NCBI GenBank assembly: GCA_014075295.1
Contig: CP046180.1
Location: forward strand, 554,040-618,039
Source: Candidatus Mycalebacterium zealandia
Lineage (GTDB): Bacteria; Desulfobacterota_D; UBA1144; Nemesobacterales; Mycalebacteriaceae
Direction of reading: 5' to 3'
Length of the DNA: 64,000 nucleotides
Shown here piece after piece: positions 1 through 64,000 of the stretch. The translations under genes and the position numbers were made by a program. Every line of letters begins with the position of its first letter. Position 1 is the stretch's first letter. A model generated the notes under the pieces. That model did not search any database and was not told where the DNA came from. It worked only from the letters and a program-made list of their open reading frames with translations.

Positions 1-2
1 CG

Positions 3-224
3 TATTCATTCGGAGAGATTCTTGTTCTGTCTCTTTACGAGGAATACACGCGGCGCGGAAATGATTTTGTTTCGGGTTATATGGATCTTCTGTCTTCAGG
101 CGGAAACGACAGTCCCGAAGCGCTGATTCGCAAAACCGGAGTTGACATAAACACGCCGGGTTTCTGGCGCAAAGGGGTGGGGTTTCTTGAAGAATTGCTT
201 GAAGAAGCCCTTTCCCTCGCCTGA
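3..224 (+). CDS. 3' end of an upstream gene (partial); C-terminal tail weakly resembles M3B oligoendopeptidase F
   Basis: Open frame enters from the window edge and stops at TGA 222-224. Translation ends ...DLLSSGGNDSPEALIRKTGVDINTPGFWRKGVGFLEELLEEALSLA, resembling PepF-type C-termini. Confidence 0.3.
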   Translation, partial: YSFGEILVLSLYEEYTRRGNDFVSGYMDLLSSGGNDSPEALIRKTGVDINTPGFWRKGVGFLEELLEEALSLA

Positions 225-236
225 CGGCGCGCTGTC

Positions 237-262
237 CGCGTTGAAACAACGCGCTTCTGTGT
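237..262 (+). terminator. candidate intrinsic terminator after the upstream gene
   Basis: 7-bp stem CGCGTTG / CAACGCG with AAA loop just after the stop codon, followed by a T-rich stretch CTTCTGTGTT. Confidence 0.3.
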
Positions 263-449
263 TAGTTTAGTGCGGTCTCCCGTCGGAGGTTTTTGAAATT
301 GGGATACTTTATCGCTTCATGCGTTGTTACATGGCTGGTTCTCGGATCGTATGTTCTGATTCTGTTTTCCCGTGCCCGTCGTTTGCGCCACCGCGCCTCC
401 GAAGGCGGATTCTCAAGAAAGGACTGAAGTTTGTCCCCCGTATGCAGCG

Positions 450-863
450 ATGTTATCCCCCGGAATTAAAATTGCCGTTCTTGTATTGACGGTTTTGCTT
501 TCAACCGCCTACCTCATCTATGACGGCGTTACCGACACAATGGTCTACTATCTGACCGTTCCCGAACTCAAACGGAGCGCGGAAGAGGGCGAAAGATACA
601 GAGTTTCGGGTCCCGTTGAGAAAAGAAGCATAGTCAAAAAGCGGGACGGAGAGGTGAGTTTTTCCATAAGCGGCGGTTCAGACAGTCTTGAAGTTTCATA
701 CCGGGGCGAAGTTCCCGATACTTTCACCGAAGGTGTTGAAGCTGTTGTTGAGGGGATTTATCGTGGCTCCGAAAGTTTTGAAGCCGACCTTCTTCTGGCA
801 AAGTGTCCCACAAAATATGAATCGGCGGACGGTTTATATCCGGAGAGTGACAAATTCAGATGA
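450..863 (+). CDS. ccmE: cytochrome c-type biogenesis heme chaperone CcmE (CXXXY variant)
   Basis: ORF 372..863; ATG at 450 gives an N-terminal TM helix (IKIAVLVLTVLLSTAYLIY) and an OB-fold body. C-terminal LLAKCPTKYE aligns with the canonical VLAKHDENY heme-binding motif, with Cys replacing His. Stop overlaps the ccmF start. Confidence 0.75.
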   Translation: MLSPGIKIAVLVLTVLLSTAYLIYDGVTDTMVYYLTVPELKRSAEEGERYRVSGPVEKRSIVKKRDGEVSFSISGGSDSLEVSYRGEVPDTFTEGVEAVVEGIYRGSESFEADLLLAKCPTKYESADGLYPESDKFR

Positions 864-2758
864 ACCTTCCCGAGCTGGGCTCGTCCGCGGTCATTTTCTG
901 TTTTCTGCTTTCCGTTTACTGCGCCGTCTGTTCATTCGCCGGAGGCGCTTTGCGCGCCCGCGCTCTGGTAAAAAGCGCGGAAAACGGCGTGGTCGCCGGT
1001 TTTGTTCTGCTTTGCGCGGCGGTCGCGCTTCTGCTCACCGAACTTGTTTCGCTTAACTTTGAACTGAAATACGTGGCTATGAACACGAGTTCAGACCTGC
1101 CCGTTATTTATCGCTTTACCTCTTTGTGGGCGGGGCAGGCGGGGTCGTTGATGCTTTGGTGTCTTGTGCTTGGGGCGTATGCCGCCGTGTTTGTTCTGCG
1201 TTCAGGCGCGCCCGAGCCGCTCAAGACCAATGTTACGGGAGTTATTTCGTGCGTGTCCGCGTTTTTTCTTTTTCTAATTGCGTTTGTTGAAAATCCGTTT
1301 GAAACGCTTCCATTTTCTCCGCAAGAGGGCAGGGGGCTCAACCCCATTCTCCAAAATCCCTATATGGCGATCCATCCGGTTGCGCTGTATATCGGGTATG
1401 TGGGCATAACCGTTCCATACGCTTTGGGCATGGGCGCATTGCTTTGCGGCAGAATGGATGACGCGTGGGTCAACCTGTCGCGCAAGTGGACACTTTTTTC
1501 ATGGGGAGCGCTCAGCCTTGGTTTGTTGCTCGGAGCGCGGTGGGCTTATCTGGAACTCGGCTGGGGCGGCTACTGGGCGTGGGACCCCGTTGAAAACGCG
1601 GCGTTTATGCCTTGGCTTTCGGGAACGGCTTTTCTGCATTCCATAATGGTTCAAAAAAGAAGAAATATGTTTATGAAATGGAACATCTGGCTTCTTGCAA
1701 TCACTTTTTTCCTCTCAATTTTCGGCACTTTCATAACCCGCAGCGGGCTTGTTTCTTCCGTTCACTCGTTCGCCGTTTCAGACATAGGTCCTTTGTTCAC
1801 GGCTTTTCTGCTTTTCATAATAGTTTTTTCATCCGCGCTGTTTTTCCTGCGCAGAGACGGCTTTGAGCGCGAAAGCGGATTTGATTCTGCGCTTTCGCGT
1901 GAGAGCGCGTTTGTATTCAACAATGTGCTTTTTCTCGCGGCGGCTTTCGTGGTTTTTTTCGGAACGGTTTTCCCCATTCTCTCCGAAGCCGTAACCGGAG
2001 ACCGCATACTTGTGGGCGCTCCGTATTTCAACCGGCTTAACGTTCCCATAGGGCTTTTGCTTATAACGCTGATGGGAATAGGTCCGCTTCTGCCGTGGCG
2101 TAAAACCCCTCTGCGCGCTTTTCTGCGTGCGTTTGCAGTTCCGCTCATTTGCACGGCGGCAACTCTTGCGGCTCTTCTGCTTTACGGAATGAGCGAAATC
2201 ACAGCGCTCGCCGCGTTTTCACTCTGCGTTTTTTCGGCGGCATCCGCCGTGCGCGGCATATACAAAGGCGCTAAAACAGCCGGGGCGGTCGGCGGCTACA
2301 TCGTGCACATAGGGGTCGCGCTCATAGTCGCGGGCATTACGGCGTCTTCGGTGTTTGCTACAAAAAGCGAGGCTCTTCTCGCTCCCGGACAGAGTTTCTC
2401 GGTCGGCGGCTACGAGTTGAAATACAACTCAATCAATCGCGGTTCCACTCCCGCCAAAAAGGTTGTTTCCACGCACATTGAGGTTCTAAAAAACGGCGCA
2501 CCGGCGGGTTTTCTGGTTGCTGAAAAAAACCTGTATCTATACGAGGGCAACAGGGAAATTAACCGCGAAACCGAAGTGGGTTTAATCTCAACATGGAAAG
2601 ACGACTTGTATGTCGTTCTCGTGGAAGCGCACGCGGACGATTCTGTTTTGATGGTCGCGGTTTTGAACCCGATGGTGTCATGGATTTGGGCGGGCGGTGT
2701 TGTCGCTTTGTTTGGCGCGGCGTTGTCATTTTTGCGCGCGCGGCGGGGGAGGGCTTGA
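860..2758 (+). CDS. ccmF: cytochrome c-type biogenesis protein CcmF (heme lyase, System I)
   Basis: 632-aa polytopic membrane protein with the WWD-domain signature WGGYWAWDPVENAAFMPWL. ATGA overlap with ccmE. Confidence 0.9.
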   Translation: MNLPELGSSAVIFCFLLSVYCAVCSFAGGALRARALVKSAENGVVAGFVLLCAAVALLLTELVSLNFELKYVAMNTSSDLPVIYRFTSLWAGQAGSLMLWCLVLGAYAAVFVLRSGAPEPLKTNVTGVISCVSAFFLFLIAFVENPFETLPFSPQEGRGLNPILQNPYMAIHPVALYIGYVGITVPYALGMGALLCGRMDDAWVNLSRKWTLFSWGALSLGLLLGARWAYLELGWGGYWAWDPVENAAFMPWLSGTAFLHSIMVQKRRNMFMKWNIWLLAITFFLSIFGTFITRSGLVSSVHSFAVSDIGPLFTAFLLFIIVFSSALFFLRRDGFERESGFDSALSRESAFVFNNVLFLAAAFVVFFGTVFPILSEAVTGDRILVGAPYFNRLNVPIGLLLITLMGIGPLLPWRKTPLRAFLRAFAVPLICTAATLAALLLYGMSEITALAAFSLCVFSAASAVRGIYKGAKTAGAVGGYIVHIGVALIVAGITASSVFATKSEALLAPGQSFSVGGYELKYNSINRGSTPAKKVVSTHIEVLKNGAPAGFLVAEKNLYLYEGNREINRETEVGLISTWKDDLYVVLVEAHADDSVLMVAVLNPMVSWIWAGGVVALFGAALSFLRARRGRA

Positions 2759-3982
2759 ATGAGGTTTGTCATTCTTGCCGTGTTTTTTGCCGCGCCATTT
2801 CTTTTTCCCGGCGACTGCGCGGCAAACGAGGGCGAGGCGCTTTTTGTTGAGCGCGACTGTGTTCGTTGTCACACAATCGGGCGCGGGCGGTTCGCCGGTC
2901 CCGACCTTAAAGGCGTTTTTGACAGATATTCAAAAGATGAAGTTGTTCTCTGGATAACAGATTCTTCCGCCGTTTACGAAGCGCGCGGCGGCGCTCCTGT
3001 GAATGAGGGCTATCCGCCAATGCCGCCGACCAACGTGAGCGAGCGCGAAGCGGAAAAAATCGCGGACTATCTGTTTTCTCTGCACGATGTTGCTTCTGAT
3101 GCGCCTGATGGCGGCGCGCTTTTCGGGAAAGTTGTGAACAAAACCACCGGAAAACCGGCGGCGGATGTAAAGGTTTTACTCTCCTCATTCATCGCCGAGA
3201 GACTGATTTCAGAACGCTCCGAAACCAGTGGCGCGCAAGGCGTTTTTCGTTTTGAAGGGCTTTCGTGGAGCGCGTCTCACAAAATCTCAATCCAAAAAGA
3301 CGGTGTTTTATACGAAACGGACAAAATGGTTTTCGCTCCGCGCCAAAGTGAGATTAAAACCACTTTGCCGATATACGAAACCATAACGGACGACCGCGCG
3401 ATAGGGCTTGAACTCGCGCACATGATAGTTGAGCCATTTGAGGGCGGAATCCGGGTTGCCGAATTTGTTGAGTTCGCGAACAGGGGTAAAACCGCCGTTG
3501 TCGCGGACAATGACGACAAAAACTCCGCCACTCTGCGTTTCGGCGTTCCCGAAGGCACTGAAAATCTGAATTTTATTCACGGCGCGGATTCTTCAAGTGT
3601 TTCGGCGCGAACCGGCGCTTTTGTTCTGCCCGTTCTTCCGGGTCTGAAAAAGATTGTGTTTTCTTACTTAGTGCCGTTTCAAAACAGCGGAAAAACCGTG
3701 TTCACAAAAACGCTTGAATACAAAACTTCATCGTTTGTTGCGATTTCGTCTGACCTGCAAGGCGTTGAGGTTGCGGGGCTTGGAGAAGCAAAGCACGTAA
3801 GCGGCGAAGACGGCAGGGTTTTTCTCAGATGGGAATCAAAAAGAATTGCCAAGGGCGCAAAGATTAAAATCTCAGTCAAATCCCCTTCGCCTGACAAACC
3901 CGCCTGGCTTCTGCCCGTTATGGTGTTCGCGCTTGTTTTGGCGTTTGCGGTTTTATTTCGCAGAGCTCGTCAAACTAATTGA
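2759..3982 (+). CDS. membrane-anchored mono-heme c-type cytochrome with carboxypeptidase-regulatory-like beta-sandwich domain
   Basis: Signal-like N-terminus and a single CXXCH (CVRCH) near the N-terminus. Middle region GKVVNKTTGKPAADVKVLL resembles CarboxypepD_reg/Big folds. C-terminal hydrophobic anchor WLLPVMVFALVLAFAVLF. Start overlaps the ccmF stop (TGAATG). Confidence 0.55.
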   Translation: MRFVILAVFFAAPFLFPGDCAANEGEALFVERDCVRCHTIGRGRFAGPDLKGVFDRYSKDEVVLWITDSSAVYEARGGAPVNEGYPPMPPTNVSEREAEKIADYLFSLHDVASDAPDGGALFGKVVNKTTGKPAADVKVLLSSFIAERLISERSETSGAQGVFRFEGLSWSASHKISIQKDGVLYETDKMVFAPRQSEIKTTLPIYETITDDRAIGLELAHMIVEPFEGGIRVAEFVEFANRGKTAVVADNDDKNSATLRFGVPEGTENLNFIHGADSSSVSARTGAFVLPVLPGLKKIVFSYLVPFQNSGKTVFTKTLEYKTSSFVAISSDLQGVEVAGLGEAKHVSGEDGRVFLRWESKRIAKGAKIKISVKSPSPDKPAWLLPVMVFALVLAFAVLFRRARQTN

Positions 3983-4137
3983 ACTGTTGTTCCAATCCTT
4001 TTTGGAATCGCAATTAGCAATCATCCAATAGAAGACCCGTTGTCTGGTCCTCTGTTGAATAAAAGACCCGATTACAATGTGGGATTGATTCCCCACATTC
4101 GGGGAATAGGCGGAACTTCTTAACTTCTGTTGGGTGG

Positions 4138-4734
4138 TTGCTGGACCCGCCTTTTAATTCCAATCGCAACTATTCCGCTCCAATCGGCAGTGAAGCCGCC
4201 GGAGCGGCTTTCAAAGACACTTGGACTTTTTCAGAAGTGGATAACGTCTGGCACGGAGAGATTGCTGAAAAAGAACCGGCAATTTATGAGGCAATTTCCG
4301 CGAGTGGAATTACACACGGTAAGGGAATGAAGTCATATCTGATTATGATGGCGGTTCGCCTGATTGAAATGAAGCGGGTTTTGAAACCAACCGGAAGCAT
4401 TTATTTGCATTGCGACCCGACAGCGAGCCATTATTTAAAAATGTTGATGGATGCGGTTTTTGGGAAAGAGAATTTTAAAAATGAGATTGTTTGGTGCTAC
4501 GCGAACGCGGGAAGATCAAAAAAGAAGTTTGCTCAAAAGCACGATGTAATTCTCTTTTATTCGAAATCCGAAAAATACGCTTGGACTGATTACAGAATTC
4601 CCGTTTCGGAAGCATATTTGGAAAGCCACTACAGGCAAAAAGATGGCAAGGGGCGAAGGTGTCGCATAAGAGTTGACGCCGGAAAAAAGCGCATTTATTA
4701 CCCGGAAGACGGAATGATTTGCAATGATTGGTAG
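4138..4734 (+). pseudogene. truncated, frame-disrupted beta-class DNA methyltransferase (N6A/N4C type), N-terminal half only
   Basis: Begins directly with motif IV LDPPFNSNRNY, then KRVLKPTGSIYLHCD and ILFYSKSEK typical of beta-class MTases, but ends at 198 aa before any SAM-binding FxGxG motif I. After the in-frame TAG, the same frame continues as ...ERTGYPKSG (HPTQKP-like motif), then shifts frame. Confidence 0.55.
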
Positions 4735-4863
4735 GAACTTCCTTACTTGAATTCTCAATCAAAAGAACGCACCGGCTACCCGAAAAGCGGTTGATTTGGT
4801 AACCTCCCGAATGAGACGGAAAACTACGCTTTTGAAAGGTTTGACCCCATTCATCGAGAGGAC

Positions 4864-5136
4864 GTGCCGACAAGAAAGTCGGGCGCGGAAAATTACAGAG
4901 ACCCCGAAAAGAAGAAGTTTTTATACGGACAGCAAGAGGGCAAATGCAACGGTTGCCGTGTTTTGTTTCCCTATCGCAATATGACGGTTGACCACGAAAC
5001 TCCGCAAAGCAAAGGCGGAGGCGACAACATTGAAAATCTGCAACTTCTCTGCGGGGCTTGTAATTCAATGAAAGGCGCGGGAACGCAAGAAGAGTTAATC
5101 GTCAGACTCAAAGAAGCGGGCGTTAATTACCGCTGA
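4864..5136 (+). CDS. small HNH endonuclease
   Basis: 90 aa with a GTG start. Contains CNGCRV...VDHETPQSKGGGDNIENLQLLCGACNSMKG, a canonical HNH ββα-metal motif with Cys pairs. The frame is open upstream to 4795 without an ATG, so it may be the remnant of a larger MTase-HNH gene. Confidence 0.6.
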   Translation: MPTRKSGAENYRDPEKKKFLYGQQEGKCNGCRVLFPYRNMTVDHETPQSKGGGDNIENLQLLCGACNSMKGAGTQEELIVRLKEAGVNYR

Positions 5137-6717
5137 TTACTTCTCAAAAAACACGCTCATTGCGTCGGCCAGACCTTCGGCGGTGTGCTTTTTCGCGACA
5201 ACGGACGGTTTGAAGCCCGCATCTTCAACAGTTTTTGCCGTGATGGGACCGATACAGCCGATTGAGGATTTACTCAAAATCTCTTTCGCGTTTTTGAAAA
5301 TGGCGAGGAAGTTTGTCGCCGATGACGAACTTGTAAAAACAACCATGTCCACCGCGCCGTCAAACATTTCGCGCCCGACCGCTTTAATTTCGGCGGGTTC
5401 ATGTTTCGGAATTCGCGTGCGGTAGCATGGCGCGGTTTGAACCTTCGCGCCCATTTTCTTCAAGCCCGCCGGAAGCGCGTCTCTGGCTTTTTCAGCTCTT
5501 GGAATAAAAAAGGTTTTTCCGCGAATTCCGCGCTTTTTCATCTCCGCGAGCACTCCCTCGGCGGTGTATTTTTTCGGAATTATGTCCGCTTCTATTCCAA
5601 AGCCGTTCAGGGCTTCGGCGGTTTTGCTTCCTATTGCCACGGTTTGAATTCCCGCGAGCGCCCTTGAATCAAGCGCCTTCTTTTTCATTCTCTCAAAAAA
5701 CCTTTCAACACCGTTTACGCTTGTGAACGCGAGAAAATCGCACGAGGAAAGATTTTTAATAATCCGGTCGGCATTGTTCCATGAACGCGGCGGAACAATC
5801 TCAATGCAGGGAAACGAGATGACTTCCGCGCCGCGCTGTTGCAAAAGTTTTACAAAATCCGCCGATTGACCCGCCGGACGGGTAACGACAATTTTTTTGC
5901 CGAAAAGCGGCTTTGTTTCAAACCAGTTCAATTTTTTCCTCATTCCAATCGCACCTCCCGCTATCACGACCGCCGGAGCGAAATCAGCCCCTTCGCCGCG
6001 GATTTTCGCGCTTATGTTTTCAAGCGTGCCGACAACGGTTTTCTGTTTTCCCGTTGTTCCGCGCGAGGTAACCATAACGGGGGTTTTTCGCGGTTTTTTA
6101 TTTTGTATGAGTTTTTTTGTTATCTCCTCAATGTTGTTCAGAGACATAAGGAAAACAACGGTTTCCATTCCGGCGAGATTTTTCCAGTTCAGGCGCGATT
6201 TTTTGTCGGGCTTCTCATGTCCCGTTACGACAGCGAAAGACGAATTGAAGTCTCTGTGGGTGAGCGGCACGCCTGAGTAAGCCGGAACGGAATAAACTGA
6301 ACTCACACCCGGAATAACCTCAATCACAATGCCGGCGGACAACAGTGCTTCGGTTTCTTCGCCGCCTCTTCCGAACACAAAAGGGTCTCCGCCTTTGAGG
6401 CGCACAACCGTTTTGCCACATTGCGCCTTGTTTATCATCAAGCGGTTAATTTCTTTTTGTTCAAGAGTTTTCATCCCCTTTTTTTTGCCCGCGAAAATCA
6501 TCTCCGCGCCGTGCGGGGCGAATTCCAGCAAAGAATTGTTTGCCAGCGCGTCGTAAATGACCACATCGGCGCACGCAAGAGTTTCCATTCCCTTGACGGT
6601 TATGAGACCCGGGTCTCCGGGTCCCGCGCCGACCAGATAAACCGCCGGTCTGTTTTTTATCGCTTTTCCTTTTTTCATCAGAACTATTAGCAATAACAAC
6701 GGGTGCGATGTTGTCAA
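5137..6717 (-). CDS. cobA: bifunctional uroporphyrinogen-III C-methyltransferase / uroporphyrinogen-III synthase (CobA-HemD fusion)
   Basis: N-terminal VYLVGAGPGDPGLITVKG...GGDPFVFGRGGEE (SUMT signature) and a C-terminal 250-aa HemD-like domain. 526 aa. Confidence 0.85.
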   Translation of the reverse strand: MTTSHPLLLLIVLMKKGKAIKNRPAVYLVGAGPGDPGLITVKGMETLACADVVIYDALANNSLLEFAPHGAEMIFAGKKKGMKTLEQKEINRLMINKAQCGKTVVRLKGGDPFVFGRGGEETEALLSAGIVIEVIPGVSSVYSVPAYSGVPLTHRDFNSSFAVVTGHEKPDKKSRLNWKNLAGMETVVFLMSLNNIEEITKKLIQNKKPRKTPVMVTSRGTTGKQKTVVGTLENISAKIRGEGADFAPAVVIAGGAIGMRKKLNWFETKPLFGKKIVVTRPAGQSADFVKLLQQRGAEVISFPCIEIVPPRSWNNADRIIKNLSSCDFLAFTSVNGVERFFERMKKKALDSRALAGIQTVAIGSKTAEALNGFGIEADIIPKKYTAEGVLAEMKKRGIRGKTFFIPRAEKARDALPAGLKKMGAKVQTAPCYRTRIPKHEPAEIKAVGREMFDGAVDMVVFTSSSSATNFLAIFKNAKEILSKSSIGCIGPITAKTVEDAGFKPSVVAKKHTAEGLADAMSVFFEK

Positions 6718-6789
6718 GATGCGCGCTTGACAACACGCGACTTTTTTTTACCATTACTCACATCCAAACAGTTATCGGAGGTTAGAGGT

Positions 6790-7362
6790 ATGAATAAAAA
6801 AACGGTTCTCTATTTTGCATCGGCGATTTTTTGCGTCGCTGTGTTTTCGCCGTCGTTTTCCCTTGCGGACGGTGATTGCTCATATTCAAAAAAAGGCGGG
6901 GAAAAGAGTTTTTGGAGCAGAATCACCGGCGGGGACAAAGAAAACGGAGAGCACGGAGAGAAAAGGCGCCGTTGCCACAAAGACAAGTACGGACACGGCA
7001 AGCGCGGCTTGGACGCGTTCTGGTGGAGAAGCGCGGACATGGCGGAGCGTTTGCGGCTTAGCGACGAGCAAATTAAGCGGTTGGACGGAATTGCCGCTTC
7101 AAGCCATGAAAAAATCTCAAACGCGTATGAAAAGGCGTTTGAAGAGAAACAGCGGTTCAGAAAAGTTATGAAAGAATCTGGCTCGTCCGCCGATGAAATC
7201 AAAGCGGCGGCGCAGAGGAAATACACGGCAATGACGGAGAAAAAACACGCACGGTTGGAGATGATACTCGCGATGCGCGAAGTTCTCACACCAGAGCAAA
7301 GAAGGGATTTTTCCGTTTTGAAACACAAAGGGCGCAAGGGATGCGGAAAGTCCGGGCGGTAG
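6790..7362 (+). CDS. periplasmic Spy/CpxP/ZraP-family protein with LTXXQ motifs
   Basis: ATG at 6790 with RBS GGAGG. Signal peptide MNKKTVLYFASAIFCVAVFSPSFSLA. Two LTXXQ-like motifs (LSDEQIKRL, LTPEQRRDF). His/Lys/Cys-rich N-terminal stretch GEHGEKRRRCHKDKYGHGKRG. Confidence 0.6.
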   Translation: MNKKTVLYFASAIFCVAVFSPSFSLADGDCSYSKKGGEKSFWSRITGGDKENGEHGEKRRRCHKDKYGHGKRGLDAFWWRSADMAERLRLSDEQIKRLDGIAASSHEKISNAYEKAFEEKQRFRKVMKESGSSADEIKAAAQRKYTAMTEKKHARLEMILAMREVLTPEQRRDFSVLKHKGRKGCGKSGR

Positions 7363-9375
7363 TTGAGCGGCTTCAAACTTCACAGTGAATTCACACCCGC
7401 CGGCGGGCAGCCCGAAGCGATAGAACAGATTGTTTCGCGACTTGAAGACGGTATTTCAGATCAGGTTCTGCTCGGTGTAACCGGTAGCGGGAAAACCTTC
7501 ACAATCGCCAACGCCATCGCGCGCGCGAACCGCCCCGCGCTTATTCTCGCGCATAATAAAATCCTCGCGGCTCAACTCTACGGCGAGTTCCGTGAGCTGT
7601 TTCCCGACAACGCCGTTCACTACTTCATCAGTTATTACGACTACTATCAGCCCGAAGCGTATATTCCTCACAGCAACACATACATTGAGAAAGATGTCGC
7701 GATTAATGATCACATAGACAAAATGCGCCACGCGGCAACCACCGCGCTTTTTGAGCGGCGCGACATTGTTGTTGTGGCGAGCGTGAGCGCGATTTACGGC
7801 ATTGGCGCGCCGGAGGACTACTATGGAATGATGAATTTTATTGAGGTTGGCGCGAGAACGGAAAGGGACGTTTTTCTGTCAAAACTCGCCGATATTCAAT
7901 ACAAGCGGAGCAATGACGCTCTTGAAAGGGGCGCCTTCAGGGTTCGCGGCGATGTTGTTGAAGTTATGCCTTCGCACGGCGATAACGAAGTGGTGAGAGT
8001 TGAGTTTTTCGGTGATGAGGTTGATTCCGTGAACGTGATTGACCATGAAACGGGCTCGGTTGTACGAGCGATTGAGAAAGCGTCTTTTTATCCGGCGTCT
8101 CACTATGTCGCGCCCAGAGACAAAATGCTTGCCGCCGTGGACGCAATTAAGTCGGAGTTGGACGAAAGGGTTGAATACTTCGGGGCGCGCTCAATGTCTG
8201 ATGAGAGAGACAGAATAGCCGAGCGCACACGCAGAGATATTGAGTTTCTTGAAACTATGGGCTTCTGCCCCGGAATAGAAAACTATTCGCGCCACCTCGC
8301 GGGCAGAAACGAAGGCGAGCCGCCGTTCACACTACTTGATTATTTTCCGGATGATTTCATCTGCGTGATAGACGAAAGCCACCAAACCGTTCCACAGATT
8401 CGCGGCATGCATGCGGGAGACAGAAGCCGCAAAAAAACGCTTGTTGAACATGGCTTCCGGCTTCCGTCCGCGATTGACAACCGTCCGCTCAATTTTGAGG
8501 AGTTCACGGAGAAGAAAGGGCAGACAATTTATGTTTCGGCGACTCCGGCGGAGTATGAAATTGAAAAATCGCTTGGGCAGGTGGCGGAACAGATGATCCG
8601 TCCCACGGGGCTTGCCGACCCGGATGTGGAGGTCAGGCCCGCGCGCGGACAGGTTGACGATTTGCTCGGCGAAATCCGTAAAGTCGCAAACGCGGGTGAG
8701 CGGGTTCTTATTTCCACACTCACAAAGAAAATGGCTGAGGATTTAACCGATTATTACAGAGACGCGGGCGTGCGGGTGCGCTATATGCATTCGGAAATTG
8801 AGACTCTTGAGCGGGTTCGCATAATTCACGATTTGCGCTCCGGTGAGTTTGACGCGCTTGTGGGAATCAACCTTCTGCGCGAGGGGCTGGACATTCCCGA
8901 AGTCGCTCTGTTCGCTGTGCTTGATGCGGACAGGGAGGGGTATTTGCGCAGTGAAACATCTTTGATTCAGATGTTCGGCAGAGCCGCGAGGAACATAAAA
9001 GGCAGAGTAATAATGTACGGCGATGAGGTAACGGGCTCAATGAAAGCGGCGATGAACGAAACTGAACGGCGCAGAGAAATCCAGACTCAATACAATAAAG
9101 ATAACGGCATAACGCCATCCGCGATAAGAAAAAACCTTCAAGGCGCGATGGGGCTTGTATGTGAGGCGGACTATGTTGACGCTTCGGCCGAAGCGGTTTT
9201 GTCCGGTGAAATCGCGCCGGAAGAGATTCCGGGCACGATTAAGTCGCTCACCCGAAAGATGAAAAAAAGCGCGAAAGACCTAGAGTTTGAGAAGGCGGCA
9301 TCTTTAAAAAAACGCATCAAAAAACTCAAAGATATGGAAGCGGAATATATCGCCGGAATGAAAAACCACCGCTGA
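7363..9375 (+). CDS. uvrB: excinuclease ABC subunit B
   Basis: 670 aa with a TTG start. Has GGQPEAIEQI, Walker A GVTGSGKT, helicase motifs and a C-terminal UVR domain. Confidence 0.9.
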   Translation: MSGFKLHSEFTPAGGQPEAIEQIVSRLEDGISDQVLLGVTGSGKTFTIANAIARANRPALILAHNKILAAQLYGEFRELFPDNAVHYFISYYDYYQPEAYIPHSNTYIEKDVAINDHIDKMRHAATTALFERRDIVVVASVSAIYGIGAPEDYYGMMNFIEVGARTERDVFLSKLADIQYKRSNDALERGAFRVRGDVVEVMPSHGDNEVVRVEFFGDEVDSVNVIDHETGSVVRAIEKASFYPASHYVAPRDKMLAAVDAIKSELDERVEYFGARSMSDERDRIAERTRRDIEFLETMGFCPGIENYSRHLAGRNEGEPPFTLLDYFPDDFICVIDESHQTVPQIRGMHAGDRSRKKTLVEHGFRLPSAIDNRPLNFEEFTEKKGQTIYVSATPAEYEIEKSLGQVAEQMIRPTGLADPDVEVRPARGQVDDLLGEIRKVANAGERVLISTLTKKMAEDLTDYYRDAGVRVRYMHSEIETLERVRIIHDLRSGEFDALVGINLLREGLDIPEVALFAVLDADREGYLRSETSLIQMFGRAARNIKGRVIMYGDEVTGSMKAAMNETERRREIQTQYNKDNGITPSAIRKNLQGAMGLVCEADYVDASAEAVLSGEIAPEEIPGTIKSLTRKMKKSAKDLEFEKAASLKKRIKKLKDMEAEYIAGMKNHR

Positions 9376-9471
9376 ACCGCCGCGTTTTCTGGTTCGCAAG
9401 CCCGCATACCTTGCTTAAAACCCCGTTTCTCTGTAAAATGCCCGTGTTAGACAGCTACTGGTTTTTGCAGA

Positions 9472-9498
9472 AGCGGGCTTCCGAGCCCGCTTTTGTTT
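9472..9498 (+). terminator. intrinsic terminator downstream of uvrB
   Basis: AGCGGGCT-TCCG-AGCCCGCT hairpin followed by TTTTGTTT. Confidence 0.5.
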
Positions 9499-9515
9499 GG
9501 TAGCGGGAAGAAATT

Positions 9516-10007
9516 ATGCAAAACCGTATTGAAACACGGGCGGATGCTGACAGGGGCGGAACAGCCGCCAGACTATCTAAAGTCGTTGAGAGGGTTATTG
9601 CGCCGAGTCCACTGGAACTTGTGGATTTGCGCCTTGCCGGAGGCGGAAAGGTGTCTGTTTTTGTTGATAAACCGGGCGGGGTCAACATCGCTGAATGCGC
9701 TGACCTCAGCAGAGAGATAGGTGTTTTGATAGATATTGAGGAGATTATGCAATCTCCGTACACCCTTGAAGTGTCATCTCCGGGGGTGGAGAGACCGCTT
9801 ACAAAACCCACTGACTACGACAGATTCAGCGGCAGAAGGGCAAAGGTCAGAACGAAAGACGCCCTTGAAGGACGCAGGGTTTTTACGGGGCGTATAGAAG
9901 GAATTGAGAGCGGTTTTGTAAAACTGCTCGACGAGGAGTCGGACGGAGAAGTTTTTTCAATACCTTTTGACGGCATTGAAAAGGCAAATCTGAAACGGGA
10001 GTTGTAA
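9516..10007 (+). CDS. rimP: ribosome maturation factor RimP
   Basis: YTLEVSSPGVERPLTKPTDYDRFSGRRAKV and its position immediately upstream of nusA. Confidence 0.8.
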   Translation: MQNRIETRADADRGGTAARLSKVVERVIAPSPLELVDLRLAGGGKVSVFVDKPGGVNIAECADLSREIGVLIDIEEIMQSPYTLEVSSPGVERPLTKPTDYDRFSGRRAKVRTKDALEGRRVFTGRIEGIESGFVKLLDEESDGEVFSIPFDGIEKANLKREL

Positions 10008-10008
10008 A

Positions 10009-11511
10009 ATGTCGACGGAACTGAACAGAGTCATTGAGACGGTGGTTAAGGAGAAGAATCTCCAGAAAGAGGAAGTTGTCAAAGCCATTGAAGACGCAGT
10101 TATAAGCGCGGTTGAGAGCATCTCAAAGAAGGACTATGAAGAAAGCGGTTTTGAGGTTCAATACAACTACGAAGACGGCGTTGTGGAACTTTTTCGCTAC
10201 AAGGATGTTCTCGTTGAAGTGTCCGATCCCGCAACGCAGATAGAGATTAGCGAGGCAAGGGACCTTGACCCTGAAGTTGAAGAAGGCGAGGAAATCGGCG
10301 TAATGGTCTGGACTTCGGACACCATGGCGGACGTTAACGACTCTGAGAACAACGATGGAATGTTTTCCCACGAAGGGTTCACGCGTGTTGCGATTCACAA
10401 CGCGAAACAGAAAATCCTGCAGAAGGTCAGGGAAGCCGAAGGCAGGGTTACTTATGAGGAGTTCATAAATTACAAAGGGCGGCTCGTGAACGGGGTTGTC
10501 AGGCGGATTGAGAGGAGAACTCTTGTAATTGACCTCGGCAGAGCCGAAGCAATTTTGCCGTATTCGCACAAAGCCCCAAAAGAGTTTTACGAGCCAAAAG
10601 ACCGTATAAAGGCGCTTCTGCTTGAAATTGACACGGAAAAAAGAGTGCCGCGTCTCATACTTTCTCGCATCTCGCCGGATTTCGTCAAACGGCTTTTTGA
10701 GGGCGAAGTTCCCGAAATCGCGGACGGCATAATTGAAATTAAAGCCATTGCGCGCGATCCCGGTTCAAGGATGAAAATCGCGGTTTATTCGCACGATCCC
10801 GATGTTGACCCCGTTGGCGCGTGCGTGGGCATACGCGGCGCGAGGGTTCAGAATCTGATTCAGGAATTGCAGGGCGAAAAGATAGACATTGTGCCGTGGT
10901 CGGCAAACTTGGGGCGTTTTGTTTCGGACGCGCTTTCCCCAGCGGTTGTGAACAAAGTCATCATTGACGAAGCGGCTAACCAAATGGAAGTGGTTGTTGA
11001 TGAAGACCAGCTTACGCTCGCCATAGGACGCGGAGGACAGAATGTGCGCCTCGCGTCAAACCTGACCGGCTGGAAAATAGATATCAAAACCGAAGAGCAG
11101 ATGAAGAAGGAGAAAGACCAGTCGCTCGCGATGCTCAACACCCTTCCGGGAATTGGTCATGTGTCGGCAACTCTTCTTTTTAACGAGGGCTTCCGCACGC
11201 TTGAAGATATTGTGTTCGCCGATTCGGAAAACATAAAAACTGTTCTCAAAGAGATGGGTGATAAAGAGGTTGAGGAGATAATTGCATTCGCGCGAGTGGC
11301 ATTTCAGGAAAGCGTGAAGGAGCAGACCGAGCAACAGGCGTCCGAACCTGTTACGGAGTCCGAAGCCGCGCAAGAGCCGGTTGAGCAGGCGTCTGAACCC
11401 GAATCCAAACCCGAAACGGAAACGGAAGTAACCGAAGAGCAACCCGAACAATCGTCCGAGTCCGCCGAAGAAACCGAAGTAAAACCGGAGGAAGACGGGC
11501 AGTCCTCATAA
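10009..11511 (+). CDS. nusA: transcription termination/antitermination factor NusA with acidic C-terminal extension
   Basis: S1 and KH domains (GRGGQNVRLASNLTGWKIDI). The last 60 aa are an E/S/P/T-rich low-complexity tail. Confidence 0.9.
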   Translation: MSTELNRVIETVVKEKNLQKEEVVKAIEDAVISAVESISKKDYEESGFEVQYNYEDGVVELFRYKDVLVEVSDPATQIEISEARDLDPEVEEGEEIGVMVWTSDTMADVNDSENNDGMFSHEGFTRVAIHNAKQKILQKVREAEGRVTYEEFINYKGRLVNGVVRRIERRTLVIDLGRAEAILPYSHKAPKEFYEPKDRIKALLLEIDTEKRVPRLILSRISPDFVKRLFEGEVPEIADGIIEIKAIARDPGSRMKIAVYSHDPDVDPVGACVGIRGARVQNLIQELQGEKIDIVPWSANLGRFVSDALSPAVVNKVIIDEAANQMEVVVDEDQLTLAIGRGGQNVRLASNLTGWKIDIKTEEQMKKEKDQSLAMLNTLPGIGHVSATLLFNEGFRTLEDIVFADSENIKTVLKEMGDKEVEEIIAFARVAFQESVKEQTEQQASEPVTESEAAQEPVEQASEPESKPETETEVTEEQPEQSSESAEETEVKPEEDGQSS

Positions 11512-11526
11512 CGCGTCGCATCCAAG

Positions 11527-13881
11527 ATGAAGCCAACAAGAGTGCACGAACTGGCTAAGGAACTCGGTGTTTCCAGCAAAGAGGTTATGGTGGCCGCCAA
11601 TGATATGGGCGTCAACCTTTCAACCGCATCAAATACGGTGGATTTGGAGACCGTTGAAAAACTCAGACGTGCCTTTTCCTCTTCGTCCAAAGATGATAAG
11701 GACGGCGAGGATTCTTCCAAAAATGAGATAAAGGTCGTCAAATCCAAATCCGGAGATGTTACCGAAACCAGAGGCGCAAAGAGGGTTGTAAGGCGCAGAA
11801 AGAAACAGGAAAAGCGCGAAGAGGAAGAGAGCGCCGCGCCTGAGGCCGAAGCCGAAACTGAGAAAACCTCCGCCCAGACTAAGTCCGCGCCACAAGAAAA
11901 AGCCGAAAAAGAAAAGCCCACCCCGCCCGATCCTGAAAAGGAGCAACTCGCGCGGCAGATTCAAGATTCGCTCGCGCCGAAACTTGTCGTCAAAAAAAAG
12001 GAATACGTTGTTGACGAAAAAAGTTTCCGTAGAAAACAGGATATCAGACGGAAAAAACTGCCTCACCATCACAGCTCTTCCGCCGCCAAACAGGTGAAGG
12101 ATTATCCGCCGGTCAGCAAAAAAAGCGTCAAAATCGGCGAAACCATAACGCTTGAGGAACTCGCGCGCAGAATGGATGTGAAACTGCGCGATGTGAGGGG
12201 AAAGGCTAAAAGCATCGGACTGAACGCCTCTCCGAAGGATTCCATTGATTATGAGACCGCCACGCTTGTCGCCGCCGAATACGGGCTTGAGGTTGATGTT
12301 GACAGGTTTGATGAAGCGGTGTTTCTGGATGACAAAGATGCGGGTTTCTCGGACGAGGCTCCGCGCCCTCCGGTTGTCAGCGTTATGGGGCATGTTGACC
12401 ACGGAAAAACGACCCTTCTTGACAACCTGCGCAAATCAAATGTGGCTTTGGGAGAGGCGGGTGGAATCACACAGCATATTGGCGCGTATAAAGTTTCTTC
12501 GGGGAACGGAACGGTTGTTTTCATTGACACGCCGGGGCACGAGTCTTTCACTTCAATGCGGGCGCGTGGCGCAAAAATCAACGATATGGCGATTCTTGTA
12601 GTTGCCGCCGATGACGGAGTGAAAGCGCAGACTATTGAGGCGATAAATCACGCCAAAGCTGCGGACGTGCCTGCTATTGTGGCGATTAACAAAATTGACA
12701 AAGACGCCGCCGACTCCGAAAACGTGAAAAGACAGCTTTCCGAGCATGGGCTTGTTACCGAAGAATGGGGAGGCGACACGCTTTTTGTTGAAATCTCGGC
12801 AAAGACGGGGCAGGGACTTAAAGAGTTGCTGGAACTGCTTCTTCTTCAAGCCGATATTCTTGAACTCAGAGCGCCGCAAAAAGGGCTTGCCAGAGGGATT
12901 GTTCTTGAATCGCGGCTTGACAAAGGACGCGGCGCGCTTGCCAATGTGATTGTTACAAAAGGTGATTTGAAAGTAGGCGACTATGTTGTAGCGGGGCTTT
13001 TCAGCGGAAAGGTCAAGGCTCTTTCGGATGAGAACGGCGCAAAACTCAAAAGCGCGGGACCGTCAATTCCTGTTGAGGTTATGGGGCTGTCAGGCGTGCC
13101 GGAAGCGGGCGAAAATCTTTACGTTCTGCGCGATGAGAAAACAGCGCGGGCGATAATTGAAAACAGGAAGCTGGTGCTGGGGCAGAGCGAAGCGCCTCAG
13201 GTTCCGCATGTGTCTCAGATTTCCTTTGACGCCCTTGAGGATGCGGAGCAGGAAGCGGAGAACTCCGCCAAGGAGTTGTCTATCATAATCAAATCAGATA
13301 CCCGAGGCACGGTTGAAGCGATTAAGGATTCCATTGATAAGATTGATCAGGACAAATGCTCGGTCAAAATCGTTCATTCCGGTGTTGGCGGCATAAGCGG
13401 CACCGATGTTGAACTTGCCAATGTTACAAACGCGTCAATTCTCGGTTTTAACGTCCGTCCGGACTCAAAAGCCGCTTCGGACGCCTCGGAGAACGGGATT
13501 CTGGTTGAGACATATCCGGTTGTATATGAGTTGATTGACAGGATAAAACGGATTATGGAGGGTCTGCTTGACCCGCTGGTTGAGGAGGAAACGCTTGGCC
13601 ACGCGCGTGTTATGGAGATTTTCCGCATGTCCGGGCAGAGGGCAATCGCGGGCTGTTTTGTTGATGACGGCAAGGTGTTGAGGGGCGAAAACATCAGGGT
13701 TGTGCGCGACGGTTCGGTGGTTTACGAAAGCAAGGTCGGCTCTCTCAAAAGGTTCAAAGACGATGTGAAAGAGGTGCAGTCGGGCTTTGAATGCGGTCTT
13801 ACAATAGAAAATTTCAGTGATGTGAAAGTGGGCGATGTGCTTGAAGTCTATCTAGTGAAGGAGACTGCGCAGCAGTTATAG
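11527..13881 (+). CDS. infB: translation initiation factor IF-2
   Basis: 784 aa. Lys/Glu-rich N-terminal linker and G-domain [12 protein letters not shown]...DTPGHE...NKID. Confidence 0.9.
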
Positions 13882-13887
13882 GACGGC

Positions 13888-14268
13888 GTGGCGGCGGGGT
13901 TTGTTTTGGGATCAAAGGGTCGCGAATTCAGTTACGAGAGACGCGAACGCGTAAAAGACCTTGTCTTCAGGGAGATAGCGCTAATAATGAGCGAGGGGAA
14001 CATCAAAGACACACGGGTCGCACGCGCCGTGATAACCCGTGTTTCAATGTCGAGGGACATGTCTTCCGCGAAAGTGTTTTTTACCCATCTCAAAGGCGGT
14101 TCGTCCGAACCAATGCTTGAGGGGCTGAACAAACTGTCAGGATTTTTCCGCAAACAGATAGCGTTGCGCCTCAATCTCAAAAAAGTCCCTTCAATAAAGT
14201 TTGAACCCGATGAGGTTCTGCTTTCCGCTCACAGGGTTGATGACATCATAAGGCGCTTTGACAGTTGA
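13888..14268 (+). CDS. rbfA: ribosome-binding factor A
   Basis: RbfA-like KH-fold sequence (RVARAVITRVSMSRDMSSAKVFFTHL) directly after infB. The exact start is uncertain. Confidence 0.75.
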   Translation: MAAGFVLGSKGREFSYERRERVKDLVFREIALIMSEGNIKDTRVARAVITRVSMSRDMSSAKVFFTHLKGGSSEPMLEGLNKLSGFFRKQIALRLNLKKVPSIKFEPDEVLLSAHRVDDIIRRFDS

Positions 14269-15248
14269 AATTTCCCGCTCAAATAAAGAAGATTTTTGAG
14301 AATGGAAGCAGTTTTCTGCTGACCTCTCACGAAAATCCTGATTCAGACGCTTTGGGCTCAATGCTCGCGCTCGCGAACTTGCTTGAATCGCTAGGCAAGT
14401 CCGTTTTTCTATATAACGCAAGCGCTACTCCTTCATTTCTTGAGTTTCTTCCGGGTTCGGAGAAGGTGCGGACAACGCTCACGGATACCCCTGAAAACGG
14501 TTTTGACGCACTTGTTGTTCTTGATTGCCCTGTGATTTCGCGCGCGGGCGCGGATTTTGAACGGTATGCCGGCGGGGCGGACTCCGAAGTTGTCATCATT
14601 GACCATCACACCGAGATGGAGGGCGGTGGCGGCGAAGTGAAATGGGTTGAAACCTCCGCGTCTGCAACGGGTGTTCTTGTTTATGAAATCTTCAAATTTT
14701 TCGGCGCTGAATTCACGCAACAGAGTGCGACTTGTGTTTTTGCCGCGATTTCGGGGGACACGGGCTCATTCAGGTTTTCCAACTCTACGGCGCAGTGTTT
14801 TGCCATAGCGTCCGAGATGGTTTCGCGCGGAGCCGATCCGCAGCGGATTTCAAGCGCGGTTTACGAAAACCAGTCCACCGGGAAAATGGACCTTCTCTCC
14901 CGCGTTCTGGGGAGTCTCAAGACAGATAAAACGGGAAAGATAGCGTGGGTTTGCGTTGACCGTGAAATGTTTGAAGCGACCGGAACAACAAATGAAGACA
15001 CTGAGGGAATGGTTGATTATCCGATGAGTTTGAAAGGGGTTGAGATTGCGATGTTTTTCAGGGAAACCTCAGCGCACGGGCAATCTCCGGCATGGAAGGG
15101 GAGCATAAGGTCGCGCGGCGATATTGACGTTTGCGCGGTGGCGGCAAAATTCGGTGGAGGCGGGCACAAAAATGCCGCGGGCTTCAATTTTGACGGCAAT
15201 TTTGATGGTGCAATCGGAAAAATACTCGGCGAGATAAAGTTGGCATGA
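14265..15248 (+). CDS. nrnA: DHH/DHHA1-family oligoribonuclease / pAp phosphatase (NrnA-like)
   Basis: LLTSHENPDSDALGS, the IIDHH motif and GGGHKNAAGF (DHHA1). Confidence 0.7.
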   Translation: MKFPAQIKKIFENGSSFLLTSHENPDSDALGSMLALANLLESLGKSVFLYNASATPSFLEFLPGSEKVRTTLTDTPENGFDALVVLDCPVISRAGADFERYAGGADSEVVIIDHHTEMEGGGGEVKWVETSASATGVLVYEIFKFFGAEFTQQSATCVFAAISGDTGSFRFSNSTAQCFAIASEMVSRGADPQRISSAVYENQSTGKMDLLSRVLGSLKTDKTGKIAWVCVDREMFEATGTTNEDTEGMVDYPMSLKGVEIAMFFRETSAHGQSPAWKGSIRSRGDIDVCAVAAKFGGGGHKNAAGFNFDGNFDGAIGKILGEIKLA

Positions 15249-16156
15249 ACGCGATAGTTGTAATTGACAAACCGGATGGCATTACCTCAAGCGATGTTGT
15301 GAACAGGGTTAAAAAAAACCTCAAAGTCCGCAAAGCCGGGCACACGGGCACGCTTGATAAATTTGCCACGGGTGTTCTCCCCGTCTGTCTGGGAGAGGCA
15401 ACAAAGGCTATTCCCCACCTTGACGAATCGTTCAAAGAGTATGAGGCGACAATGCGTTTGGGAGTCGCGACTGACACTTTTGACCTTTCCGGAAAAGTTA
15501 CGGGCGAAGGCGATGTTGGAAAAGTTTCGCGTAATGATATAATTTCACGCTTCAAGGAAAACACAGGAACTTTTTTGCAGATTCCGCCTATGTTTTCTGC
15601 GGTCAAGAAGAACGGGGTGAGGCTTTCAGAGATTGCCCGACTTGGCAAGGAGGTTGAGAGGAACGCCAGAACGGTAACGGTTGAGTCTCTGGAATTACTT
15701 GAGTTTTCACCGCCTCTGGTAAGGTTTTCCGTAAAATGCTCGCGCGGAACTTATGTCAGGGCGCTGGCGTCTGAAATGGGAGAAACTCTCGGTTGTATGG
15801 CTCATCTGGTTCAGCTCAGGCGGCTCGGCAGCGGAAAGTTTTCCATTAAAGAATCAGCGACTTTGCAAGACCTTGAAGCCGGGAATTTTACTTTGATAAG
15901 TGTTGATGGTGCTCTTTCGCATATGAAATCGGTTCGCATAGACGAAGATGCCGCACGAATTGTCGGTAGCGGCGGTTTTTTGAGTGCAACGCATCTGTCC
16001 GGATGCGGTTGCGATTTCCGCAAGGGAGATGTTGTGAAATTGATGAGAAACGGCGCGGTGGCATCCATAGCGGAATTTGTGGCGGACGCGCGTGAAGTTG
16101 AAAATTTGAAAGACGTGCCGGTGCTAAAACAGATAAGGGTGTTCGGTTCGCATTAA
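15245..16156 (+). CDS. truB: tRNA pseudouridine(55) synthase
   Basis: TruB catalytic region GHTGTLDKFATGVLPVCLGEATK. Operon position. Confidence 0.85.
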   Translation: MNAIVVIDKPDGITSSDVVNRVKKNLKVRKAGHTGTLDKFATGVLPVCLGEATKAIPHLDESFKEYEATMRLGVATDTFDLSGKVTGEGDVGKVSRNDIISRFKENTGTFLQIPPMFSAVKKNGVRLSEIARLGKEVERNARTVTVESLELLEFSPPLVRFSVKCSRGTYVRALASEMGETLGCMAHLVQLRRLGSGKFSIKESATLQDLEAGNFTLISVDGALSHMKSVRIDEDAARIVGSGGFLSATHLSGCGCDFRKGDVVKLMRNGAVASIAEFVADAREVENLKDVPVLKQIRVFGSH

Positions 16157-16178
16157 AAAAAATCGGAGGATTTTTAAA

Positions 16179-16448
16179 TTGGCTTTGGACAAAGATGAAA
16201 AACAGAAGGTTATCGCGGAGTTCTCGGAAAAACCCGGAGATGTAGGTTCTTCCACAGTGCAGATTGGCATACTTTCCAAAAGGATAGAGCAGATATCCGC
16301 CCATACGGGCAAAATGAAGAAAGATTTTCACTCGCGCAGGGGGCTTGTGAGACTTGTGGCGAAAAGAAGAAAACTGCTGAACTACCTGAAAAGTTCAGAC
16401 CCCCGCAAATATGCCGAGTTGATTAACAAACTCGGACTCAGGCATTAA
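16179..16448 (+). CDS. rpsO: 30S ribosomal protein S15
   Basis: 89 aa. TTG start with RBS GGAGGA. Typical S15 sequence. Confidence 0.9.
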   Translation: MALDKDEKQKVIAEFSEKPGDVGSSTVQIGILSKRIEQISAHTGKMKKDFHSRRGLVRLVAKRRKLLNYLKSSDPRKYAELINKLGLRH

Positions 16449-16475
16449 TTAAGAGTGAATTGGAGGATTATTAAT

Positions 16476-18578
16476 TTGACACACAAAACAGTTGAAAAAA
16501 CACTTTTCGGCTCAAGCTACAAAATGGAGACCGGAAAGATGGCGAAACAGTCAAGCGGCTCGGTTTTAATGAGCTGTTCAGACACCGTTGTTCTTGCCAC
16601 CGTAGTCGCGGAAAGCGAAAAAATCAATGAAGATTTTCTCCCGCTGACCGTGAACTATCAGGAAAAAACATACGCTGCGGGAAAAATTCCCGGCGGATTT
16701 TTCAGAAGGGAAGGAAGACCCAGCGAACAGGAAATTCTTACTTCGCGGCTGATAGACCGCTCAATCAGGCCCCTTATCACAAAGAAGTTCACCTATTCCA
16801 CTCAGGTGATGATTACCGTTCTTTCGGCGGATTCAACAACGGACCCCGGAGTGCTTTCAGCGACTGCCGCTTCAGCCGCTCTGGTTCTTTCGGATGTGCC
16901 GTTTGAAGGACCCATCGCCGGAGTGAAAGTTGGAAGAATAGGCGGGCAGTTGGTCTGTAATCCCTCATACGAGGATCTTGAATCAAGCGACATGGAGATT
17001 GTGGTTACGGGAACAAAAGACGCGATTGTAATGGTTGAAGGCGGAGCGAATGAGGTTCCCGAACCGGACATGATTGACGCGCTTATGTTTGCTCACGAAC
17101 GCATAAAGGAGCTTGTAAGTATGCAGGAGGAGCTTGCTTCAGACATTGCCGCCGAAAAACGCGTTCTTGACGAGGGCGATCCGTCGGCGGATGAAGCGGT
17201 TGCTTCGGCGGTCTCGGCTTTCGCGTCGGAGCGTCTTAAAGACGCGGTTGTCAAACCGTCCAAGGAGGAGCGCCGTGAAGAAATAGGAAAACTGCGTGCT
17301 GAAACGGTTGAGGCGATCGGGCGTGATTTCCCCAAAAGCGAAGGGCGCATCTCAAACGCTTTTGACAAAGCCACCAAAGAGTGCGTCCGCTCTTTGATTG
17401 TGAATGAAGGCATACGTCCGGATTCACGCGACCATAAAACCATCCGCGACATAGATTCACAGGTGAGGCTTCTTCCCCGTTCTCATGGCTCCGCGCTTTT
17501 CACTCGCGGCGAAACTCAGGCGCTTGTAGCCACAACGCTCGGAACTTCATATTACGAGCAGAGGATTGATTCTCTTGAAGGCGATTTGAAGAAAAGTTTT
17601 ATGCTTCATTACAATTTCCCGCCGTATTCTGTGGGCGAGACGAGTTTCCGTCTCGCTCCCGGGCGCAGGGAGATAGGGCACGGCGCGCTGGCGGAAAGGG
17701 CGGTAAAACCGCTTCTTCCCTCAAAAGAAGATTTTCCCTACACAATCAGGGTTGTTTCGGAAATTCTTGAATCAAATGGCTCGTCCTCAATGGCGACCGT
17801 TTGCGGCGCTTCAATGTCTCTTATGGATGCTGGTGTTCCTCTTCGCGCCGCCGTTGGCGGAATAGCGATGGGGCTTATAAAAGAAGGGGACAAACTCGTC
17901 ATTCTGTCGGACATTCTCGGCGATGAAGACCATTTGGGCGACATGGATTTCAAAGTTGCCGGAACGGAGAGCGGGATTACCGCATTGCAGATGGACATTA
18001 AAATAGACGGTGTTACGAAGGAAATTCTCTCAGACGCTCTTATGCAGGCGAAAGAAGCACGGCTTCACGTGCTTGCCGAGATGGGCAAAACAATCAGCGC
18101 GTCCAGTTCGGATATTTCCGCCCACGCCCCGCGCATAATGTCAATTAAAATTCATCCCGACAAAATACGCGATGTAATTGGTTCGGGCGGCAAGGTGATA
18201 AACAAACTCATTGAAGAAACCGGCGCTCAGATAGACATTCAGGACGACGGGAAAGTGCTTATTTCCTCTCCGGACAAGGAGTCATGCGAGATGGCAATTA
18301 ATCGCATAGAAAAAATCATTGAGGAGATAGAGCCCGGGAAAATATATTTCGGCAAGGTCAAGCGGTTGCTTGATTTCGGCGCGATTGTGGAGATGGACAA
18401 CGGCAGAGACGGGCTTGTGCACATTTCCGAGTTGGAAGAGGGAAGAGTTGAAAAGGTTACCGATGTTGTGAATGAGGGCGATGAGCTTCTCGTCAAGTGT
18501 ATTTCAAAAGAGAGAGACGGCAAGATACGGCTCAGCCGCAGGGAAGCGCTGGGAGAAAATATAGAGGATTACAGATAA
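16476..18578 (+). CDS. pnp: polynucleotide phosphorylase
   Basis: TTG at 16476 preceded by GGAGG. Two RNase PH domains plus KH and S1 domains. Confidence 0.9.
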   Translation: MTHKTVEKTLFGSSYKMETGKMAKQSSGSVLMSCSDTVVLATVVAESEKINEDFLPLTVNYQEKTYAAGKIPGGFFRREGRPSEQEILTSRLIDRSIRPLITKKFTYSTQVMITVLSADSTTDPGVLSATAASAALVLSDVPFEGPIAGVKVGRIGGQLVCNPSYEDLESSDMEIVVTGTKDAIVMVEGGANEVPEPDMIDALMFAHERIKELVSMQEELASDIAAEKRVLDEGDPSADEAVASAVSAFASERLKDAVVKPSKEERREEIGKLRAETVEAIGRDFPKSEGRISNAFDKATKECVRSLIVNEGIRPDSRDHKTIRDIDSQVRLLPRSHGSALFTRGETQALVATTLGTSYYEQRIDSLEGDLKKSFMLHYNFPPYSVGETSFRLAPGRREIGHGALAERAVKPLLPSKEDFPYTIRVVSEILESNGSSSMATVCGASMSLMDAGVPLRAAVGGIAMGLIKEGDKLVILSDILGDEDHLGDMDFKVAGTESGITALQMDIKIDGVTKEILSDALMQAKEARLHVLAEMGKTISASSSDISAHAPRIMSIKIHPDKIRDVIGSGGKVINKLIEETGAQIDIQDDGKVLISSPDKESCEMAINRIEKIIEEIEPGKIYFGKVKRLLDFGAIVEMDNGRDGLVHISELEEGRVEKVTDVVNEGDELLVKCISKERDGKIRLSRREALGENIEDYR

Positions 18579-19504
18579 CCGCGGAGTGCGAAAACGGGAG
18601 GATTGTCGCGGTTGTTGGTCCGACTGCGTCAGGAAAAACCGATTTCGGATTTCGCCTTGCCTCTGAACTGTCCGGAGCCGTGGTTGGCGCGGACTCGCTT
18701 CAAGTTTATAAACATTTTAACATAGGAAGCGCGAAGCCGTCCGCGGACGCGATGAGCGCGTTTCCGCATTTTATGATAGATGTTGTCGAGCCGGACGATG
18801 AGTTTAACGCGGGCGCTTACCGGACTCTGGCTCATCCCATACTTAAAAAACTTTGCGCGGAAAAAACGCCGCCGATTGTAGTCGGCGGAACTTTTCTTTA
18901 TGTTCGAGCTCTGCTTGAAGGGTTGATAGAAAGCCCTGCCGACCCGGAAATAAGAAAGCAGCTTGAAGATGAGGAAAAAATCTACGGGACCGACTGGCTT
19001 TATGAAAAATTGCGTGACTCAGATGCCGTTTCTGCCGTAGCGATTCATCAGCGCGATTCCGTGCGCATACGACGCGCGCTTGAGATTTTTTATTCCACGG
19101 GCACACCCGCTTCGCAGGTCCGGCGCTCTCACGGGTTTTCGGACGGCGGTTTTGACTGTCTTAAAATCGGTCTCACGACTGACAGAGACGCGCTTGTCGG
19201 GGAAATAAACCGCAGAACACAGGAGATGTTTGACGGGGGGATTATTGAAGAGACCGAGCAGATTCGCGGCATGGGATATTCAAGAGATTTAAAGCCGATG
19301 AAAGCGATAGGGTATCGTCAGGCTAATATGCTTATTGACGGCGAGATAACGAAAACTCAATCTGTTGAAGACACCGCCACGGACACGCGCCGTTTTGCCA
19401 AAAGGCAGATGACCTGGCTTAGAAAAGAAAAAGACATCCGATGGTTTGTGCCTGAAAAACTCAGCGAAGCGGTTGAGGAGTGCCGGAAGTTTTTATCCGC
19501 GTGA
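18497..19504 (+). CDS. miaA: tRNA dimethylallyltransferase
   Basis: P-loop VVGPTASGKT and DSLQVY. The ORF-track start (18497) overlaps the pnp 3' end by 82 nt. The true start may be further downstream, near 18575-18602. Confidence 0.75.
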   Translation: MYFKRERRQDTAQPQGSAGRKYRGLQITAECENGRIVAVVGPTASGKTDFGFRLASELSGAVVGADSLQVYKHFNIGSAKPSADAMSAFPHFMIDVVEPDDEFNAGAYRTLAHPILKKLCAEKTPPIVVGGTFLYVRALLEGLIESPADPEIRKQLEDEEKIYGTDWLYEKLRDSDAVSAVAIHQRDSVRIRRALEIFYSTGTPASQVRRSHGFSDGGFDCLKIGLTTDRDALVGEINRRTQEMFDGGIIEETEQIRGMGYSRDLKPMKAIGYRQANMLIDGEITKTQSVEDTATDTRRFAKRQMTWLRKEKDIRWFVPEKLSEAVEECRKFLSA

Positions 19505-19870
19505 TCTGCGGGCATTCTTTCTGATATACAGAACAGCTACCATACCTCCCGCGATTGCGGCAATAACAGGCAGGAACCAGGCAACAAGGCTAAACCCCTT
19601 CAGCGGCGGTTCGGCAAGGATTGTGTCTCCGTATTTACCTTGAAACCACAGGATAATTTCCTCATCGGTTTCTCCGTTTTCAATCTTTTTTCTTATTATT
19701 TTCCGCATGTCGCGGGCGAGGTCTGAGTTTGATTCCGCAACGCTTTGCCCGGCGCAAACGGGGCACATCAACTGCCGCGCGATTGTGTCTGTGCGGTCTA
19801 AGACCGTCTCTGTGGAAGCGGTTGGGGCGAAAAGGAATAGTATGGCGAACAGTAAAGTTGAAACTCTCAT
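19493..19870 (-). CDS. ccmH: cytochrome c-type biogenesis protein CcmH/CycL
   Basis: Signal peptide then LMCPVCAGQSVAESNSDLARDMR (CcmH LRCxxCQ-type motif) and a C-terminal TM. Start chosen at Met36 of the 160-aa ORF. Confidence 0.7.
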   Translation of the reverse strand: MRVSTLLFAILFLFAPTASTETVLDRTDTIARQLMCPVCAGQSVAESNSDLARDMRKIIRKKIENGETDEEIILWFQGKYGDTILAEPPLKGFSLVAWFLPVIAAIAGGMVAVLYIRKNARRSRG

Positions 19871-19920
19871 TGGCCCGGATGTTATAATAGCACAGTTACG
19901 CGAAGCCTTCTTGTCCTTCA

Positions 19921-21243
19921 ATGAATATACAACCCCCGCAGGATGAAAGAAAAAGTCTGAGGAAAGACGCCGCAACGCTTTTCGCCGGAGGCATGGGTGC
20001 GTCTATTTTTACGACTCTTGAAGTTGTTTTTCTCGCCCGTTTTCTGGATCTAGAACAGTTCGGCGTGTTCACGCTTGTTTTGTCATATGTAACCCTTGTT
20101 AACGCCTTTGTTGATTTCAGAATAAGAGAGGCCTCGGTTAAATACATCTCTGAATATTGTGAAAAGAACGACAAGACATCCGCGCTTTCATTTATCAAAT
20201 TTTTCTATTTAATCGATTTTCTCGGCGGGATTCTCGCGTTTGTTGTCTGTGTTGCCCTTGCCGAAGTTGCAAACGAATTTTTTATTAAATCTGAAAACAC
20301 TTTTCAGTATGTTCTTATCCTCTCTTTGAGCCTTTTTGTCTTGACTGTTAATCAGAATTCCAACGCGATACTTCAGGCGTTGAAAAAGTTTAGAGAGTCG
20401 GCTTTTCTGAAAGTTGTGGATGCTTTTGTCAAACTTGCTTTAATTGTGCTGTTTTTTGTTCTGGGATTTGGATTAAAGGGCTTTTTTATCGCTTACGTTA
20501 TTGCGGCTGTTGTGAATTTTGCCATACTTCAATTCTATGTGAACAGGACTCTGAAACTTGAAGGAATGAGCGGATGGTTATTTGCGGACCTCTCGAAAAT
20601 CAAAGGAAAAATGCGCGAAGTGATTTGGTTTGTTCTGAATATAAACGCGACGGGTTTCGTTTCCTTTTCCTTCTCCACACATATTCCTATTCTTCTGCTT
20701 GGTCATTTTTCAGGTGTTGAGGCGTCGGGGCTTTACAGAGTCGCAAAAAGCGTGGTATCTGCGGCAAATAAGATAACGGGTCCCGTTTATTCCGTTCTCT
20801 ATCCGGCTCTTGTGCGTCTTGAGACAAGAAAATCCTACGATGAATTCAGGCAGCTTATTGTCTATTCAGTAAAGGAAATAATGAAGTTTTTGTTGCCTGT
20901 TTGTGTTTTTCTGTTTGTTTTTGCGTATGAATTTATAGAAATTGTTTTCGGCAGTGAATTTACTCCCGCGACTGACGCAATGAGAGTTTTGACAGGCGCA
21001 ATGGTTGTAGGACACCTGTGCAAATGGTCGAATTTTGCTTTGTTGGCTTTCGGAATGCCCGGAACCAAAACGGTTTTTTCAATTCTGTTTGCGTGTGTAG
21101 GATTGGCGTCTATGTTTATTCTTATTCCTGATTATTCATATCTTGGAGCGGCGTGGGCGTTTTTCATACCTGAGTTTCTGTCTGTTTTTGTTGGTGTTTT
21201 TGTTCTTATGCGTGTTCGCGCGATGAGTGTAAAAGGAGTATAG
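19921..21243 (+). CDS. polysaccharide biosynthesis protein / Wzx-like oligosaccharide flippase (MOP superfamily)
   Basis: 440-aa polytopic membrane protein with the typical flippase N-terminus. Glycosyltransferase neighbours. Confidence 0.55.
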   Translation: MNIQPPQDERKSLRKDAATLFAGGMGASIFTTLEVVFLARFLDLEQFGVFTLVLSYVTLVNAFVDFRIREASVKYISEYCEKNDKTSALSFIKFFYLIDFLGGILAFVVCVALAEVANEFFIKSENTFQYVLILSLSLFVLTVNQNSNAILQALKKFRESAFLKVVDAFVKLALIVLFFVLGFGLKGFFIAYVIAAVVNFAILQFYVNRTLKLEGMSGWLFADLSKIKGKMREVIWFVLNINATGFVSFSFSTHIPILLLGHFSGVEASGLYRVAKSVVSAANKITGPVYSVLYPALVRLETRKSYDEFRQLIVYSVKEIMKFLLPVCVFLFVFAYEFIEIVFGSEFTPATDAMRVLTGAMVVGHLCKWSNFALLAFGMPGTKTVFSILFACVGLASMFILIPDYSYLGAAWAFFIPEFLSVFVGVFVLMRVRAMSVKGV

Positions 21244-21244
21244 A

Positions 21245-22162
21245 TTGATGAAAAGTCATAACTTTCCTCTGCCTCTGGTTAGTATTCTTGTTCTTTCCTA
21301 TAACAGAAAAAGTTGGTTGCGGGAAAGTTTGGATTCAATCTTAGCTCAGGATTATCCGAATATTGAGATAATTGTTTGTGATGATGCTTCCACGGATGGA
21401 AGTCAGGATGTTTTGCGTGAATATAAGGAGAAAAACTCCGACATCAATTTTGTTTTATCTCTTTCATCTCAAAATGAGGGTATAACAGCAAATCTGAACA
21501 AAGGTCTTTCTTTTTATCAGGGCAAATATGTTGTCACCTTTTCAGATGACGACATTATGCTTCCGGAAAAAATTACCCGGCAAGTGGCTTTTATGGAAGA
21601 CAATCCCGATTGCGCCGTTTGTTACCACAATATGGAAGTTTTTGACGAGGATACCAATAAAACCTTGCGTCTTTTCAACCATAAAGGAAACAGTTACGAG
21701 GGTGGTGTTGAAGTCTCACTTAAATATGGAATGTTTTCCGGGGCACCCTCATGTATGTACAGAGCAGACAAAATTCCCGATGGGGGGTGTAACCCTCTCC
21801 TTTCCAATACGTCTGATTGGTTCTTTATAATAGAAATTCTGGCGGGTGGGGGGACTATAAATTACATTGACGAAGTTCTTCTGAGATACAGACGGCACGC
21901 CAATGCCGACTCCATGAAATCTGATAGGATGGACCCCGGTGTTTTAGATACTCTGAATACATGCAACATTGTAATATTCAAATATACTCATCTTTTTAAC
22001 GAGGCAATGTATGCGTATGCAAGACGACTTGAAAAGCTCAGCAGGAAAAAAGGAATTAATTACAGATCTGCGCTGATTTCCAGTTTGAGGTTGAGTTTTA
22101 GAATGAGCGCTTTTCTCCGTTTGCTTGCCTACATTTTTTCGTTTGGCAAACTCAAATTTTAA
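21245..22162 (+). CDS. glycosyltransferase family 2
   Basis: VSILVLSYNRKSWLRESLDSILAQDYPNIEIIVCDDASTDGS (GT2 DXD region). Confidence 0.75.
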   Translation: MMKSHNFPLPLVSILVLSYNRKSWLRESLDSILAQDYPNIEIIVCDDASTDGSQDVLREYKEKNSDINFVLSLSSQNEGITANLNKGLSFYQGKYVVTFSDDDIMLPEKITRQVAFMEDNPDCAVCYHNMEVFDEDTNKTLRLFNHKGNSYEGGVEVSLKYGMFSGAPSCMYRADKIPDGGCNPLLSNTSDWFFIIEILAGGGTINYIDEVLLRYRRHANADSMKSDRMDPGVLDTLNTCNIVIFKYTHLFNEAMYAYARRLEKLSRKKGINYRSALISSLRLSFRMSAFLRLLAYIFSFGKLKF

Positions 22163-22171
22163 AAGGTTTTT

Positions 22172-23293
22172 TCATCGCGCGACCCTTTCAAAAATCGTCT
22201 TAAATCTTTCCGCCATTTTTTCAATGTTGAAATTCGCGGCGTGTTTTCTCGCGGCTTCGCCCATAAGTTTCGCAAGCGGTCTGTTCTCAATCAGTTTTAC
22301 AATCGCCTCCGCCATTTTTTGCGTGTTATTTACGGGCACAAGAATTCCGCTTTCCCCATCTTCAATAATTTCGTCCGCGCCAAAAGGGTGATTGGTTGAA
22401 ACAATCGGCATTCCGAGCGCGGCGGCTTCCAGCAGAGAGTTTGAGAGCCCCTCCCGTTCGGACGGACAGACGAATAAATCACACTTTGCCGTGAATCTGT
22501 GCGGATTTTCCTCTTGCGACAGAAAGTCTGTTTTGTCCGCCATTCCGATTTTTTCGGCATGGCTTATCAATTTCTCTTTAAGTTCTCCGTCTCCCGCAAT
22601 CAAAAGGCGAACCGGCGTTTTTTCATTCGCTATTTTTACCGCGTCAAGCAGAGTCCGTAACCCTTTCCGCCGCACAAGACGGCAGACCGATATTACGAGC
22701 GGCGTTTGCTCTCCGAGCCATTTGTGATTTACCTGTTCTCCTGATTTGCGCTCTATTGCTCCGGTGTCCATTAAGTTGTAAACAACTTCGGGCGCGCGCC
22801 TCAGTTTATAGACATCACGATTTTCATCGGCAACTCCTTTTGAATTCGCAGTTACCAAATCCGCGTAACTTATGGCAAAGCGGTGAGCGAAAAATAAAAG
22901 CGGTTTTTTATCTTTGAGAAAATTTGCGCCGCTCCCGTCGCTCCAGACGGTTTTTATTCCAAATATTTTTCCGATTATAATATTTGGAATTTTTGTCCAG
23001 TGCCGTGAATAGAGAACGTCCGGTTTTTCCTTTCGGACCGCACGGGCAAGCGCGAACAGCCCCCAGACAAAAGACAAAAAACGGGACCGTTTAACAAACG
23101 CCGGATAACAGGGAAACAGAATCGCCACTCTGCCATCCGCTTCCCTCTCAAGTTCGCCGCCGCCAAGAGAGAAAATCACGCATCGCATTTTTCCGCAGAG
23201 AGCGTTCGCCATATTGACGGTTTGCCTCTGCTCCCCGCCAAGTCCCAAGTTTGGCAGAGACATTAAAACCGAAACGGTTCCGTCTTTCCTCAC
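22172..23293 (-). CDS. glycosyltransferase family 4 (GT1-like)
   Basis: C-terminal CPSEREGLSNSLLEAAALGMPIVSTN...EDGESGILV, an E-X7-E type motif. Confidence 0.75.
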   Translation of the reverse strand: MRKDGTVSVLMSLPNLGLGGEQRQTVNMANALCGKMRCVIFSLGGGELEREADGRVAILFPCYPAFVKRSRFLSFVWGLFALARAVRKEKPDVLYSRHWTKIPNIIIGKIFGIKTVWSDGSGANFLKDKKPLLFFAHRFAISYADLVTANSKGVADENRDVYKLRRAPEVVYNLMDTGAIERKSGEQVNHKWLGEQTPLVISVCRLVRRKGLRTLLDAVKIANEKTPVRLLIAGDGELKEKLISHAEKIGMADKTDFLSQEENPHRFTAKCDLFVCPSEREGLSNSLLEAAALGMPIVSTNHPFGADEIIEDGESGILVPVNNTQKMAEAIVKLIENRPLAKLMGEAARKHAANFNIEKMAERFKTIFERVAR

Positions 23294-24498
23294 TCGTGCC
23301 TCAAAGCCTCAACCGGATTCATTTTTGCCGCCTTGTGCGCCGGATACAGACCGAAGAAAACTCCGACCAGTGCGGAAAAAAAGCAGGCAATTATAATGGC
23401 TGAAAATGATATTTCGGCGGGCCAACCGGTGAACAGAGACGCGGTTTTGGAAATTGCGACTCCAATCACTATACCCACCGCTCCTCCGGCGAGTGACAGG
23501 ACAAGCGCTTCAACCAGAAACTGCTTTTGTATGTCTATCTGCCTCGCGCCAACAGCCATCCTTATTCCGATTTCCCTTGTTCTTTCCGTTACAGAAACAA
23601 GCATTATATTCATAATTCCCACTCCGCCGACCATCAGCGATATTGACGCTATACTTACAAGCAGAATTTTCAAAATCCGTGTTACATCCGCTATGCGTTC
23701 AAGGTTCTGTGCGTTGTTTCTGATGGAATAATCGTCTTCTTCACCCACTCCGATTTTGTGATTTTTTCTCAAAACCCCGTTTATTTCGCTCAAAGCCGTG
23801 CCTATTCTTTCCGGGCTTATGACTGCGAGCGAGATTTTTGAAATGTTTCTTACCGAAAGGATTCTTTTCTGCACTGTTGAGTAGGGCATTAGAATTATGT
23901 CGTCCTGGTCCGCGCCGCTCGGTTTTGTTCCAAGTTTCTGCATTGTGCCGACAACCTCGCATGAGATGTTTTCCACTCTGATTTTTTTGCCGATGGCCGA
24001 TGTCGAGGTGAACAGTTTTTCCTCAATCGTTGTGCCTATCACGCACACCGGACGCGAGTTCTCAACATCGTCCGCGCTGAAAAAAGTGCCCGTCTGCGGA
24101 AACCAGTCGTTAATAAAAGTAAAATCGCGCGACACACCGAGAATGCGTGTAACCCACTGGTTTTTGCCGTGCACAACTGTTTTGTGGGTGCCAATTATTT
24201 CCGAAACAAACTCAACATCCGGCAATTGCCGTATCGCGTTCGCATCTTTGACGGTCAGCGGCTTGCCAGAAGTAAATTTGAGCAGGTTTCCGCTCGGGCG
24301 CACGGGCGTGATAAGCATTGACTTCCCGCCCAGACGCTCAAACTGCTCATTTATCATTTTGCTCGCCCCTTGTGTTGTTGAGACAAGCGCAACCACGGCC
24401 GCCACGCCGATTATCACTCCGAGCGAGGTAAGCATTGCACGCGCCTTGTTAGACATAATCGCCCTGTAAGCGATTGTTAAAGACCTGAATGGCTGCAT
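23290..24498 (-). CDS. ABC transporter permease, MacB/FtsX-like
   Basis: N-terminal TM helix, a large periplasmic MacB-like domain, and a C-terminal FtsX 4-TM bundle. No cognate ATPase in the window. Confidence 0.7.
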   Translation of the reverse strand: MQPFRSLTIAYRAIMSNKARAMLTSLGVIIGVAAVVALVSTTQGASKMINEQFERLGGKSMLITPVRPSGNLLKFTSGKPLTVKDANAIRQLPDVEFVSEIIGTHKTVVHGKNQWVTRILGVSRDFTFINDWFPQTGTFFSADDVENSRPVCVIGTTIEEKLFTSTSAIGKKIRVENISCEVVGTMQKLGTKPSGADQDDIILMPYSTVQKRILSVRNISKISLAVISPERIGTALSEINGVLRKNHKIGVGEEDDYSIRNNAQNLERIADVTRILKILLVSIASISLMVGGVGIMNIMLVSVTERTREIGIRMAVGARQIDIQKQFLVEALVLSLAGGAVGIVIGVAISKTASLFTGWPAEISFSAIIIACFFSALVGVFFGLYPAHKAAKMNPVEALRHE

Positions 24499-24558
24499 TT
24501 AGACTTGATTATAAAGGGAGAAGCTTGAAGTTTGAAGTTTGAGGGAAAAGGGATTGGT

Positions 24559-26142
24559 TTAGTCCAAACTCCGGTAGCGTCCTTTTTGAATGATGAAGAC
24601 CGTGAGGCAGGGCACCGCCACGCCAATTACCGTGGCGGTTATCAGAAGTATTCCCAGTTCCGAATAGTCCGCGGATGTGATGATTTTCTGCGCTTCGTCT
24701 CTTACCTCGCGCGTTATGATAAAAATTTCATTCAAATACTTTGAGCCGAGGCTCGCCGCTGAAAGCGAGAGATTTGAAAAAGACGCGAACACGGCGAAAA
24801 AAGTCGCTTTGAGATGGTCGGGCGCGTTTTTCGCTATCCACGCGAGAAGCGGAATCATTGCCACCTGTCCCAGAGGGGATTCAAGTGCCGTGTTCACAAT
24901 CGCTATGAATTTTGCATCCACAACGCCGTCCGTCAGCGCCGCCGTCCATTCGTGAAGCCCGTAGAAAAGCCCAATGTCGGGAAGTGACAGAACGCCCCAC
25001 ACCAGGGACAGAAAAACAATAAGCCATGGTATTTTAACCCTGCTCATAAGAGGCAGAAAAACAAATATGCCCGCGAGCGTGAGAGTGGAGCCTATGAGCG
25101 ACAGATATGAGAAAAACTGCTCGTCAAAGCCAATTTCGTCTATCAGAAACCAGCCGTTTCCCGGACCTATGGTCGGCACGGCGCGGAAGAAAAAAATGAT
25201 TATCGCCGTTCCTATAAGAGTGGCGTGTTTATCTTCGGGCAGTTCGGTAAGCAGTTTTCGCATAAGGAAAATCACTATCGCCATGGAGCCCGTGAACACT
25301 ATTTCCTCCGAATAGGGAACTTTTGAGAGCCCCGTTCCGATGCTGAAAATGACAAAGGCGAGGCTCCCCCAGAGAATCCACCAGTTTGGTGCGGTTGGAG
25401 TCTGAAGCTTCGGCACGCCGGGTATATGTCCGGTTTTTTTCAGGATTTCAGCGAGAACAACGCCCATGATGGACACAAGCGGAATGGCGAGAGCCATAAG
25501 GTATATTTCACTGTAAACATGCGCTTTTTCCGGTCGGGAAAGTTCCGATGTGTCATTAAAGGCGACTATGTTGATAATTGAAACCACAACCGTGCCGCCG
25601 ATAACGGCAAATCTGCCGAGTGTTTGCATTGTTGTGTGCGCGGATTTGAGTTCCTCTTCGCTGATTTTTTCACCCCGGGAATCCACGGTGGGAACGGCTT
25701 CAACCGTCATCGCGTCCGCAACAACGTCCTGAAGCACATAACCGACGGGGCTGATAATCACGCTTGCTACGAACCAGTTGGAGATGGGCCAGATTTGCCG
25801 CATATATTCAGTGTGGGCTATCAGCCCGTAAACAATAAGCAGCCCCACCGCGATAAGTGCCGCGCCTATAAACACAAGGACGGATTTCCAGCGCCAGATC
25901 AGGTCAACAAGATGCCCAACTGGCATTTTGAGCGCCCACGGGAGCCCCGCCCAGAAGCCGAGACCGGCGAGAAAAGCGGCGGACAAGTCCAGATAGTCTT
26001 TGACAAAAAAAGTGGCGACAATTCCCGTAAGCCCCGAAATTCCCGCCGCCAAATACACCATAAGCGGCGGTATGTAGCTCAGTCGAAGCTGTTTGAAAAT
26101 CCCAACAAAATCTTCGGCGAAAAACTTCCTCAGCGTGTTCAT
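24559..26142 (-). CDS. large polytopic membrane protein, possibly a BT1 (folate-biopterin)-like MFS transporter
   Basis: 527 aa, at least 12 predicted TM segments. N-terminal FFVKDYLDLSAAFLAGLGFWAGLPWALKMPVGHLVDLIWRWKS resembles the BT1 family signature. Confidence 0.35.
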   Translation of the reverse strand: MNTLRKFFAEDFVGIFKQLRLSYIPPLMVYLAAGISGLTGIVATFFVKDYLDLSAAFLAGLGFWAGLPWALKMPVGHLVDLIWRWKSVLVFIGAALIAVGLLIVYGLIAHTEYMRQIWPISNWFVASVIISPVGYVLQDVVADAMTVEAVPTVDSRGEKISEEELKSAHTTMQTLGRFAVIGGTVVVSIINIVAFNDTSELSRPEKAHVYSEIYLMALAIPLVSIMGVVLAEILKKTGHIPGVPKLQTPTAPNWWILWGSLAFVIFSIGTGLSKVPYSEEIVFTGSMAIVIFLMRKLLTELPEDKHATLIGTAIIIFFFRAVPTIGPGNGWFLIDEIGFDEQFFSYLSLIGSTLTLAGIFVFLPLMSRVKIPWLIVFLSLVWGVLSLPDIGLFYGLHEWTAALTDGVVDAKFIAIVNTALESPLGQVAMIPLLAWIAKNAPDHLKATFFAVFASFSNLSLSAASLGSKYLNEIFIITREVRDEAQKIITSADYSELGILLITATVIGVAVPCLTVFIIQKGRYRSLD

Positions 26143-26250
26143 TGGTTGCCGTTTTGGACGGAATGGATAGTGAATGTTATGAGGTTGAGTGGGGGTTGTA
26201 AAGTGAAGGACACAAGCCGGACTTCTTACTCGGAAAAAAAGGCGTGCCGA

Positions 26251-26487
26251 GTTGTGAATTGAGGGCAGGTTTCAGTCAGTTACAATCTGCGCGCGCTATC
26301 TTCAATCTGTCTTTGAGTTGTGAATTAAGGGCAGGTTTCAGTCAGTTACAATACGGACAAATTATTGTAAGACAGGGCAGGGGGTGTTGTGAATTAAGGG
26401 CAGGTTTCAGTCAGTTACAATTTACAGTTCGCACTTCCTACCAAGGCGCGAGTTGTGAATTAAGGGCAGGTTTCAGTCAGTTACAAT
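26251..26487 (+). CRISPR. CRISPR array, 4 repeats / 3 spacers, 36-bp repeat GTTGTGAATTAAGGGCAGGTTTCAGTCAGTTACAAT
   Basis: Repeats at 26251-26286 (variant with G at position 11), 26317-26352, 26386-26421 and 26452-26487. Spacers are 30, 33 and 30 nt. Sits directly 3' of cas2. The ORF-track entry 26244..26489 is a translation artefact of the array. Confidence 0.9.
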
Positions 26488-26537
26488 AGCTCGTCCTCAA
26501 CTGTCCTGCTGGCAAGGGGTTATGGCTTTTCCACAAA

Positions 26538-26867
26538 TCAAAAAAGAGTGATTTGCTGAGGAGCCCTTTCCAGTTTCTTTCGTTTTTTCCCATAAAAAAT
26601 TTGCATTCGTCCAAATTGCTTGTCTGTAATTGTAATAATCCGCACTTCGCCTTCGGGAGGCAAAGATTCTCTTACTCGCCCTGAATGGACATAGGCGTTT
26701 TCTTCGCTTGCGCAGTGTCTGGCATATACGGAGAACTGCATCATGATAAATCCGTCTTGCATAATATGCTTTCTGAACTTCGTATAATCTTTCCGTGCTC
26801 TCTTTGTGTCTGTGGGAAGGTCAAACATAACTATTATCCACACGGTTCTGTATCCTCCGAAAGCCAT
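26538..26867 (-). CDS. cas2: CRISPR-associated endoribonuclease Cas2 (type II)
   Basis: 109 aa with N-terminal IVMFDLPTDTKRARKDYTKFRKHIMQDGFIMMQFSVYARH, typical of type II Cas2. Confidence 0.9.
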   Translation of the reverse strand: MAFGGYRTVWIIVMFDLPTDTKRARKDYTKFRKHIMQDGFIMMQFSVYARHCASEENAYVHSGRVRESLPPEGEVRIITITDKQFGRMQIFYGKKRKKLERAPQQITLF

Positions 26868-26870
26868 TTT

Positions 26871-27779
26871 TTACATTTCAATCCTCATTTGTTTGTTCTC
26901 AATCAGTTCCGGTATTTTCAAAGAGTCAATTCCTTCTGAAAACGCTTTCTTCAGGCTCGCGGCCATGTATTGATTTGCCACCATCATTGGCAATTTCTTT
27001 TCTTCAAGTAAAACATCTTCAGACAGAAGGGAAAGCAATGATAACTTTATCTTTTTATCAATTTCTGTTTTTCCATTTTCGTTCAATTCATAAACTCGTC
27101 TGTCAACAAGAGGTCTCAACGGTTCCATAATGTCATCGGCGAGACACATAGGGTTGTATTGATTGTGATGATGAATTCCGAGCGCAGGATGAAGCCCTGT
27201 TCCGCACAAAGCGCGAGCAACAGACGCCCTGATTAGGCTGTATCCGTAGTTTAGAAGGGAATTCACTCCACTTTCTTTGTAATCTCTGCCGAATTCTTTC
27301 CCGAACAGTATTGACCAGTATATTTTTGCGGCTTGCGCTTCAATATTTTTCGGATCACCACTTTGAACTCTCTTCTTGAGACTTGGAAGTGTTCCCGGAT
27401 CTTTCTTGAAAAAGAGCAACGTTTGAATCTGCGCCTCGGTTTTGGCTATTATAATTTTCTGCCAGAGCCGTTTTTTCAGCGGTTTTTTAACTCCCGTCTG
27501 TATGTTGAGAACCTTGCTGTGCATTGAGTTTCCTGAGAGAGGAAGCAAGGCGGAAACGGGTAGATGCCTTTGGTCGCAAAACACAATTATGCAGTTATTT
27601 TTCTGACATTCCGCTATAAGACTTTGAGAGATTGAGATTGCAGGGTTGGCAAGTATGAGAATACCCATGTCTTCCACGGGAATACTGCTGTCATTTTCAC
27701 TCTCTTTTCTGATAATCATCTGACAGTCTTTCAGATGAAGGTATGCGGGGTTGCTGATTTCAATGATTCTTTTGATCAT
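26871..27779 (-). CDS. cas1: CRISPR-associated integrase Cas1 (type II)
   Basis: 302 aa, type II Cas1-like throughout. Its start overlaps the cas9 stop by 4 nt. Confidence 0.9.
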   Translation of the reverse strand: MIKRIIEISNPAYLHLKDCQMIIRKESENDSSIPVEDMGILILANPAISISQSLIAECQKNNCIIVFCDQRHLPVSALLPLSGNSMHSKVLNIQTGVKKPLKKRLWQKIIIAKTEAQIQTLLFFKKDPGTLPSLKKRVQSGDPKNIEAQAAKIYWSILFGKEFGRDYKESGVNSLLNYGYSLIRASVARALCGTGLHPALGIHHHNQYNPMCLADDIMEPLRPLVDRRVYELNENGKTEIDKKIKLSLLSLLSEDVLLEEKKLPMMVANQYMAASLKKAFSEGIDSLKIPELIENKQMRIEM

Positions 27780-30700
27780 TGTGTTTTAGTGTTGTTTTTA
27801 GCGAGACCAAGAGCATTTATGGATTCTTGTTTTACTTTGTATTCCGCCATTAGTGTTGAAGGAGCCATTGCCAATTCAAGTTTTTTCTTTTCATCGGAGG
27901 ATAGTTTTTTAAAATCTTGATCTGAGGTTCCGTCTGTGTGTTTTCGTAGTATCAATTTTATACACTGATTTTTCTGTCCTCTGTCTATTTTCCGCACTCT
28001 ATAGAATATTTTCTCACCGTTTTTCTGAACACTTACGGTGTCATTTATACATAGACTCATAACAAATTCCCGGTTTTCCCCGTGTTCAGTTTTTACAATC
28101 GGTTCTTTCCTAATTCTTGTTCTCTCTGCGGCTTTCATAGTTGTTACAACAATACTCTCATATTTTCCGGTTTCTCCATTCTTGATAATTTCCACATGAT
28201 GATTGTTGCCATATTGCAAAACCTTTGAGATTTTTCCTGCTTTATTCTTCTTCGTATAGTAAAAACTCTCATTAAAGGTTTTAGACATCCAAACTTTAAC
28301 GCGTCTGACAGCATCTCCCGTTTCCGGGTGTTTCAACGGTTGTTCTTTCAAAGCTTTTTTTGCCTTGCTCAAATCATTTCCTTGTTCCAAAACATATCTT
28401 TCAAATGCTTCTCTAACAGTTGGAGATACTATCTCTTTGTTCTTCAACACAGCGTCTGATATATCAGTCAAGTTTTTACGAACAACAATTCCTTTTTTGC
28501 CGTTTTCTTCTCTTACTCCATAAATCGTGTCTTCGTGAAATGCTCCCGTTATTTTTCTGTTTGTTGCATGAGAGACAATCATTCCATCTACAGCTTCCTG
28601 CAGTCTGTTTCTGAGATTGTCAAGAATTCTAGGGGGTTCCAATCCATGTTCGGGGTCTATGGAATCACCGCTAGCCTCTGATGCCACTTTGACTATTTTT
28701 TGATAAAGACTGCGGTTCGTAAGCGCAATCACGGTTGCGTCAATCGCGTGGTGTCTGTGGTCGGCGCGGTTTTTCTCTCCCGTTTCGCTGAGAATTTTAT
28801 TTAATCCCCATTGGTGACGGAGCCAACTTGTTATTCCGCCTTTTGTAAAAGTTACATCGCAACCGAGAGTTCTCATATACTTGCCGGTTTCTTTTGCTAT
28901 GTAGCGTGCGTCAGTCAGCTGGCTGTTAACAAAATCTTCAATTCCTTCCATTTTTTTTGCCAGAATTCTTCCGCATTTTGCTTCGGGATAGTTGTTGCGT
29001 TTTGCCATGCTCTCAATGGTTTTCCATTGTTCTGTTTCGCCAAATGCTTCCCACGGTGTTTTGTTGTGCTTTTCCCTGTTCTCTTTTGCAAAACATATGA
29101 CCTTGTTCATATAAGAGTTATCAAGACTTCTGCTATACGGAAGAATGTGATCTATTTCAACATCGGAAGACCAGAGGTCCGTCAAACTGATAGACTTTCC
29201 GCTGTATGAACATTTACACTCACTTTCTTTCCAGAGTCTGTATTTCAGTTTGTCCTGATGGCTTATATATTTCTTTAACCGCAAGTCGGGTTCCCTATCT
29301 CTGATGCTATTGTATTTTTCTTCCGCTTCCTCATTGGCTTTCCTATTCTTTTTATGTATTTGTTCCGCTCTTTTGTATTTTTCCGTGTTCATCTCTAAAT
29401 CACGAGACATTTCTATGCGTATAGCGGTTGGTTTCCCGTACTCTTTGATAATTGCATTCACAACACGCCGGACTTCATAAAGAGCTTTTGTAACAATGGG
29501 ATTCGGTATAAAAGGCAGTTCGCCAAGAGTTTCTTTGTCTCCGGTCTTCGGTTTTGTAATGTCTTTATAGCCTGCTACTTGAACCGCTCCCGTTTCATCT
29601 TCCTTGTCGCTTTCCCTGCTATAAACCCTGCCTTCTTTAAGGTGTGGCAGGATTTTATTTATTGCTTTCAGTGAAAGATTTCCATGTCCCTCTTCCAATT
29701 CCAGAACAGCAAGTTTGACAGCTTTTTCCAAATCAAATTTCCAGTGATCTTGCAGGCGTTTTTTCAGTTTTATTTTGGACTCATAGGAAATTAAGTCTTC
29801 AACAAGTTGTTTTTGTTTGCTGTCGTCGAGTGAGTCGTCCCAATCATCTCCGATAATCTCTCTTATTCCGCAAGCTGTTGTGTTTCCCTTAATACCCTTT
29901 CTGCTTTTTCCTTCAACTTTTTCCAGATTGAATTTTGTTCGTTTGTTCAGGCTGAACAGGGTTTTTATTTTTGCCCATGTCAGATTTTTGTTTTTCTCAA
30001 GCGTTTCGGCAATTAGTTGTTTCTGCTCAGGCGAGGGTTTTACATCTCTTTCTCCCGTTTCGGTGTCATCCCAACTTAAATTGTTAATGTCCTGCCAGTA
30101 ACGAAATTGCTGAAATTCAAGACGTTCCATTTTCACTCTTTTCTTTTTCGGTTCAAGAGAACAATTACCCACGGTGTTTTTATTCCAAATTATAGAGCGT
30201 TGGTTAAAGATGATTTTCTCAATCGCGTTTTTGACATTTTCCGTATAAATCTTTGGATTAAGTGCGAATTGCTTACGGAAGATTTGTTCAAACTCTTCCT
30301 GATACATTTTTCTGTCGGTTCTGCGGTCATGATATTCTCCTCTGTTGCGTTTGCGGTTCAGGGTTGAGAGGTGTTCGCCAAGGGTTCTTTTTCCGGCTTC
30401 TTTTATATCATCTCGGAGTTCTTGAATGTCTTTTTTGAATTTGTTTTCATCGTTGTCAGTTTTTGCAGATTTATCTTCAATTTCTAAAATTTCCCGCACC
30501 TCCGGGTCATCACGCAAATTTCCAAATCCCGTTTTGCGGTTGCTTAAAAATCCTCGCCGTGTTCCCAAGTGAAGTATCGCGCGTCCAAACTTATGTGGAG
30601 TCAATTCTTCGTCCAACGCTTTTGCCCTTAAATCATAAGGGTTGCCCAGTTTGTTAAGTTCCGTTTCAGGATTGGGTTCATCTTTCAGAGAATTCGGCAG

Positions 30701-30964
30701 AAATTCTTTGCTTATCAGATAGTTTCTCAGACGCATTTTACGTCTATGTCGCCTTTCAATTACACGCCTTAAAAGCCGTTTCTCTCGACGGTTTTGATTT
30801 TTTGGGGTGGGTGTTTTGTCTTCAACGGAACGGATAAAAATCCTGCTTCCACAACTTACGAGTCCTTTCGGTTTGCCGTTCTTTTCCTCTACAACACTCC
30901 AGCCAATGGAGTTTGTTCCCATATCAAGACCAATTGTGTATTCAGACAGTTTTGCTTTTTTCAT
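27776..30964 (-). CDS. cas9: Cas9 endonuclease, type II-C
   Basis: 1062 aa. RuvC-I motif YTIGLDMGTNSIGWSVV (Asp14). HNH motif VEIDHILPYSRSLDNSYMNKVICFAKENREKHNKTP (His about residue 606). Arg-rich bridge helix KNQNRREKRLLRRVIERRHRRKMRLR. No csn2 or cas4 in the locus, hence II-C. Confidence 0.9.
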   Translation of the reverse strand: MKKAKLSEYTIGLDMGTNSIGWSVVEEKNGKPKGLVSCGSRIFIRSVEDKTPTPKNQNRREKRLLRRVIERRHRRKMRLRNYLISKEFLPNSLKDEPNPETELNKLGNPYDLRAKALDEELTPHKFGRAILHLGTRRGFLSNRKTGFGNLRDDPEVREILEIEDKSAKTDNDENKFKKDIQELRDDIKEAGKRTLGEHLSTLNRKRNRGEYHDRRTDRKMYQEEFEQIFRKQFALNPKIYTENVKNAIEKIIFNQRSIIWNKNTVGNCSLEPKKKRVKMERLEFQQFRYWQDINNLSWDDTETGERDVKPSPEQKQLIAETLEKNKNLTWAKIKTLFSLNKRTKFNLEKVEGKSRKGIKGNTTACGIREIIGDDWDDSLDDSKQKQLVEDLISYESKIKLKKRLQDHWKFDLEKAVKLAVLELEEGHGNLSLKAINKILPHLKEGRVYSRESDKEDETGAVQVAGYKDITKPKTGDKETLGELPFIPNPIVTKALYEVRRVVNAIIKEYGKPTAIRIEMSRDLEMNTEKYKRAEQIHKKNRKANEEAEEKYNSIRDREPDLRLKKYISHQDKLKYRLWKESECKCSYSGKSISLTDLWSSDVEIDHILPYSRSLDNSYMNKVICFAKENREKHNKTPWEAFGETEQWKTIESMAKRNNYPEAKCGRILAKKMEGIEDFVNSQLTDARYIAKETGKYMRTLGCDVTFTKGGITSWLRHQWGLNKILSETGEKNRADHRHHAIDATVIALTNRSLYQKIVKVASEASGDSIDPEHGLEPPRILDNLRNRLQEAVDGMIVSHATNRKITGAFHEDTIYGVREENGKKGIVVRKNLTDISDAVLKNKEIVSPTVREAFERYVLEQGNDLSKAKKALKEQPLKHPETGDAVRRVKVWMSKTFNESFYYTKKNKAGKISKVLQYGNNHHVEIIKNGETGKYESIVVTTMKAAERTRIRKEPIVKTEHGENREFVMSLCINDTVSVQKNGEKIFYRVRKIDRGQKNQCIKLILRKHTDGTSDQDFKKLSSDEKKKLELAMAPSTLMAEYKVKQESINALGLAKNNTKTQ

Positions 30965-30984
30965 TTGCCACTCTCACCAATTGT

Positions 30985-31012
30985 TTGACAAATTGCTTTG
31001 TCCCGATACGAT
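30985..31012 (+). promoter_or_regulatory. candidate sigma70 promoter for the tracrRNA (TTGACA -N16- TACGAT)
   Basis: Perfect -35 TTGACA at 30985-30990 and TACGAT at 31007-31012, placing +1 about 31019-31021 at the first base of the anti-repeat. Overlaps the 5' region upstream of cas9, in divergent orientation. Confidence 0.4.
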
Positions 31013-31020
31013 ACATAACT

Positions 31021-31136
31021 ATTGTTACTGACTGAAACCTGTCCAAACATTTTTTTTCAATTCATAACAAGAGACTAATGTTTCGCAGGCAACCCCTTCG
31101 GGGGACCTTGGCGCCTCCCAGTGGGGCGCTTTTTTA
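31021..31136 (+). ncRNA. tracrRNA: predicted tracrRNA
   Basis: 31021-31044 ATTGTTACTGACTGAAACCTGTCC matches the reverse complement of repeat positions 13-36 at 22/24. 31059-31068 AATTCATAAC complements repeat positions 1-10 with one G-U wobble. Between them is a 14-nt U-rich bulge. Downstream are a CCCC-TTCG-GGGG hairpin and a GC-rich hairpin GCGCCUC-CCAGU-GGGGCGC followed by TTTTTT at 31130-31135. Confidence 0.6.
31111..31135 (+). terminator. intrinsic terminator of the tracrRNA
   Basis: 7-bp GC-rich stem (GCGCCUC / GGGGCGC with one G-U) and a 5-nt loop, then a U6 tract. Confidence 0.6.
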
Positions 31137-31186
31137 TGCCTTTCGCAATATAGTTATACTCAATACCTGTAAGGAGAACTTCCGTA

Positions 31187-32629
31187 ATGAGTGTTAAAAA
31201 AATCCCTCTACAATTCAAAACAGACATTCCACCTGCGGGCGAGACGGAAGTTGTAAATCCTTTTGACGGCTCCGTTATTGCCACGCTTGAGACGGCGGGG
31301 GAAAAGCATATCAATGAGTTGCTTGAGACCGCGAAAGAACTTTATGACGACCGCGCCGGATGGCTTACGGTTCAAAAAAGGGTGGAAATCCTTGAGCGGA
31401 CGGCTTCCATTATCTCGGAGCGCGAAGACGATTTAATAAAACAGGCGGCGGGCGAGGGCGGAAAACCGTATAACGATTCAAAGGTGGAGATTTACAGGGC
31501 GTCCGACAGCGCGAAAATTGCAGCCGAAACAATCCGCACAGAGGCGGGAAATGTTATTCCGATGGGTGGCGACCTTTACAGCGCGAACAGGGCGGCTTTC
31601 ACACAGAAAGAGCCGATAGGCGTTGTTGTGGCCGTTAGCGCGTTCAACCATCCGCTCAATCTCATCGTTCATCAGGTCGGCGCGGCGGTTGCCGCCGGTT
31701 GTCCCGTTATTGTCAAACCCGCCGTGGAAACTCCGCTCTCATGCGTTTCCTTCAAAGACATTCTGGTTGAAGCGGGCCTGCCTCCTGAGTGGTGTCAGGT
31801 CGTCATCACGGATTCAAACGACACCGCGCAGGCGCTTGTAACCGATGAACGGACGGCGTTTTTCAGTTTTATCGGCAGTTCGCGCGTGGGCTGGAGTCTG
31901 CGCTCAAAACTCGCTCCCGGAACCCGTTGCGCGCTTGAACACGGCGGGGTGGCGCCCGCGCTTGTTTATCCCGACGCTGATATGGAGCGTGCGGCGGTTC
32001 TGCTTGCCAAAGGCGGTTTTTATCATGCGGGGCAGGTTTGTGTTTCCACCCAGCGGATATATGTGCAAAAGAAGGAAGGACGGCGGTTTGTTTCGCTTCT
32101 TCAAAAAGAGGCGCAAAGTCTCAAAGTGGGAGACCCCGCTCTTAAATCCACGCAAGTGGGGCCACTCATTCGTCCGTCCGAGGTTGAGCGCGTTCATAAG
32201 TGGGTTACACAGGCCGTTAAAGAGGGAGCGGAGCTTGTTTGCGGCGGAAAACCCGTGCTTGACACATGCTATGAGCCGACCGTTCTTCTCAACCCTTCAG
32301 ATAAATCCCTTGTCAGCACGGAGGAAATTTTCGGTCCGGTCGTCTGTATTTATGAGGTTGACGATATGGAAGACGCCGTAGCGCGCGCGAACGGGCTTGA
32401 TGTGGCGTTTCAGTCTTCGGTGTTCACAAGCGACATTGACACCGCGCTCGCGACCGCGAAAAAACTGAATGCTTCGGGTGTTATGGTGAATGATCATACG
32501 GCGTTCCGCATAGACGGAATGCCGTTTGCCGGGCTTAAAAAATCCGGGCTTGGAACAGGCGGTATTCCGCACACGATAAAAGATATGAGTGTGGAGAAAA
32601 TGGTGGTTTTGCGCTCGGACGGAATTTAA
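31187..32629 (+). CDS. NAD(P)-dependent aldehyde dehydrogenase family protein
   Basis: 480 aa. FNHPLNLIVHQVGAAVAAGCPVIVKPA, EHGGVAP and active-site GQVCVSTQR. Confidence 0.8.
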   Translation: MSVKKIPLQFKTDIPPAGETEVVNPFDGSVIATLETAGEKHINELLETAKELYDDRAGWLTVQKRVEILERTASIISEREDDLIKQAAGEGGKPYNDSKVEIYRASDSAKIAAETIRTEAGNVIPMGGDLYSANRAAFTQKEPIGVVVAVSAFNHPLNLIVHQVGAAVAAGCPVIVKPAVETPLSCVSFKDILVEAGLPPEWCQVVITDSNDTAQALVTDERTAFFSFIGSSRVGWSLRSKLAPGTRCALEHGGVAPALVYPDADMERAAVLLAKGGFYHAGQVCVSTQRIYVQKKEGRRFVSLLQKEAQSLKVGDPALKSTQVGPLIRPSEVERVHKWVTQAVKEGAELVCGGKPVLDTCYEPTVLLNPSDKSLVSTEEIFGPVVCIYEVDDMEDAVARANGLDVAFQSSVFTSDIDTALATAKKLNASGVMVNDHTAFRIDGMPFAGLKKSGLGTGGIPHTIKDMSVEKMVVLRSDGI

Positions 32630-33414
32630 TTCGCGTTACGCTGAACGGCGCAGATTTTTTCAGTGTGCTTTTCCACAAGAGCGGCGATTGCGGGGCGCGG
32701 TTTGTTGCGCAATATTTTTTTCACTTCCGAACATGCGGTCTCACGGTTTCCCGCTTTCATTAAAGCGAGCGCGAGGTTGAGGCGCGCCTTGTTGTATCCC
32801 GGAGCAATTCGCAACGCCGCCTGAAACTGTTTTATTGCTTCGGAGTGTCTTGAAAGACCTTGCAGCAGTTTGCCGTATTCGTTTCTTGAATAGATATTTG
32901 ACGGTTCAAGCTTTATTGATTTGGCAAAAAACCGCTCGGCCGAAGCGGTGTCATTTTTTAGCATGTGCGCTTTGGCGATGTTGACAAGCGCGGCGTAGCG
33001 AAGCGGATAGGTGAGGTCGTGCGCGGCGACTTTGCAGTGTTCAATCGCGCCATCGGGGTTGTTCATTTTGAGATACAGTCCGCACAAGTTGTATCTGGCT
33101 TTTGTGTAGTCGCTTTTGATTTCAAGTGCTTTTTTGTAACTTCTTTCAGCGGCTTGCAGGTCTTTGAGACCAAAATAGGCGATACCCTTGATAAGATGCG
33201 CTTCGGGGTCGCCTTCGGCCTGTTTTCCTGCCATATCAACCTCTTTTATTGCTCCAATAAAATCTCCGCCCCGCGCGTATGAGGCCGCAAGTGTTTTGTG
33301 GTTTCGCAGTTCGTTTGCGGATTTTTTCCCCGCTCCGGCGCACGCCGAAAAAACAAGCGCGGGAGCAAGCAGGATTAGGGAAAACCCCAGACGTTTTAAT
33401 GGATTCAAATTCAT
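32626..33414 (-). CDS. tetratricopeptide-repeat lipoprotein
   Basis: Lipobox LVFSAC after a signal peptide. Several TPR-like helical repeats. Confidence 0.55.
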   Translation of the reverse strand: MNLNPLKRLGFSLILLAPALVFSACAGAGKKSANELRNHKTLAASYARGGDFIGAIKEVDMAGKQAEGDPEAHLIKGIAYFGLKDLQAAERSYKKALEIKSDYTKARYNLCGLYLKMNNPDGAIEHCKVAAHDLTYPLRYAALVNIAKAHMLKNDTASAERFFAKSIKLEPSNIYSRNEYGKLLQGLSRHSEAIKQFQAALRIAPGYNKARLNLALALMKAGNRETACSEVKKILRNKPRPAIAALVEKHTEKICAVQRNAN

Positions 33415-33430
33415 GAAAACATATGGTTTT

Positions 33431-34333
33431 TCAAAACCGTAACATTTCTACAAATTTGCCGAGACGGTCTTCAAATTTTTTTCTGTTCAGTTTTTTTATG
33501 CTTTCAGTCCCCAGTTTTTCCACCGTGAATGAAGCCAGAACCGAACCGTGAATAACCGCTTGTTTCAAGTGTTCGTATCTGTCCGCGCCATTTTCACTCA
33601 AATAACCCATAAATCCTCCGGCAAATGTATCTCCGGCTCCGGTCGGGTCAACGGCGCGTTCCACCGGATATGCGGGCGAGCAGAAAACCTCTTTGCCCGA
33701 AAACATTATGCAACCGAATTCTCCTCTTTTTATCACAACAGTTTCGGGACCCATTTTTTTTATCGTGCGCGCGGCGGCGACCACGGAATTTTCTCCGCTC
33801 AAAGACAATGCTTCGGAGTTGTTTATGATGAGAATGTTCACCATTTTTAGCGTTTTTTTCAGGTCGGACAAACTGTTTTCTATCCAGAAATTCATCGTGT
33901 CGCACGCGACAACACGCGGTGATTTAATCTGTTTGAGCGTTTCCATCTGCGTGACGGGATCCATGTTGGCGAGAAAGACGAACTCCGCGTTTCTGAGTTT
34001 GTCGGGAAGATTCGGTCTGAAGTTTTCAAACACATTCAGGTGAACGGAAAGCGTTTCGGGGTCTCCGAGTTTTTCATCATATCTGCCTTCCCAGCGAAAG
34101 GTTTTTCCGCTTGCCTTCTCAAGTCCTGTTGTGTCAATTCCCGCTTTGCGCAGCAACTCGGAGTGAGGAGCGGGAAAATCTTTCCCGATGACCGCCGAGA
34201 TGCAGACTTTTGTAAACAGAGACGCGCCAAGACACGAATAAACCGCCGAGCCGCCGAGAATTTCATCTCCGCTTTCAATCGGGGTTTGTATGGAGTCAAG
34301 CGCAACCGTTCCTACTATCACAAGTTTGCTCAT
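33431..34333 (-). CDS. PfkB-family carbohydrate/nucleoside kinase
   Basis: Ribokinase-like fold with the C-terminal anion-hole motif DPTGAGDTFAGGF. Confidence 0.7.
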   Translation of the reverse strand: MSKLVIVGTVALDSIQTPIESGDEILGGSAVYSCLGASLFTKVCISAVIGKDFPAPHSELLRKAGIDTTGLEKASGKTFRWEGRYDEKLGDPETLSVHLNVFENFRPNLPDKLRNAEFVFLANMDPVTQMETLKQIKSPRVVACDTMNFWIENSLSDLKKTLKMVNILIINNSEALSLSGENSVVAAARTIKKMGPETVVIKRGEFGCIMFSGKEVFCSPAYPVERAVDPTGAGDTFAGGFMGYLSENGADRYEHLKQAVIHGSVLASFTVEKLGTESIKKLNRKKFEDRLGKFVEMLRF

Positions 34334-35193
34334 TTAAGAAACCTCTCTATTATTATTCCAAGCTGTTCTTTCGTCTTTTCGCTCACCATTTCGGGGCGCG
34401 TTATAATGCTGTTTTTAAGAGCGTTTGCGCAGTCGCAGTTTTGCTCCTCTCCCATTATTTCCAGAGATTTTTTAATTATTTGTTTTGCGGTTTCAACGTT
34501 GTTTGTGAGCGTTTGAATCACATCCTCCACTGTTACGGCGTCATGCCCGGGATGCCAGCAGTCATAGTCCGTTGACATCGCGAGTGTAGCGTAGCAAATT
34601 TCCGCTTCCCGCGCGAGTTTGGCTTCGGGCATGTTCGTCATTCCTATAACGTCAACTCCCCATTGCCGGTAAAGATTGCTTTCCGCCCGCGATGAGAACT
34701 GCGGCCCTTCCATGCAAATATATGTCGCGTCTTCGTGAGTGGTCGCGCCGGACTGCCGGGCGGCTTTGCGCAGAACGGCGGAAAGGTCACCACAAACCGG
34801 ATCCGCCATTGACACATGCGCCGCTATGCCGCTTTCAAAAAAAGTGCTCCGTCTATTTTTTGTGTGGTCTATGAACTGCGACGGAACAACCACATCCCCG
34901 GGACTTATTTCCTCTCTCATACTGCCCACGGCGCTGACCGAAATTATGCGCTCCACGCCGAGGCTTTTCAGCGCGTAGATGTTTGCCCTGTAGTTTATTT
35001 CGGACGGGAGAATTGTGTGTCCGATTCCATGGCGCGGCAGAAAAAGAGCCTTTGTGCGGCCGATTGTTCCCGCTATCACAGGCGCGGACGGCTCGCCCCA
35101 CGGGGTTTTGACTTTGAGCGGCTCAGGGTTTTCAAAGCCGTCCATTTCATAAAGCCCGCTTCCTCCGATGATGCCGACAGTCTTCATATTCAC
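34330..35193 (-). CDS. mtnP: S-methyl-5'-thioadenosine phosphorylase (PNP family 2)
   Basis: VGIIGGSGLYEMDGFE N-terminus and MTAP-like body. 287 aa. Confidence 0.8.
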   Translation of the reverse strand: MNMKTVGIIGGSGLYEMDGFENPEPLKVKTPWGEPSAPVIAGTIGRTKALFLPRHGIGHTILPSEINYRANIYALKSLGVERIISVSAVGSMREEISPGDVVVPSQFIDHTKNRRSTFFESGIAAHVSMADPVCGDLSAVLRKAARQSGATTHEDATYICMEGPQFSSRAESNLYRQWGVDVIGMTNMPEAKLAREAEICYATLAMSTDYDCWHPGHDAVTVEDVIQTLTNNVETAKQIIKKSLEIMGEEQNCDCANALKNSIITRPEMVSEKTKEQLGIIIERFLK

Positions 35194-35843
35194 GTCTCTT
35201 TACGCTTTTTCAAAGCCACAACAAACCTGATTTCGCCGCTTGTCGGAAGTGTTAGTTCCTCCGAGGTGTGGAAAACGGAACCCTGTGGAATCAGCCGTTC
35301 TTCCTCCTCCCATTCCCGCGCGCCGTTTTTACCTTTCATAATCAACACAATGCCTCCCTCTTTTACAAGAGGCAGAGCAGCGCGCGCCACTTCGGGCGAT
35401 TTCGCCACCGCGCGGGCAACCGCGACGTCAAAGCCGCCGCCGATTTTGCCGTTTTCCTTTCCTGCTCTCGCCTTTACCGCGCGCGTATTTTCCAGTTCTA
35501 ATTCCCTTATGATTTCTCTCATGAAGAAAACTCTTTTCTCACGTGAGTCCGCAAGAACAAGGTTGATTGAAGGGCGGCATATTTTAACGGGAATTCCCGG
35601 AAACCCCGCGCCCGCGCCAATGTCAAGCACGGACGCGCCGGGCTCAATATGACGCAACACCGTAAGCGAGTCAATAAAATGCGAAACCGCAATAGTTTCG
35701 GGGTCGGTTATTGACGTAAGGTTGATTTTTGAAGCCCATTTTATGAGCAAATCCGAGTAGGTCTCAAACTTTTCAACCATTTCGGGCTCAATTTCCAACC
35801 CCAGTTGCGCGCCGCTGTGTGTGAGTATTTTCTGTAATTTCAT
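35190..35843 (-). CDS. rsmG: 16S rRNA (guanine527-N7)-methyltransferase RsmG
   Basis: GidB-like sequence with SAM motif VLDIGAGAGFPGIPVKI. Confidence 0.85.
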   Translation of the reverse strand: MKLQKILTHSGAQLGLEIEPEMVEKFETYSDLLIKWASKINLTSITDPETIAVSHFIDSLTVLRHIEPGASVLDIGAGAGFPGIPVKICRPSINLVLADSREKRVFFMREIIRELELENTRAVKARAGKENGKIGGGFDVAVARAVAKSPEVARAALPLVKEGGIVLIMKGKNGAREWEEEERLIPQGSVFHTSEELTLPTSGEIRFVVALKKRKET

Positions 35844-36670
35844 TCTTGAACGCTTATAGACATCGGATGCCTTACAATGATGTTGGGGGCGCCCCTGTAC
35901 ATTGACGCTCTGCCGACAATCCGGACTGTTTTTCCCGTGTAATGCGAGCGCGGAGCAATTCCGAAGTGGCTGAAATTTGCCGCCGAGCCTCCGAAAATTA
36001 CAATTTCAACTCCGCCGTCGGTTTTGAGTATAACCGTACCCCCTCTTTTGCGCGCCGAGCCCGTAATTTTCGCCATTATGACGATTCTTTTGCCCTCCAT
36101 GCGCGCCACTTTGCTTTGTGCGACAACAAACCTTTCGTTGCTTCGGAGTTGGTTGAAATTTCCGTCTCCGCTCCATATGCCTTCACGATTTCGCATGGCG
36201 GTTTTCTGCGCGTTCAGCAGTTCTTTCATCAAAACGGGGTCTTGCTGTCCCAGCTCAATTACGGTTGCGAGACCGGCTTTCACAATTTCCCTGTTCACAT
36301 TTAAGTCGCCGGAAAAAACAAATGCCAACAGCCGCCCGTATCTGTCATACCGCTCCGCACCGAAGCGCGCTCGCACAGTTTTGCTTTTGAGGAGTTTTGA
36401 AAGCAACTCCGTCGCCTCTTTGGAGAACGGGTCGCCCGGAGAGTCGTGTCTCATAATCTCAGGGCAGTCTATTCCTTCAAGCCGTATCAGGCGGCTGCGT
36501 CCGCGTTTATCCGGAACGCGTATTGTGTCGCCGTCAATAATTTGCTCCACAGGGAAGATTTCTTCCTTTTGCGCTTCGTGGGCAAAGTGGGAAGGCAGGT
36601 CCGTGTAGCCCGCGAGCACGGCCAGCGCGATAAGAAAAAGGAGCCATTTTGCCGATTTTGCATTTCTCAA
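35840..36670 (-). CDS. secreted thermonuclease (SNase-like) family protein with extra C-terminal beta domain
   Basis: Signal peptide, then IIDGDTIRV...RLIRLEGIDCPE (staphylococcal nuclease catalytic core), then a roughly 110-aa extension. Confidence 0.6.
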   Translation of the reverse strand: MRNAKSAKWLLFLIALAVLAGYTDLPSHFAHEAQKEEIFPVEQIIDGDTIRVPDKRGRSRLIRLEGIDCPEIMRHDSPGDPFSKEATELLSKLLKSKTVRARFGAERYDRYGRLLAFVFSGDLNVNREIVKAGLATVIELGQQDPVLMKELLNAQKTAMRNREGIWSGDGNFNQLRSNERFVVAQSKVARMEGKRIVIMAKITGSARKRGGTVILKTDGGVEIVIFGGSAANFSHFGIAPRSHYTGKTVRIVGRASMYRGAPNIIVRHPMSISVQE

Positions 36671-37806
36671 GTTTCGCTCTCCCCTGCGGTTTTTCGCTCA
36701 AAAATCTGAAACACCGCGAATCCCGTGAACACAACCAGCCCCGCGAGCACGTACATAGTCCGCAATCCCGCTCTTTCCGCCACAATTCCGAGCGGAAACG
36801 CCGCATAGTTGATTCCCAGACTGAAAGATGAATTGAAGGCTCCCATCGCTTTTGCCGTTCCGTTTTGTGTTTTTTCTCTGACCATCGCGCCCAGCGTGGG
36901 GAACATCAGCCCGTATCCCGCGCTGAAAAGAAAGCACAAAAGAATGATTTGCGCTTCGCTACGCGCCTGTGAAATAAGAACAAGCGCGGTCGCCGCGAGA
37001 AAAATTGCCGGAGACGCGACTGTTTTCCTGCCTATTCTGTCGGCGAATTTTGAAAAGAAAATCCGCACGGAAATTATTGTCAGCGCGTATGTAAGAAAGA
37101 ATCGGGACGCCTCAAATCTGTTCTCATGTGCGAACACGGCGAAGAAATTAAGCATGCTTCCCAGTCCCACCGCCATCGCGAGGTTGGTGAGGAAAATAAT
37201 TCCGTATTTTTTTTCGGCGAACAGTTTGAAAAATTTCCCGAACGATGTTTTGTCCTCTTGCGGGGTGAAGTTGTTTTCCCGTACAAAAAGAGCGGTTACG
37301 AACGCGGCGAGACTGAAAAATGAGGCGTAAACAAAAAGCCCGTCGTCGCCGTGCGTGTTCATTATCCATTCTCCCACGGTGGGCCCCGCGGCGTATGAAA
37401 GCATAGTAATGCCGCCGAAAATCCCCAGTCTTTCAGACAGGCGGTTTGTCTCGGCGATGTCGGAAACCATCGTAAGCGCGGCGGTATAAAAAGAGGCGAA
37501 AGCCGCGCCCTGAATCAGCCGCAGGGCGAAAACCGCGTATCCAACCTCTTGCACAAAAACGAAACAGACCGAAGCCGCGGTCATCGCCAGCGCGCCCGCG
37601 GTCATAAAAACTTTGCGCCCGTGGCGGTCGGCGAGAGTTGAAATGAAGGGCAGGCACAGTAGCGAGGTTATGCCGAAACTGCCCATCACATATCCTATTT
37701 GCGCCTCGTCTCCTCCAAGCCCGCTTATGAAAACCGGAAGTAGAAAAAATGAGGAAAAATTGCAAAACAGAAAGAAGCCGGAAACTGTTATTAGAATAAA
37801 ATTCAT
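36667..37806 (-). CDS. MFS transporter
   Basis: 379 aa, 12 TM-like segments, MFS motif region GRKVFMTAGAL. Confidence 0.7.
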   Translation of the reverse strand: MNFILITVSGFFLFCNFSSFFLLPVFISGLGGDEAQIGYVMGSFGITSLLCLPFISTLADRHGRKVFMTAGALAMTAASVCFVFVQEVGYAVFALRLIQGAAFASFYTAALTMVSDIAETNRLSERLGIFGGITMLSYAAGPTVGEWIMNTHGDDGLFVYASFFSLAAFVTALFVRENNFTPQEDKTSFGKFFKLFAEKKYGIIFLTNLAMAVGLGSMLNFFAVFAHENRFEASRFFLTYALTIISVRIFFSKFADRIGRKTVASPAIFLAATALVLISQARSEAQIILLCFLFSAGYGLMFPTLGAMVREKTQNGTAKAMGAFNSSFSLGINYAAFPLGIVAERAGLRTMYVLAGLVVFTGFAVFQIFERKTAGESET

Positions 37807-37928
37807 GGCGGGCGGAGCTTTTGCGGTTTTTCCTTTGAGTGAATCGTTAAGAGTGTACGGATTTTTGCCGTCGTAAAAAGCGGCGGAGTTTTAACATTGT
37901 CAATTTGTGTTATGATTGTCGCGCTTGA

Positions 37929-38001
37929 GAGCCGTTAGCTCAGCTGGCAGAGCAACTGCCTTTTAAGCAGTGGGTCGCAGGTTCGAATCCTGCACGGCTC
38001 A
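37929..38001 (+). tRNA. tRNA-Lys (anticodon TTT)
   Basis: Cloverleaf GAGCCGT / ACGGCTC acceptor, D-arm GCTCAGCTGGCAGAGC, anticodon loop CTTTTAA, T-arm GTCGCAGGTTCGAATCCTGCAC. No encoded CCA. Confidence 0.85.
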
Positions 38002-38012
38002 TTTCAAGTCCG

Positions 38013-38087
38013 GTCCCCGTCGTCTAGCCTGGCCCAGGACACCGCCCTTTCACGGTGGCAACAGGGGTTCGAATCCCCTCGGGGACG
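38013..38087 (+). tRNA. tRNA-Glu (anticodon TTC)
   Basis: Near-identical to E. coli tRNA-Glu: GTCCCCG...CCCTTTCACGG...AGGGGTTCGAATCCCCT...CGGGGAC. Confidence 0.85.
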
Positions 38088-38658
38088 GTAAATCCGTTTC
38101 AAGAATTCTTCGCGCGGCCCCGCGAATGTCTTTTTCAATAAAGTCCGCTCTTGTGCCGACTACTGTTCCGTGGCTCAGGCGTATTGTTGAAAATCCGCTT
38201 CGCACTCCGGCAATGACATCTTTTTCAGAATCTCCCGCCATCCATGACGTTTTCGGATCTATGCCGTGTTCGCGAACTATTTTTTCAATCATTCCCGTTC
38301 CGGGTTTTCTGCACGGGCACGGCACATTATACGGCGCGACCGTTCCGTCTGGATTATGAGGGCAGTAGTGGATGCTCGAAAACCGCACTCCGCGTTTTCT
38401 GAAAAAAGCATCCATCTCCGCGTGTACTTCCTTCACGTCATTCTCGCTCATAAAACCTTTGGCGACTCGTCCCTGATTTGTGACTATAAAAAGCAGGTAT
38501 CCGGCGTTCTGAATATCAAGCAGAGATTCTGTGTAGCCGCGCGGAATGCGGTAATCGCCCACCCTGTGTATGTATCTGTCGCCTATGGGCATTAAAACCG
38601 TTTTGTCTCTGTCAAGCAGAACACATTTCGCGCCGCCCGCGCCTTTTTTAGAACGCAT
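38050..38658 (-). CDS. gmhB: D-glycero-D-manno-heptose 1,7-bisphosphate phosphatase / HAD-IIIA family (GmhB-like)
   Basis: VLLDRDKT (HAD motif I), TNQ, and CPHNP...CPCRKPGTGM zinc-finger insertion typical of GmhB/HisB-N. The 3' end overlaps tRNA-Glu on the opposite strand. Confidence 0.65.
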   Translation of the reverse strand: MRSKKGAGGAKCVLLDRDKTVLMPIGDRYIHRVGDYRIPRGYTESLLDIQNAGYLLFIVTNQGRVAKGFMSENDVKEVHAEMDAFFRKRGVRFSSIHYCPHNPDGTVAPYNVPCPCRKPGTGMIEKIVREHGIDPKTSWMAGDSEKDVIAGVRSGFSTIRLSHGTVVGTRADFIEKDIRGAARRILETDLPSPRGFEPLLPP

Positions 38659-39340
38659 GTTTGAGTATCATCCAGATTATTTTCGCGCCCGCTTTGACGC
38701 TTCCCGAAAATGTGCCGCTTATTTTTGAGACGCCGGTTCGTTCCCTGTAGCGCACGGGAACTTCAACGCACCGGAGCTTTTTTTTGACCGCTTTGATTTG
38801 CATCTCAACCGTCCAACCGTAACCCTCGTCGCTCATTTGAAGGGATTGCAGAGATGAAAACCTTATCGCCCGGAACGGTCCCAAATCGGTGAACTTTACT
38901 CCGAACAGTGCGCTCAAAATAAATCCCGCGACTCTGTTTCCGACAACCGTGTGCGGTGGCAGAGCGCCTTTTGTCCGCTCGCCGGTGATTCTGGAGCCAA
39001 CCACAAAATCCGCTTCGCCGCGAAAAACGGGCTCAACCAGCATCGGGATTTCTTCAGGATAGTCCGAGTGGTCTGCATCAAGGAAAACCACAACGTCGGG
39101 ACGGCTTTGCGAGTCACGCGATATGTGTTTGATGCCCGCAAGACACGCCTTGCCGTAGCCGCGAACGGGTTCGTCAATTACAGTCGCGCCCGCGGCGCGG
39201 GCTTTGTCGGCGGTTGAATCGGTTGAGCCGTTATTGACCACCACCGTTTCGGCAACCGCGCCCGCGGGAATTTCCCCAATGACCGCCGCGACTGACCGCT
39301 CCTCGTTGAGAGCGGGAATTATGACCGACACTTTTTTCAT
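38648..39340 (-). CDS. GT2 polyprenyl-phosphate glycosyltransferase (dolichol-P-mannose synthase-like)
   Basis: VSVIIPALNEE...VVNNGSTDST...DADHSDYPEE, a DPM1-like catalytic domain. 230 aa. Confidence 0.75.
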   Translation of the reverse strand: MKKVSVIIPALNEERSVAAVIGEIPAGAVAETVVVNNGSTDSTADKARAAGATVIDEPVRGYGKACLAGIKHISRDSQSRPDVVVFLDADHSDYPEEIPMLVEPVFRGEADFVVGSRITGERTKGALPPHTVVGNRVAGFILSALFGVKFTDLGPFRAIRFSSLQSLQMSDEGYGWTVEMQIKAVKKKLRCVEVPVRYRERTGVSKISGTFSGSVKAGAKIIWMILKHAF

Positions 39341-39350
39341 AGTTTTTGTC

Positions 39351-42341
39351 CTAAACGGTTTTTAACTCCGCTGACGGAAGAACGCATATGTAGCGCTCAT
39401 CGGGTTTTTTACCCCGGATTTTCTCAATCGCTTCACAGTAGGATTCCATCTGTTCCCGGTATTTTTCTTCCTCAAAAGAGTCCGTGTATTTGTAGTCCAC
39501 AAGAACTGTTTTGCCATCTGTGGTTTCAATCAGAAGATCAATTCTTCCGTTGACCGTTTTGCCGCCGGCATTGTTTTCAACCGAGAAAATATACTCTCTG
39601 CGCAGTTCCACCGCGCCGCGCGCCATTTCCCCAAGTGGAGACCGGAGAGCATTTCTTGCGCACAACGCTATGTTTTCCTTCAAACTTTTCCGTTTTGAGA
39701 AAAACTCGTCCATTACAAAATTCGCGGTTTCTTCAACCGAGTCGGGCAAAAAATCCCACACTTGAAAAAATCTGTGGAGAATTTCTCCCTCTTCGGTTCT
39801 GGCAAGTTCACAAAATCTATTAGGGGGTTCCTTGCGTGTGGAGTCTTTTTTATAAAGCGGGCGCAGGGTTTGTGCCGTGGCCTTCGCCCCCCGCGCGCGC
39901 TTCTTTTCGTCCACGTTTTCGTTCGCGGTTTCCATTTTGTGTGCGGGCTTTGTCCCGTGCCCGCCTTTGAATTCAGGAATCATGGCGAGCCCGTTTTCAA
40001 TAATCCGCGCGAGACTGCCTTCGCTCGGTTTTTTGTGTCTTTGCGCGAACGCGATGTCCGCCGCTCTTGTCATTGTCACATACAGAATTCTTTTTTCCTC
40101 CTCGTCCACTCCCGCGTTCTTTATTCTTTCCCATTCGCCAACTCTGCAATTTTCGTAACAAACCATGATGCCGTGCTCCGAACTTGCCGCGATTCTGCCT
40201 GAGGGCGGGCGCCTGTAGTTTGTGTCCGCGAGAAACACAACGCGGAATTCAAGTCCTTTTGCCGAGTGGCTTGTCATCAGCGTTACGCAGTTTTCCCGTT
40301 CAGTGTTTGCTTCTCCGGATTTGTCCGGAAAATCTTTTTCAGAATCAAACCGTTCAATCGCTTCATTCAGCCCCGTTCCGTCTTCGGTAAGCCCGGCGCA
40401 TATTTCAGTGAATTTTATTATGTTGGCGCGAATTTGCCGTCCGTGGGGCAGGGCGAGAGCGCACGCCGCGAGACCCAGTTCATACGCCGCAAACTGCGCC
40501 GCTTCAAGCGGTGAAGAAATATCGGTTTCCCCCATGTTTTCAATAACTGAAAGCAGATGCCGCGCCGCTTCGCAATGCTCTCCTTTGCCATTTGACAATA
40601 TCCGCAAAGATTCCCCGCAATCCGCTTCCGTTTTGCTTTTTTCAGAAAAATATCGTGCGAGCCCCTCATCGGAAATTCCGAAAAATGGCGACCTTAAAAC
40701 CGCCGCTTCGGCGATTTTGTCAAGCGGGTTTGCCATAAACCTCATCATTGAGACCATGTCTCTTATTTCCGGTCGCGCGAAAAATTGCGATGTGTCGGTT
40801 CTTTTGAATGGCACCTCCGCCCCGCTCAATGCCCGTTCGTAGATTTCCATGTTTGTTTTTCTTCTGAATATCAGAGCTATATCGGAAAATGCGTAACCGT
40901 CTTTTGAGGTGAGTTCGCGTATTTTTTCCGCGATTGAAGCGGCTTCGGTTTGCCGCGCGTTTCCGGATTCAACGTCAAACATTTCAAACATTCCGCCGTT
41001 TAGTTCGGAGGCGGCTTCGGTTTTTTCATAGCCGTCAAAAATGTTGCTGAAAAGTCCGTTTGTGAACTCCACGAGTTCGGGAGCGGTTCTGTAGTTTTTC
41101 AGCAGGCTGAATTTTTCAAAGTCCCCCGAGGAGAGGATTTTGTCGAACAGTTCAGGTTCCGCTCCCCTGAATCCGTAGATGGACTGCAAACGGTCTCCGA
41201 CCACGATGAGTTTGGTTTTTTCTCCGCAGAGAAGTTTGATGATTTTATACTGCGCCGAATCCGTGTCCTGAAATTCGTCCACCATAATCAGTCCGAATTT
41301 TTGAGTCCGGCGCAAAGCTTCGGCAGGGTTTGTTTGGAGGATTTTCAGCGTGTTTGTGAGCAGGTCATTGTATTCAAGCGCGGAGTTTTCCGTTTTGATT
41401 TTTTCATGGAGTTTCATCACTTCTTCGGCTACTGAAAGGTAAAAACCGGTCAATCGGTTATTCAGAAAGTCCGCAACGGCGGCTGCGGCATTCTTAATGC
41501 GCTCTGAATTCTCTTTTTCGTGTTTTTTCACCGTTTTCATTTCCAGAATTTTTTCCATGTGCTCAATCACCTCTCCGGCGATTAGGCAGTCATTCCGGTC
41601 GTTTCCGCTCACATCATCGACAAGCGCTTTTGCGTTCTCAAAACGTTTTCGCGCATGTGAAGATGCAAAAGTCATGCCTTCCGGACAATTAAACGCTTCC
41701 CGCAACGCCGCGCGCGGGTCATTTTCGGGGGCGCTCTCAATGGGCGTTTTGAAGGGGTGCGGAAGATGTTTTTCCATTGCGCTTAGAACTGTAAGACGCA
41801 GGTTTTCCGTAATCACATCCAGATTGAACTGTTCATTTTCAAGCAGTTTGTTAAGTGCTTCGGACTTTTCTCCTTTCGTTGTGCGCAGATTCAAAATTGT
41901 TTTGAGAACGGCTTTTTTCAACGCCTCGTCCGAGTCGACTTTCTTTGAGATTTCAAATCCTGAAGTGAAATCGGTGTCAAAGAGGTTTTCTCTGAAAATC
42001 CCGGACGCGAGGCCGTGAATTGTGCTGATTTGAGCGCGCGCGATATTTCCGCGCGCGTCTTTTGTGAGATTCCCTTTTTCGCCGAACTGTTTTATGTAGT
42101 TGTCCATTTCGTGCGCGATTCGCGCGCGCAATTCAGCCGCGGCGTTTTCGGTGAATGTTATTGCCGCGACCATGTCGATGTTAGAATCCCCTGATTCCAG
42201 TTCGGCGAGGAACCGTGCCACGAGAAGACGCGTTTTGCCCGACCCGGCTCCGGCACACACCACCACGCGATTTGCGCACGAGCGCAAAACGCGCGTCTGT
42301 TCATCATTAAGACTCAGAAGACTTTCAATTCTCTCAGCCAC
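39351..42341 (-). CDS. addA: AddA/RexA-type UvrD-family helicase with C-terminal PD-(D/E)XK nuclease
   Basis: Walker A CAGAGSGKT, UvrD helicase motifs, and C-terminal GRIDLLIE...VLVDYKYT nuclease motif. 996 aa. Confidence 0.75.
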   Translation of the reverse strand: MAERIESLLSLNDEQTRVLRSCANRVVVCAGAGSGKTRLLVARFLAELESGDSNIDMVAAITFTENAAAELRARIAHEMDNYIKQFGEKGNLTKDARGNIARAQISTIHGLASGIFRENLFDTDFTSGFEISKKVDSDEALKKAVLKTILNLRTTKGEKSEALNKLLENEQFNLDVITENLRLTVLSAMEKHLPHPFKTPIESAPENDPRAALREAFNCPEGMTFASSHARKRFENAKALVDDVSGNDRNDCLIAGEVIEHMEKILEMKTVKKHEKENSERIKNAAAAVADFLNNRLTGFYLSVAEEVMKLHEKIKTENSALEYNDLLTNTLKILQTNPAEALRRTQKFGLIMVDEFQDTDSAQYKIIKLLCGEKTKLIVVGDRLQSIYGFRGAEPELFDKILSSGDFEKFSLLKNYRTAPELVEFTNGLFSNIFDGYEKTEAASELNGGMFEMFDVESGNARQTEAASIAEKIRELTSKDGYAFSDIALIFRRKTNMEIYERALSGAEVPFKRTDTSQFFARPEIRDMVSMMRFMANPLDKIAEAAVLRSPFFGISDEGLARYFSEKSKTEADCGESLRILSNGKGEHCEAARHLLSVIENMGETDISSPLEAAQFAAYELGLAACALALPHGRQIRANIIKFTEICAGLTEDGTGLNEAIERFDSEKDFPDKSGEANTERENCVTLMTSHSAKGLEFRVVFLADTNYRRPPSGRIAASSEHGIMVCYENCRVGEWERIKNAGVDEEEKRILYVTMTRAADIAFAQRHKKPSEGSLARIIENGLAMIPEFKGGHGTKPAHKMETANENVDEKKRARGAKATAQTLRPLYKKDSTRKEPPNRFCELARTEEGEILHRFFQVWDFLPDSVEETANFVMDEFFSKRKSLKENIALCARNALRSPLGEMARGAVELRREYIFSVENNAGGKTVNGRIDLLIETTDGKTVLVDYKYTDSFEEEKYREQMESYCEAIEKIRGKKPDERYICVLPSAELKTV

Positions 42342-45053
42342 TTATTCCTCCGCAGAGCGCACCGCGCTTTCCTTGATTCTGCAGATGTCCGAATATGAAC
42401 AAAAATCGCATCCCCGCTCTTTTTTCAGAATTACCGGATTTTCGCCGCGCGGAAAATTGTCCGGTTTGTAACCAGGCACCGCGGGGAAAAATCCGCTTTT
42501 TATAAGTTTGATGTTGAGTGCTGCGAGAGCGGCCGCTTTTTCAAGAATGTTGTCTTTGTCCGCATTTTTTTCAACAGTCTTCGATTTTTCCACCGAGAGG
42601 TAAGAGCCCCAACCTGCGGCGGTTTTCAATTCCGAGGAGATTGCCGCGAGATAGAGAGGGACTTGCAGGGTTTTGCGGTCGCAGATTTTTTGCGGCAGAG
42701 ACCCCTTTTTGTAATCAACCACGTGTAAGCGGCCGTCTTTGTCCCTGTCCACTCTGTCAACCCTTCCCGTGATTTTTGCCTGTTCAATTTCCATCTCAAT
42801 TTCCCGCTCAAAAAATTCAGGTGTTACACCTTTTTCCACAATTCTGTGTTTTTCGCGGCTGATAAACCCTCCGACCAGAAACCGCACCCGTTCTTTTTGC
42901 AACTCCCACACCGCATCCGGCGTTTTGCAGTGCCGTTTTTTTGTTTCTTCATTGTCAAGAAACACGCAAAGAGCCGTATGGGTTTTTTCATCGTCTTTCC
43001 ACACCATGCCGTCGGAGGAAAAAATATGTTTGAGAGCGTCGTGATAAAGGGTTCCCGTGTCCATCGCGGACGGGATTTCCGTTTCCGTCTCTTTTTCTTT
43101 TATTTTAAGTGCCTTTGAGCAGAAAAACTGAAAAGGACATCCGCCGAATTTTTCAATTTCAGTAACGCGCAGATTTTTCCACCAATCGTCTTCGGTTTTT
43201 GTGACAATCCCTTCAAATTTTCCAAACACTCCGTTTTCCATCAACCGTTCATTCTCGGCGGCGGCTCCGCGCTCCGCCATCTCCGCAAGGGTGGAAAGCG
43301 GGTCGTTTTCTCTGAGAAGTTTTTTAAGTTTGTCCGGAATTTTCCTGTTGTTCTCGAACTCACGCGCCCGCGTGATTTCCGCACAATACGGATTTTCGCC
43401 CGTGTCCGGTTCAATCTCCTCAACCACATGGGTTTGCTCAAGTTCCTTGATAAACAGAGAAGGGGCGTTTTCATTGCCTGTGTCTTCGGCGTTGCGGGGG
43501 AAGGAGATGTTGAGTTCCCGCTCCGCGCACGCGACCGCGCACCGCCATATTGCGCGTTCGTCGCTCAAAAACTCTGCGTCAGTCGGGAGCGTTTGTGCTC
43601 CGCAATGTTTGTTGATAGCCCGTTTTTCCGCGTCATTGAACACGCCGCCCGTTCTTCCCAATTTGGGGAAACTCCCGTCCCGACAGTCAAGAATGAACAC
43701 AACCGGATACGAAGTCCCGCGTGCTTGAAATGCGTCCATAATGGGCACGTGCTCTTCGGTTCCGGGGGTTTTATAGGAATACGCGCGGCTTTGGAGCAGT
43801 TTTGACAGAAAGTCTGTGAAGTCATCGGGCGAGGTGAAATTTTCGTCCCATTTTTCCGACAGAAAAACCGCTTCTCTGAGAAGTTTTCGCGCTTCTTCAA
43901 CCGCGAGAACTCCCTCCGGAATTCGATACGCGCCCGTCGCGTCCACAATTTTAGACAGAGTTAGCAGTATGGCGCTTGCCTTGAGCGGCTTGCCGACGGT
44001 GATTTTAATCGGCGCGAGCATTTTTTTGAGTTCTCTCCGCTTTTCAGCCGTTTTTGTCGCGCCGAAAAAGAACCGTCGCAAAACCGGGTTCGCCTCAAAA
44101 CGCTCAAACTCGCTCCCTTCCGGATTTTGAGCCACGACGAAACAGTCTCTCAAAAAAGCCGATATGGATGACACCGCGCCGACCCTGACTCTGGACTGAA
44201 CGGTTACCGGAACACCGTTTCGTTCAAAAATACTTGCTATGAGCGCCGCGCGCCGGGGAGTTTCACGCACAATCACGGCAAAATCGGAAAGGCTCGCGCC
44301 GTTGTCAATCATCTTTCTGATTTTCGCCGCAGCGTGGTGCGCCTCATTTGTGAGAAAGTCAAATGAACGGAGAAAAACGGGCGGTTTTTTTTCAGGAGAT
44401 TTTTGTTCCAAATCCGCTGTTATTTGCAGGGTTTCAATTCCGGAGTCTTCAGCCGCGGAGAGAATTTTAAGATGTGTGGGGGTAAGCGCGTGAAATCCCG
44501 CCACAATGATTCTGCGAAAGTTTCCGTTTATGCCATCCATCCCCCCCGCTCTTATCGCGGACGCAAGATCAACCAGCGCGGTTGTGTCGTCCGTCATTGC
44601 CTCTTTTTTCATCTGTGCTTCAAAATCGGTGAGCGCGGGCTCAAGCAGGGAGAGTTTGCGTCCGGCTTCTCCCGCGGCTCCTGATTTTTTGAGTATTTCA
44701 GCGGCGGACATTCCGCACTGTTTCAGGCTCGCATCCAGAGCAAGCAGTTGAGAGGTAAATTTTTTCCGCTTTTCCGCGCCGCCGGGCAGGCGTTCCACCG
44801 CTTTGCGCATTAGAATTATTCCGCCCGTGCGCGAAAGAATCCGTTTGCGTGCGACGATTCTGTGCCGTCGCGCCAAATCGCCGAAAGTGGTTATGAACGG
44901 AGCCGAATCGGTGTTGGCAAACGCTTTCCGGGCCTGCCATACGGCTGGGGTGTCCGGCAGAATGAGCAGGTCGCCGCCCTCTCCCGGCTCAACTTTCAAA
45001 TCACGCAAAACGCCGCTCACGAGCGGTCCCGAAAAAGAAACCGTTTTCATCAA
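42342..45053 (-). CDS. addB: AddB/RexB-type helicase-nuclease subunit with C-terminal Fe-S nuclease domain
   Basis: 903 aa. C-terminal four-Cys cluster (CPFQFFC ... CDFCSYSDIC) characteristic of AddB. Immediately upstream of and co-directional with addA. Confidence 0.65.
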   Translation of the reverse strand: MMKTVSFSGPLVSGVLRDLKVEPGEGGDLLILPDTPAVWQARKAFANTDSAPFITTFGDLARRHRIVARKRILSRTGGIILMRKAVERLPGGAEKRKKFTSQLLALDASLKQCGMSAAEILKKSGAAGEAGRKLSLLEPALTDFEAQMKKEAMTDDTTALVDLASAIRAGGMDGINGNFRRIIVAGFHALTPTHLKILSAAEDSGIETLQITADLEQKSPEKKPPVFLRSFDFLTNEAHHAAAKIRKMIDNGASLSDFAVIVRETPRRAALIASIFERNGVPVTVQSRVRVGAVSSISAFLRDCFVVAQNPEGSEFERFEANPVLRRFFFGATKTAEKRRELKKMLAPIKITVGKPLKASAILLTLSKIVDATGAYRIPEGVLAVEEARKLLREAVFLSEKWDENFTSPDDFTDFLSKLLQSRAYSYKTPGTEEHVPIMDAFQARGTSYPVVFILDCRDGSFPKLGRTGGVFNDAEKRAINKHCGAQTLPTDAEFLSDERAIWRCAVACAERELNISFPRNAEDTGNENAPSLFIKELEQTHVVEEIEPDTGENPYCAEITRAREFENNRKIPDKLKKLLRENDPLSTLAEMAERGAAAENERLMENGVFGKFEGIVTKTEDDWWKNLRVTEIEKFGGCPFQFFCSKALKIKEKETETEIPSAMDTGTLYHDALKHIFSSDGMVWKDDEKTHTALCVFLDNEETKKRHCKTPDAVWELQKERVRFLVGGFISREKHRIVEKGVTPEFFEREIEMEIEQAKITGRVDRVDRDKDGRLHVVDYKKGSLPQKICDRKTLQVPLYLAAISSELKTAAGWGSYLSVEKSKTVEKNADKDNILEKAAALAALNIKLIKSGFFPAVPGYKPDNFPRGENPVILKKERGCDFCSYSDICRIKESAVRSAEE

Positions 45054-45123
45054 ACTCTCCAGTTTGGGAGTATAAAACAGATGGCAAACTATTGAAACTT
45101 GCTAAAAAAGGGTGGTGCTTGTT

Positions 45124-45197
45124 GCGTCCCCGGAGGGATTTGAACCCCCGACCCCGGGATTAGGAATCCCGTGCTCTATCCAACTGAGCTACGGGGA
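45124..45197 (-). tRNA. tRNA-Arg (anticodon CCT)
   Basis: Minus-strand GTCCCCG-TA-GCTCAGTTGGATAGAGC-A-CGGGATTCCTAATCCCG-GGGTC-GGGGGTTCAAATCCCTC-CGGGGAC-G. Confidence 0.8.
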
Positions 45198-45290
45198 CGT
45201 TTCCAGCGTACTTTAACCGTCCGCGCCTGTTTGTTCAAAAGCGCGAAATTTTAGATGCCCCGCACTTGTATTATAGTCATGCCTTATGTT

Positions 45291-45312
45291 AAATTTAGAC
45301 ATGCCTAAATTT
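45291..45312 (+). promoter_or_regulatory. candidate DtxR/MntR-type operator palindrome upstream of the regulator and metal ABC operon
   Basis: Inverted repeat AAATTTAG-ACATGC-CTAAATTT immediately 5' of the RBS GGAGGAG. Preceded by a duplicated CATGCCT(T/A)A element and a TATTATAGT -10-like box. Confidence 0.4.
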
Positions 45313-45323
45313 TGGAGGAGTTG

Positions 45324-46025
45324 ATGCTCAACCAGACGACAGAGGACTATCTGAAAACCATTTACGAATTGGCGGAGTGTTCGGACAAGGTTACGACTAA
45401 AGCCATAGCGGAAAAACTGAAAGTTTCATCTCCGTCCGTTACTGAGATGACAAGAAAACTCGCCGCGAAAAAACTGCTTGTTTACAAGCCGTATCACGGC
45501 GTCAAACTTACCAAGGCGGGCGAGAAGGTGGCACTTGAAATGATAAGGCATCACCGGCTCATAGAGCTTTATCTTCAGGAGGCGCTTGGAATTCCGTGGG
45601 ACAGGGTTCACGCCGAGGCGGAGAAGTGGGAACATTTCATCTCCGAAGATGTAGAGGACAGAATGGATGCCAAACTCGGATTTCCCAAGGTTGACCCGCA
45701 TGGGGCGCAGATTCCAACCCGTGACGGTGTTCTTCCGATACGCAGAAAGTGCGAAACTCTGGACACTCTGCAAGCCGGAGACAAAGGGGTTGTTGCGGAA
45801 GTGAGTGACCATGATTCCGAACTGCTGGGATATCTTGGAAACATAGATATCTTCCCCCGCAGCAGCATTGAGGTTAGGAGTATAGAGCCGTTTGACGGAC
45901 CGATGACTATCAGCGTCAACGGGCACAAACGCATTATCGGCAAAAACGTGGCAGTTTACATTTCCATTACCGACATAGAGAAAAAACAAGCGGAGCCGAA
46001 GAGGGCCTCGGGAGGTAAACAATGA
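45324..46025 (+). CDS. mntR: DtxR/MntR-family metal-dependent transcriptional repressor with C-terminal FeoA/SH3-like domain
   Basis: TEDYLKTIYEL...SPSVTEMTRKLAAKKLL...IRHHRLIELYL (DtxR HTH and dimerisation region). ATG at 45324 after the RBS. Confidence 0.8.
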   Translation: MLNQTTEDYLKTIYELAECSDKVTTKAIAEKLKVSSPSVTEMTRKLAAKKLLVYKPYHGVKLTKAGEKVALEMIRHHRLIELYLQEALGIPWDRVHAEAEKWEHFISEDVEDRMDAKLGFPKVDPHGAQIPTRDGVLPIRRKCETLDTLQAGDKGVVAEVSDHDSELLGYLGNIDIFPRSSIEVRSIEPFDGPMTISVNGHKRIIGKNVAVYISITDIEKKQAEPKRASGGKQ

Positions 46026-47005
46026 GACTTGCGGTTTTATTTTCGGCGTTTGCGCTGTTTTTCACGCCCGTTCCCTCTGTTGCCCATCACCATTTTGCGG
46101 ACGAAACACGGCACGGCGTTATAAATGTTGTTTCCACAACAGGCATTATCAATGACATTGTCAAAAATGTGGGAGGCAAAAAGGTTTCCACGACCGCGCT
46201 TATGGGGCCCGGCATTGACCCCCACCTTTACAGGGCAACCGCCGGAGACGTCAAAACGCTCGCCCGCGCCGATGTTGTTTTTCATCACGGGCTTCACCTT
46301 GAGGGGAAACTTTCCGATTTGCTGAACGGAATGCGGGCAAGGGGCATCAACACGGTTGCTGTTACCGATGAAATTCCCAAATCCATGCTGCTTTCCGCAG
46401 GTGTGCCGGGCAATTACGACCCGCATGTGTGGTTTGACCCGAATCTGTGGAGTATGTCGGTGCGCGCAGTTGCTCGTACGCTTTCGGAAATAGATCCCGC
46501 GAACTCCGCTTTTTACTCGGCCAACGCGAGTGACTACATCGCTGCTCTTTCAGAGGTTGACGGTTACGCCAGACGGAAGTTTTCAGCCATTCCGGAAAAT
46601 CTTAGGTTTATAGTCACTTCGCATGACGCGTTTGCGTATTTCGGCAGGGCTTACGGCTTTGAGGTAACTGCACTTCAAGGTGTCAGCACGGCTTCGGAAG
46701 CGGCAATTTCAGACATCCACAGAGTGGTCGACGTGATTGTGAACAACCGGCTTCCCGCGATTTTTACCGAATCGTCAGTTTCCCCGCGCTATATCAAGGC
46801 GGTCAAAGAGGCGGTGGAATATTCAGGGGTTTTAATCAAAATCGGTGGGCAACTCTACTCGGATGCGCTTGGTGGCAAGGATTCTGAGCAGGACACCTTT
46901 TACGGAATGTTCAAACACAACGTTGATGTGATTTACGGCTCTCTTTCAACAAACACCGAGCGAGAGCTTGCGACCGCGCCAAAAATTCAGGACCCGGGCC
47001 TTTGA
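46022..47005 (+). CDS. metal (Mn/Zn/Fe) ABC transporter substrate-binding protein, TroA/ZnuA/MntC cluster A-I family
   Basis: Signal peptide and TroA-like fold sequence with conserved His/Asp metal ligands. Confidence 0.8.
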   Translation: MRLAVLFSAFALFFTPVPSVAHHHFADETRHGVINVVSTTGIINDIVKNVGGKKVSTTALMGPGIDPHLYRATAGDVKTLARADVVFHHGLHLEGKLSDLLNGMRARGINTVAVTDEIPKSMLLSAGVPGNYDPHVWFDPNLWSMSVRAVARTLSEIDPANSAFYSANASDYIAALSEVDGYARRKFSAIPENLRFIVTSHDAFAYFGRAYGFEVTALQGVSTASEAAISDIHRVVDVIVNNRLPAIFTESSVSPRYIKAVKEAVEYSGVLIKIGGQLYSDALGGKDSEQDTFYGMFKHNVDVIYGSLSTNTERELATAPKIQDPGL

Positions 47006-47027
47006 CACTTGACGGATTTTTTGAGTT

Positions 47028-47741
47028 ATGGAAAATCCACTTGAAGTCAAAGGGCTGACTGTCGCGTATTCGGGATTGGTCGCATTGTGGAATATTTCAT
47101 TGACTGTTCCGCGAGGGTCTTTAACTGCCGTAGTGGGTCCTAACGGAGCGGGCAAAAGCACCCTTATAAAAGCCGTTCAAAACCTTGTGCCCAGAGCCGC
47201 GGGTGAAGTCCGGATTTTCGGAAAACTCTATGACGAGTTGAGAAAATCGGTCGCATACGTGCCGCAGCGTGGCAACGTTGACTGGAACTTTCCCGCCAGT
47301 GTTTTTGATGTGGTTCAGATGGGAACCTACGCTTCTCTGGGCTGGATGAAGAGACCCGGAGAGATAGAGAGGCGGAAAACCTTTGCCGCGCTTGAAAGAA
47401 CGGCGATGGAGGAGTTTGCCGACCGGCAGATAGGTGAGCTTTCAGGCGGACAACAGCAAAGGGTTTTTGTGGCGCGCGCCCTTGTTCAAGATGCGGATTT
47501 GTATCTTATGGACGAGCCGTTTCAGGGCGTTGACAGCGTTACGGAAATAACAATCGCGAATATTATGCGCGAGATGAGTCGGAACGGAAAAACAATGATA
47601 GTGGTTCACCATGACCTTCAAACCGTACCGGATTATTTTGACCGCGCGGCGTTGATAAACAGGGAAATTGTCGCCTGCGGAGCGGTTTCGGAGGTGTTTA
47701 ACGGAGAAAACATCGGCGTGACTTACGGTGCCGGAGGTTAG
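47028..47741 (+). CDS. metal ABC transporter ATP-binding protein
   Basis: Walker A GPNGAGKST, signature LSGGQQQR, Walker B LYLMDEP. Confidence 0.85.
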   Translation: MENPLEVKGLTVAYSGLVALWNISLTVPRGSLTAVVGPNGAGKSTLIKAVQNLVPRAAGEVRIFGKLYDELRKSVAYVPQRGNVDWNFPASVFDVVQMGTYASLGWMKRPGEIERRKTFAALERTAMEEFADRQIGELSGGQQQRVFVARALVQDADLYLMDEPFQGVDSVTEITIANIMREMSRNGKTMIVVHHDLQTVPDYFDRAALINREIVACGAVSEVFNGENIGVTYGAGG

Positions 47742-47748
47742 GGCGCGC

Positions 47749-48648
47749 ATGTGGATTTTTTCCGAACTGTTTTCGAACTACACGGTTGCCGTGGTTGTGT
47801 GTGGCGCGATTTTTCTCGGATTGACCGCAGGCGCCTGCGGAACTGTCGTGTTTGTGAGGAAGGAAACACTTCTTGCGGACGCGGTTTCGCACGGCTGCCT
47901 TCCGGGCATTGCGCTGGGATTTATGGTGGCGCAGGGCAAGTCGCCCTCAATGTTGCTTGTCGGCGCGCTTCTCACGGCGTTTGTGACCGTGGGTTTTGTG
48001 CGCCTCGCGCGTTCGGTTTCCGCTGTCAGGTTTGACAGCGCTCTCGCGATGGGTGTTTCAATCTCATTTGGGGTAGGCATTGTTCTTCTTACAGCCATTC
48101 AGTCGTCCGGCGCTTCGGGGCAGGCGGGGCTTGACAGGTTTTTGTTCGGTCAGGCAAGCGCGATGTCGCTTGATGACGTAAAAACCATTTTTATCATGGG
48201 TGCGGTCTGCGCGCTTTCTCTCGCGGTTTTCTGGAAGCATATCAAAATCGTGTGTTTTGACCGTGAATACGCCGAGTCTTCAGGCTTCAGCGTGCGCGCT
48301 GTCGGGTTTTTTCTGAACGCCTTTCTTGTTGCCGCAACCGTAATCGGGATTGAAACCGTGGGCGTTGTGTTGATGTGCTCAATGATGGTGGCTCCGGCAA
48401 TCGCGGCAAGGCATTTGACGGACACAATGGGCAAGATGACCGTGCTCGCGGCGCTTATCGGTGCCGTGGGCGGAGTTCTCGGGGTGATTGGAAGTTGGAA
48501 AATCGACAACCTTCCGACCGGTCCCGCGATTGTCGTGTGCGTTACCGTGGCGGCTCTCGCGGCCATTTTGTTCTCTCCGAAGAATGGCATCTTGGCGCGC
48601 CGTGCGAGGTTTGAATCAGCCGGGGTTGAAAATGAGCCCCGAAGTTGA
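47749..48648 (+). CDS. metal ABC transporter permease (TroC/ZnuB-like)
   Basis: Multi-TM ABC-3 family permease. ATG at 47749 just after the ATPase stop. Confidence 0.75.
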   Translation: MWIFSELFSNYTVAVVVCGAIFLGLTAGACGTVVFVRKETLLADAVSHGCLPGIALGFMVAQGKSPSMLLVGALLTAFVTVGFVRLARSVSAVRFDSALAMGVSISFGVGIVLLTAIQSSGASGQAGLDRFLFGQASAMSLDDVKTIFIMGAVCALSLAVFWKHIKIVCFDREYAESSGFSVRAVGFFLNAFLVAATVIGIETVGVVLMCSMMVAPAIAARHLTDTMGKMTVLAALIGAVGGVLGVIGSWKIDNLPTGPAIVVCVTVAALAAILFSPKNGILARRARFESAGVENEPRS

Positions 48649-49543
48649 AATACAGATAATAGCCGCGCTTGTGTCGGTCGCGTGCGCGACCATTGGGATT
48701 TTTCTGGTTCTCAGAAAGAAGGCGATGATTACAGACTCCGTGAGTCACTCAATCCTGCCGGGAATTGCGGCGGGTTTTATTTTGACCGGAAGCGTTACTT
48801 CTCCGTTGCTTGTTTTTGGAGCGTTCGCGGCGGCCATTGCAAGTGTTTTTTCGTCTGAAGCGCTCGCTCGCTTGCGCTTGATGTCAAACGACTCGGCAAT
48901 CGCTTTTGTTTACCCATTTCTTTTCAGCATCGGAGTCATACTTGTTTCGGGATACGCAGGTAACGCCCATCTGGATGTTGATTCGGTTCTGCTCGGAGAA
49001 TTGGCGCTCGCACCACTTGACAGAATCATTATTGGCGGCACGGACATAGGACCGTTCGCGCTTTATTCATCGGGTGCGATTGCAGTGCTTTGCGCCGTTT
49101 TTGTCGCCATTTTCTACAAGGAGTTGAAACTGTCAGCTTTTGATGAGTCTGCGGCGAAAACTGCGGGTTTTTCAAAATTTGTATTTTCCGCCGCTTTCTC
49201 GGCGGTGGTCTGCGCCACCTGCATTGTTGCTTTTGGCGCGGTAGGCTCGGTTCTGCTCATAGCTCTTGTGGCGACTCCGCCGTGCTGTGCTTTGCTTCTT
49301 ACGGACCGGCTCGGAAGGGCAATTGTTTTGAGCGCCGCGATTGCGGCGGCGTGCTCGGTCACGGGGTTTCACGCGGCTGTGAAGTGGAATACAAATATCG
49401 CCGGAGCCGCAACCACCGTTTTGGGAGTTGTATTTATTTTGATTCTGATTTTTTCGCCTCGAAAAGGGATTGTTTCAAGCTTGGTTGAAAACCGCAGACG
49501 CGAAAAACAGATTCAAGCAGCTCTGCGGAAATTGTCCTCTTAG
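48632..49543 (+). CDS. metal ABC transporter permease (second subunit, TroD-like)
   Basis: Paralogous ABC-3 permease starting MSPEVEIQII. Overlaps the previous gene's end. Confidence 0.75.
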   Translation: MSPEVEIQIIAALVSVACATIGIFLVLRKKAMITDSVSHSILPGIAAGFILTGSVTSPLLVFGAFAAAIASVFSSEALARLRLMSNDSAIAFVYPFLFSIGVILVSGYAGNAHLDVDSVLLGELALAPLDRIIIGGTDIGPFALYSSGAIAVLCAVFVAIFYKELKLSAFDESAAKTAGFSKFVFSAAFSAVVCATCIVAFGAVGSVLLIALVATPPCCALLLTDRLGRAIVLSAAIAAACSVTGFHAAVKWNTNIAGAATTVLGVVFILILIFSPRKGIVSSLVENRRREKQIQAALRKLSS

Positions 49544-49589
49544 TCTTGCGTTCGCACCACGCGCTGTTAATCTAAAATTTGATAGAGCA

Positions 49590-49886
49590 ATGACTAAGTC
49601 CGACATCAGCAGAAACATATTCTACAAGTTTCGTCTCTCCGCCACTGACGCGGACGCGATTCTGAACACAATCATAGATTGCATGTCAAACGCGATTGTG
49701 TCCGGTTCGCGTGTTGAAATCAGAGGTTTTGGAAGTTTCTACACCAAGGCGTGTAAGCCCTACACGGGCAGAAACCCCCGCACGGGCGAAAACGTTGAAG
49801 TGAAGGCAAAGCAATTGCCGTGTTTCAGACAGGGCAAAGGCATCAGAGATGCTTTCAAAACCCTTTCCGAACGGGAATCTTCTTAA
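49590..49886 (+). CDS. HU/IHF-family DNA-binding protein (IHF beta-like)
   Basis: 98 aa with VEIRGFGSFYTK...RNPRTGENVEV beta-arm. Confidence 0.75.
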   Translation: MTKSDISRNIFYKFRLSATDADAILNTIIDCMSNAIVSGSRVEIRGFGSFYTKACKPYTGRNPRTGENVEVKAKQLPCFRQGKGIRDAFKTLSERESS

Positions 49887-49898
49887 AAAAGCGCGAAA

Positions 49899-50528
49899 AT
49901 GGCTCTGCTGAAAATTCTACGCTATCCAGATCCCAAATTGAGAAAAAAGGGCGTCTCGGTCGGCAAAATTGACGGCCGTATTCACCTCCTTCTTGACAAT
50001 ATGCTTGAGACCATGCGCGATGAGCGGGGAGTGGGACTTTCCGCGCCGCAGGTAGGGGAAAACATAAGGGTTGTTCTTGTGTCTGACACGCGCGATTTTG
50101 AGCCTGCGGAGGTTCCCGCGGACGAAGACGCGTCCACTGACCTGAGGGAAGAGGAAGCGCCTGTTGAAATGCCCGTGATTGAGATGATAAACCCCGTCAT
50201 AGAGAAATCTTCGGGCTTAATGGATGAGGACACCGAGGGCTGCCTCAGTATTCCGGGTTTTACGGGCAGGGTGAAAAGGAGCAAAAGTGTTGAAGTCAAG
50301 TGGCTTTGCCGTGACGGAAAACAGCATTCCATGACTGCGAGCGGGTTTACGGCGAGAATAGTTCAACACGAGATTGACCACCTTGACGGAACGCTTTTTA
50401 TTGACCGTTTGAGCGCTCTTAAAAAACAGATGATGCTGAAAAAAATGGACAAGGTTTTCGGCGCGGTTTCAGACACTCCGCAGGCGCCCGTGGCAAAAAA
50501 ACAGAAAAAAGGCGCGGCGCACGAATAA
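49899..50528 (+). CDS. def: peptide deformylase with extended C-terminus
   Basis: GVGLSAPQVG, EGCLSIPG and QHEIDHLDG motifs. About 40 extra C-terminal residues. Confidence 0.85.
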   Translation: MALLKILRYPDPKLRKKGVSVGKIDGRIHLLLDNMLETMRDERGVGLSAPQVGENIRVVLVSDTRDFEPAEVPADEDASTDLREEEAPVEMPVIEMINPVIEKSSGLMDEDTEGCLSIPGFTGRVKRSKSVEVKWLCRDGKQHSMTASGFTARIVQHEIDHLDGTLFIDRLSALKKQMMLKKMDKVFGAVSDTPQAPVAKKQKKGAAHE

Positions 50529-51691
50529 TGGCTTCTTCGGGGGAAATTGTGCTCTCCCGTCTTGCCGAAGGGCTTGAGCCCTTCTACGTGATGGAGACTC
50601 TTGAGACGGCGGCACGAATGGAGAAGGAGGGAATTGATGTTATTCATTTTGAGGTGGGGCATCCAGACCTTCCGACTGCGCCCGAAGTTTGCGAAGCGGC
50701 GATAGAGGCGGTCAAACGCGGCGAAACGGCTTACGCGCCGAGCACGGGCATTGATTCCTTAAAAGAGCGCATAGCGCAAGCACACTGTTCGAGATACGGC
50801 TTGAATGTTACGGCAAGCAATGTGTTGGTAACGTCGGGCAGTTCTCCCGCTCTGCTGATTGCCGTGCTTTGCGTTGTCAATCCGGGTGATGAGGTTGTTA
50901 TTACGGACCCGCACTACGCATGCTATCCGGGAATGATTAAATCCGCGGGAGGTGTTCCCGTTACGGTCCCCGTGTATGCCGAAGAGAAATATCAAATTGA
51001 TATGGCGCGGTTGAAAAAGGTTTTAAGTCCGAGAACAAAGGCGATTATCATCAACTCCCCCTCCAACCCCACCGGGGCGATTCAAATTGAAGAGACGCTT
51101 GCCGAAATATCATCGCTCGGAATTTTCGTTATATCGGATGAAATCTATCACGGGCTTGAATACGGCGTGAAGTCAAAATCGGTTTTGAATCATACAAACC
51201 GTGCGGTTGCGGTTAACGGATTTTCAAAACTGTGCTCAATGACCGGCTGGCGGCTTGGATATATGATAGCGCCGGAGCCGTTTATACGCGCCGCTCAGAA
51301 ATTTCAGCAGAACCTCTTTCTGTGCGCGAACCCGTTTGTTCAACGCGGGGGGGAAGCGGCCGTTGAATATGTTTTTCCGCAAGCGGACGAAATTGCCGCA
51401 ATCTATATGAAGCGCAGAGACGCGATGATAAAAGAGCTTTCCAAAGCCGGGATTTCTCCCTGCGGTGATCCGCGCGGGGCTTTTTATGTTTTTGTGAAGA
51501 TTCCCGGTAAAAACACCGATTCGCGCCGGGTCGCGTCCAACATTCTTGAGAAAACCCATGTTGCCGTCACGCCGGGTTTTGATTTCGGCCGTGAAGGTGA
51601 GGGGCACTTGCGCTTTTCATACGCAACGGGGATTGATAAAATCAACGAGGGGATAACCCGAATCGTGGATTATTTGCAAAAAACATTATGA
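50528..51691 (+). CDS. PLP-dependent aminotransferase class I/II (aspartate/aromatic-type)
   Basis: Fold-type I aminotransferase with SKLCSMTGWRLGY, a Lys-containing PLP region. 387 aa. Confidence 0.75.
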   Translation: MASSGEIVLSRLAEGLEPFYVMETLETAARMEKEGIDVIHFEVGHPDLPTAPEVCEAAIEAVKRGETAYAPSTGIDSLKERIAQAHCSRYGLNVTASNVLVTSGSSPALLIAVLCVVNPGDEVVITDPHYACYPGMIKSAGGVPVTVPVYAEEKYQIDMARLKKVLSPRTKAIIINSPSNPTGAIQIEETLAEISSLGIFVISDEIYHGLEYGVKSKSVLNHTNRAVAVNGFSKLCSMTGWRLGYMIAPEPFIRAAQKFQQNLFLCANPFVQRGGEAAVEYVFPQADEIAAIYMKRRDAMIKELSKAGISPCGDPRGAFYVFVKIPGKNTDSRRVASNILEKTHVAVTPGFDFGREGEGHLRFSYATGIDKINEGITRIVDYLQKTL

Positions 51692-52434
51692 GAAAAAAAC
51701 TTATCGCGGCGAACTGGAAAATGAACAAAACGCGCGCCGAAGCTACGGATTTTACCCGCGTTTTTGCCGGAAAGTTTTCAAATTCGGACTGCGAAATCAC
51801 CTTGTTTCCGCCTTTTACTGCGATTGAGGCAGTTGCGAAAGAGGTGGACGGAAAGGGAATGACGGTTGGAGCGCAGGATGTTTTTTACGAAAACAGCGGC
51901 GCTTACACCGGAGAAGTTTCCTGCGTGATGCTTGCGGATTTGGGATGCGCAATGGTAATCGCGGGGCATTCGGAAAGGCGGCACATTTTTGGCGAGAGCG
52001 ATGAACTTGTGGCGAAAAAAACACATGCTGTTGTTAGAAACGGAATGGGAGTGTTGCTGTGTGTTGGCGAGACCGATTCGCAAAGAATTGACGGAAAAGA
52101 AAAAGATGTTGTGCGTCAACAGTTAACTTCCGCGCTCAAGGGCGTTCCGCCCGGTCTGACAACCGTCGCATATGAGCCCGTGTGGGCGATTGGAACCGGA
52201 AATAACGCGAAATCCGGGGATATAGAGGAGATGCATATTTTCATGAGAGATGTTCTTGGCGGCATTTTCGGAGCGGATTCAGACGGCATCAAGATTTTAT
52301 ACGGAGGCAGTATAAATCCCGGAAATGCCTCGGAGATTGCCCGCGTTCAAGGAGTGGACGGCATGCTTGTGGGAACGGCAAGTCTTGAATTGGAATCATT
52401 TGTCAGCATAATAGAGGCGTCTTTGGCGGATTGA
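51688..52434 (+). CDS. tpiA: triose-phosphate isomerase
   Basis: AANWKMNKT, AGHSERR and catalytic Glu in the YEPVWAIGTG region. Confidence 0.9.
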   Translation: MRKKLIAANWKMNKTRAEATDFTRVFAGKFSNSDCEITLFPPFTAIEAVAKEVDGKGMTVGAQDVFYENSGAYTGEVSCVMLADLGCAMVIAGHSERRHIFGESDELVAKKTHAVVRNGMGVLLCVGETDSQRIDGKEKDVVRQQLTSALKGVPPGLTTVAYEPVWAIGTGNNAKSGDIEEMHIFMRDVLGGIFGADSDGIKILYGGSINPGNASEIARVQGVDGMLVGTASLELESFVSIIEASLAD

Positions 52435-52437
52435 AAA

Positions 52438-52785
52438 ATGGAAGTTTTAACGCCCTTTATAGAAACCGTCCACATTGTTGTGGCTTTGATAATGATAGTT
52501 GTCATTCTCATTCAGCCGAGTGGAACGGACGAGTTGGGAACCGTTTTCGGCGGCGGAACGTCTGAATCCGTTTTCGGAGCGGGCGGAGCGACCCCGTTTC
52601 TATCAAAAGCAACCAGATTTATGGCGATTGTTTTTGTGTCCACATCGCTTCTGCTTGGATATATTTCTTTCACGCAGTCATCAGAATCAGTTTTTGATGG
52701 CTCGGTTCCTCAGAGCCAGATGATTGAATTTGACGGTTCGACAGCGCCCGCAGAGGAAGGCGCATCCGGAGAGAGTTCCAAATAG
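52438..52785 (+). CDS. secG: preprotein translocase subunit SecG
   Basis: Two TM helices with a Gly-rich loop (GTVFGGGTSESVFGAGGA). Located after tpiA. Confidence 0.8.
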   Translation: MEVLTPFIETVHIVVALIMIVVILIQPSGTDELGTVFGGGTSESVFGAGGATPFLSKATRFMAIVFVSTSLLLGYISFTQSSESVFDGSVPQSQMIEFDGSTAPAEEGASGESSK

Positions 52786-52816
52786 GGAAAGGCGGAGATA
52801 TAAAGGAGAGGTTTTT

Positions 52817-53083
52817 ATGCCGTATATAATTGCAGAACCGTGCATTGACGTTAAGGACAAATCGTGTGTTGAAGCTTGCCCCGTGGATTGCATATACGAA
52901 GGGGATGAGCAGTTGTTTATTGAGCCCAATGAGTGCATTGATTGCGGAGCATGCGTTGACCCGTGTCCGGTGGACGCTATTTTCCATGAAGATGAAGTCC
53001 CTGAAAAATGGCATAAGTTTATCAAAGAGAACAGCGATTTCTTTGAGGGGAAAAAGGATCTCAAGCCCGCCACAAAAGACTGA
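52817..53083 (+). CDS. fdxA: 7Fe-type ferredoxin (FdxA-like, [3Fe-4S][4Fe-4S])
   Basis: MPYIIAEPCIDVKDKSCVEACPVDCIYEGD...ECIDCGACVDPCPVDAIFHEDEVPEKW matches the Azotobacter-type 7Fe ferredoxin pattern. RBS AAGGAGAGG. Confidence 0.8.
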   Translation: MPYIIAEPCIDVKDKSCVEACPVDCIYEGDEQLFIEPNECIDCGACVDPCPVDAIFHEDEVPEKWHKFIKENSDFFEGKKDLKPATKD

Positions 53084-53726
53084 TAAATCCAACCCCGTCA
53101 AGGAAAAAGTTTCACGCGTCTCGGTTTTTCTTAAAAAACAATATCCTGACGTCCGCTGTCATTTGAACTACAACTCCGCGTTTGAACTGCTTATCGGTTC
53201 AATCCTTTCGGCTCAGTGCACGGACAAGAGGGTTAATGAAATCACTCCGGGGCTTTTCAAAAAATATCCTGACGTCGCCAGTTTTGCGAGCGCGAAAGGC
53301 TCCGAACTGGAAAAGGATATTTTCAGCGCGGGGTTTTATAAAAACAAAACGAAATCAATAATTGGTTGCTGTAAAGGAATTGCCGACAAACACGGCGATG
53401 CGGTTCCCGACACAATGGAAGAACTTAAAGCACTGCCCGGAATAGGCAGGAAAACCGCCAATGTGGTTCTCGGAAACTGGTTCGGTAAGCCCGGCATCAT
53501 TGTTGACACACACATAACCCGTCTTTCCCGAAGGCTCGGAATGAGTTCAAAAAACACCGCCGAAGGCATAGAAAAAGACCTGATGGCGCTTGTGCCGCGA
53601 AAAGACTGGACATTTTTTTCAAACTCTTTGGGCGAACACGGAAGGCAGATTTGCAAATCGCGCGCGCCTCTTTGTACCAGATGCGGAGTTTCTGAATTTT
53701 GCGTATGGAGCGGAAAAAATGATTGA
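52986..53726 (+). CDS. nth: endonuclease III (DNA glycosylase/AP lyase)
   Basis: LIGSILSAQCTDKRVN, helix-hairpin-helix LPGIGRKTANVV, catalytic region, and C-terminal 4Fe-4S loop CKSRAPLCTRCGVSEFC. The frame is open back to 52830 overlapping fdxA, and no canonical start lies near the expected position, so the start is uncertain. Confidence 0.7.
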   Translation: MKMKSLKNGISLSKRTAISLRGKRISSPPQKTDKSNPVKEKVSRVSVFLKKQYPDVRCHLNYNSAFELLIGSILSAQCTDKRVNEITPGLFKKYPDVASFASAKGSELEKDIFSAGFYKNKTKSIIGCCKGIADKHGDAVPDTMEELKALPGIGRKTANVVLGNWFGKPGIIVDTHITRLSRRLGMSSKNTAEGIEKDLMALVPRKDWTFFSNSLGEHGRQICKSRAPLCTRCGVSEFCVWSGKND

Positions 53727-54630
53727 AAACTCCGGTGCGGACACTTCGGTTCAGGAACTCATAACAATTCCCACCGAGGGTGGAAATGTTAACGCCCTTT
53801 TCTACAAGTGTGAAAACGGTGGATATGGCAAAGAGCCTGTTATCATCCATGTTCACGGGTTTCTGGGCAATTTTCTTGAGGGAAGCCAGAGGTTTCTACC
53901 CCCAATTCTTGCCAAAGCCGGATATTCATCCATAGCCATTAATACGCGCCTTTCAAATTTCAGCCTGTTTTTCGGCTACGGAATAGTGAACAGCACAATT
54001 CCGCAGATAGACGGCGTTATCAAATTCCTACGCGAAATGGGTTATGACAAAATCATAATTTCGGGTTACAGCCTCGGCGGCTGTATTGCCGTCAGATACG
54101 TGTCGTCCAAAGCGGGAACAAAAGAGGCGGACGCTTTGAGCGGAATGATAGCGATCGCCACTCCGTATTCAATGCCGGACTCCATAAAAAGAAGATGGGA
54201 CAAATGGCAGAGCAGTCCGTCTTATGATCAAATTTATGAGGAAGCCAAAGAGATTCTGGGTTCCGACCCGATGAATTCAACCAGAGACCGCACAATTATA
54301 ATCCACAAAGCGCGCGGCGACAGTTTCAGCCCCGAACACTGTGAGATATACACCTACAAAACCTGGTGGTTTCTCGCAGGTCCCGAAGCCACAAGCACAA
54401 AAACCTACAAACAGATAGAGAACATCAAAGTGCCTACGTTGCTGATTCAGGGCTGGGATGACAAAATTGTGTATCCGAACGAAACACACGACCTGTGTCA
54501 AACGGCGACTGAAGCGGGCAACAATGATGTGTCCGCGTTTTTCCTCAACGCCGGGCACACGCTTGAAGGCAAAGAGGACGAATTGGGCGAGATTATCACA
54601 AACTGGCTGCGGAGAAGAACCGGCAACTGA
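53719..54630 (+). CDS. alpha/beta-hydrolase fold protein (paralog 1)
   Basis: IHVHGFLGNFLEG and a GYSLGG nucleophile elbow. ATG at 53719 overlaps the nth stop. Confidence 0.6.
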   Translation: MIENSGADTSVQELITIPTEGGNVNALFYKCENGGYGKEPVIIHVHGFLGNFLEGSQRFLPPILAKAGYSSIAINTRLSNFSLFFGYGIVNSTIPQIDGVIKFLREMGYDKIIISGYSLGGCIAVRYVSSKAGTKEADALSGMIAIATPYSMPDSIKRRWDKWQSSPSYDQIYEEAKEILGSDPMNSTRDRTIIIHKARGDSFSPEHCEIYTYKTWWFLAGPEATSTKTYKQIENIKVPTLLIQGWDDKIVYPNETHDLCQTATEAGNNDVSAFFLNAGHTLEGKEDELGEIITNWLRRRTGN

Positions 54631-55526
54631 TGGGTTTTCAACGGCGACAGCTTCTCAGTTATAAAGCGCGAGACGGTTTTGAAATTGACTCTCTTCTTAC
54701 CACTCCGGCGGTGAAAAACGAAGATGTTTTGTGCCGAATTCCCGTCATCATCAACATACATGGGGTTCTAGGCAACTTCCTTGCGCGGGGAACTCCGAAA
54801 ATTTTCCCCTCCGTTATGCTTGAACGGGGGTATTCAACGTTTTCAATAAACACGCGCATGGCATTTATGGGGCAGATATTTGGAACGGGCATTTTTGACA
54901 AGGCGTGGGAGGATGTGGAATGCTCGGTTGAGGTTTTGAGCAAAGAGGGTTTTGAGAATATCTACATTATGGGATACAGCATGGGGGCAAACATAGCGGT
55001 TGACTACATGGAACGCCGCCCGGATTCTCCGGTGAAGGGGTTGATTCTTGAAGGGTGCTCACCGTCTCTTCCCGAGTCGCAAAAAAGCCGGCTGGACAAG
55101 TGGGGCAGTATACCCGGGTATAACGATATTTATAAAAAGGCGAAATCGGTTTTGAAGCCTGACCCCGAAACGTCCAAAAACGATCAGATTTTTGTCGTTT
55201 ACAGAGCGTGGGGAGAGTCTCTTGCTCCGGTGGATGTTGAGATGTTCACTTATAAAACATGGTGGTTTATGAGAGGTCCGGATGCCGAGCGCGCCAAGAC
55301 AAAAAACATCATAGGGGCTGTTGCCGCGCCCGTGCTTTTTATCAACGGAGCAAATGACGACATAGTTTTCGCGGGCGAGCCGGAGAAATTGAAGGACATT
55401 TTGAACAAATCTGGAAACAGCGACGTTGAGATTGAGTACATACCGGACGCTGGGCATGACTGTTTGGAAAATCCGGAATATTGCGCCGATGTCATGGACA
55501 GGTGGATAAAGAGACACGAAGGGTGA
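54630..55526 (+). CDS. alpha/beta-hydrolase fold protein (paralog 2)
   Basis: Same architecture as the preceding gene: INIHGVLGNFLARG, a GYSMGA elbow, and a shared YKTWWF motif. Confidence 0.6.
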   Translation: MGFQRRQLLSYKARDGFEIDSLLTTPAVKNEDVLCRIPVIINIHGVLGNFLARGTPKIFPSVMLERGYSTFSINTRMAFMGQIFGTGIFDKAWEDVECSVEVLSKEGFENIYIMGYSMGANIAVDYMERRPDSPVKGLILEGCSPSLPESQKSRLDKWGSIPGYNDIYKKAKSVLKPDPETSKNDQIFVVYRAWGESLAPVDVEMFTYKTWWFMRGPDAERAKTKNIIGAVAAPVLFINGANDDIVFAGEPEKLKDILNKSGNSDVEIEYIPDAGHDCLENPEYCADVMDRWIKRHEG

Positions 55527-55659
55527 ATTTCTTCAAAAACACATATTGCAAAATTGTTTTCCATAATATATTTTTCCCGAGTCTGCGGCGGAGTCGCCGG
55601 TATAGTACGGAATTTATAGGAAAGAAACTCTGACAAGTGTGTGTTGTGGCTTTACGGTT

Positions 55660-57216
55660 ATGGCAACAAGAAGCAAAACAAAATCTCCGGCAAATTTCCT
55701 TGCGCCGAACGGTGTTCAAACCTCCGGGCGCGTGTTTGCGAACTTGACTGTTCCCGAACTTTACGAGGAGGCGCTTCGCAGAAAAGAAGCCTTTCTCGCA
55801 ACCGGCGGCGGACTTGTCGCCTACACTGGAAAGCACACCGGGCGTTCTCCTCTTGACCGCTTTATTGTAAGAGATTCATATACGGAAAAATCCGTAAACT
55901 GGGGCAAAGTCAATCAGTCCATCAGCCCCACAAAGTTTGACGCGCTCTACAAGAAAGCCGCCAAATACCTGTCAAAAAAAGATGTTTTCGTGCGAGACCT
56001 TGCGGTCTGTTCTCATCCTAAATACCGTTCTTCAGTCAGGGTTATAAATGAATTCGCGTGGCACAACATCTTTGTAAACAACCTGTTTGTCAGATCCCCA
56101 AAACCTTCAGGCAAAAAAACGGACTTTACGGTTCTTTGTGTGCCCGGATGCAAGGCTAATCCCGGAAAGGATGGCACGAATTCTGAAACCTTTGTGATTC
56201 TAAATCTTAAAAAGAAAATCGCGCTAATCGGCGGAACTCAATATGCCGGAGAGATGAAGAAATCCATTTTCACGATGCTTAACTTTCTGCTTCCCGACAA
56301 GGGCGTATTTCCGATGCATTGCTCGGCCAATGTAGGGAAAAAGGGTGATTCAGCGCTTTTTTTCGGACTTTCGGGAACCGGGAAGACAACTCTTTCCGCC
56401 GACCCCGAACGCAAACTGATAGGAGACGATGAGCACGGCTGGTTTACCGGAGGAGTTTTCAATTTTGAAGGCGGATGTTACGCCAAAGCAATACGGCTCA
56501 ATCCCGAAACTGAGCCCGAAATTTACTCGGCCTCCATGCGTTTCGGCTCAATCCTTGAAAATGTTGAGATTGACGAGAGGAACCGCGAGATTGATTTCAA
56601 CAGTTCCAAACACACTGAAAACACAAGGGTTGCCTACGAGATAGACGCTCTGCCCGGAATCGTGGAGAGCGGATTCGGAAAGACTCCGAAAAATATTTTT
56701 ATGCTCACATACGATGCGTTTGGCGTTCTTCCTCCAATCTCAAAACTGACTTCAAAACAGGCGATGGAGTTTTTCCTACTCGGATACACGGCGAAGGTTG
56801 CCGGAACCGAGCGTGGCGTTAACGAACCGCAGACAACTTTCAGTTCCTGTTTCGGTGCGCCGTTTCTGCCGCGCGCTCCTCATTTCTATGCGAAGATGTT
56901 GGAAGACAGAATGAAAAAATCCGGCGCGAAAGTATGGCTTCTGAATACGGGCATTTCCGGTGGCCCCTACGGAATCGGTAAAAGAATGCCGTTGCCGCAG
57001 ACAAGGGCTCTGGTTAGAGCCGCGCTTGACGGCACACTTGGAAAAGGCGGTTTTCTTGAAGTTCCGGTTTTTGGTCTCAAAGTTCCCAAAATATGTCCAA
57101 AGGTTCCTTCAAAACTGCTCCAACCCAGAAAATGTTGGAAGAGTCCGAGGGAGTATGACAAAAAAGCGACGGAACTCAAAGACAAATTTGCACATGAATT
57201 GCTCAAGTTTAAATAG
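55660..57216 (+). CDS. pckA: phosphoenolpyruvate carboxykinase (ATP)
   Basis: GLSGTGKTTLSADPERKLIGDDEHGW kinase-1a motif and PEPCK-ATP family length. Confidence 0.85.
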   Translation: MATRSKTKSPANFLAPNGVQTSGRVFANLTVPELYEEALRRKEAFLATGGGLVAYTGKHTGRSPLDRFIVRDSYTEKSVNWGKVNQSISPTKFDALYKKAAKYLSKKDVFVRDLAVCSHPKYRSSVRVINEFAWHNIFVNNLFVRSPKPSGKKTDFTVLCVPGCKANPGKDGTNSETFVILNLKKKIALIGGTQYAGEMKKSIFTMLNFLLPDKGVFPMHCSANVGKKGDSALFFGLSGTGKTTLSADPERKLIGDDEHGWFTGGVFNFEGGCYAKAIRLNPETEPEIYSASMRFGSILENVEIDERNREIDFNSSKHTENTRVAYEIDALPGIVESGFGKTPKNIFMLTYDAFGVLPPISKLTSKQAMEFFLLGYTAKVAGTERGVNEPQTTFSSCFGAPFLPRAPHFYAKMLEDRMKKSGAKVWLLNTGISGGPYGIGKRMPLPQTRALVRAALDGTLGKGGFLEVPVFGLKVPKICPKVPSKLLQPRKCWKSPREYDKKATELKDKFAHELLKFK

Positions 57217-58783
57217 TTTTACATCCGGTGGCGGGTTCCGGTTTTTCACACAATTTCGGCAAAATTTTTCTGTTCGCGCATTGGTTTTCTTTGTAATACC
57301 TGTTTTTCTTCTTTCAATATTTCCCCTTCACGGCGCGCTGGCGCGAGACGATTCTTCAATAAAGAAATCGGTTGTGCGGATTCATGTTCAAAAAACAATT
57401 CCGTCTTATAAACAGCCGTGGATAGTCAATAAACCTTCTTCGCATTTCGGCTCCGGCTGCATAATTTCGCGTTCTCATATTCTGACAAGCGCGCACGTGG
57501 TTTCGCATGCCGCGTTTATCCACGTGAGCAAATTCGGCGACCCTAACAAATACACCGCTGACTTGCTTTTCATCTCTCATGAAGCCGATTTGGCGATTCT
57601 TACCGTCAAAAAAAGAGAGTTTTTTGAAGACACAAAGCCAGTGCAAATAAGACGCAACCTTGTTCACACTCAGGACGAAGTGGCGGTTTACGGGTTTCCC
57701 ATAGGCGGCGAGACTTTGAGCGTTACGCGTGGAATTGTGTCGCGCGTGGAGCATGAAATTTACTCTCACAGCGTTTACCAGCTTCTTATGTCGCAAGTAG
57801 ATGCTCCAATCAATCCCGGCAACAGCGGCGGCCCCGTTATTGTCAAGGGAGAGCTTGTGGGAATTGTAATTCAGGCGCTACACAGGGGCAGGTCTGAAAA
57901 CATCGGATACATGGCTCCCGCGCCGGTGATAGACCATTTTCTTGACGACATCAAAGACGGCTCATACGATGGATTTCCCGTTCTTGGAATAGTCGCGCAG
58001 ATTGCACAGAATCCGGACTTGAGGAAGAAAAAACTTGTTTCCGATCAGGGCGGCGGAGTTCTTGTAACATATGTGGTCCCCGGCTCTCCGGCTGATGACG
58101 GAATTCTCAAAGGCGACATTCTTCTGACTGTTGACGGCGTGGAGATATTTTCTGACGGCACGGTGAATTTCAGGGGCGATGAGCGGACAAATTTTTCATA
58201 TCTGGTTGATTCCCGCCAGATAGGTGAAGAAATCACGGTTGAGGTTTTAAGGGACGGCAGGAAGATGGAGTTTGAAATTTCGCTCACAAAAGGCGGCGAC
58301 GCTCTGCGTCTTGTCAATTCAAACTACACCGTTCCGAGTTATTACATATTAGCCGGATGCGTGTTTTCCCCTCTCACCTTCAACTATTTGAGAGAGTGGG
58401 GGCGGCGCTGGCTTCTGGAGGCGCCGAGCGAACTGCTTTCAAAACTCAGCCATAACGTGAAGCGGTTTCCGGGAGAAGAGGTCGTAATTCTGATACGGGT
58501 TCTCCCGTCCGAGATTAATTACGGTTATCACGAAACCCGGAACTGGATAGTGAGCAAAGTAAACGGAACAAAGATAGAAAATATGAAGCATCTGGTAAAG
58601 GTTGTTGAGTCCAAAATCGCGAGTGAGAAATTTATAACTTTTGAAAATCCCCACGGTGAGCAGATTGTTTTTTCGTCCGGAAAAGCTAAGCAAAGCGGAG
58701 CACCGTTGCTCTCCACTTACCAGATTCCAAAAGACAGGTCGCCCGACCTTGTTGTTCCCATTTTTGAGTCCATCGGGCTTTAG
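57194..58783 (+). CDS. secreted trypsin-like serine peptidase (S1 family) with C-terminal PDZ-like domain
   Basis: Signal peptide, His in TSAHVV, Asp in EADLAIL, Ser in GNSGGPV. The start is uncertain: the frame is open from 56960 and overlaps the pckA 3' end. Confidence 0.65.
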   Translation: MNCSSLNSFTSGGGFRFFTQFRQNFSVRALVFFVIPVFLLSIFPLHGALARDDSSIKKSVVRIHVQKTIPSYKQPWIVNKPSSHFGSGCIISRSHILTSAHVVSHAAFIHVSKFGDPNKYTADLLFISHEADLAILTVKKREFFEDTKPVQIRRNLVHTQDEVAVYGFPIGGETLSVTRGIVSRVEHEIYSHSVYQLLMSQVDAPINPGNSGGPVIVKGELVGIVIQALHRGRSENIGYMAPAPVIDHFLDDIKDGSYDGFPVLGIVAQIAQNPDLRKKKLVSDQGGGVLVTYVVPGSPADDGILKGDILLTVDGVEIFSDGTVNFRGDERTNFSYLVDSRQIGEEITVEVLRDGRKMEFEISLTKGGDALRLVNSNYTVPSYYILAGCVFSPLTFNYLREWGRRWLLEAPSELLSKLSHNVKRFPGEEVVILIRVLPSEINYGYHETRNWIVSKVNGTKIENMKHLVKVVESKIASEKFITFENPHGEQIVFSSGKAKQSGAPLLSTYQIPKDRSPDLVVPIFESIGL

Positions 58784-59202
58784 CCCAGAACTTCAAACTT
58801 CCGCCCTTTCAGCACATTCTTTAGTTTGAAGAATTTTATGTAACTTCTTTTTTTGTAATATCTGCCGGTAACCATCAGTTTGTCGCCCGTTTTAAGCCGC
58901 GCGTGCTTTCCCCTCAAATAGACAAGCATAGGCGTGCCGCCTCCGGAATCTTCCATTTTGAATACCGTATAGTCATTTCCTTTATGGTGTTTTGTTTCCA
59001 CTTTGGATGAGATTTTCCCCTTGGTCAGTATTACTTTTCTGTGATATTGACCGGGGCTGTCCGTTACTTCCCGTATGGAAGCGGGAAGCGGGTTGTTGTA
59101 TCCGTTTTGAGCCGCGTGCGCATCTACATTTTGAAAAGTTAAAAGTGCTCCCGTGAGAATAACGGCAAGATTGCCCACGGTAAAAAACCTTGTTTGTTTC
59201 AT
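58780..59202 (-). CDS. small secreted OB-fold protein, YgiW/BOF-like
   Basis: Signal peptide and a roughly 110-aa body with the pattern PGQYHRKVILTKGKISSKV...YTVFKMEDSGGG...LKTGDKLMVTG, which resembles the BOF family. Confidence 0.4.
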   Translation of the reverse strand: MKQTRFFTVGNLAVILTGALLTFQNVDAHAAQNGYNNPLPASIREVTDSPGQYHRKVILTKGKISSKVETKHHKGNDYTVFKMEDSGGGTPMLVYLRGKHARLKTGDKLMVTGRYYKKRSYIKFFKLKNVLKGRKFEVLG

Positions 59203-60608
59203 TTTTTCCTGAGCGACGCAGACCCTGTCATCGCGCGCGCATCAAGCAGGGAGTCCAGTTCTTTTTTTGGAAGTATCTTTTTTTCTTCAGCCGTTTCCCT
59301 CACGGTTTTGTTTTTCTCATACGCCTCTTTCGCTATGGCAGCCGCGGAGTCGTATCCAATTACGGGCGCGAGGCTTGTGCACATCGCAAGACTTTTTTCA
59401 ATACTTTCTTCGCACTGTTCTTTGTTTGCCATTATGCCGTCCACGCATTTTTCCGTGAACACTTCGCATATGTTTGAAAGCAAGGAAACCGAGTTCAGAA
59501 GGTTATTCGCCATCATGGGCATCATAACGTTGAGCTCAAAGTTTCCGCTCTGCCCCCCCACTGTTATCGCGGAGTCATTTCCGATTACCTGAGCGCACAC
59601 CTGAGTGAGTGATTCCGCCATCACGGGATTGACCTTGCCGGGCATTATTGAAGAACCGGGCTGAACGGCGGGAACATCTATTTCTCCGAAACCGCAACGG
59701 GGCCCGCTTCCGAGCCAGCGGATATCGTTTGAGATTTTCATCAAACTCGTTGCAAGAGTTTTCAGCGAGCCGCTCATCTGTACAACCGCGTCTCTGCCGC
59801 TCTGGGCTTCAAAGTGGTTTTTCGCTTCAACAAAACGTGTTCCCGCGAGGCGGCTTATGCGCGCCGCCGTTTTTAATCCGAATTTTTTGTGCGTGTTGAT
59901 TCCCGTGCCGACCGCTGTGCCTCCAAGCGCGAGCTCTCTCAGCCCTTCGCATGAGTGTTTTATATCGCGCGTTCTTTGCGAAATCATCGCGGCATATCCG
60001 CCGAATTCCTGTCCCAGCGTTACCGGAGTCGCATCCTGAAGATGAGTTCTGCCTATCTTCACAACGGACGAGAAGGCGCGCGATTTGCGCGCGAGGGATT
60101 TTTCAAGTTTCGCGAGCGCGGGCAGGAGTTTTTCGTGTATTTCAATCAGCGTGGAGATGTGAGTTGCCGAAGGTATAACGTCGTTGCTTGACTGTCCCAT
60201 GTTTACGTGATCATTGGGGTGAACGGGCGATTTGTCGCCGATTTTTCCGCCTAAAATCTCATTCGCTCTGTTTGCTATAACCTCGTTGGCATTCATATTT
60301 GTTGAGGTTCCGGAACCGGTCTGAAAAACGTCCACAACGAAGTGCGCGTCCAGTTTTCCGTTCACAACCTCGCCCGCTGCGGAAACAATAGCTTTGCCGG
60401 CGCGTTTGCCAAGCAAGCCCAGCTCCATGTTGGTTTGAGCGGCGGCGGATTTTATGATTCCGACCGCTGAGGTGAATGAGCGCGGAAGAGTTGTGCCGCT
60501 TACCGGGAAGTTTTCAACGGCTCTTGCCGTTTGCGCCCCGTAATAAGCGCCTGCGGGAACCCGCATTTTTCCCATTGAGTCGGATTCAATTCTTGTTTTT
60601 GTTTTCAT
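59199..60608 (-). CDS. class II fumarate hydratase / aspartate ammonia-lyase family enzyme
   Basis: Signature GSSIMPGKVNP and N-terminal MGKMRVPAGAYYGAQTARAVENF. Start at Met33 of the ORF, with RBS upstream. Confidence 0.8.
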   Translation of the reverse strand: MKTKTRIESDSMGKMRVPAGAYYGAQTARAVENFPVSGTTLPRSFTSAVGIIKSAAAQTNMELGLLGKRAGKAIVSAAGEVVNGKLDAHFVVDVFQTGSGTSTNMNANEVIANRANEILGGKIGDKSPVHPNDHVNMGQSSNDVIPSATHISTLIEIHEKLLPALAKLEKSLARKSRAFSSVVKIGRTHLQDATPVTLGQEFGGYAAMISQRTRDIKHSCEGLRELALGGTAVGTGINTHKKFGLKTAARISRLAGTRFVEAKNHFEAQSGRDAVVQMSGSLKTLATSLMKISNDIRWLGSGPRCGFGEIDVPAVQPGSSIMPGKVNPVMAESLTQVCAQVIGNDSAITVGGQSGNFELNVMMPMMANNLLNSVSLLSNICEVFTEKCVDGIMANKEQCEESIEKSLAMCTSLAPVIGYDSAAAIAKEAYEKNKTVRETAEEKKILPKKELDSLLDARAMTGSASLRKK

Positions 60609-60757
60609 CAGCCGTGCCTCCGGGGAGAAAAAAACTTTTCGTAAGATTTTTAGACTACTGAACGGCGGCGCGGTGCGCAATACGGCATGATTTTCGCTTG
60701 ACACGGGCGGAGCGGAAATTACATTACTGCCACAAAAACAATGAAGAGAGGTTAGAG

Positions 60758-61087
60758 ATGTCCGAAGATGATGTAATTGAACTTAGTGATTCCGCTTTTG
60801 AGAGCGAGGTACTCCAAAGCGACATTCCGGTGCTTGTTGATTTCTGGGCTCCCTGGTGCGGACCGTGTAAGGCAATCGCGCCGACCGTGAGCCAAATCTC
60901 GCGTGATTTTGCGGGCAAAATCAAAGTGGGCAAAATCAACGTGGACGAAAATCAGCAAACTTCCATTCAGTTTGGAATACGCAGCATTCCCACATTGCTA
61001 ATTTTCAAAGATGGTAAAATTGTTGACCAGATTATAGGAGCTGTTTCGCAGACGGACCTTGAAAATTCCGTCAACAAAGCGCTTTAA
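60758..61087 (+). CDS. trxA: thioredoxin
   Basis: VLVDFWAPWCGPCKAIAP active site. 109 aa. Confidence 0.85.
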   Translation: MSEDDVIELSDSAFESEVLQSDIPVLVDFWAPWCGPCKAIAPTVSQISRDFAGKIKVGKINVDENQQTSIQFGIRSIPTLLIFKDGKIVDQIIGAVSQTDLENSVNKAL

Positions 61088-61103
61088 CCTGCGGGCAAAT
61101 ACA

Positions 61104-61388
61104 ATGGCAAAATACATAATGCTGAGCACTCTCACGGACGAAGGGCGAAAAACCGTCAAGATGCGTCCCGAGAGAATCAAAGAGGTCAACAAAGAGATAG
61201 AAAAAATGGGCGCAAAAGTTATTGCGCAATACGCCGTGCTTGGACTGTACGATTTTGTCAACATCATTGAGGCTCCCGACAACGAAACTATAACGCGGAT
61301 TTCAATTGAACTCGGCTCAAGAGGCACGGTTCAGTTGCTCACACTTTCCGCAATCACCATTGACAGTTTTGAGAAACAATTGTCTTAG
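61104..61388 (+). CDS. GYD-domain protein
   Basis: MAKYIMLSTLTDEGRKTVKMRPERIKEVNKEIEKMGAKVIAQYAVLGLYDFVNIIEAPDNETITRISIELGSRGTV follows the GYD family pattern end to end. Confidence 0.65.
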   Translation: MAKYIMLSTLTDEGRKTVKMRPERIKEVNKEIEKMGAKVIAQYAVLGLYDFVNIIEAPDNETITRISIELGSRGTVQLLTLSAITIDSFEKQLS

Positions 61389-61398
61389 CGGGATTTTT

Positions 61399-62835
61399 TC
61401 AGAAGCGAAGTTGAATTTCCGTTATGACCGTTTGCGACACCGTGTTGTCATCGTGTCCTGAAACCGGAATTTGCAAAGCCACCGAAGGTGAAAGGAAACG
61501 CCCCAGACGTATTCCCGTTGTGAAGTAAGAGTTGTTTTTATTCCCGCTTTTCATCGAAATAATTCTGTTTCCTGAAAATTCCGCGGACACCCGGGCCGCG
61601 ATATTGATCGGAAGCGCCAAACTCAGCGAGACTCCGTATTTCAGGATTTTTTCCGATTCATCACCCTCAAAATCCTCCGCTTTTTTCACAATAGTTAAGG
61701 CGGCGTTTGTTTCAAGTGAAAGCGCTCCCATACTCACGCCTACGCCCACAAAAGGCGTAAACGCGTAGGAATCACGCAGATAAACCGGAAGGTCGCGCCT
61801 GTAAAGGTTTTTGATTTGTTCGAGCCTTCCCACATTGTCTTTGTGGATTGTCGGCAGATGAGACTCAAAACCCACCGCCAGCCAATACGCCGGTGTTTTC
61901 ACAAACGCGTATTTTGCACCGAGCCGAAAGTTTGAAAGTTCATAGCCGTCTCTGGGCAAGTGAAAGTTGTTGATTCCCGACTGGTTGAATATCACATACA
62001 GGCTTTTGCGATAATCGTTTGACGGCACCTCCGCCTTGAGGTTGTAGAGAACTATTTGCCCGGTTGAGTCCTGCGCTCCGGAAACTTCAAGCCGCGCCCC
62101 GGTGTATCCCCTTGGCAATGCGGAGTAAAATGAGTGCGGAGAGTTTTGTTCAATTGCAAGGTCCTTCCACGGCACATGCGATATGTCGAAATTCTGCAAA
62201 TATTCGAAACGCCCCGCCAGCGGATTTATCAGTGCGACCCGTCCGTTTTTCACAAAGTTTCTCATAGGGTTGATGAGATGGGCGAAGAAGGTCGCCGTAG
62301 GGTTGTTTTTTTCAATCAGAAAATCTGAAATATTTGATGCCGCAAAACCGAACATCGCTCCGAGCACGGGAGTGGAAATGAGGTCGGGAAGCGAAGGGGT
62401 TTCAACAAGTCCCTCGACCGTGTATTCAAAAATTGTGCTTTGAAGCGCCGAGCCCAGCGCCGAACCCCAGAATCCATACCCCATTTCATTGTAATACAGG
62501 TAAGACACATACCCCGCGAAGGGATGAGCCACATAGTTTGTTAAAAACTCATCGCCATCATCGGTTTGGGGCGCTTGAGAGATGTGGTCCCACCATGTTG
62601 ACAGCGAAGTTTTGTATATACGCTCATTTTTGTTGCGGACGTAAAAAAGTCTGAACGCCCATATTGAGCCGTAGTAAATCCCGCTGTCTTTGAGAAACTG
62701 TTTGCTGACGATTTTTCTTGGAGCGGGAGACGTGTTTTCACCGCTTTGCGCAATGGTTGCCGGTGGCGAAAGCACAAGAGCAAAACTCAGAAGCAGCAGA
62801 GCCGCAACGCGGCATTTTTTCATGCCCGGAGTCAT
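61399..62835 (-). CDS. secreted hypothetical protein, probable outer-membrane beta-barrel
   Basis: Signal peptide CRVAALLLLSFALVLSPPATIAQ. C-terminus ...VITEIQLRF ends in an aromatic residue with alternating hydrophobics, the OMP beta-signal. No recognisable family. Confidence 0.35.
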   Translation of the reverse strand: MTPGMKKCRVAALLLLSFALVLSPPATIAQSGENTSPAPRKIVSKQFLKDSGIYYGSIWAFRLFYVRNKNERIYKTSLSTWWDHISQAPQTDDGDEFLTNYVAHPFAGYVSYLYYNEMGYGFWGSALGSALQSTIFEYTVEGLVETPSLPDLISTPVLGAMFGFAASNISDFLIEKNNPTATFFAHLINPMRNFVKNGRVALINPLAGRFEYLQNFDISHVPWKDLAIEQNSPHSFYSALPRGYTGARLEVSGAQDSTGQIVLYNLKAEVPSNDYRKSLYVIFNQSGINNFHLPRDGYELSNFRLGAKYAFVKTPAYWLAVGFESHLPTIHKDNVGRLEQIKNLYRRDLPVYLRDSYAFTPFVGVGVSMGALSLETNAALTIVKKAEDFEGDESEKILKYGVSLSLALPINIAARVSAEFSGNRIISMKSGNKNNSYFTTGIRLGRFLSPSVALQIPVSGHDDNTVSQTVITEIQLRF

Positions 62836-63998
62836 TGAATTTTTTCCGTTGCGGATGAAGCGAATAAAAGAATTTTCGAAACCCTGTCTTCCCATGTATA
62901 CTCGCCGGCTTTTTGTCGCGCCGCACTCCCGATTTTCTCTGAAAATCCCTCATCGTCAAGGCAGCGACGAACCGCGAGCCCAAATCCCCGCGTGTCTCCC
63001 GGAGCGGTCATGACGCAATTCTCTCCATCTTTTAGAATGTCGGCAACCGAGGGAATCGCTGTCGCCACTATGGGTTTGCCCGCCGCCATATACTCAAAAA
63101 GTTTCATCGGCGAGGTGAACTCCGCGGCATTTATTCCGCCTTTTATGGTTATGTGTTCGGTGTACGGGAGCACAAGCAGGTCCGAAGCAAGCAGATAGGC
63201 GGGCACTTCGGTATGCGGAACGAAACCTTTCATTACGAAGTTGTCAAGCGCCTTTTTCCGGGCGGCTTCAATATACGGCGCGTTATCCTCATCGCGTCCG
63301 CCGACTATAAGAAAAAACGCGTCTTTTGTTTCCTTCGCAATGTCTAACAGACTTTCAATTCCTCTGCCTGCGTATGTGTTTCCGCAGTAACACACAATTT
63401 TTTTATCCGCCGGAAGATTCAACTGTTTTCTTATACTCGCTTGAGGCGGGCGGTTTTCAAAATTCTCCGTTTCAACCCCGTTATGAGCGACAATGGTTTT
63501 TTCTTTCGCAAGTCCGTCCCGCAGGTATATGCGCCGCAATCCCTCGCTGTTGAACGAAACCGCTGCGAGCGAGCGCGAATTTTGAAAAGATTTGAAGAGC
63601 AGGCGCGCTGCGGTGTTGACGGGCGGATGGTGCGCGTCATAAACGGTCGCAATTCCCATGGCGGTGAGAATGGATGTGCAGATTATGTTCCGGGTTACAA
63701 CAAGATCAAAGTTCCGCCTGTTTGAAAAAGCGTGGAAAGCCGCCGCAAGTCCGTGAGAAAGTTGTCGCCCCTTGTGTTTTGTAAAAGGCAGGGATTTCAG
63801 ATTGAAAGGTTTTTCAACACCGTAGCATTTAAAAATTTTATCCGTCTCAAAACTTCCCGGAACAACGGCTTCAAACTCCACCCCGAGTTTGGCAAACGCT
63901 TTGCACATTTCCATTGCGTGAACCCCGTAAGCGCCTCTGGAAAAAAGTTCCGGGCTGGCTATGTAGCAAATTCGGGGTGAATTTAGAATTTTCCGCAT
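62832..63998 (-). CDS. glycosyltransferase family 4
   Basis: GT-B fold. C-terminal E-X7-E-like region FVLPYTEHITIKGGINAAEFTSPMKLFEYMAAGKPIVAT. ATG at 63998. Confidence 0.75.
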   Translation of the reverse strand: MRKILNSPRICYIASPELFSRGAYGVHAMEMCKAFAKLGVEFEAVVPGSFETDKIFKCYGVEKPFNLKSLPFTKHKGRQLSHGLAAAFHAFSNRRNFDLVVTRNIICTSILTAMGIATVYDAHHPPVNTAARLLFKSFQNSRSLAAVSFNSEGLRRIYLRDGLAKEKTIVAHNGVETENFENRPPQASIRKQLNLPADKKIVCYCGNTYAGRGIESLLDIAKETKDAFFLIVGGRDEDNAPYIEAARKKALDNFVMKGFVPHTEVPAYLLASDLLVLPYTEHITIKGGINAAEFTSPMKLFEYMAAGKPIVATAIPSVADILKDGENCVMTAPGDTRGFGLAVRRCLDDEGFSEKIGSAARQKAGEYTWEDRVSKILLFASSATEKIQ

Positions 63999-64000
63999 TG

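Follow-up and report, generated by a model that had tools for sequence, protein, structure and literature searches.

The CRISPR-Cas9 locus of Candidatus Mycalebacterium zealandia (Dadabacteria), recovered as a MAG, raises the question of what is encoded in the short interval divergent from cas9, and what is to be made of the long A/U-rich loop that interrupts its complementarity to the CRISPR repeat. In the 64,000-nucleotide stretch of DNA analyzed here (the window, with positions counted from its first letter), the interval 31021-31135 is the tracrRNA gene of a type II-C CRISPR-Cas9 system. The kind of gene is ordinary; the sole unusual trait of this tracrRNA is an extra A/U-rich loop of ~12-14 bases, the length of which varies among its closest relatives. 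Taken jointly, a II-C tracrRNA, pairing with the repeat in two blocks, a bulge expanded in the Dadabacteria branch, and a loop that is tolerated rather than required make up a reading that we regard as very likely. The RNA joins an already known tracrRNA family and reveals no new mechanism.

The cas genes and the array of the locus are the following:

27776-30964, minus strand: cas9, encoding 1062 aa (TIGR01865 at 640 bits), divergent from the tracrRNA gene
26871-27779, minus strand: cas1 (TIGR03639, cas1_NMENI, at 286 bits)
26538-26867, minus strand: cas2 (TIGR01573, cas2, at 75 bits)
26251-26487, plus strand (crRNA sense): CRISPR array of four 36-nt repeats and three spacers (30, 33, and 30 nt)

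The encoded Cas9 is 100% identical to an NCBI-named Cas9 of the Ca. Mycalebacterium zealandia MAG, and the solved structures closest to it by sequence are those of II-C enzymes of ~1082-1095 aa. Neither the map of open reading frames nor the family scan revealed csn2, cas4, or any other fourth cas gene at the locus. Thus, the presence of cas9, cas1, and cas2 without csn2 or cas4 assigns the system to subtype II-C. The ATG of cas9 lies 57 bp from the start of the tracrRNA, and no credible open reading frame, small ones included, overlaps the tracrRNA interval. The CRISPR locus is flanked at 24559-26142 and 31187-32629 by genes for a BT1-family transporter and an aldehyde dehydrogenase. Both neighbors are common to the relatives L005 and L006, L009 shares the transporter, and more distant relatives share neither; these shared flanking genes suggest vertical inheritance within part of the clade. 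Elsewhere in the window, Tandem Repeats Finder reports short tandem repeats at 6162-6328 and 60913-60954, with periods of 20-22 and 15 nt.

On the strand opposite to cas9, the region upstream of it is made up of the following elements, some of them enclosed in others:

30985-31012, plus strand: candidate tracrRNA promoter, with a -35 TTGACA (30985-30990), a 16-nt spacer, and a -10 TACGAT (31007-31012)
31021-31135, plus strand: predicted tracrRNA of ~115 nt (covariance model R1)
31021-31044, plus strand: 5' part of the anti-repeat (upper stem), ATTGTTACTGACTGAAACCTGTCC, pairing with repeat positions 13-36
31045-31058, plus strand: tracr-side bulge, AAACAUUUUUUUUC, unpaired in the crRNA:tracrRNA duplex (RNAcofold)
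31059-31068, plus strand: 3' part of the anti-repeat (lower stem), AATTCATAAC, pairing with repeat positions 1-10
31069-31070, plus strand: AA junction, the usual II-C pattern
31071-31084, plus strand: nexus hairpin of 5 bp, GAGAC-UAAU-GUUUC (RNAalifold consensus)
31087-31108, plus strand: second hairpin, an AGG...CCU closing stem around CCCC-UUCG-GGGG (31093-31104) in the minimum free energy (MFE) fold
31110-31135, plus strand: intrinsic terminator, GGCGCCUC-CCAGU-GGGGCGCU followed by U6, with its stem at 31110-31130

The repeat, GTTGTGAATTAAGGGCAGGTTTCAGTCAGTTACAAT, occurs in four copies at 26251-26487, where none is expected by chance. Its positions 13-36 match 31021-31044 through 22 Watson-Crick pairs, one G-U pair (repeat G15), and one U-U mismatch (repeat U31), and its positions 1-10 match 31059-31068 through nine Watson-Crick pairs and one G-U (G4), the two anti-repeat segments being separated by AAACATTTTTTTTC (31045-31058). 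Repeat G1 pairs with C31068, i.e., the 5' end of the repeat meets the 3' end of the anti-repeat; this arrangement, followed by a nexus hairpin within 1-3 nt, is the described pattern (PMC6546382). RNAcofold gives -42.6 kcal/mol for the repeat with the anti-repeat, close to the II-C median duplex energy of -39.4 kcal/mol (PMC6546382), and a geometry in which a lower stem of 10 bp and an upper stem of 24 positions are separated by two crRNA bases and 14 tracr bases left unpaired; the loop shrinks to 12 nt if the helix continues past an A-C mismatch to a pair of A12 with U31057. Sequence and cofolding accordingly agree on the split anti-repeat with lower stem, bulge, and upper stem that the earlier note had read from the letters. 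That note had also considered a better anti-repeat elsewhere; both strands of the 64-kb window hold this single anti-repeat, the next best ungapped match scoring 10 against 18.

The promoter scan scores TTGACA-16-TACGAT at 10 of 12 matches to a consensus that is sigma-70-type and unverified in Dadabacteria, with a predicted transcription start at ~31019-31021; the same scan yields 10 promoter-like sites against 8.3 in shuffled sequence. A -35 TTGACA or TTGACG stands at an equal distance from the anti-repeat in the relatives L005-L009 and L011. An AA junction with a nexus starting in G is the usual II-C pattern (PMC6546382). The stem of the terminator has eight pairs, six of them GC, in the terminator scan, and its GCCUC...GGGGC core is conserved and covaries in the relatives. 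The tracrRNA call of the earlier note, including its strand, promoter, terminator, and divergence from cas9, is borne out by the scans, by conservation, and by covariation together, as is its CCCC-UUCG-GGGG hairpin with a terminator downstream, on which the MFE fold, the terminator scan, and the covarying stem concur. A search of Rfam over 25500-32000, with E values up to 10, gave chance-level matches only, none of them relevant in the tracrRNA interval. The Rfam tracrRNA model is probably built from Streptococcus-type sequences; hence, the missing match is no argument against a tracrRNA function. A separate observation concerns the conserved segment GCAGG that follows the nexus (31085-31089), which reproduces repeat positions 15-19 exactly. 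Over 31071-31089, the nexus region matches the 5' half of the repeat at 10 of 16 positions in the Cme2 system (see below) and in L022, and at 8 of 16 in the window. This likeness could be a trace of the origin of the tracrRNA or a self-pairing decoy.

Relatives of the locus place these elements in an evolutionary frame. A scan of a genome collection with the Cas9 sequence recovered distant relatives alone (33-43% identity), which are uninformative on the bulge, and we found no papers on Dadabacteria and Cas9. Metagenome assemblies, however, contain Cas9 relatives that are 55-72% identical, and ten such loci (L005-L014) were taken for comparison. In each of them, a gap of ~210-335 bp upstream of cas9 holds a tracr element on the strand opposite to cas9, with a constant order: a -35 (mostly TTGACA), the 5' part of the anti-repeat, an A/U-rich insert, and a 3' part ending in CATAAC, continued by AA, a hairpin of the form GARRC-NAAU-GYUUC, GCAGG, a second hairpin, and a GCCUC...GGGGC terminator. 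The element is found upstream of cas9 in L005-L014 and L034 (Cas9 55-69% identical), and the loci L001, L022, L028, and L040, which are more distant, have it too. A pattern scan of metagenomes with CATAACAAGA-N9-11-TTCGYAGG gave 39 matches, among which only L022, L028, L030/L040, and L034 are real tracrRNAs, the rest being due to chance. A covariance model (R1), built from 14 relatives including Cme2 with the window left out, recovers 31021-31135 on the plus strand at full length with 99.2 bits (E = 1.8e-18). Its other matches in the window are confined to the array repeats and are weak (23-27 bits); they arise because the minus strand of the anti-repeat resembles the repeat. This shows that the tracrRNA family of the window is well defined despite having no Rfam match.

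Covariation supports both the body of the RNA and its duplex with the repeat. In an RNAalifold analysis of 15 tracrRNAs, 8 of the 16 pairs show compensatory changes, and these are distributed over the nexus, hairpin 2, and the terminator. Nexus pair 57-65 is AU in seven sequences, GC in five, and GU in three, and at pair 59-64, 11 sequences have CG and one has GC, such that the nexus stem appears as GAAAC/GUUUC, GAAGC/GCUUC, and GAAAG/CUUUC. In hairpin 2 (alignment columns 79-90), three pairs have both sides changed in eight, four, and five sequences. For the intermolecular duplex, the repeat was joined through GAAA to the first 24 and the last 12 anti-repeat bases, omitting the insert, at the 11 loci with known repeats. 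Across these loci, 91% of the repeat:anti-repeat cells are paired, as against 26-40% after shifting the 3' partner by 1-3 columns; both sides have changed in 22 of the 36 pairs, and none of 500 shuffles reaches the observed pairing values. Lower-stem pairs 7 and 9-12 are compensatory across the loci, and the upper stem behaves likewise. Thus, with compensatory changes on both sides of the insertion, both halves of the anti-repeat are real partners of the repeat.

One member of the family has been biochemically exercised. Gasiunas et al. 2020 (Nat Commun 11:5512, supplementary file 4) list the Cme2 Cas9 (clade IX, PAM NAGNGC, contig Ga0079224_100072790) with its repeat, tracrRNA, and sgRNA and an in vitro PAM determination. 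Our locus L040 is this same compost metagenome contig, and its repeat, tracrRNA, and sgRNA sequences match that listing. Like the window system, Cme2 has a repeat starting with GUUGUG, a lower-stem anti-repeat ending in CAUAAC with the G4-U wobble, an AA junction, a 5-bp nexus (GAAGG-UGAAA-CCUUC in Cme2) followed by GCAGG, a second hairpin and GCCUC...GGGGC terminator, a tracrRNA gene upstream of and divergent from cas9, and a bulge between repeat positions 12 and 13. The two differ in that their Cas9 proteins are only ~40% identical over ~1000 residues, and in that the bulge site carries 1-2 extra tracr bases in Cme2 as opposed to 12-14 in the window. Since the homologous Cme2 sgRNA works, the strand and the architecture of the family are supported by a working guide RNA.

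The direction of the system follows from these comparisons. The G4-U wobble is invariant at 11 of 11 loci, and G-U pairs outnumber A-C oppositions overall (22 versus 9 positions). Taken with the complementarity to the tracrRNA and the validated orientation of Cme2, the invariant wobble sets the array on the plus strand, and the array is in this sense convergent with the cas operon. An altogether different reading would deny that the region is an RNA gene and see in it either a decayed orphan repeat or a source of functional minus-strand transcripts, namely a crRNA from that strand together with a leader of cas9. Formally, the complementarity of any anti-repeat exists on both strands, and the minus strand here does resemble the repeat. 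However, it is only on the plus strand that the conserved and covarying promoter, nexus, hairpin 2, and terminator can be understood, the opposite strand would turn the invariant G4-U into an A-C mismatch, the plus-type orientation is the one in which the homologous Cme2 RNA works, and there is no credible open reading frame over the interval; we therefore hold this reading to be extremely improbable.

For the plus-strand tracrRNA, the system may be pictured as follows. The sigma-70-type promoter at 30985-31012 would start an RNA of ~115 nt near 31020, which would end at the terminator at 31110-31135. The crRNAs would be read off the plus strand toward cas2, probably starting from the -10-like TACAAT in which each repeat ends, in the manner of Neisseria meningitidis and Campylobacter jejuni, with a predicted start ~6-7 nt into the spacer. 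Repeat positions 1-10 (or 12) would then form with 31059-31068 the lower stem next to the guide, and positions 13-36 with 31021-31044 the upper stem, both of these helices being the ones shown by covariation. The AA junction, the 5-bp nexus hairpin, the second hairpin, and the terminator would follow the duplex, and Cas9 would bind the resulting scaffold, given that a related tracrRNA works as an sgRNA with the Cme2 Cas9.

The array offers several observations of its own. It is very short, with three spacers versus 20-56 in several relatives; in L005 (9366-13105) and L008 (6083-9820), cas9-cas1-cas2 and an intact-looking tracrRNA are accompanied by no array in the 3.7 kb fetched past cas2. None of the three spacers, searched as the 26-nt repeat-proximal 3' part, has an exact match in viral contigs, and they therefore yield no information on the PAM or the targets. 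The cas-distal repeat copy (26251-26286) has G at position 11, where the other three copies (26317-26487) have A; G11 would pair with tracr C31058, whereas A11 gives an A-C mismatch beside the bulge. As G11 is also present in the repeats of relatives, the "degenerate" terminal repeat looks ancestral, the mutation having spread through the cas-proximal copies. The repeats of the window and of L001, L004, L006-L014, L022, and L040 all end at their 3' side in a TAnnnT hexamer, in the variants TACAAT, TATAAT, TAAAAT, TAAATT, TAAACT, TATACT, and TACACT across the family. The hexamer is kept in L010, L012, and L014 though its pairing with the 5' end of the tracrRNA is lost there. This pattern of conservation appears to fit repeat-embedded promoters, which are documented (PMC5965381), better than it fits a pairing constraint. 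In the first repeat copy, the promoter scan finds TTGAGG-16-TACAAT, with no TG extension.

Such a layout has counterparts among well-studied systems. The II-C loci of N. meningitidis and C. jejuni share with the window the cas9-cas1-cas2 operon and a 36-nt repeat of the form GUUGU...ACAAU. Their tracrRNA sequences and post-nexus hairpins are nonetheless unrelated to those of the window, and N. meningitidis has a small central bulge and a tracrRNA gene placed between cas9 and cas1, where the window has it upstream of cas9. Streptococcus pyogenes (II-A) resembles the window in having its tracrRNA upstream of cas9 on the opposite strand, but this tracrRNA shows no sequence similarity to that of the window, its tracr-side bulge is ~4 nt, and its array is co-directional with cas9. 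[quoted passage not shown] A -10-like hexamer at the 3' end of the repeat, suggestive of repeat-embedded promoters, is likewise common to these two species and the window (PMC5965381), which differs from them in lacking the extended -10 TG (AGTTACAAT).

What remains is the loop. Bulge size was taken as the unpaired bases in RNAcofold or as the bases omitted between the two anti-repeat blocks. By this measure, the window has 14 or 12 extra tracr bases, L006 and L007 have seven each, L009 has 12, L010 six, L011 15, L012 eight, and L014 14, as opposed to none in the outgroup L022 and 1-2 in the outgroup Cme2. The site of the insert is constant, between repeat positions 12 and 13. The description of the bulge as unusually large in the earlier note is hence a fair one: the 14 bases of the window are near the top of the range of 6-15 in the Dadabacteria clade, against 0-2 in L022 and Cme2. 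Given this difference between clade and outgroups, the bulge is a lineage-specific expansion of the normal bulge of the family. The A/U-rich expansion arose in the Dadabacteria branch, with its length drifting between 6 and 15 nt. Length has changed through the U-run (2-8 U) and, in L014, also through a tandem duplication of UUUGCU; in the closest relatives, the start of the insert, AAAC or AAGC followed by the U-run, is fairly conserved. In other Cas9 orthologs, the protein buries the lower stem, and the upper stem, which the largest bulge sets apart, is dispensable (PMC6546382). Because of this division, the loop of the window, which by analogy would lie beyond the buried lower stem, is probably tolerated rather than required.

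Against a merely tolerated loop stands the idea that the insert does additional work, either by closing the fold of the free tracrRNA, or by contributing a -35 and an UP-like A-tract to a cas9 promoter on the other strand, or both; we consider it unlikely that even one of these holds. At the RNA level, CCUGY and the bulge (31038-31052) would pair with the 3' half of the nexus and GCAGG (31077-31089), leaving the lower-stem anti-repeat in a loop, and binding of the crRNA and Cas9 would switch the RNA to the nexus fold. If so, the center of the anti-repeat would be masked by a repeat-like segment (the 3' half of the nexus plus GCAGG) until the crRNA and Cas9 open the fold. Such a long-range helix does appear in the MFE folds of most relatives (L005, L007-L012, L014, and L034), the segments form duplexes of -11 to -19 kcal/mol where the insertion is present versus -6 to -7 in the outgroups L022, L028, and L001, with z-scores of -3 to -7 against shuffles, and the bulge alone pairs with the nexus at p = 0.003-0.06 in the subclade of the window, reaching 12 bp in L014. 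However, the MFE fold of the window itself retains the nexus hairpin and does not form the helix, and the nexus hairpin has compensatory support of its own. The AAACAUU motif is shared by descent and counts as one observation, the bulge-only signal is absent in L008, L011, and L012 and modest elsewhere, comparison of cognate with non-cognate duplexes meets nexus sequences that are nearly identical among close relatives, and A/U-rich segments easily pair by chance. On balance, a closed fold of this type is quite improbable. A shorter isoform had also been suggested by the earlier note, with the eight consecutive U at 31050-31057 acting as an early terminator to give a tracrRNA of ~37 nt without the lower-stem anti-repeat. 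This suggestion finds no support: the best fold upstream of the U-run (31021-31049) reaches only -2.8 kcal/mol and provides no stable hairpin, the terminator scan is silent at that position, and the run varies from 2 to 8 nt in relatives and is not conserved as a signal, all of which makes such an isoform highly improbable. Binding of Hfq to the A/U-rich loop, considered by analogy with Neisseria, was set aside, one published source containing nothing that ties Hfq to the tracrRNA.

At the DNA level, the cas9-sense strand of the insert would hold part of a -35 (TGGACA, 31045-31040) and, upstream of it, an UP-element-like A-tract (31057-31050), in a cas9 promoter overlapping that of the tracrRNA; transcription of the tracrRNA and of cas9 would then compete through overlapping promoters placed face to face. 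Only ~20 bp separate the ATG of cas9 from the tracr -35, and a cas9 promoter must therefore either overlap the tracrRNA gene or lie beyond it. On the minus strand, the promoter scan places TGGACA-16-AATAGT at 31045-31018, with the A8 tract just upstream; the A8-TG, followed by 2 nt and the hexamer, would correspond to the proximal UP subsite of Escherichia coli, AAAAAARNR. A TKGRCA at the junction of bulge and anti-repeat, following an A-rich tract, recurs in L005-L009 and L011-L014, and the hexamer of L006 is a perfect TTGACA. Yet, the anti-repeat already fixes most letters of the hexamer, the candidate -10 hexamers (AATAGT, AATACT, TATCTT, and TATGCT) are weak and show no sequence conservation, and outgroups without the insertion show the same tight arrangement of tracrRNA and cas9. 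Promoter-like sites are, moreover, about as frequent in shuffled sequence, as given above, and the applicability of sigma-70 rules to Dadabacteria is unverified. A contribution of the insert to a cas9 promoter is thus, like the closed RNA fold, a quite improbable one, and a tolerated expansion of the bulge remains the reading that we prefer.

With the tracrRNA defined in this manner, the uncharacterized Dadabacteria group of II-C Cas9 proteins, of roughly 1030-1090 aa, gains a well-supported guide-RNA design that covers the orientation of the repeat, the boundaries of the tracrRNA, the lower stem, and the position of a dispensable-looking loop. For the engineering of sgRNAs, the bulge site may accept inserted aptamers. 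More generally, natural members of this tracrRNA family show that their canonical bulge can be extended from ~2 nt to ~15 nt.
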